A model generated the notes under the pieces. It was not told where the DNA came from. It made no database searches and saw nothing but the letters and a program-made list of their open reading frames with translations. A DNA stretch of 64,000 nt from the human T2T-CHM13v2.0 reference genome, Homo sapiens, in the NCBI RefSeq assembly GCF_009914755.1, contig NC_060939.1. One strand, written 5' to 3'. Shown one piece after another: positions 1 to 64,000 of this stretch (positions are counted from its first letter, which is position 1; each line of letters begins with the position of its first letter). Position numbers and translations under genes: made by a program.

Positions 1-300
1 GTAACGAGTTTCTAGAACTTGCTTCTCTTGGAGAACTGAAACTATAGCCACTATACAACAACTCCCCATTTCTCTATCCCCTGGCTTATGGAAACAACCG
101 CTCTATTTTCTGTTTCTATGAGTTTGACTAATTTTGAACCTAATGTAAGAGAAATTGTACAGCATTTGTCTTTGTGTGATGGGCTGATTTCAATTAGTGT
201 AATGTTTTCAAGGTTCATCTATATTGCAGCATGTGACAGGGCTTCTTTCTTTTTTAAGGCTGATAATTTTATAGTATTCCGTTGCATGGATAGACCACAT
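1..300 (-). mobile_element. Old L1M 3' fragment
   Basis: TCTGTTTCTATGAGTTTGACTA...ATGTTTTCAAGGTTCATCTATATTGCAGCATG...TTTTAAGGCTGATAA motifs. Confidence 0.75.
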
Positions 301-308
301 TTATTCAT

Positions 309-347
<39 letters not shown>

Positions 348-492
348 TTGAGACAATCTCACTCTGTTGCCCAGGCTGGAGTGCGGTGGCATGATCATGG
401 CTCACTGCAGTCTGAATCTCACATTCTCAAGCGATCCTGCCGCCTCAGCCTCCTGAGTAGCTGGGACTACAGGCACATGACACCATGCCTGG
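298..492 (-). mobile_element. Partial AluJ-like arm with (TTTA)n tail
   Basis: GAGACAATCTCACTCTGTTGCCCAGGCTGGAGTGC...; (TTTA)n 298-348. Confidence 0.85.
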
Positions 493-979
493 ATATTCGT
501 CTTTCTGTGTAACTGGTTGAGAAACAGGGGAGTAACAGTGAAGAAACGGTCTTAGAATAAATCTGGTGACAGCAGAAGAGAATATGAGACAGATTGTGCT
601 CACACAGCCTTGAAGAGTGTGACAGTATTTGAGGGCCACGCTGTTGTCTTAGAGTGAAGTGAGGAGAACCTGCACTGGTTTGGTAGTCATGGGAATGGAA
701 GGAGGAAAGAAATGTGAAAGCTCATCGGTGGCAGAGTCAAAATGGCTTGGTCTTTGTAGTCAACGATTAAGTGAGAAGGAGGAATTACTGGCTGACTTAG
801 AAGAAGTAAAAAACGTGAAATACCGATAAAACACAAATCTCGTGATTTTAGTCAGCGTAAAGACTAAGCATTGTGTGATTCTAGATATATTATTAAGCAG
901 TTTTGTTCCAGTATTTTATATCCCATATCTTCTAGCTATGACCCTATTTCTTTGTTTCTTGACATAGACAAACATTTTT

Positions 980-1290
980 TAAACTAAGAGCTTTATTGTG
1001 ATACAGTTTTTGTATGATAAGCCTCACCCTTCAAGTGTACAGTTCAGTGGTTTTTAGTATATTCAGAGTTATGCAGCCATTACCACTCCCTAATTTCAGA
1101 ACATTTTCATCTCCCCAAAAAGAACCCCGTACCCACTAGCAGTCACTCCCTGTAGCTCTCTCCCCCACCATTGATCCTGGCAACCTCTGATCTAACTTCT
1201 ATCTCTGTAGATTTGCCTATCCTGGGCATTTCATATAAATAGAATCATACAACAGTGGCATTTTGTGACTGATTTTTCTTTACAGTGATT
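980..1290 (-). mobile_element. L1M 3' end fragment
   Basis: AGTGTACAGTTCAGTGGTTTTTAGTATATTCAGAG...CATTTCATATAAATAGAATCATAC. Confidence 0.75.
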
Positions 1291-4200
1291 ATAAATCAAA
1301 TGCCTGAAGACGCTAAGCTTAGGATAGTGTTTGCTGTACAACTTTGATAACTGAACTTTTGTAAAGCTGAAAATGTGACTGTGTCTGTATATGTGGCATA
1401 TTATCCTTAGATGATCCTTACTTCGATTATTAAGAATTTTTTCCCCTAGTAATCTTCAACTGTCTCAATATTCAGCAGGAACCCCTTGGAGACAAAGATC
1501 AGTACGAATTTGGAACACCTATTGACAAAATGAATGTAATTTAATTTAGTACAGTAGTAAAGTCAACCACTTTTAGGTGTTGATGCTGCTGAAAGTGTAT
1601 ATTAAGGAAAAGCTTACTTACCTTACTTTTTGTGGAGGTGCTAGAACTACTTCTGTCTTGTGTTTAGATTTCAAGAAACCTTTGCATGGGCATTATGTGG
1701 TTGCACAAATGTACTTCGTTTTGACCTGAAAATGCAAAAACTTCCTTTCTTCCCACTTTCTGAGACTCTGCAACCTTAAAGGAAGAGTGGGGTTCTTTAA
1801 AGGAAAGGTGGTGGTGGTTGGGTCATGGGTAACAATGTCTACTGTGTACTTCCTTTCCCAAAACAAGTCCCTGTCTACCGTCAGCATTTCCAAAACTTGA
1901 AGGTCAAGTGTGGTGTTAACTCATGAACTAATGACTAGACTTTGAGCGGTTGTGGAAGCAAAATCTCAGTGAGTGCCTGGATGTTCTAATTCTGTTAAGT
2001 CAGTGAGTGCATATTCTGTACAATACTCTCTTAGCCCAGTGGCAGGTTTAAGGAGTGGGAGAGAGATTTCTATGTTTCGGAAATCAAATACACAAAGAAT
2101 AAAAATTTTTAATCCCATGAATCTTTGCCCGAGTTTAATTTCTTGGAGAGTTTTTCTTTTAGATTTTCTTTCCCTTCCATTAAACTTTTACTTAGAAAGG
2201 TCCCAGGGTTTGGGCAAAGCAAGTGGGAAAGACACTTGCTTGGGTTCTCCAGGATAAGGGATTGAAGAGGACTTCTTTCCCTCATTTTATTATTGAATAA
2301 TGTCACAATAACAATTATTAAGGTGAATAGTCTACAGTGGAAGTGTTTAGATGCCTTGTCTGCAAAATAACTTGGTTTAGTCAACCCAAGGATGCCTTTG
2401 GTTAGCTGGAATGGGAGATGTGCAGGTTAGAGTGGTCTTGGCAAGTCTTCCAGGGGGAAATACAGCATTTGGAAGGGTAGGAAGCAGAAGGAATCTCAGG
2501 CAAGGGAAAGGCGTGGGCAGAGCCCCGGAGGACAGAACAGGTTGTGGTGGACTTGGTGTCCACATAGACCTAATTAGTGGTCTTAGCTTTTGTGTTTTCA
2601 AAATTACCACAGTTTGTGTTCTAAAACTGTCATTCTCTTGATTTTATTTTAGACATACTATCTGTGTATTTTGAAATTTAAAATAACAGTAAAGGAGAAA
2701 CGAATTTATTTTGTTTGAGAAAGAGTTAAAAGGTTAAAACATCTTGATCTTAATAATTTTCTAATGGGAGATTTGGTACACCCCCAGAAGTTGTCTTTGG
2801 TTCAGAGAATAGTGTTCAGATCTAGAAAGGACTTGAGAAGTCCCAGAGAGGTGCTGCATGGTCTGAACCATTTGATTCTCACGACAGAATGGATAAAAAC
2901 AATTTGAACCAGGAAACCATGCAGATGTTCATATTTTGGATAGGGTAAGGTCAGTGCCGTCGTCAGAGGAAAAACTCTTGGCCATCACAGGATGGGAGAG
3001 AAAGTTTGAGTTGTGAAGAATACTCAAATGCCGTTTAAGGAAACGGGTTCTTCTGCACCTATTCTTTGGAATATTTAGGGCTAAGTTCTTAGTTTTTGAC
3101 ATCATAAAAATGTCAAAGTATTCTGTTCTAAGAGCCATTTCAAACAACTGACTAGAATTTCAGAGCAATTACATGAGAGTAATACCATTAAAATGTTTAA
3201 ATTACCCATAGTCCTATATCCCTAACAAGTATGTTCACGCTTGCATGTTCTCTTCTCATCTTTACTGTGTGCATACTTTCTTAGTAATGGCACGTAGACA
3301 TTGTTTAAGCAGGAATAATTCTCGAGATAATTTTGTATGTTTCCTTTTTTCTTTTTAAGGTAGGTATTGGGTGGAGGAGCATTATATTTGCAACTTCTCG
3401 CAAAACACGTGATTATTTTCTTATAATATTCAATTTTCACCCTCAATAGAGTGTTTTGATTATGTAAGTTAGACAGAAAGTAGAAGGTTCTCTTAGAGAA
3501 ATTTTAGTGTTTTTTTTTCATAGCTCCTACTTTCAAGAATGAAAAAGGTAAACCAGTAAAATGACACTGTACTTGGTGCTGCATCTATGCTGGGATAGGC
3601 ATTAAGAGTGACCTTTATTTAAGGTTCTAATTTGCTCATGTTGGGCACTTAGAACGTCAGTTTGTTGCTTTTTGTGAGATTTTGGAAATGGTCCAATTTT
3701 ACTTTTTCCCCTTGACTCCAGACTTTTTAACACTGATCTGCTGCTGTTGAGGCATATGCCGTTTTGTTAGGCCTCCTCAAGTGGGAGTCAGGAATGCTGC
3801 TGTGTTCCAGAGAGGTTTTGTTCTTCCTGTAGGGCTGAAGCAGTGCCTACTCAATAGAACCAGTCATCGTGCAAAGAAATGCCACCTGACTCAAAGGCAA
3901 AGCCAGAGTGCAGCTTGGAGCAAAGAAGGTATTTTATTAAGAATTTTACATAAACCATAAGATATATTTTATATTACTTTGCGAGCCTTCTTCCTGTCTT
4001 GACTTAATTCTTTTTGAGAGAATTCATTTCATTTTCATTTGGTTGGTTTTCTTCTTGTTACAAAGATGATCTATAGAAAATATAGAAGTATAAGAAAATT
4101 AAAGATACTAACTGATAATTGCTTAATGATTTAGTATCTGCTTGTTTAGTCTTTGTTATATTTACAGTAGGCAAACATGTCTACCGTTGTGAATTTATTA

Positions 4201-4697
4201 CTGGTATGTATACCCTAGTAAGTTAAAAGTTGTACGTACTTTGAAGTTTTGCAAAATTGAGTTCATATTATAGAATTAATTCCTGATGAACTTTTATGTG
4301 CTAGGCACTGGTCTTTTTATTTAATTATTTATTTTTACTTTTTTTTCCTCTGTGCCTATGCTTACCAAGTCTTTTTATTTTTTACTTTTTATTAACTCTT
4401 TTAATCCTCTGGATAAATTAAAAAGAGGGTATTATTAATATCTGCATTTTGTAGATGAGGTAACTGAAGGTAGGTAACTTGTCCAAGGTCACAGGTGGCA
4501 GAGCAAGGATTAAAACTAGACAGTCTGGCTGCCCAAGGCCCAACGAAGAGGAGCTGAGAGCAAGCCACCGGGCAGAAGGATGTTGGTCAGGCTGGTTTCC
4601 TGTTCAGTTAACATGAAACGCAGGCTTAACCTTAATTCTAGGACGTTACCGAGAAAGCCTTCCAAAGCCATAGGTTTTTTACCATGACCATGACTTC

Positions 4698-4998
4698 TTT
4701 TTTTTTTTTTTGAGACAGAGTCTCACTGTGTAGCCCAGGCTGGAGTGCAGTGGCGCGATCTCGGTTCACTGCAGCCTACCTCTCTTGACAGTCCTCTGGT
4801 TAAAGTGATTCTCCTGCCTCAGCCTCCCGAGTAGCTGAAATTACAGGCGCCGGCCACCACGCCTGGCTAGCTTTTGTGTTTTTAGTAGAGACGGGGTTTC
4901 ACCGTGTTGGCCAGGCTGGTCTTGAACTCCTGACCTCAAATGACCCACCTCTGCCTCCCAAAGTGCTGGGATTCCAGGCGTGAGCCACCGTGCCAGGA
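4698..4998 (-). mobile_element. AluS with private internal insertion
   Basis: Alu consensus interrupted by GCAGCCTACCTCTCTTGACAGTCCTCTGGTTAAAG. Confidence 0.9.
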
Positions 4999-6804
4999 CC
5001 CAAGGCCCTTAAGTTTTAACGTCTCATTCTTCAGTCAGGTTTTCCTTGTTCCTGCGTGTTCAGCCATTTGTTTTTAAGTTTGTGTTGAAGGAGAAACTAA
5101 CAACGAAAATGGACTTGTTGACGGAAGAAAAGTAGGAATGCAGCCTCTGGTGCTGTTTGAGTGATCCCTCTGCCCCAGGCCTGGCTGCGCGCTGCTGTGT
5201 TCTGGAAAGGCGCATTGTGCCCTCGCTGTGGCAGGTAAGAGTCCTGTACAGGTGCTCTGCCCACTTTACCTTTCAGGCTTCTGTATCAGCTGTTTTTCCC
5301 TTGTAGAATGTGCCCCTGACCTGTGCCCCTGACTTCCACCCCTTAACCCTGCCCAATACATCTTTACATGTCTGACCATCAAGACTCTTCTGGGTCATAT
5401 TCAGTTCATGCTGATATTTTCCCTTCCTCCCCTCTTTAGTCCTTACTATTTTTGCTTTGGTCATGTTATGCTATATTCTGTAAGCCTTTAAAAATTTTGT
5501 TGTATCATGTCAGGGGAGAATATTTTATAATTATGCTTTGTGCGTTTTATCTTCCACTCAATGAATGCTTGGTAAATATTTGTTTTATTGAGTATATGAC
5601 CCTTTTCTAGCTATACCGTGAACAAAAATGTTAACTGCCTTGTACGTTAACTGCTAAGAATTTGTCAAAAGTGCAGAGATGACATCCAGAACTTGTCAGA
5701 ATATTACAAAAAGGTCTCTAAGGGCATGATGGAGGTCTGTAAATTGACTTCATGTGAAAGAGTGTAAGAAGTGAAAATGTGAAGCATGACTGGAGAGCCG
5801 GAGTGATAAAGCAAGGGTCCCTTTCTCCAGATCCTTTGTAACAGTGTCATGTGACCTCTTCTAGATCATTCTGAAAGACAATGCCAGCTCGGAACCTAGG
5901 AAAGCATCCAGTGGGTTTCTGCATGTTAGGTGGTTCAAATCCTCATTAGCACCTTTGTTTTCTCTGCCTCAGTTTGCTTACAGTGATGTTCTCAGTAGCT
6001 GTAATTGCTGTCTGTCTTTGAATATTTAAGCATTTTTTTTTTTAGATCACAGGGTATATGTGCATTTTTATTTTACCAAGTGTTAGAATTTTTACTCTGC
6101 CTTTGTGGGCTCTGGGTTAGCTACTTGGCTGTTTCATCGTAAAATGATTAGCAGGAAAAACTGTGTGTGTGTGTGTGTGCGCGTGTGTATTTTAAGTTTC
6201 TTAATTGGGTTGGTACATGTAAACCATTTAGAACAGTGCCTGCTGCATATCACATCCCCATCAGTATTCACGTCTCTCATATTCTACCCTCACACTTGAT
6301 TGATAGTTTGCTTGATTACGTATTTCTAGGTTGAGGATAATTTTACCTTAGAATTTCAAAGTCTGTGCTGTTGTCTTCTAACCAGTCGTGGTGGCGAAGC
6401 CTCATGCCATCCTGAGTTTCACTTGTTTATGCATGACTTTCTCCCTGGAAGCTTTTAGGAGTTTGTCTTTTCCTTGGTGAGCTGAAATAGCACAACAGTG
6501 TACTTAGTGTGGGTCTTTTTTCATTCATTATGCTGGGTACACCAAATGAACAGGCCTATGGATAGGCTCTTTCAAAGTTGGAGTCTTGAATCTTGTCATA
6601 TTTTTGTTGTTAACTTTCTCTTTTCCATTTTATTTGTTCATTTGGAAGTGTCTGTTAATTGGATTTTAGACCTCTTGTCTTGAGTCTTATATCTCACGTT
6701 ATTTCTAAATGTTTTTTAAATTTTCAGTTCTGGAATATTTTCTTATCTTTCGACTTTCAGGAAATTTTATTTGGACTGTCATAACTTTAAGTTTTGTTTT
6801 GGTT

Positions 6805-7330
6805 ATTTATTGTTGCTTAACCAATTATCCCAAAACCTAATGGCCTAAAACTACACATCTGTCTATCTGTCACGACTGTATGGATTACCTGGGGCTAGCT
6901 GGACAGTTTTTCTGCTGGTCTCATTTGGCAGCTCTCACTGTGTGGTTAAACAGTGTCAGGGACTGGTCATCTGGATGCTCAGCTGCAGTGGAATGTCTGA
7001 GACGGCTTCTTTACCCACAGGTCTGCTGCCTTGGTGATTCTTGATGTGGCCTTTCTCTCTGCATAGCATCTCATCCTCTCGGATCTCTTCATGTGGCTTT
7101 TCTTTCTCCAAGAAGGTAGCCAATTCTTATTTTTGGCTTCCAGAAGCACAGAAATGGAGCTGCCAGGAGTTCTTAAGGCTTAGACCTGGAACAGGTCCAG
7201 TGTCATTTCTACCACATGCTATAGGTTAAAGTGAGTGTTGGGGCCAACCCAGATTGACTATGGGATGGGCCTGTCTGAGGACATGATGACAGGAGGTATG
7301 GCTCATTGGAGACCAACTCCCAAGATGGAG
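6805..7330. mobile_element. Old MaLR (MLT1-like) LTR
   Basis: TTATTGTTGCTTAACCAATTATCCCAAAACCTAATGGCCTAAAAC...GGGGCTAGCTGGACAGTTTTTCTGCTGGTCTC motifs. Confidence 0.55.
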
Positions 7331-7560
7331 CATGAGTTCTAAGAACTTTTTCTTCTCTGATTATTTCTTATTCATATTGTTTTGTTTTATACATGTAATA
7401 TATTCACAAGTGTCTTTATGAAGTGATTTTGATACTCTTTGTCTTCTCCCTGGCATCTCCTTGTTCTTTAATAATTTTTTTCTTAGTTTATTTTGGTCTT
7501 ATTTTTCTTTTTAAAGCCTTTCCTTAAATATCTATTCTATGTTGCTTATCATTTGTAGTC

Positions 7561-7860
<300 letters not shown>

Positions 7861-7925
7861 CTGTAGTCTTTTTTCCATTCCTTTATTTGTTCATTCATAT
7901 TTGAGAGAGGTACTAAAAGACTGGG

Positions 7926-8457
<532 letters not shown>

Positions 8458-9200
8458 TTAAGGAGATGGGGCCAGCAGTGTGTTTCAGGGCCTGTGAAAT
8501 GTGTTCTCTATCCGGGCTTTTGCTTAATCTCTGTTTTCAGTCTTGCCTATCAGTCCCACTGTCGGGGGTACCTCGTGTCTGGGTCTAGAACCTTTCCAGG
8601 TTGCTGGGGACAAATTAGCCTCCTTGTTCTCAGTATCCCCCTGACCTCCACCTTTGTTGCTTTGCTCCATGAATTAACCATTTTCCATGTACTGTCATTG
8701 TCTAATGAAGATGAATTCTCTTCTGTTGGTAACCCCATTCCTTTTTTGTAATGGTGTGCTTATACAATGTTTATTCTTCACTGTATTTCTATTGGAGCCT
8801 CAGGACAAAGAGCAGATGGTGAGAATCTGTGTTCAGTGTTAAGTTTTCCTTCTGTAAGACATGTGCAACTTGTGTTTTTCACTGAATAGATCATGGACTT
8901 AATGCATATAGAGCTACTTTGTTTTTCATGATTGTGCCTTCAATTATATGTAGAAATATAATTTGTGAATTGCCTGATGAAATTTTCCTAATTTTGAATT
9001 ATCTTTGCATTCCTATAATAAACACTGTTAGAATGGCTATGGTAATATTTTATTTTTGCATTTTTACTTCTGTATTAAATAAGATTATAGTTTTGTTTGT
9101 TTCCTTTAAGGCTGTTATTTCAGTATCAAGGGTATGCAGGGCTGAGTTGGGAAGCTTTACATCTTTTTTCTAAGATCTAGGATGTAGATCTGGTTTACAC

Positions 9201-9416
9201 AGTAATTTTCAACTGCAGGAGTATTTTGCCTCCTATGGGACGTTTGGAAATATCTGGAGACATTTTTGTGGTCACAACTGGTCATGGTCGGGAGGTCTCA
9301 TTGGCATTCTGTGGGTAGAGGGAATGTTACTAAATGCCCGACAACACACCAAGAGAACCCTCCACAAAGAATTATCTGGCCCAATATATCAATATTGCTG
9401 AGGATGACAAATTCTG
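9201..9416. mobile_element. MER20 DNA transposon
   Basis: TTTGGAAATATCTGGAGACATTTTTGTGGTCACAACTG...CACAAAGAATTATCTGGCCCAA. Confidence 0.8.
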
Positions 9417-9542
9417 GTTTAAATATCCAATTTGGAGGATGAGTCTTTGTCTTTTTCCTTCTTCTGCATATTGGTCTCCAGATTTCCCACTTCTTCAGTT
9501 ACTTTTCGTAACTGTAGGTTCTTAAAAAAAAATGAACACTTT

Positions 9543-9967
<425 letters not shown>

Positions 9968-10284
9968 TTATCAGAGGCTTGACTGTTTTATTATCTCAGT
10001 CTTTTGAAAGAATCCTCCTTTAGTTTTATTTTTTAAATCTAGTGGTTTTTCTTTTTCCTTAGGTCTTAATTATTTCCCCCTTTTGTTTGTTTTGCTTTTC
10101 CTAGTTTAGTGGATCAATGTAATTTAAATTGCTTTTTAAACAAACGTGTAAGGGTATACATTTTCGTTGGCTGCTGTTTGACTTCGTTGCACAAGTTTTA
10201 AAATCTATTTTTTAATAGTTTGTATTTTCTAAATTATTTTATTGCATCTTTTGTTCACATTGCTCTTACTATTAATTTTTTATT

Positions 10285-10594
<310 letters not shown>

Positions 10595-11099
10595 AAAAGC
10601 TTTGTGCTTTTACAGATATTAGACATGTTTCTTGTTTAAGAAAAAAAATCTTAACGAAAACGTAGGAGAATAAGAGAAACATTTTTCCAAAAAAGAGAAA
10701 TCATTGTGATTATTTTATCTTATTAGAATGTTGGATAATATAGTCTGCTTCATTAATCATCAAGCATGCTATGCATTTTCCATTTTTATAGGATCTGTAT
10801 CTCAGTTAAGGTAATACTGGTAATTTTTGTACTGTAATCAAAGATGAAAAATATAGGCCAAAATCATAGACCTTGCATAGAAGCTGGATAATGAAGACAG
10901 CTATGGAGAAAAACATAGATACACACACATGGACACACATATATATAAAGTATACACACATATATTTTTTAAAGTTTTAAAGCTTTTAAAGCAAAAGCCA
11001 GCCCCTCTTCTCTTCCAGAGTGGGAGGCCTCTCCCCTCTCTTAGAGTGGGTGGGGAGAGCGGTTGCCATGGGCAGCTTTCCTTGTGAGCCACAGGGCCC

Positions 11100-11328
11100 T
11101 CTGGACACGCTGCTGTCTGGCCACGCCCCCTTTCCCTTTCATCTTTCTCATTGACCAATGGGCTTGGAGCATTAAGGCCACGCCCCTATTCCGCATTCTA
11201 CTGGGGCCCTGGTTACGCCTCCTCTGGCTCAGTCACACAGCTGCCTGGTAGGTGACTGGAGGCCTTGAACGGTTCTTATTGGGATTTTGCTGCTGTGGCC
11301 CCAACCCTTCCTCCCTCCCCACCCTGCA
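11100..11328 (+). promoter_or_regulatory. GOLGA8 proximal promoter / 5' UTR
   Basis: CCAAT box (GACCAATGGG ~11153-11162) flanked by two GGCCACGCCCC GC/KLF boxes (~11119, ~11176) just upstream of exon 1; conserved in the second copy at ~63110-63180. Confidence 0.6.
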
Positions 11329-21752
<10,424 letters not shown>

Positions 21753-24700
21753 ACATCACCATCATCAAACAGCTGCTCAAGAAATTTTTAAATAAGAAAC
21801 CAAGTTATGGGGTTAATCTCCTACACAATTCATTTACTTCCTTTGAATGTTAGACTCACTCATGATTATTTGTGTTTCTAATTTATAGTTTAAGTTTATT
21901 TGTAAAAAGTTAAAAGAGAGTGGGTGTCTGTGGCTCTCACTGATGTTCACTCTGGCATCCTTTAGCATTTTTCTTTTTTAATTTCATAATTGTAGGTCAT
22001 TAGCGTGCATATCGAGTTTGCCCTTACGTGGTGGGAGTTCAAACACACAAAGACCCACTCTTTGCCCAAAACTGTTCTCTTTGGTTTGGAATAGGCTGCC
22101 ATGCTTTTTTAATGTTATTGCAGCATGTATATTCACTACAGCATTCAGACAAAATTTGCCTATGTTCTGCTGTTGTTTGATGTAATCTTAATCACAGTGA
22201 GCTCTTCCTTAGCTCAATATGTAGTTTGCCCCCAAGTGTGCACTGTTTATTACTTTGTAATACGCCACTATGAGTACTGACATTTAGAGTTGTTTAAAGG
22301 CCAAGAATTGGAAACAGCCTTTCCTCCATTTTCTGTGTATTGGTGATGGGAGTGATAACCTTTTGGGGGAGCTTTTTAAATCTCACAGAAGAGGAAAGTG
22401 GCCTCCTCTGGCAGGTATGTGCAAGATAGAGTGTGTTTCATCTGTTCCGGTGCCAGGAATTAGCGGTGTATTATGGTGGTGCCCTTAGGATTTGTATGTG
22501 CTCTGGGCTCATGAAGATATTGCATCATGAGCTGCAGCAGTTGCACTCTTTTTCGATGACCTAAAAAGGGCTTATTTCTGAGGAATGAAAGGTTCCCATC
22601 GTTGACTGTGGATGTGGAAAACCTTTCCTAGCTTAGAGCATTTGTATCTACAATACATTTTAAAGTCAGAGTTCATGTTACCTGTTTTAATCACATGACT
22701 ACATGCCCCAGTACACAAAAGGGCACTGGTTGGCATTCTTCTTAATGTATTTAGTGAAGATCATAAGAAATCCTTTACGAGTTCAAATGTCCCTGGAACA
22801 GGCATACAGGCTCTAGTCAAGAATGAATTAGAGTGAAGGAAAGCTGTGTGACTCCTGGCATTCCTCTCTGTTCACGGAGATTCTTTGAGGCTTGAAGATT
22901 GATTTTACCATCTAGACCTCTTTGGCTAATACCTATTCTTCAACCACCTTGGTTACTCTGACATAGGAATTTACTTCTTTTTCTTTGAATGGAAAACACT
23001 TTAAAAAAATAGAAACATTCTTATAAACTAATATATGTGAGATAGTTGAAACAAAAAGGAGTTTTAGTAGATGGTATTATACTATCTTTGAAAATCAAGG
23101 AGAAGTTTATGAAACTTAAAATGTGTACAAACTGCAGTGCAATCTACTGTTGTTCGTGAATGTCAATGTATTATCAGGAAACGTGTCTATACAACCACAG
23201 AGTTATATTTTCTCACAAACTTCTTTACAAAGTGAAATATGTTTTTGTACCTCTGGGTTTCTGTTCGGGACATATTTTGTGCAATATTTATGTGATTGTG
23301 CCTATGCATGATGAATGAATGCATTTCAGTTATGTATTGCCTAAATCGTAACTTGATGATGCTTGGGAAAGACTCAACAGTTAAAACTTCATGAAGTTCT
23401 AATGTCTGTGTTCCAAAACACATCACATTGTTAGGATGCAGGGAGATAGGTGTGTGTGCTCCCTGCGGTGGGGATTTCTAGTTACTAGATCATCTCCATT
23501 TTTAGCATTTGGCATCCTCATGATACTTCTATAAATATGACATTAACAGGAGAGCAACAATACGATTTTACCGATGGAATAACAGATTTGCTGGCATTCA
23601 CTGAAAGAGTGCAAATATTCGGTCCTTGTGACTTCCACTGACTCTTCCAAATTTTATGAATGTATCAATGTATTAGATAAACCCAGTTTCAGAATGATAA
23701 AGAAAAAATCTTAGACCAAATAATGCGGCTAATTAACAGTGGTACGATTTGTAGCCCGTGGGTTTAAAATGCACTTAAAGTCCTGTTCTCGCCTTTTATT
23801 TTCTGAACTTGCCGCTTTTGCATTCTTTGAGTTCAGTTTAAAGACAGTTACTTTAAGAGCATTTTAAACCCTCGGGCTAGAAATCGGACCACTGTTAATC
23901 AGCCACATTATTTGGTCTAACGTTTTTTCTTTTATCATTCTGAAACTGGGTTTATCTAATACATTGATAAATTATTGCAAAGGTACTTTTATCGTTGAAA
24001 TCACTTCACTTTTACCCTGATAAATATCAGTGACTAGGAATGACCTTCGGATAGCGTTTAGCATCTGTAACCAATCTGACAATAATGTGTTCATGAGGTG
24101 CCTATGGATTAAATCACACACTGGCATATTTAAGCTGAAGGTCAGTCTGGAAAATAAATTTACTATATTGACTGAAATACCACTCTTTGTGTAGGTATTT
24201 GTCATATATTTAAGAAAAAGCTAAAAAGAATGGAAATTGTATGACAATAACTCAAGTCTTTCTCCAAAGTGCATGCAGTCTTTTGTGATACCTCATTCAG
24301 CCGAGTATTTGTGCTCTTCCTCATTCAGTATAAGGCAGCTTTCAGTTTGCTTAGAAGGCAACATTGGAATGTTAGAGTTCATCAGAAACATAGAATTTTA
24401 AACTGTGAGTTCCACTGAATACATTTTGATTTCTGTAGGAAGAATCAAAATACCTATTTAAAGATGGCAATGTATAATAATCATTTTAAAAGTATTTGAT
24501 TAAACCTGATAATTTTCCAGAAATGAAAAAAAAAATCAGCTCTAAAACCAAAGCTGATTTTAGAAAATTTGAAAATGTAAATCAGCCCTATCCATAATAT
24601 AGTTTCTCTAAAACTTTATTTTAAAGAGTCATTTTAAAATAACTATTAAAAAATGTAACTGCTATCTTAATGTTCTGAAATAATTTAAAACATTTTAAAA

Positions 24701-24940
24701 TATGAATACTGTAGTATAAAAGAAAGAAATGGTGGGAACGAAAAGCAGAGAAAGAAATGCCAATTCCAGTCCAAAGTTTTATTTGCCAAGTTTTCTTAGA
24801 ATGAATTTTACCAGTTTATGAATTATTGTAAAGAGAATGTGTCGTGGAAATACTGAAAGATTTTTCCCTAGAGTGGCCTTATTGACTGCTGGTGTGATGC
24901 CACTGTAATGTAATAAATTATTAAGTTGTTTCAATGTGTT
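21753..24940 (+). other. Long AT-rich GOLGA8 3' UTR with polyadenylation signal
   Basis: No obvious interspersed repeats after the stop; AATAAA at 24912-24917 followed by a GT/T-rich downstream element. Confidence 0.6.
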
Positions 24941-25096
24941 GTTTTTGTCTTAAAATTTTATTTTGCGTTTCTTGAAAACTATAGTATTAAAGGTATTGAT
25001 ACTGTGCAAATGCTGGGCATGCTTGGCATGAGATAATGTGTTTCATTTTTACAAAGTTGTGATATAACTATGCAAGTGTTTCTTAAAAGAACACAA

Positions 25097-25290
25097 GATT
25101 TTAAAAGTTATGGGATTAAAAAAGTTATGGGGTGAAAAAGTTATGGGATAAAAAATGTAAAAACGTTGTGGCAAAAAAACTTGTGGGAACAAAGTAGAAA
25201 ACAGTATTATGAAAAGTTACCAAAAAAGTTATGAAAAAGAAGTTACGGGATTCTTTTTTAAAAAGTCATGGAATAAAAATAAAAATTAAA
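25097..25290 (+). repeat. Degenerate A-rich tandem repeat (AAAAAGTTATGGG-like units)
   Basis: About 8-9 decayed units: aaaagttatggga, aaaaaagttatgggg, aaaaagttatggga, aaaacgttgtgg, aaaaaacttgtggg, aaaaaagttatg, aagaagttacggga, aaaagtcatgg. Confidence 0.85.
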
Positions 25291-26794
25291 AGCAGGCCCC
25301 TGTCAGCAAAGCCTGGAGAAGTGGGGCCGGAGTCTCCACCGCCACCATGTCCCTACCACCCCTTCCCAGGCACCCCTTTACAATTAGGGTAGCAGGACAA
25401 GACCTCTGTCTAATGGGGAAAGACAAACAGACCCTTTGCCACCCTGACCAGGGCTGAGTCCCTAAATTTCTGGATGATGATGATTGTTATTTAAGAGCCA
25501 GAGGCTGGTGGAGTTGGTTTGTTTGGAGGAGGCCTGATGTCCCCCTTACTCTCACCATAGCAACTTTTCCCTCAGGGGGGCTCCCTTCTTATTCAGAGAG
25601 GCAGGACAGTGGGGCTAACTGTGGACCAGGCGAGGGCACGGGCTGCTGGGGTGGCCCCCGTTCCCCGGTGTACACATTGTGTCTGTGTAAGGTTTTGTAT
25701 ATTCCAGAGGGTAGGGCCACCCCTGTGTCATACCTAGCTGAGGTTGGAGCCGGCACATGGGGAGGAGGTTGTAATAATTATTTGTGGCTGGGAAACTTAT
25801 TTATTGCTAGCATAGGACAGAGGAAGGAGGCGGGGATGGGGTCGTGGCTCCCTGGTGATGCGACTCCTGTTTATTTTGCTTTTTATTTTGGAATAAATGG
25901 ATTTAGCCATACTGCTCGGCCTGGTGTGTTTCCGTTTCCCTCACTGGGTCCTGGAGTTTGTGCCACCAAACAAGGAGTCCCAGAGTGTCTTGAGCATGTC
26001 CAGCTAGGCTGTTGGGGACCTTCCAGGCGTGTTACCTGTATGCTGCCTGGTGGCGCCTGGGGGATTCCAAGGGGACTGCCATGTAGTCTATGGGGCGCAG
26101 TCTGGCCCTGACAGCCAACAGGCTCAGAAGCCTGATCTAGCGGTGGCCGGGAAGACAGGTACCAGCACCTAAGGGCACTGACTTCCACCCAGCCCCGGCA
26201 TCTTCCGTTCTATCCCCTTGTCTCCCTCTCCTGTCTGCACCTGGTGGCCTGTTCTGTCTGTGCCTCCAGAGTGCCGGCTGCCCTGCAGGCTCCCTCTGGG
26301 CTGAGTTCATGGCCCTGCCCCCTGGTGGCCAGAGCCGGCTTCACAGGATAAGAGCCAGCTAAGCTCCAGGGGCTTTCCAGGAAAAGTGTCCCTTGGAAAG
26401 GGCATGGCCTTTTCACTGCTCCCAACAGCACCCTAGAAATGGCTTGGCCTTTCCCCTCCCCTGAGCTCCACAGAGAACACAGCCAGCAGAGGACACACTT
26501 CCCCGCCATCCAGAAGCGGGTTTGATTCTCAGCCAAGGGACAGCAGGACTGGTAGAGACTGTCAGGCCACACAGCTGCCTGCACAGCACTCCCATGCTTG
26601 GTGGGGGGGGGGGGCGGGAGGGATGGCGGGGTGTGTCTCTCCATAGGCTGGGCGTGACAGGGAGGCTCACTGAAGGTAGCGCACTTTGGAGGGGCAATGT
26701 CAGGGGTTAGCTTTCTCTTGTTTGGCCACAAGACTCCAAAAGGACAGCACGGTGACTGATTCCCAGCGCTAGAGGCGAGGCGGTTGGCCACATG

Positions 26795-26841
<47 letters not shown>

Positions 26842-27179
26842 ATATGGGTATTTGTAGATATTTCTAGAACAGGGCAGGGGCATACCACAGAGGGGGGCAC
26901 AAGTTTTCAGCAACGGTCACACCTGGATGTGTCAGCTCACCGCAACAATAGACGAAGTCACAGATGAAGGGGGCTGCCTTTGGGGCTGGGGGAGCCACTG
27001 CCAAGTCACAGAACAGCCGCCCAGGCAGGCTTGGAAAGGGAAGTCTCTGAGAAGAGGAGGAATCTGTTTAGAGGTCAAAGGGGGGCCTGGGGCTCTCAGG
27101 ATGGGATGGACTTGCCTGAGCCGATTGGCTGGCAGTTGGAGAGAAAGCAGAGAGAAGACAGGAGAGAGAAAAGCGAGCA

Positions 27180-27892
27180 TATCATCTCACACCAGTTAGA
27201 ATGGCAATCATTAAAAAGTCAGGAAACAACAGGTGCTGGAGAGGATGTGGAGAAATAGGAACACTTTTACACTGTTGGTGGGACTGTAAACTAGTTCAAC
27301 CATTGTGGAAGTCAGTGTGGCGATTCCTCAGGGATCTAGAACTAGAAATACCATTTGACCCAGCCATCCCATTACTGGGTATGTACCCAAAGGACTATAA
27401 ATCATGCTGCTATAAAGACACATGCACACGTATGTTTATTGCGGCATTATTCACAATAGCAAAGACTTGGAACCAACCCAAATGTCCAACAATGATAGAC
27501 TGGATTAAGAAAATGTGGCACATATACACCATGGAATACTATGCAGCCATAAAAAATGATGAGTTCATGTCCTTTGCAGGGACATGGATGAAATTGGAAA
27601 TCATCATTCTCAGTTAACTATCGCAAGAACAAAAAACCAAACACCGCATATTCTCACTCATAGGTGGGAATTGAACAATGAGAACACATGGACACAGGAA
27701 GGGGAACATCACACTCTGGGGACTGTTGTGGGGTGGGGGGAGGGGGGAGGGATAGCATTGGGAGATATACCCAATGCTAGATGACGATTTAGTGGGTGCA
27801 GCGCACCAGCATGGCACATGTATACATATGTAACTAACCTGCACATTGTCACATGTACCCTAAAACTTAAAGTATAATAATAATAATAAAAA
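27180..27892 (+). mobile_element. 5'-truncated young LINE-1 (L1PA2-like) with poly(A) tail and TSD
   Basis: ORF2 C-terminus ([30 protein letters not shown]...), L1 3' UTR, tail; TSD AAAAGCGAGCA at 27169-27179 and 27893-27903; 3' UTR AATGCTAGATGACGATTTAGTGGG lacks the L1HS ACA/ACG diagnostic. Confidence 0.92.
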
Positions 27893-29711
27893 AAAAGCGA
27901 GCAGAGAGCTGGTGAGGCAAGTGCAGAGCACAGGTGTGCCACAGCAGCTGTGGGAGGGCCAAGGAGTAAAGGGTGCACGTGCGGGTGTGGCAAGGTTCCT
28001 GGAAAAGAGGGGCTGGAAGGGAAAGGGGAGGAAGACAGAGGGAGGAGCCGGAGTTTCACAGGTAGTGCCTGGGGGCTGTGGCAGCCCTCCCCACCCCACA
28101 CGTGCTGGCCTCTTCCACGGCACCCAGTGCACCCACTGTTAAGACTGATGCTCAGCCCCTTTGGGCTTCCCTCTTCTCTGGTCACCGTGTCTTCCAACCC
28201 ACTTGTCCAGGGCCACCTCTCGCCTTGGGGAGCCCAAAACAACAGCCACCAGGCCTGATAGAGAAGAAACACTGCTTGAACCAGGATGATGAAGCTAAAA
28301 GGGATGGATGGGTGGAGTGATCGCCGGAGCCCCCTCTGGGGGGTCAGAAAGCCCAGGAACCCTTGAAGGGTCCCTGGGGGAGGAGAGGAGGGCATGCAGC
28401 TGGATGCCACTGGCTATAGACTTATAAGTCTAAGAGGGGAGCCTCAGCTTGTTGGGGGTTGCAGGTCGGATAGGTGAGGCTGGGCCCTTCCTGCTGGGAA
28501 AAGCAGAAGAGGGAGAGTCTATGGCAGGGGAGGTGGGTGGGCTTGTGGGGCGGAGGTCAGCTGGGCCAGCAGGCACTGTGGTCCCCTTGGCTGAATAGCA
28601 GAGGTGACCTCTAGGAGCAACACTCCAAGGTGCGTGAGCCTGCTGGCCAGCAATAGTGCTTCAGCGGGGGCCAGGGACCCTGCCTTCAGTCACACGCTAG
28701 CAGCTATGATGGTACCTGGGAGGGAGGGAAGGGGCCTGTGTTTCCTGCCTGGCCTGTGAGGTGTGTTGTGGGTTGACCGTGTGTATGGGACTCTCAAGGT
28801 TTTATCCTATCTCACCACTGCATTGCCGACAGATAGAGGAGGTGGGACTCTGACTATCACCCCTGCTCTGCAGTGGATTTGGCTCTCAGCACTCCCAGGC
28901 TGGGAGCTGGATGCCCTGCCCTGGCAGCATGACTCAGACTGCCCAACAGGTGCGGTGTGCACAGGAGGACTATCCTAGGACTCTGGCCGCCTCAGAGTAC
29001 AGCCCCACACACCACCCCCTCTAAGCTCTCAGCCCTTACACCATAAACCACGAGCTCTGTGACGGCTCCAGGGAGCACCCATGTCTACCAGCGTGGGCAC
29101 GGAGCCTGTTCCAAGAGTCCCCAGGCTCAGCCATGGGGGCTGGGGGGCTTTGGGGCCGTGGGAGCCAGCCTTGGTACCTGCATCCGGCAAGGACGCTCTG
29201 CACCTGCAGGCAGGAGTTGTCCACGGGCCCCCATGTGCGTGCTGATGGTGGTCGTGTTGATGTCGCCGATGATGCCGAGTGCCTCCTTCAGCACGTGGTA
29301 CATGCGCAGCATCTCGTCGCGCCACTGTGCCTGCTCTGCCGACTCTTCCATCAGCGTTTTCTGGTCCCCACGTGAGTACAGGTTGGACAGCAGCTCCGAG
29401 AAGATGAACTCCTTGGTCTGAGAGCGGGCAAAGAGGGAAGGAGGTTGGGACCTGATGCCTTTGCTGCCCTGGCCTCCTGCCGGGCCCTGCTGGGACTGTG
29501 TGCTGGACTTGGAGCCCTGAGTATGGCTTTTCAGACGCGGCTTCTACACCGCTTAGACTCAAAGATCTGCCTCCCCACCGCCCTTTTCTCACTCAGATAG
29601 GGACACTGAGGTCCAAAGGAAAAGTCACCTGTCCAAGGTCACACATCTGGGAGGGGACCCAGGACCTATCATGCCACCAGGACACCGGTCTACTCAGTTT
29701 CTTAAAAATGT

Positions 29712-30003
29712 TTTTTGGAGATAGGATCTTGCTCTGTCGCTAGGCTGGAGGACAGTGGGCGAGATCACCACTCACTGTAGCCTCAACTTCTTGGGCTCAA
29801 AGTGATCCTCCAATGTCAGCCTGTAGAGTAGCTAGGACTATAGGTACGTGCCACCACCAAGCCCAGCTATTTTTAAAATTTTAGTGTAGAGATCAGGTCT
29901 CACTATGTTGCCCAAGCTGGTCTCGAACTCCTGGGCTCAAGCTATCCTCTTGCCTTGGCCTCCCAAAGTGCTGGGATTACAGACATGGGCCACTGTCCCC
30001 AGT
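29712..30003 (-). mobile_element. AluJ in DNM1P intron
   Basis: Antisense Alu with CTCCTGGGCTCAAG. Confidence 0.88.
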
Positions 30004-30839
30004 CCCACGTTATATTTCTATGAGACAGCTCTGGTCTGGACTGTGCCTCCCTCCCTGGACCTTGGTCCCATAGGGCTGGTCAGCATCTCCCCCAGGCCAA
30101 CATGGCCACCTGCATCCCCAGTGCTACAGGAGCCCCCTGCCCCTATGAGGCGGTGCATGCACGTTGTTGATCATGACGTGCATGATGGTCTTGGGCATGA
30201 CACCAACCATGAGGTCCCACACGGTCTTGTTGACAATGGCCATGTAGGAGGCCACAAGGTTCTGGGTGGTTTCCATTTGCCGCTCCAGCTATGGGTCCAT
30301 GGAGTGCATGAAGCTGTCGGAGCCATTCTCCTCAGCCTTGCTGTCCTGTCATGGAGAACACAGTGGCATCAGGGTGGCCAGGCCATGCAGCCAGGCTCCA
30401 GGAATCCCTAGGATCTCAGCACCTCCAAGGGTACCTGGAACATTGAGGCACAGAGAAAAACAACTGGCGTGAACATGCACCGAGCTCCCCACACGCTCTA
30501 GACGGTTTCAGGTATCTGCCTCTCAGGACCCCAGACTCCCCTGATTCAGTCTCCTCTTAGTTCTGACTCTAGTGCCCAGAATCTGCCTCAAGTTACCAAT
30601 CCAGAAATTGGAAAAAAACATCTCCAGGTCCCCTGTTGGAGACCTGGCCAGAGCTTGTGCCAGGCTGCAGACGCCTGGCAGGGGGCAAGAAAGGGGCATA
30701 CTCACTTTCCCCTTGTCCTGGGAGGCCCATGCACCAACACTGCCACCGCCGCCGCCACCAGGGAACACGACAAAGTAGACACACACAGAGAGGAAAACGG
30801 GAAGGGTTGAGTGAACCTGGGACACTGCACCCCAACTTT

Positions 30840-31572
<733 letters not shown>

Positions 31573-31609
31573 TTGGGACAGGGACACACACACACACACA
31601 CACACAGAG

Positions 31610-32615
31610 TTGGTGGTTGTGCCGCCCAGTCGCGAGTGTGAGGAAGGGACCAGATCGGTCGGGCAGAAAGGTGCTGGGTCAAGAGAGGAGGGGGCAGCCG
31701 GTAGCGCGGGCACGCCGGGTGCGCGCGGGGCGCGCCGGGTTGAGGGGTGAGGGGTGAGGGGTAAGAGGTGAGGGGCGACGAGGACCGGGGCGGGGTAGGG
31801 GCAGCCCTTTCCCAGGCGGTAGCGGGGGCAGTGGTGCTGTTGCCCTTTTAAACTGCGGCTTGACGGGAGCCGCGCCTCCTGTCGGTGGAGTCGGTTATAA
31901 AGGGAGCAGCCCCGCAGGCCGCCACATAGCTCCCGCCAAGTCCTCGGTGCCCCTTGCCATTTTCCAGCCGCGCTCCCACGAGGGTCACGGCGGCGGGGAG
32001 AGGTGGAGCCGCGAGAGCTCGGCCGGGGGCCCCGCCTGGTGGTCGCGGCCATGACAGCGGCTCGGGACAGGCTCCTTTTCCGCGCCCCTCCCGCCGGAGG
32101 TGAGGGGAAGATGTCCATGTCCGGGTTCAAGGCCAAACCGAAGTTACTGGCCTCTATCTTCCAGGAGAACCAGGAGCCACAGCCGCGGCTCACGCCCCAC
32201 CGCAACATTAAGGTGAGTCGCCGGGTGGCGGCCTGGCGGGGCAGGGCGAGGGCGGAAAGCGGGTGCCCAGAGTCCCAGGAGAAAGGGGAAGCTGCCCCAG
32301 AGAGGCCGCGGTTCCCCGCCCCTTTCTCCCGCAACTGGCCCGCCCGGCAAGGCAGAGGCTTGGGTGGGAGAAGGCGGAGGGCGCGTCTCTCCAACTCCTA
32401 GCGCGGGGCTGGCTTGGGGGCTGCTGGCCCCTCTCGGCCCCTGTCGCTGCGCCTCGAGGTGGGAGCCCGCGGCTGCGGGAGCCCTCTTGGGACCCATGGT
32501 CGCCCTCAGTCAGCCCACCTGCTCTAGGGACCGCGACAGGGCGGGGCAGGGCGGCTCCCGCGTTGTTGGAGCCCAGGCGGGGAAGGGGAAAGGCCTTTAA
32601 GATTTTCGGTTTTTT

Positions 32616-32640
<25 letters not shown>
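31610..32640 (+). promoter_or_regulatory. CpG island promoter (UBE2Q2-derived) for the ULK4P/FAM7A cassette
   Basis: Very GC/CpG-rich ~1 kb; GC boxes; TATAAA at 31896-31901; strong donor AAG|GTGAGT at 32212/32213. Confidence 0.85.
32111..32212 (+). pseudogene. UBE2Q2P: UBE2Q2 exon-1 remnant with internal in-frame deletion (3' part of FAM7A exon D, ~31916-32212)
   Basis: MSMSGFKAKPKLLASIFQENQE-PQPRLTPHRNIK|gt aligns to the remembered UBE2Q2 N-terminus [22 protein letters not shown]...PPPLTLHCNIT. Confidence 0.82.
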
Positions 32641-33251
<611 letters not shown>

Positions 33252-33390
33252 TCTGTTTTGTTTTATACATGTAATATATTCACAAGTATCTTTACGAAGT
33301 GATTTTGATACTCTTTTGTCTTCTCCCTAGAATCTCTTTGTTCTGTAATAATTCTTTCTTAGTTTATATTGATCTTATTTTCCTTTTTAA

Positions 33391-33756
<366 letters not shown>

Positions 33757-33757
33757 T

Positions 33758-33944
33758 GATTCTATATTATAGTGAGTTGTACAATTATTTCATTATATGT
33801 TACAATGTAATAATAATAGAAATAAAATGCACAATAAATGTAATGTCCTTGAATCATCCCAAAATCATCTCCCCCAACCTTGTCTGTGGAAAAATTGTCT
33901 TCTGCAAAACTGGCTCCTGATGCCAAAAAGTTTGGGGACTGCTG
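33758..33944. mobile_element. MER1-type DNA transposon fragment
   Basis: CAATGTAATAATAATAGAAATAAAATGCACAATAAATGTAATG...CCAAAAAGTTTGGGGACTGCTG. Confidence 0.8.
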
Positions 33945-33949
33945 GCATA

Positions 33950-35500
<1,551 letters not shown>

Positions 35501-35736
35501 GAATGCAGACCTACTTTGAATTAATTCTAAGTAATTTTTATGCTACTTATTGGTTGACAAATATAATTGCTTTTAGTTTTTAACTGTAGTTTTGATGTAA
35601 TGTGAACTGTATTTGGACCTTGTGAAGCTTATTTCTGCTTTGAAATTTAGTATAAATTGGTTATAATAAAATCTGACTGTGCTAATTTTTTGGTTATGTG
35701 AAATAGAAAATCAATGTAAATTTAAAAATTTATTCT

Positions 35737-39627
<3,891 letters not shown>

Positions 39628-39912
39628 TTCTTTTTCTTTTTTAAATATCTTTTTCTGTATTAATTCATGACTGTTTTTTTCTTGTCTCATTGGGAACATT
39701 AGTGTGGTTTAGAACAATGTAAGGGTTTTTGGATTCATGTTTATTTTCTAGATAGACAGCATTTTATATAGATGATTTAGCTGTTTTTCATAATGGAGCT
39801 AATTCTTTTTGTGAGTTCATATGTCTGGCAGTGTAACTTTATTATGCTAAGTTTGATGTGCATTGGCGCATTTTCAAAATGGGCTTTCTAGAACAATTTG
39901 TGATATCTTTCC

Positions 39913-40138
39913 CAGGGGTGTCCAGTCTTTTGGCTTCCCTGGGCCACACTGGAAGAAGAATTGTCTTGGGCCACACATAAAATACACTAACAATAGCTGA
40001 TGAACTAAAAAACCAATAAAAAAAAATTGCAAAAAAATTCTTACAATGTTTTAAGAGAGTTTATGAATTTGTGTTGGGCCATATTCAAAGCCGTCTTGGG
40101 CCGCATCCAGCCCACGGGCTGCGGGTTGGACAAGCTTG
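39913..40138. mobile_element. MER30 DNA transposon
   Basis: CAGGGGTGTCCAGTCTTTTGGCTTCCCTGGGCCACAC...GGGTTGGACAAGCTTG. Confidence 0.88.
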
Positions 40139-40376
40139 CTTTACACAATATTCTGTGTTTCCTTTTTTCCTCTTATAACCATATTTGATAGTTTATGGGA
40201 AGCCTTCATCAGTGGAAATTTTTGTGTTTAACTTTTAATTCTAAACTACTTTTAGAGAAAAGATTAAAAAATAGTTGAGAACTCCTGTATAGCTTTTGCC
40301 CAGCTGCTCTTAATGTTCACATCTTATAGGTCTATAGTATAGTTAGCAAAACCTGGGAATTAACATTGGTATAGTG

Positions 40377-40511
40377 TTAGTCAGGCGGGATAATCCTTAC
40401 CTGTGCCTCCTTTTGGAGGGCAGCAGAATGTGGTAGTTGGAGTTGCATGATACTTGATTCATATCTCTGTGTAATGATGGCATGCAATACCCTGACTGCT
40501 CCTTTCGAATT
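40377..40511 (+). pseudogene. U8 snoRNA (SNORD118)-like pseudogene
   Basis: GTCAGGCGGGATAATCCTTACCTGTGCCTCCTTTTGGAGGGCAG...TTGGAGTTGCATGA...TGCAATACCCTGACTGCTCCT is colinear with full-length U8; box C (TGGTAG) and box D (TCGA) are degenerate. Confidence 0.88.
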
Positions 40512-40661
40512 CTTCCTGAAAAGGGAAAAATAAAACATGAGAATAGTGCTGCTAACTACCAAATGCATTTGAATTTTACCGGTTGCCTCTAATGTCCTCT
40601 TTTTTTTTGTTCCAGGATCCCACATTACAGTTAGTTGTTATGCCTCCTTAGTCTCATATAG

Positions 40662-41022
<361 letters not shown>

Positions 41023-44000
41023 CTTTGTATGTTTTTGTAATACATGTTATAAAACGTATGACTCAAGTCCTTGACACTTTGAAGAGTAACTGGTTGGGTG
41101 TTTTGAAGAATGTCCCTTAATTTAGGTTTGTCTAAGGGTTTCTCATGACTCGAATGAGATTATGAATTTGGATTATGAGATTAGAATGAGAATATGCATT
41201 TTAGTAAGAATACTACAGTAAATACAGTAATGCTGGTTACTTAATTAGTAAAGGTTTTAAAAATATTACATATAGAAGTTTTGCAGAAGTTAGGTATAGA
41301 AATGATGGTTGAATTTTTAATTAAAAGTCTCAAGATGCAGTATCTGGCTGTCCTAAGCTCATGGATCCAACTACATGGTTTCTTCACATTTCTCAAATAA
41401 ATTATGCACTTTCCAATTCATGCTATTATGGCTTCCTTGAATGGTGTCTTCTCTGATATAATCATAAAGTTCTAGCCATCCTTCAAGACCGCAACCCACC
41501 TTCTACCTCTTCCGTAAACCCGGTGTCAACTATATCAAGTAAAGTGCTTGCTGTATTCTCTAAACTACTATTTACAAAAAAAATTCTTTCTGTCCAGGGT
41601 TTTGTCTGTAGTTATGTCCTGCCTCTTTTGAATTGTGAAATATTTTCTTGTTTATCAAATGTTTGTCTCATCTTCCCAACCAGAAAGTCAGCTCGCTGAA
41701 AATAGGATTGTGTCTTTTATATCTTTGTATCCCCCTTAGCACTTGACATAGAGCCTTACCTTGGCAGGTAAGCAATAGATATTTGTTGAAAGACTGAATT
41801 TCTAATTAGACGTAAATTACCTAAAAAGTAAGCCAGGATGGGGTGAATTTTTTCTTTGAAGCTTTATTTTATTACAGATATCAATTGAAATGATTTTAAA
41901 AAATAAATTATTATCTATATATGTATGTTTTAATCTGAAAAGGCATCGTTCTTTTTGTTTTTGGTAACAAATTTTACACATTCTTTTTTTGTCCTCATTG
42001 ATTTATTATCTGATATAAGGGACATATAAGGAGACAGATATCCATCTTTAAAATTGCCTCAAAAGTTTTTTTTTTTTTTAACCACAGATAATGAAACAAC
42101 CACCATCGGTTAAATTTGATGCAAAAATATTGCATCTACCAGCATTTTCAGGTAGGATCATAAAGGACTTATCGAACATGTAGACTGTCTGTATACAGAT
42201 ACGAATATGAAATTTATTCACAAATGGAATATTTGTATGTGAACAACTAAATTTATTTTGTCTTGACAATTGGTTATATTCTTGGGTCAGTGTTATGTGA
42301 ATTGTAAATAATCTGTAATTCATTTGTGCCAGCTGTTGACATTTCTCAGCTGAGTCTGGGCTGCCCTGTCCTCTTGTGAGTGGGGAGGTTCCTGTAGATC
42401 TGGGCAAGTTTTCCTGTAGAGTGGGTGGGGGGCCTCCTCCCTTCCGTTCATAGAGCTGGTTGAATTTCCACCATTTATGGCAGGTGTAGGTGCACAGGGT
42501 TGGGGACAACAAGGAAGGATTGGGATTCTATTGGCGGGACCAGGACATTTGAGAACGGGACTAGGTGGTTCATGACTGTGGAGATGGTGTGGGAGTGGAG
42601 ATACTTAAGGGATAATTATTACATTTCTGTTGAGCTAATGAAAATCTTATTTACGGTGAAAGTCAGAAATTTTTACATACCTTAAACTTTTTTTTTTTTA
42701 ACAAATTATATTTTAAGCTGTTAAACTCAATTTGGGGAAAATTATTCATTGTGGCTAGAGTAGAATCTATGATTTGAAGTAAATTTAAAATATATTTAGG
42801 TTTAAATAAACCAGCTAAGGGTTTATATCAGTCAACTTAATTAGTGATAAAAACAACCAAAAAAACCTGTGTAGAAGGACGTTTTTGAAAGACCAAAGTG
42901 AAGCAAAATATTAATAGTGCTTTCAGTGCCAAGTAGGTCTATTTATGCAAACCTAGAGAATTATTATTGGGAAATACTATTTCCTTTTTCTTCTTTGAGT
43001 TACTTAGGAAATTATATTTACAATTTCTTTGTCTAAAGATTGAGATCAGCAAAAACATGTTAGCAAAAAATTTTAGGGAGTATCACATTTCCTAGATTTT
43101 GCCCTTTTTTTATAGGGATTTGGAGGTAGGAATTTCAGGTGATTTTAGCTATCATGTTATCCTCGTTATTTTTTTACAGTAATTTCATTGGAACTTTTTA
43201 ATAACTGTGTGGTTTGTGCTTTTCTCAATATCTGAGAGTTGATTTATTTATACAAAGGCTTTTTTGTCTTTTACTCCAGTTGTATTGAACTTTGCATTTT
43301 GTTATAATCTAGGTTGTGAGACAATTCTGCTTTAGACATCTGCTTGGTTTGAAAGCATAGTTTTCCATTGAAGTGTTTAAAAAGTTTCCATGGATAGATA
43401 AAGAGATGAGGAATATAGAAGGACAAATAGAAGTAGTGTCATCTTTGGAGTATTTTTGGTGTTGACAGAGTAATGTTTTCTTTGTCCTCATCTTAGCTGT
43501 CGTAACTCTGTGTTTATTTCTCATGTAATGTTTCCAGCAGTTGTTTTTCTCATCATCATACTTTTGTTATTTTCTTTCCTTGGCAATGGATAAGTTATAA
43601 TTTCTGAAAGACCAAGATTGGAATGACTTTTTGTAACAAGTGTGCTCGCAGATCGACTCCAGTGAGAAGAGCTCGGGGACCTCCTGAGCCAAGCTTAATC
43701 TCCTTTGCTGTTTGTGAGTGGTGGCTGGTCACCAGGAGGTGGCCACCAGGCTCCTCCTTTCCCCGCTGGTAGGCCTCTGTGACATGACTTATGCATTTAA
43801 ATTTATGTTTTTTATAGAGGCTCAAACAAGTGCTAAAATAGCAATTTGATTTAACTACCATGAAAAAACTGATTTATCACGATTTTAGGTTTATGCAAAT
43901 TATCCTCTGCTTAATCCTTACGTCTTAAAGTAGATAAGAGTAGACGGTGATTTTGAACTTTTTGTTGTTGTTGTTGTTTGTAATACTCAGGTTTCCATTT

Positions 44001-44040
44001 TATGTTAACTTGTAAGATTTTTAAAAAATATGTGAAATCA

Positions 44041-44395
<355 letters not shown>

Positions 44396-46011
44396 GTGAT
44401 ATCATAAGACAGACCTTTTCCCTTCTCATCAGTGACTGGAATTAACTGCCCATGTGGAACGGGTTGTGGGTGTTGGTTCCTTTACTGGGTCATCTGGTAA
44501 ACTGCAAGGTTTCTGCTGTGACATTGAAGGCAGACATCAACCCTCTAAGACATTTTTTTCCTATCCTCTGGGAATATTACTTTTTGGACAATCTTGGTCC
44601 ATTGGTAAGCTCATGGGAATTTGTCAGAGTTTTTTTGTTTCTTTTGGCTCATGTTTAGCATCGATTGGCAGAGTGTTTGGAGTCATCCTCAGAAAGGAAT
44701 TACAGTGGTTCGGAGGTGTTTTCTGTAGTGGGCCCTCATTTGGGAATTGGCTTGAAAAAAATGTAAGTTCACTTGCTTCCAGGATGGTATTAAGATTGCT
44801 TTTTTTGATAGTTGGCGTGTGTCTATCAGGTAAGGGCTGTCATTTAGAGAATATAAAGTGGTAGGAGAAACTAAAAGTACTGTTCTTAGTTTTTATTTTA
44901 ATCTTATTCATATACAAGTGCCTTTGTAATTTAGCAAATATCATTTTTGGTGTACAGTATAAATTTCCTTTTTATAAAGATCTGAGTTTTTAACTTTGCT
45001 GTCACTTTCTGTGTTTCATGACTTAAATATTTTAATTTTTTCTTTTTTTACATTTACATTTTTTATTCTAGTTCCAATTGCTAATCCAGCATTTGTGGAT
45101 AGCTGCAAACTGCGATATGTAAGTAACATTTACATTTTAAAAATTATTTCTCATGGTTTTATTAAGTAGTTACAGCATACATATTTATCAAAAGCAGAGT
45201 CCTAAGTAATTATCATAAATTTTTCTGATGTAATGATGAATCTACTCATAGGCAATTTTTATGGGCATTCCAATTATAAACTTTAGAATATTTAAAAATA
45301 GCCCTTCTCCTAATATAGATACGATTCTGGGATTATCTAAGCTACTCCTGGAAACTTTATTAACTGTTGTTGTTTTTTTATTTTCGTAGAGACAAGGTCT
45401 CTCACTATGTTGCCCAGGCTGGTTTCCAACTCCTGGGCTCAAGTGATTCTCCCATCTCTGACTCCCAAAGTGTTAGGATTACAGACGTGAGCCACTGCGC
45501 CAGGCTAACTGTTACTGTTTTGAGTATTGGTTATAAAATACTTCAACCCTGATCCCTGTGTATTAATTTAGTTATACTTCCTCAAAGTTTCCCTTGGGCA
45601 CCCTTATCTGTCCCTATGTAGCACATAGCTTCCCTATGATGTTATTTATAATCTAATGAGATTAATTATGATTTATAAACTCCCGATGGAAGGAAGTGTC
45701 CTTACTTTTTATAGAAGCAACATACCAGGTGGAAAGCACCGTAGATCAAGTGTTAGAAGGCTCTGGGTTCCTGTTGCCTATAAGACTTGGCCAAATGATT
45801 ATCTTTTTCTCAATCTCTGTTTCCTGGGGAGTGTGGGTGGGACAAGGAAATGGCATAGGTTTAGGATTCAGACAGACCTGGGTGTGGATCAAAGATCTGC
45901 TTTCTGGGCCAATTACTTTAATTGCTGAGCCGCAGTTTCCTCATCTGTAAAATTGGGATGGGATAACTACTTGATAGATTTTTGGTAATTATTCAACTTT
46001 GAATGTGGTAA

Positions 46012-46317
<306 letters not shown>

Positions 46318-47854
46318 GTATAGTGCCTGATTCTTAGTGGGTATTTCATTGACAGTGGGGTTGGGGTTGTAGAAGTTGTAGTTATTATCATGAAGCTTGC
46401 TTATCTCATGATTGTTAGGACAGGCACATGAAAAAACGGAGGTGAAAGGATGTTGTGAATTGTGGCAGTGGTATAATAATTATTCTTCTATGCTGGTGAA
46501 ATATGGGTGAAACAATAGGAGTTTAGAAAATGTTTAATAATAAGGGTAATTCTTATTATACGTCTTCTAATGTTACTCTCGCAAAGTAAAATCTGGTAAT
46601 AGAAAGTAGGATTTTTAGGTAATGGTTGAGCATTTAATACTTTGAGAAGGCTTATGGTATGCTCATTAAAAATGAATCAATGAAATATGTATTTAAACAC
46701 TTTTATTTAAAACGTGTTATATACCTGAATGGGGTGCTCCCTGCTGACATTTTCAGACAGACATTCCAAATCATTTCCGAGAACAGTCATCCCTCTGTAT
46801 CAGCCAGGAGAATGGTTCTAGTATCCCCTTGGATACTAAAATTAACACATACTGTTTTTTCCCCCACTGTTAAAAATTGAGGTTTGATTGTAAAACAGTT
46901 TTAATTTGAATAAAATGATACTGAGGTAGACAAGTTCTCTGGTAGGAATCTTCTTTTATTCTCTTTCTCCATCCAAAGCCACTTCCAGCGAGGTTTTCTC
47001 TGACCTCAGGTTATATTACCTTGATAGCATATGATAAAGGGTCCTTAACTTAGTCTGGGAGATAATTATTATTGAAGTAGATACTTAGTTTTGTTTTGCT
47101 TATAAAAAATTAGAATCACATGATATAGTTTTTTATGTTTGTTTTCCCCCATAACATATATATTATGTATTTTAAATGTTATCAACATTTTAAAATAAAA
47201 TACATAATACTTAAGGTAAACGTTTTATATGTTGTGAATATCTGATCATTTTGTTTACTATTTTTGGATAGTATTATAATGTTGTAAACAACATTTTGAT
47301 GAACATTTTTGAGATTAAATCTTCGTGCCCGCTTTTTCTTTTTCCCTTTAGGAAAGATTCATAGAACTAGAACAAATGGGTAGAAGGCAGTAAATATCTT
47401 TGTGACTTCTGAAAAATTGCTGAAATACTCTTAAAAAAACATTGTATCAATAGATAATCCCAGTCAATGTGTTTAAAATGCCTTTTGTTAGAACTTCCAA
47501 CGTTGAGTATTTATCAAATTGTATATCCTTTTATCCTTGCCAATCAACTTTATGAGGTATAATTCATATATAGTAATAGTGTAATACTGTAACTTTAAAA
47601 TGTGTTACTTGTAAATTACACATAATTTAAAATGTTCCATTTTAGCTATTTTTATGTGTACAGTGACATTTAGTTCATTCCCATTGTTGTGTAACCATCA
47701 CCACTATTCATTTCCAGAACTTTTTCGTCATCTTGAACAGAAGCTCTTTACCCGTTAAACATAACTTCCCCTTTCCCTTCCCTTCCCCAGTCCTGGTAAC
47801 CTATACTCTACTTATTCTATCTTGGTAAATTTGCTTATGGTGAGTACCTCATAT

Positions 47855-48354
47855 TGCTACTGAAACATCGAGGGGTTTGGTCTAGGTCCTGTTGCTCACA
47901 GCGCAGAAAGCCAATCACGGAGACGATGAGTGTTGCTAGGGAACAAGGCTTCAATTGGGTGCTGCAGCTAAGGAGATGGGAGATCAATCTCAAATTTGTC
48001 TCCTCGACTGACTAAAACCACGGGTTTATTTAGCAGGGAAGAAATGTAACCACGTATGGGAAAACAGGAGTTAGGGAAGGGTGAGGGAGAGGAGTTGGTC
48101 GACAGGAAGCAGGTAGTTGGTTAGGCAATTGTGATGGGTGAGGTGGTCTGGTGTCTTATGGTCCAGATGTGGTGATCTGGTAAGTTTCAGTTCCTTGATA
48201 ACTATCTGGGAGGCCTGATGGTTGGTTTCCCAAGAAAGGAACTCAGATAAGACAAATGTAACTTTCTCAAGTTTTAAGACTGGGAGGGTCAATTTCTATC
48301 TTTATTTTAAAAGACTGTAAACATCAGTTCTATAGGACAATTGGGCTGGTTTCA
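47855..48354 (-). mobile_element. ERV1-class solo LTR (MER66-like) inserted in an L1M
   Basis: TG...CA termini; GGGGTTTGGTCTAGGTCCTGTTGCTCACAGCGCAGAAAGCCAATCAC; L1M sequence on both sides. Confidence 0.65.
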
Positions 48355-48600
48355 TTTGCAAGGTTTATCCATGTTGTAACTAACATGTGTCAGCATTTCA
48401 TTCCTTTTTAAGGCTGAATAATATCCCTTTGTATGTAATATACCACAGTTTATCTTTTCATCTGTTGTTGGGCACTGGCTTGTTTATATCTTTTGGCTAT
48501 TGTGAACAATGCTGCTATGAACATTAGTGTTTTCACACCTGATGGGTGTGAAGTTAGTATCTCATGGGTTTGATTTGTATTTTGTGACTAGTGATGTTGA

Positions 48601-49722
<1,122 letters not shown>

Positions 49723-49839
49723 TAGATTTCTTCCTCTCTATTTCACCCTTTTTCTGTTCCTGAAACCCCTACAGGATGGGTGTGGGAGTTTGTGTCTCTT
49801 GACTCTTCTTTCAAATTTTCTTTTGCTTTCTCACTTGCT

Positions 49840-50600
49840 CTTGTTTATTGAGATATAATTCACATACCATAAAATTCACCATTTTAATGTGTACAGTTCA
49901 GTAGGTGTCAGTATATTGAAAACTGTTCAACCATCGCCACTATCTAATTTCAGAACAGTTTTCTCACCCAGTGAAACCCAGTACCCATTCTTCTCCAACC
50001 CCTGGCAACAACTAATCTACTTCTTGTCAGCTGATTTGCTATTCTTGATATTTCATATAAATGGAATCATACAGTGTGTGGCCTTTTGTGTCTAGCTTCT
50101 GTCATTTAGCATAATGTTTTCAAGGTTCCTCCGTATGGTGGAATGTGTGAGTACTTCATTCTTTTTCTAGCTGAATAATCTTTGTATGGCTATTCCACAT
50201 TTTGCTTATGTGGTCTTGATGGACATTTGGGGTTGTTTCCACATTTGGCTATTATGAATAATGGTGCTCTGAACATTTGTCCACAGGGTTTTGTGTGAAC
50301 ATATACGTTTTTATTTCTCCTACAGTGGTGAGATTGCTGGATAAAATGGTAACTCTGTGTTGAACCTTTTGAAGAACTGCCAAAGTCTCTTTGTTAAACT
50401 TTTATTTTAGGTTCAGGGGTACACATGCAGGTTTGTTATATAGGTGAACTCATGTTATGGGGGTTTGTTGTATGAATTATTTGGTCACCCAGGCACTAAG
50501 CTTGGTAAGGACCAATTGTTATTTTTTCTGATCCTCTCCCTCCTCCCACCCTCCACCCTAAATAGGCCCCCGTGTCGATTGTTCCCTCTTTGTGTCCATG
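49840..50600 (-). mobile_element. L1M fragment followed by an L1PA 3' end
   Basis: GAGATATAATTCACATACCATAAAATTCACC...; TTTTAGGTTCAGGGGTACACATGCAGGTTTGTTATATAGGT. Confidence 0.8.
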
Positions 50601-51959
50601 CAAACTTTCTTCTTTTATTGCTCTTCCTTGACTTTATCTTTGAGCTCTCAAACTTGATATTTATCCCCACTCATTTTATTATTTAGGATTTCCAGTTAAT
50701 TTTTTAATTTCAACAATCATATTTGAAAGTTTTTGTTCATTTTCTTTTTCTCTGATTGGTCCTTTTTCCTAGCTGCCTATATTTGGTGTATAATATACTT
50801 TTGAATTTGAGGATAAATATTAGGATTATAAAAATCCTCGTCTTGGAGCAGAATTTAGAATTAAATATTGTTATTAATATTTAAGGCTAAACATTAGGAT
50901 TATATAATATAAGCCTGGAACCTGGACTTTGAAAAAAAGGGAACAAAATTAGGATTATGAACATTGTATTCTTATCTCTTGAACTTGCAGGTCACTTCTT
51001 TTTCATCATGGTCCTGCTTTTTAATGCTGTTTATTTCTCAAATGCCTGGTGATCTCTGGTTCTTCATTTATATTATGAATAAATGATTAAATTGATTGGT
51101 ATAGAAGTTGGCAATATGAGTTTCCTTTATTCTTGCCTAAGTCTCTTTCTCCAATAGCTTCTCCTTTAAAGAAAGGGCTGGTATGTGGGTAGGTGAGGCC
51201 TGTTGACTGGTTGACTTTAATTTGGGATTCCAGCTGGCTGAAGATCAGTAGGCAGGCTGGAGGCCTCTGCAATTGCCAGGGTGGGTTTTTCTTTGCAGTG
51301 GAACTGGCTTTCCTCATTTATTCCCTTCCCCGCTTCGGTATCTGGAGGACCACAGTTGCTGCTTCCCACATCCATCCATCCAGTGAGCAAGGTGGATTGC
51401 TCACTGTAGGAATGATTTTCCACATTTACCCAGGAGGCCAGGGCTGCAGGGTTTATTCTGTGTACCAGGGAAGGGAGATGGAAAAGAGACAGGACCTGAT
51501 TGGCTCAACTGTTCCTTGTACAAGGACACAATTTTTCCTTGTGCAGTTGTTTAATCTGATTATTGTCCTGTGGCTCATTCTTTCTTTTTGTCTTTGTTTA
51601 TTCCAAGTCCCTGAGGCTTCCTTGGGAACGTCTGTCTACCTGTGGTTCTTAGACAGGGGATTCCTTTGTTGATTCTCTGTCAGTCTTAATTCTATTTGTG
51701 CATGTCATCTGAGATTTTCTCAAACTTTCTAGTCCACTTTTAGCCCTCCTTTTTGTTTCCAATTATCATTTAATAAAAAGAGCTTGTATTTTAGAGACTC
51801 TAGAGGGTTCAGAAAAGTGAGTATCAAGTGTTCAGTGTGCAATCATTAAAGACAGAGAATATCTCATAAGTTTGCATCTGTGTTACTTACACGATTGTGA
51901 TTTACGGATGCTTTATTTCTTTCCCTTTCCCTTTTATTTTTCCTTTTGTTTCTTTTATG

Positions 51960-54850
<2,891 letters not shown>

Positions 54851-57800
54851 TCCAATTATCCTACAGATATTTTTCAAAATGATTACTTTTAAACTATAAT
54901 CTTTTTATTCAGAGGTAGGATGCTAGTTCTACAATTGCCTAGGTCTTCTTTAATTTGTATATGTTAAGAAATTTTAATGGGCAATTTAATAAGTGTTGAA
55001 ATTTCTAAGAATTATTTCTGTATGTTAGAGTTGTGATAACGCAGACATTTTCCCTGAAGTACTTCTCTGAGTCTGATTTGTTTTCCTCCATGGGTGCCAC
55101 ATAGGTTTATTTTAAGAAGGTAAAAAATAAAAGCTGACTAAGGTACATATTGATTATTCCAGACAACATGCAGACATCACCCAATGAGTGCAGTTCTCAT
55201 CAACTCACCATTTGTTTCAATTAGAAAAAATTCTCATCAAAACTAATTTTTCTGCATGAAATACCTTTTCAAATCACACTGAATGTGATTTATTAATTGT
55301 GATTTATCAAATTCAGTTTTCTGCTGGATACTAAAGGCAGACCTCATTAAGACTAGTGATTATGGAAATAGTACAATATTTTAGAAACTTTTGATTGTAA
55401 AAATTTCTTTTAAAATGAATACATACAGATATGTTATTGTTCAGATATTTAGCACTTACGTAGAAACTCACTGATCTACTAACAAGTAGAAAAGAGACCT
55501 TTAGCCAAATGCCTCTGTACTCAGCAATAAAATGATTAATTACTGTGTTGCTCTTTTCTCTGGTTAAGGCTTTTAACAAATTTTGTTTTTCCTTTTACTA
55601 TTACACCATAACTTGTTTAAATTTTGTTGCTGTTGCAGAATTACAGCAGACATTACAGTTCATGTCTCCCTGTGTATACGAGGGAGAGTTTCTCTGGGCT
55701 GTGTACATGGGGGAGTGTGGGCCTGACCTGTCACATTCAATTTTTATTTCACAGTCTTATATCTAATGCTCATCATTGCATAATGTAACTAGCTGGGGTT
55801 AGTTTCCTCAGTCCCTGACTCTTCTCTTCAGAGCCTGTTTTCTCTCCGTTTACAGATGGGCCAAGGTTGCTCGGGTGATTGGTTTACTGGCTTCGCACAA
55901 AACTGATCTCCAGGAAAATACACCTGTTGTTGAGGTAAAGTCTTTTATGACTGAAATGTGATGAATGACAAGAAGTACTGTTGTTGATTCTGTAATTTAG
56001 AACATGCGGCTTTCCTTGACCTTCACTTGACTTTTCTTTGTGGGATTGTGGAAATTGTTCAAAAACTTATCACCTCAACAGACCTTTAGGCTTAAACATA
56101 GCGGCTCATTTACAATGTAGTCCATCATTAAAATGGCACAGCAGAGTTAACAAGGCTCGTGAACCCTACTCATCATTATTTCATTTGTTTTTGAATAAGA
56201 CTTGTTCATTTCCCGTTTTCTTGTAGTCTGTCCAACATTTTGTTACAGCTAATGTATTTCCTAATTAAATCATAGCTTATAATTCAAAATTCAAATTCTT
56301 CTGGCTTTTAGTGTTTTCGTATGAAAGATTACTTTCTACCTATTCTGTTAATGTATATTACACTTTATTGGTAATAGAGTGTTATACCTTGAACTGGGAG
56401 AGGCTCAAGAGTCAGTGTAGGTGAAAAGAACCAAGGCTTTTTAGGGGAAATAGCAAGAGGTCCTGAAGGAGGTTAAAAAGGGTAAAGGAGAGAGGATTTT
56501 GTAGAGCTGAAGCTGGTTGTGTGGTATTTGGGGCTTTAAGAGGAATTGGAAAACTTTCTATGTCTGTGTTGTCCACTATAGTAGCCAATTGGTATTTGGA
56601 GCCTCAAGAGGAATTGGAAACTTTTCTCTCTGTGCCATTCACTGCAGTAGCCAATTGCTGGGATAGTATACCAGCTGGCCTTACAGTGTCTGGGTGGAGA
56701 TTAATATAATTTCACTGTATTTCCCTTGCTTACAATTCCATCTCTATTTCCTGCAAACTGTTGGATCTCTGAGCTACTAGTAAAATGCCACTAAGTCTAA
56801 TTGTTTCCTTTTTTGGGGGGCCTAAAATAAATGAATTGTTACCTATGTGATTACTGATGGTACCCAACTTGGTTCTCAGAGATGTGTCGAGTAGATTTTT
56901 ATCTAAAAGATTGAGCATATAGGGCAGTATTACCAGGAAGATGAGAAGGCTTAGGATCTTAAAAATGGGGGTTCCTTCTGATGGCTCAGAGCAAAAGGTC
57001 TCCAGTGAGATGGAGTAGCTATAGAAGATGGGAGAGAACATAAAGTCCAAGACAAAGTCCCAAGATTTTAGAGGATATTCCTGCATCGTCAGAGCAGGCA
57101 TTTGTTGCTCAGAAGCTGTGAAGAAAGAGCCTCTGAATATGTAAAATATGACTGTTGAATTAAATGATTCAGTAGTTGCAGTAGATTATGGATACTTTAG
57201 GAAGCTGAGTTAGTGAATTTGAAGATCAGTTGGATGAATTCTCTTAGGATTCAGAAAGAAAGAGGATAAAGATTGTGAATTAAAAAGGCATGGATGATAG
57301 TTTCAGATGTGTTCCACTATCCAGTATAGTAGCCACCAGCCACTGTGGCTATTGAGTGCTTGAAGAACAGCTAGTCTGAATTGAGATGATCAACTTATAG
57401 AAAAGAACACTATGGGCACCCTGTAATTTCCAAACCCCTTGTTCTACTTGATCTTTTTCACAGCATATATCACCACCTGGCATTTTATGTATTTATTTCT
57501 CTTTCCATACTAGACTACAAGCTCCATTGGAACAGGGATTGTGAATTGTCTTGTTCAACACTCCACCCCCGTGCCTAGACAGTGTCTTGTGTATATCTAG
57601 ATACTGACAAATATTTTGAAATAAGTGAATGAAAGTGTATCAGTATGCTTGGGACTCCCTGTAGCAGTGCCTGGAAGATGGTATGTTTTGCTGCTGCAGG
57701 AATTCTCAAGGGACTGGGCAGAGGGCATGTGAAGTAATCTGGGACCTGCTTGTCACCCTGGGTGATGTGCTGCCCTCGTTCTACTGGTACTTGCTGTTGC

Positions 57801-58829
57801 GGCTGCTGCACTCCCACTTGGAGAGTTTGGCCCAGCAGTTCCTGGACCATATTTGTTACTTGTGCTCACTCAGGTTGAGTTCTGTGGCCAGTTTGTATTC
57901 TCAAAGTATTTCTGCTACTCCAGTTATACTTTGTCAACGTTGTATTCCTGGTCCTGCCTCAACTGAGAGGAAAGGGTGGGTGTTAATTCCCGAGGTTCTT
58001 GTATCTTTGATTCCGGTACTGTTCTCTTCATGGGTGTTTGCTGATGCTTTATTAATTTGAAATGCAAGACCTTAGGGAAAATCATACTTATTTCATTTAA
58101 AAAATGGTGTGTACTGAACTATCTGGTGAACTGTTTTGAATTACACACACTGTATTGTGAACTACATTTGGTTGGATAGTAGGGAGCTTATATAATAACT
58201 TGAAATTGAGCCAGGTGCTCCTTTGTGATGCCATCTTAATTTTATTATTTCTCCACACCTTTTAGTTCTTTAGTTCGTTACTTTTAATGGCAAAATCTGT
58301 GAATTTCTTTCGCATCAACCTATTTCCTGCTGTGAGCAATTGGCTGTGATAATTTAAGGAGCCACTAGAGGTCATTCAAGCACTAGAAAAAAAGTTGTGC
58401 AAGTTTTAAGAATTTGTTTCAACTTCCAGAAGCAGGATCTGTAGAGGCTGAGCAGGTACATGGTACCATGTTTCATCTTTTTCCTGGTTTTTTAGAAGTT
58501 TCTGCTAAAGGATGTGTGGCTCCATTCCATTGGTGATTTTTACCATTTGAGAGGAATCAGATGAATGAAAACCATTATAGCCTCTCCAGAAAAATGCAGT
58601 CAGCACCTAGCACATGATTTCAGGGGATCTGAAAACTCTGCAGAGTCCACTGGTGAATCTTTGGTTCATAACTCCTGAGACCAGGTTTCTGTAAAACTCA
58701 CAATTGGGTGCTTGTAGATAATTTTTCAGTAATCAGTAACAAAATTTCAAGTGTAAGATAAATCCTGAATTCTCTATTAGATTTACTATCAGTGAACAAG
58801 AAAAATTGTGGTTGAAGTTCCTGTAAGCA

Positions 58830-61136
<2,307 letters not shown>

Positions 61137-61460
61137 TCAAAAGTCAATACCTTTGTGACCTACAAGTCTCTTTATTTGCCCTCCATTATAGACTGAGCTG
61201 TTAATAACATTTAATGAGCTCACATGGATTCACTGGCTAATAAAGAAGAATAGAGTTGAGGACATTGCTGCCCTGTTTATGCCCAAAAATTACCCTAAAC
61301 TGAAAGTTGCTTTGTGTTCCTTCACTCCCCTCTGCTGGTAAATTTTAATATAGTTCTTAATTTTTTTAAGTCAAATTGATAGAAACATCAATTGTGTTTT
61401 TAAAACTGTAAGAAAAAATAATGTTGAACATCACAAAAATGTACTCAATCTTTCCCAAAA

Positions 61461-64000
<2,540 letters not shown>

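What the first reader, a model, noticed from the sequence alone, without database searches (positions are those of the whole stretch)
31916..32218. FAM7A/CHRFAM7A first exon (exon D) and promoter look like a captured UBE2Q2 exon 1
Seen: ATG 32111 to donor 32212 encodes MSMSGFKAKPKLLASIFQENQEPQPRLTPHRNIK. This matches both ends of the remembered UBE2Q2 N-terminal segment ([22 protein letters not shown]...PPPLTLHCNIT) with ~26 codons deleted in frame. As I recall, exon D has been described as of unknown origin while A, B, C and E come from ULK4. Inference: the cassette, and the human-specific CHRFAM7A fusion built from a copy of it, is driven by a borrowed UBE2Q2 CpG-island promoter, making it a three-gene chimera and possibly explaining broad, non-neuronal expression.
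Basis: partly seen in the sequence, partly recalled or inferred. Interest (0 to 1): 0.85.

Follow-up and report, generated by a model that had tools for sequence, protein, structure and literature searches.

The report
CHRFAM7A first exon is UBE2Q2-derived
The promoter and first exon used by the FAM7A cassettes and by the human-specific gene CHRFAM7A are an old, degraded copy of the start of the ubiquitin-enzyme gene UBE2Q2, so CHRFAM7A is built from pieces of three genes.

Summary
Window 32111-32212 is a 34-codon ORF ending at a GT donor. About 1 kb around it (31626-32605) is colinear with UBE2Q2 from -237 to +821 of its TSS. That covers the core promoter, exon 1 and the start of intron 1, with one exact 78-nt (26-codon) in-frame deletion. 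The UBE2Q2 ATG maps to 32111 and its exon-1 donor to 32212. CHRFAM7A (5 of 5 RefSeq models) and ULK4P1/2/3 use that donor.

The interpretation needs correcting. This was not a direct capture from UBE2Q2. All 15 other duplicated copies I aligned share the same deletion and boundaries. These include the 5' ends of UBE2Q2P1/P6/P11/P13/P16, two chrY "CHRFAM7AP" loci and a copy next to GOLGA8B. Exon D is therefore exon 1 of an old UBE2Q2-pseudogene duplicon, cut after a shared Alu pair and joined through repeats to ULK4-derived sequence. Two reviews call exon D "homologous to GOLGA8B". I found no similarity to GOLGA8 gene bodies, only a paralogous copy 9.8 kb from GOLGA8B. No searched paper links CHRFAM7A or CHRNA7 to UBE2Q2. 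In CHRFAM7A mRNA the inherited ATG opens a 76-codon upstream ORF. Any effect on expression pattern is untested.

The parts
27845..30966 (-). DNM1P50, head-to-head neighbour of the UBE2Q2-derived island. The order GOLGA - DNM1P(-) - island(+) recurs at the other duplicon copies.
   Evidence: RefSeq annotation given with the finding. One search shows the same neighbours at other copies. One search shows colinear homology of window 25001-27177 and 27905-29136 to the UBE2Q2P6/P16/P11 loci at 83-85%.
31266..31607 (.). Masked repeat (Alu-like, 31266-31570) plus a CA-repeat, which form the 5' edge of the UBE2Q2-derived segment.
   Evidence: Masked-repeat rows, sequence, and start of parent homology at 31626.
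31626..32605 (+). Segment homologous to UBE2Q2 -237..+821: core promoter, exon 1 and the first 421 nt of intron 1. It is a CpG island (GC 0.70, CpG o/e 0.76).
   Evidence: homology; composition.
31785..31859 (+). Best-conserved promoter block, 89-93% identical across 7 lineage representatives. It lies about 25-100 nt upstream of the position equivalent to the UBE2Q2 TSS (31884).
31751..31767 (+). ULK4P2 annotated first exon (upstream TSS). Its donor lies in a short GGGGTGA-like tandem stretch that the parent lacks.
   Evidence: RefSeq annotation.
31897..31903 (+). TATAAAG motif found only in the 4 FAM7A copies; the 12 other aligned rows have C, G or other bases here. It lies 21-27 nt upstream of the position equivalent to the CHRFAM7A NM_139320.2 TSS (31924).
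   Evidence: Its function is inferred.
31924..32212 (+). Exon D as used by CHRFAM7A NM_139320.2 (289 nt, mapped from the 100%-identical CHRFAM7A copy). Longer forms start at the equivalent of 31803.
32111..32212 (+). Remnant of the UBE2Q2 start codon and exon-1 coding sequence, 34 codons. The 78-nt deletion site is at 32177/32182.
32165..32212 (+). Short form of exon D (ULK4P2, ULK4P1, CHRFAM7A XM_054379105.1). The acceptor ...ttccag|g exists only in the FAM7A copies; the others read CAC at that codon and the parent GAC.
32213..32214 (+). GT donor, homologous to the UBE2Q2 exon-1 donor.
32613..33249 (.). Pair of Alu-like repeats. They are shared colinearly with the GOLGA8B-adjacent, LOC400464 and UBE2Q2P13 copies, and partly with the LINC02249 and LOC102724078 copies. 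This is the last sequence FAM7A shares with the UBE2Q2P duplicon.
33250..34337 (.). Junction interval made of interspersed repeats: a masked Alu-like repeat at 33424-33761, a dispersed repeat at 33760-34245, and the start of another Alu-like repeat.
34338..45300 (+). ULK4-derived sequence (chr3:41913299-41923959, minus strand, 83-92% identity), carrying exon C (38482-38606) and the exon B/A region. The homology begins inside an Alu-like repeat. The far end was not mapped.

Best explanation
Window 31626-32605 is a degraded copy of the UBE2Q2 5' end: about 240 bp of core promoter, exon 1 with its start codon and splice donor, and 0.4 kb of intron 1. It reached this place as part of an old chromosome-15 duplicon (GOLGA - DNM1P - UBE2Q2P). 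That duplicon had already lost 78 nt of exon 1 and had gained an Alu pair at +821. In the FAM7A lineage the duplicon was cut just after that Alu pair and joined, through about 1.1 kb of interspersed repeats, to a duplicated piece of ULK4. The retained CpG island now supplies the transcription start sites, the first exon (exon D) and the donor that splices to ULK4-derived exons C, B and A. In CHRFAM7A those exons splice on to CHRNA7 exons 5-10. The inherited UBE2Q2 start codon is not the start of the dup-alpha7 protein. It opens a 76-codon upstream ORF that stops at the beginning of exon B, 28 nt before the annotated start codon and in the same frame. Shown: the homology, boundaries, shared deletion, annotated TSS and donor use, and the ORF layout. 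Inferred: that promoter activity is inherited from UBE2Q2, that the upstream ORF dampens translation, and that the junctions were repeat-mediated.
For: Homology: searches give colinear matches with E 6e-81 and 1.9e-82.

Landmarks: the UBE2Q2 TSS, ATG and donor map to 31884, 32111 and 32212.

Shared derived characters: the 78-nt deletion is present in 15 of 15 aligned non-parent copies. UBE2Q1 exon 1 and UBE2Q2P9 keep the stretch, so the deletion is derived. All 10 other loci compared show the same +821 break (parent chr15:73715026-73715036). Seven of the 10 gave a scoring match at the 5' end, starting at -243/-248 in five and at -195 in two; the chrY, LOC400464 and UBE2Q2P13 loci gave no 5' match above my cut-off. 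Eight of the 10 continue into UBE2Q2 intron 1 from +3409, while FAM7A does not.

Context: the neighbours GOLGA, DNM1P and CSPG4P recur at the copies, and CSPG4, DNM1P35, GOLGA6EP and DNM1P49 lie beside the parent.

Tree: the 4 FAM7A copies form a 100/100 clade on a long stem (0.11), with the GOLGA8B-adjacent copy as weakly supported sister (84/85).

Use as promoter and first exon: 10 of 13 non-parent chr15 copies examined carry a same-strand annotated transcript start. The homologous donor is used by UBE2Q2 (11 of 15 models), CHRFAM7A (5 of 5), ULK4P1/2/3, LINC02249 (1 of 1) and LOC102724078 (19 of 19).

CpG island kept: GC 0.70 and CpG o/e 0.76, despite non-CpG K2P of 0.177 to the parent.

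ULK4 origin of the rest.

Upstream ORF. Dougherty 2018 (PMC6169893, passages) also notes shorter upstream ORFs and a lost ancestral promoter.

Published promoter: a review passage places a ~2 kb leukocyte promoter upstream of and overlapping exon D (PMC8998457).
Against: Identity to the parent is low: 72-75% by blastn and 79% over ungapped MAFFT columns. Individual factor-binding sites may therefore not be conserved, and conservation along the segment is rather flat, as expected for neutral drift.

Annotated FAM7A/CHRFAM7A start sites lie 39-44 nt downstream or 73-114 nt upstream of the UBE2Q2 TSS equivalent, not on it.

Only about 240 bp of upstream sequence is UBE2Q2-derived. Beyond that come an Alu, a CA-repeat and DNM1P sequence. 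The published ~2 kb promoter is therefore mostly not UBE2Q2-derived.

A TATAAA motif and a new acceptor are FAM7A-specific.

Three of 13 copies have no annotated transcript.

No expression, CAGE, ChIP, methylation or ribosome-profiling data were available here. The sister relation to the GOLGA8B-adjacent copy is weakly supported. One duplicated copy (5' of UBE2Q2P12) was not aligned.
Confidence: 0.88

Rival explanations
1. Direct capture: a piece of the functional UBE2Q2 gene at 15q24 was copied straight into the FAM7A cassette, and the 26-codon deletion arose there.
For: The parent gene is on the same chromosome and the homology is colinear.
Against: The same 78-nt deletion is present in 15 of 15 other aligned copies. 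The +821 break is present in all 10 loci compared with the parent, and the 5' end starts at -243/-248 or -195 in the 7 of 10 that gave a scoring 5' match. FAM7A is closer to those copies (82-85%) than to the parent (79%). It shares an Alu pair and the upstream DNM1P/GOLGA context with them.
Confidence: 0.04
2. Published attribution: exon D (and exon F) derive from the golgin gene GOLGA8B.
For: [quoted passage not shown] The closest non-FAM7A paralog (84-85%) lies 9.8 kb beyond the 3' end of GOLGA8B, with DNM1P5 between them.
Against: The whole-genome search finds no match inside any GOLGA8 gene body. Sensitive blastn (word size 7) of the segment against GOLGA8Q, the GOLGA8H 5' end and the GOLGA8B 3' end with DNM1P5 gave nothing better than a 19-nt match at E 0.008. 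The GOLGA8B-adjacent copy is itself UBE2Q2 promoter, exon 1 and at least 8.9 kb of intron 1.
Confidence: 0.02
3. UBE2Q2 ancestry is real but regulation is not borrowed. Transcription of FAM7A/CHRFAM7A would depend mainly on features gained after the capture: the FAM7A-specific TATAAA, the upstream Alu/DNM1P divergent unit and the local SD chromatin. The UBE2Q2 origin would then say little about expression pattern.
For: TATAAA is present only in the 4 of 4 FAM7A copies, 21-27 nt upstream of one RefSeq TSS equivalent. Start sites are offset from the UBE2Q2 TSS equivalent. Only ~240 bp of upstream sequence was carried. Identity to the parent is 72-79%. The published promoter fragment is ~2 kb.
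Against: The best-conserved block lies just upstream of the TSS cluster. Ten of 13 copies in different surroundings carry annotated transcript starts. CpG-island character is retained in all copies.
Confidence: 0.25
4. Chance resemblance between two GC-rich CpG islands.
For: Both sequences are about 70% GC, and three weak GC-rich hits on chr7 appear.
Against: E-values of about 1e-81 in a whole-genome search, colinearity over 1 kb, and exact mapping of ATG and donor.
Confidence: 0.01

Closest known systems
UBE2Q2 pseudogene duplicon copies on chr15 (UBE2Q2P1, P6, P11, P13, P16, LOC400464)
   Same: They share the same 1-kb element, with the same 78-nt deletion and the same break at +821. The 5' edge near -240 was seen in the four of these six loci that gave a scoring 5' match; LOC400464 and UBE2Q2P13 did not. 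They have the same GOLGA/DNM1P neighbours. Several are transcribed from this element.
   Different: Those copies continue into UBE2Q2 intron 1 and, per RefSeq, later UBE2Q2 exons. FAM7A stops after the Alu pair at 33249 and continues with ULK4 sequence. FAM7A alone has the TATAAA and the 32165 acceptor.
chrY 'CHRFAM7AP1' and 'CHRFAM7AP2' (RefSeq pseudogene names)
   Same: They are homologous to exon D and its promoter (79-82%) and carry the deletion.
   Different: In the tree they sit inside the UBE2Q2P1/P6/P11/P16 clade (100/100), not with FAM7A. They are therefore UBE2Q2P exon-1 copies rather than copies of CHRFAM7A. They have no ULK4 or CHRNA7 part nearby in the annotation.
LINC02249 and LOC102724078 first exons (15q13)
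   Same: Other copies of the same element act as first exon and use the homologous donor.
   Different: Their downstream exons are unrelated to ULK4. Eighteen of 19 predicted LOC102724078 models run antisense into the CHRNA7 span.
5'-truncated duplicate genes in human segmental duplications that acquire a foreign promoter or first exons (Dougherty et al. 2018, PMC6169893, passages read)
   Same: CHRFAM7A is cited there as a 5'-truncated paralog that lost its ancestral promoter and has a multi-exon 5' UTR with upstream ORFs.
   Different: In the passages I read, that paper does not say where the replacement promoter came from. Here it is traced to UBE2Q2.

Membership tests
UBE2Q2-derived (UBE2Q2P) duplicon, 5' module | Colinear nucleotide homology to the UBE2Q2 promoter, exon 1 and intron 1 | tested here: met
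   window 31626-32605 matches UBE2Q2 -237..+821, E about 1e-81 for each half.
UBE2Q2-derived (UBE2Q2P) duplicon, 5' module | Shared derived 78-nt deletion in exon 1 | tested here: met
   present in the 4 FAM7A copies and 11 other copies and absent in the parent; the stretch is present in UBE2Q1 and UBE2Q2P9.
UBE2Q2-derived (UBE2Q2P) duplicon, 5' module | Shared boundaries (5' edge near -240, break at +821 followed by Alu) | tested here: met
   The +821 break is seen in all 10 other loci compared. The 5' edge was seen in 7 of them: -243/-248 in five and -195 in two. The chrY, LOC400464 and UBE2Q2P13 loci gave no scoring 5' match. One search shows the Alu pair shared to 33249.
UBE2Q2-derived (UBE2Q2P) duplicon, 5' module | GOLGA and DNM1P neighbours upstream in the same order and orientation | tested here: met
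Full UBE2Q2 pseudogene | Downstream UBE2Q2 intron 1 / exon 2 onward | tested here: not met
   no parent homology after +821 in the window. ULK4 homology starts at 34338.
GOLGA8B-derived exon (literature attribution) | Sequence similarity to a GOLGA8 gene body | tested here: not met
   none. There is only a paralogous UBE2Q2P copy 9.8 kb from the GOLGA8B 3' end.
CpG-island promoter | High GC and CpG observed/expected over at least several hundred bases (usual thresholds, GC above 0.5-0.55 and o/e above 0.6, are recalled) | tested here: met
   1003 nt, GC 0.698, o/e 0.76, 91 CpGs.
CpG-island promoter | Transcription start sites inside the island | tested here: met
   RefSeq models only: equivalents of 31751, 31803, 31924 and 31936. 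One CHRFAM7A model (XM_054379105.1) starts upstream of the aligned segment. No CAGE data here.
CpG-island promoter | Measured promoter activity | not testable with these tools
   A review passage reports a ~2 kb promoter overlapping exon D that is active in leukocytes (PMC8998457). The primary paper was not read.
Regulatory upstream ORF | AUG upstream of the main start, in-frame stop before it | tested here: met
   ATG at mRNA position 188 (an in-frame one also at 128), stop at 416-418, annotated start at 446.
Regulatory upstream ORF | Ribosome occupancy and an effect on main-ORF translation | not testable with these tools
   No data available.

The most novel reading that the evidence does not exclude
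The UBE2Q2P 5' module may be a portable promoter-plus-first-exon cassette that chromosome-15 duplications have plugged into unrelated downstream sequence at least three times. The three cases are FAM7A/CHRFAM7A, LINC02249, and a predicted lncRNA running antisense across the 3' half of CHRNA7. If so, a promoter descended from a ubiquitin-enzyme gene would shape where and how much CHRFAM7A is expressed. The inherited UBE2Q2 start codon would act as a built-in translational brake on dup-alpha7. The alpha7 locus would then be flanked by UBE2Q2-derived transcription units acting on it in both sense (dominant-negative subunit) and antisense.
Probability: 0.3. Interest if true: 0.6.

Novelty: new member of a known kind. 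Interest (0 to 1): 0.45.

Why it matters
CHRFAM7A is a much-studied human-specific gene that modulates the alpha7 nicotinic receptor. Its regulation outside neurons is of clinical interest. The reviews I could read ascribe its first exon to GOLGA8B or treat FAM7A as simply ULK4. The evidence here shows instead that the promoter and first exon descend from UBE2Q2 through a pseudogene duplicon. That gives a concrete, testable basis for promoter studies: which conserved blocks matter, what the FAM7A-specific TATAAA does, and whether the inherited upstream ORF limits translation.

It also suggests two annotation changes. The chrY "CHRFAM7A pseudogenes" group with UBE2Q2P copies, and exon D should not be attributed to GOLGA8B. 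Finally, it adds a clear case of one promoter module being reused by several chimeric transcripts within segmental duplications. It does not change what is known about the protein.

Tried and rejected
Dating with a clock. Non-CpG K2P is 0.117 to the nearest paralog and 0.177 to the parent. With a generic primate rate (recalled, about 1e-9 per site per year) that gives implausibly old ages. Transitions are about equal to transversions, and the sequence is a GC-rich segmental duplication, so I give no date. The only dates quoted are from the 2026 preprint (passages).

Conservation footprint. I looked for exon-versus-intron differences in conservation and found a rather flat profile. I therefore make no claim of purifying selection.

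A fourth unique source in the junction. Window 33760-34245 turned out to be a dispersed repeat with many genomic copies. I did not classify it further.

Extent of ULK4 homology beyond 45300. One search returned only the CHRFAM7A match, because few candidates were scored. The distal end of the ULK4-derived part is not mapped.

Protein database and Atlas searches. I did not run them. The only unspliced peptide is 34 residues, and the length filter would have excluded UBE2Q2 itself.

Literature. CHRFAM7A + UBE2Q2 gave 0 papers. UBE2Q2 + CHRNA7 gave 2, judged irrelevant from their titles and abstracts. A six-term search needing any two of UBE2Q2, CHRNA7, ULK4, FAM7A, ULK4P3, ULK4P1 gave 96 papers, of which 30 were listed; the only ones containing UBE2Q2 were two lncRNA survey papers. 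UBE2Q2 + segmental duplication + GOLGA gave 4 (3 listed), none about FAM7A by title. In Makoff and Flomen 2007, a term search found FAM7A in a single passage, which calls it "an unrelated sequence", and found no occurrence of UBE2Q. Sinkus 2015, cited by one of the two reviews for the GOLGA8B statement, is not held. I did not look up Gault 1998 or Riley 2002. Those three are known to me only through citations or recall, so an earlier statement of the UBE2Q2 link in them cannot be excluded. Supplementary files were not opened.

Identity of "exon F". I could not see any paper's coordinates for it. Linking it to the upstream exons at 31751-31767, or to the exon of XM_054379105.1 whose donor maps to 31670, is my guess.
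Full report
**Observation**

RefSeq places UBE2Q2 exon 1 at chr15:73714215-73714614 with the CDS starting at 73714435.

blastn of window 31000-34000 against the UBE2Q2 5' region gives two colinear matches. Window 31626-32177 matches the parent at -237..+286 relative to the TSS, at 72% identity. Window 32182-32605 matches +369..+821, at 75%. The whole-genome E-values are 6e-81 and 1.9e-82.

The pairwise alignment shows one 78-nt gap, which is 26 codons in frame. In the 16-row alignment the UBE2Q2 TSS, ATG and last exon-1 base map to window 31884, 32111 and 32212.

**What else carries this element**

The genome search listed 23 matches:
- four copies at about 100%: this window (ULK4P2), CHRFAM7A, ULK4P1 and ULK4P3;
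- twelve further copies at 79-84%, ten on chr15 and two on chrY;
- the parent, in two pieces;
- two extra pieces belonging to two of the chr15 copies;
- three weak GC-rich hits on chr7.

The annotation shows what the twelve copies are. Some are the 5' ends of UBE2Q2P1, P6, P11, P12, P13, P16 and LOC400464 (described as a "UBE2Q2 pseudogene"). Others are the first exons of LINC02249 and LOC102724078, the chrY loci named CHRFAM7AP1 and CHRFAM7AP2, and an unannotated copy 9.8 kb beyond the 3' end of GOLGA8B.

Most copies sit in the same order: GOLGA6L or GOLGA8, then DNM1P on the opposite strand, then this element. The parent gene has CSPG4, DNM1P35, GOLGA6EP and DNM1P49 upstream. These are the genes whose pseudogenes travel with the duplicon.

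**Direct capture or inherited pseudogene exon**

I aligned 15 duplicated copies plus the parent. The copy 5' of UBE2Q2P12 was left out because my fetch was cut short. All 15 carry exactly the same 78-nt gap. UBE2Q1 exon 1 and UBE2Q2P9 on chr3 match across the stretch that is missing. The gap is therefore a deletion that happened once, in the ancestor of the duplicon.

I compared 10 other loci with 24 kb of the parent:
- All 10 break at +821.
- Seven gave a scoring match at the 5' end. It starts at -243 or -248 in five of them and at -195 in two. The chrY, LOC400464 and UBE2Q2P13 loci gave no 5' match above my cut-off.
- Eight then resume at parent +3409 and run on through intron 1. The GOLGA8B-adjacent copy reaches +8895. 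The LINC02249 and LOC102724078 copies do not continue.

FAM7A shares an Alu pair inserted at +821 (window 32613-33249) with the GOLGA8B-adjacent, LOC400464 and UBE2Q2P13 copies. After that it departs from them.

FAM7A is 82-85% identical to the other copies and 79% identical to the parent over ungapped columns. In the maximum-likelihood tree rooted on the parent, the four FAM7A copies form a 100/100 clade on a long stem of 0.11. The GOLGA8B-adjacent copy is their sister with weak support (84/85). The chrY loci fall inside the UBE2Q2P1/P6/P11/P16 clade, which has 100/100 support.

Exon D is therefore exon 1 of a UBE2Q2-pseudogene duplicon. It was not taken directly from UBE2Q2.

**The junction and the other sources**

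After 33249 come a masked Alu-like repeat (33424-33761), a dispersed repeat (33760-34245, many genomic copies) and another Alu-like repeat. ULK4 homology begins inside that last repeat, at window 34338 = chr3:41923959, with 92% identity.

Exon C (38482-38606) and the exon B/A region (41905-45300, 90% to chr3:41913299-41916638) lie in ULK4-derived sequence. The stretch shared with CHRFAM7A ends at window 47664. Beyond that point CHRFAM7A carries CHRNA7 exons 5-10 (RefSeq description).

The three-source description of CHRFAM7A is thus correct at the sequence level. The junctions lie in repeats, which suggests repeat-mediated joining but does not prove it.

**How it most likely works**

RefSeq start sites of the FAM7A-type transcripts map to window 31751, 31803, 31924 and 31936. 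These lie within about 115 nt of the UBE2Q2 TSS equivalent at 31884. One further CHRFAM7A model (XM_054379105.1) starts upstream of the aligned segment. The best-conserved block, 31785-31859, is 89-93% identical across seven lineage representatives and lies just upstream.

The homologous donor is used widely:

| Gene | RefSeq models using the donor |
|---|---|
| UBE2Q2 | 11 of 15 |
| CHRFAM7A | 5 of 5 |
| ULK4P1, ULK4P2, ULK4P3 | 1 of 1 each |
| LINC02249 | 1 of 1 |
| LOC102724078 | 19 of 19 (predicted models) |

Ten of 13 non-parent chr15 copies examined have a same-strand annotated transcript start in or at the element.

All copies keep CpG-island character, with GC 0.68-0.70 and CpG o/e 0.66-0.87. 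FAM7A has 0.70 and 0.76. This holds although only 53 of 115 parental CpGs survive in the window and non-CpG divergence from the parent is 0.177. That fits an island kept unmethylated in the germ line, but this is inference.

A review passage places a ~2 kb leukocyte promoter upstream of and overlapping exon D (PMC8998457). I conclude that the UBE2Q2-derived island provides the core promoter, first exon and donor.

Two FAM7A-specific changes may have retuned it:
- A TATAAAG at 31897-31903 is present in 4 of 4 FAM7A copies and in none of the 12 other rows. It lies 21-27 nt upstream of the NM_139320.2 TSS equivalent.
- A new acceptor at 32165 gives the 48-nt short form of exon D, which skips the inherited ATG.

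**The inherited start codon**

In NM_139320.2, assembled from its annotated exons, the UBE2Q2-derived ATG lies at mRNA position 188. It opens a 76-codon ORF. An in-frame ATG at position 128 (window 32051) would extend this to 96 codons. The ORF runs through exons D and C and stops at 416-418, at the start of exon B. That is 28 nt before the annotated start at 446, and in the same frame.

This is an upstream ORF and not part of dup-alpha7. Dougherty et al. 2018 already remarked on a multi-exon 5' UTR with shorter upstream ORFs. That it lowers translation is inference.

**Results that cut against the functional reading**

- Identity to the parent is low.
- The conservation profile is fairly flat, as for neutral drift.
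- Only about 240 bp upstream of the TSS is UBE2Q2-derived.
- Start sites are offset from the parental one.
- Three of 13 copies have no annotated transcript.
- No expression, chromatin or ribosome data were available.

The claim that UBE2Q2 ancestry explains the broad expression of CHRFAM7A is therefore untested.

**Comparison with what is known**

[quoted passage not shown] I found no similarity between the segment and any GOLGA8 gene body. The likely source of the statement is the paralogous copy beside GOLGA8B, which is itself UBE2Q2 promoter, exon 1 and intron 1.

In Makoff and Flomen 2007, a term search found FAM7A in a single passage, which calls it "an unrelated sequence". A 2024 review and a 2026 preprint write "FAM7A/ULK4". 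The preprint places the juxtaposition of FAM7A with neighbouring duplicons at more than 15.2 MYA, and the coalescence of the human FAM7A copies at 0.8-1.4 MYA. The latter fits the 0.5% or lower divergence among the four copies.

Searches for CHRFAM7A + UBE2Q2 (0 papers), UBE2Q2 + CHRNA7 (2 papers, irrelevant by title and abstract) and two broader ones found no statement of the UBE2Q2 link. Sinkus 2015 is not held, and I did not look up Gault 1998 or Riley 2002. Supplements were closed. Prior mention cannot be excluded.

**Verdict**

The finding is a real and apparently unreported correction to the stated origin of the CHRFAM7A first exon and core promoter. Mechanistically it is an ordinary product of segmental-duplication mosaicism, a new member of a known kind. 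Interest is moderate.

Noticed in passing
chr15:30136904-30137849 (locus L007 5905-6850), outside the window: Another copy of the UBE2Q2P exon-1 module is the first exon of LOC102724078. All 19 predicted models use the homologous donor. Eighteen of 19 extend about 187 kb antisense into the CHRNA7 span, and their last exon overlaps a CHRNA7 exon. These are predicted XR models only.
   Followed up: partly
chrY:24656387-24657429 and chrY:26276337-26277379 (L013, L014): The loci named CHRFAM7AP2 and CHRFAM7AP1 are copies of the UBE2Q2P exon-1 module. They group with UBE2Q2P1/P6/P11/P16 (100/100) and not with FAM7A, so the name looks misleading.
   Followed up: partly
window 31897-31903: A TATAAAG motif is present only in the four FAM7A copies; the parent and 11 other copies differ at the third base or more. 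It lies 21-27 nt upstream of one RefSeq TSS equivalent.
   Followed up: partly
window 32160-32166: A FAM7A-specific change (CAC, or GAC in the parent, to CAG) creates the acceptor used by the 48-nt short exon D in ULK4P1, ULK4P2 and one CHRFAM7A model. Those transcripts skip the inherited ATG.
   Followed up: partly
window 31740-31775: A short GGGGTGA-like tandem stretch, absent from the parent and poorly conserved among copies, supplies the GT donor of the 17-nt ULK4P2 first exon.
   Followed up: no
L015 (chr15:97.57 Mb) and L016 (chr15:99.50 Mb): The LOC400464 and UBE2Q2P13 copies carry an Alu-like insertion inside the promoter block. Their annotated start sites map to window 32383 and 32355. 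The first coincides with, and the second lies 28 nt from, the equivalent of the UBE2Q2 alternative first-exon TSS of NM_001145335.1 at 32383.
   Followed up: no
window 31610-32612 versus all copies: The substitution spectrum is unusual: transitions are about equal to or fewer than transversions at both CpG and non-CpG sites. This made clock dating unsafe.
   Followed up: no
chr15:28438246-28441686, about 40 kb beyond the window: A further partial copy of the ULK4-derived exon B/A region at 92-94% identity, distinct from the four FAM7A cassettes.
   Followed up: no
window 40378-40510: A RefSeq U8 snoRNA copy sits in the ULK4-derived part, and each FAM7A cassette has one at the same offset (annotation).
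   Followed up: no
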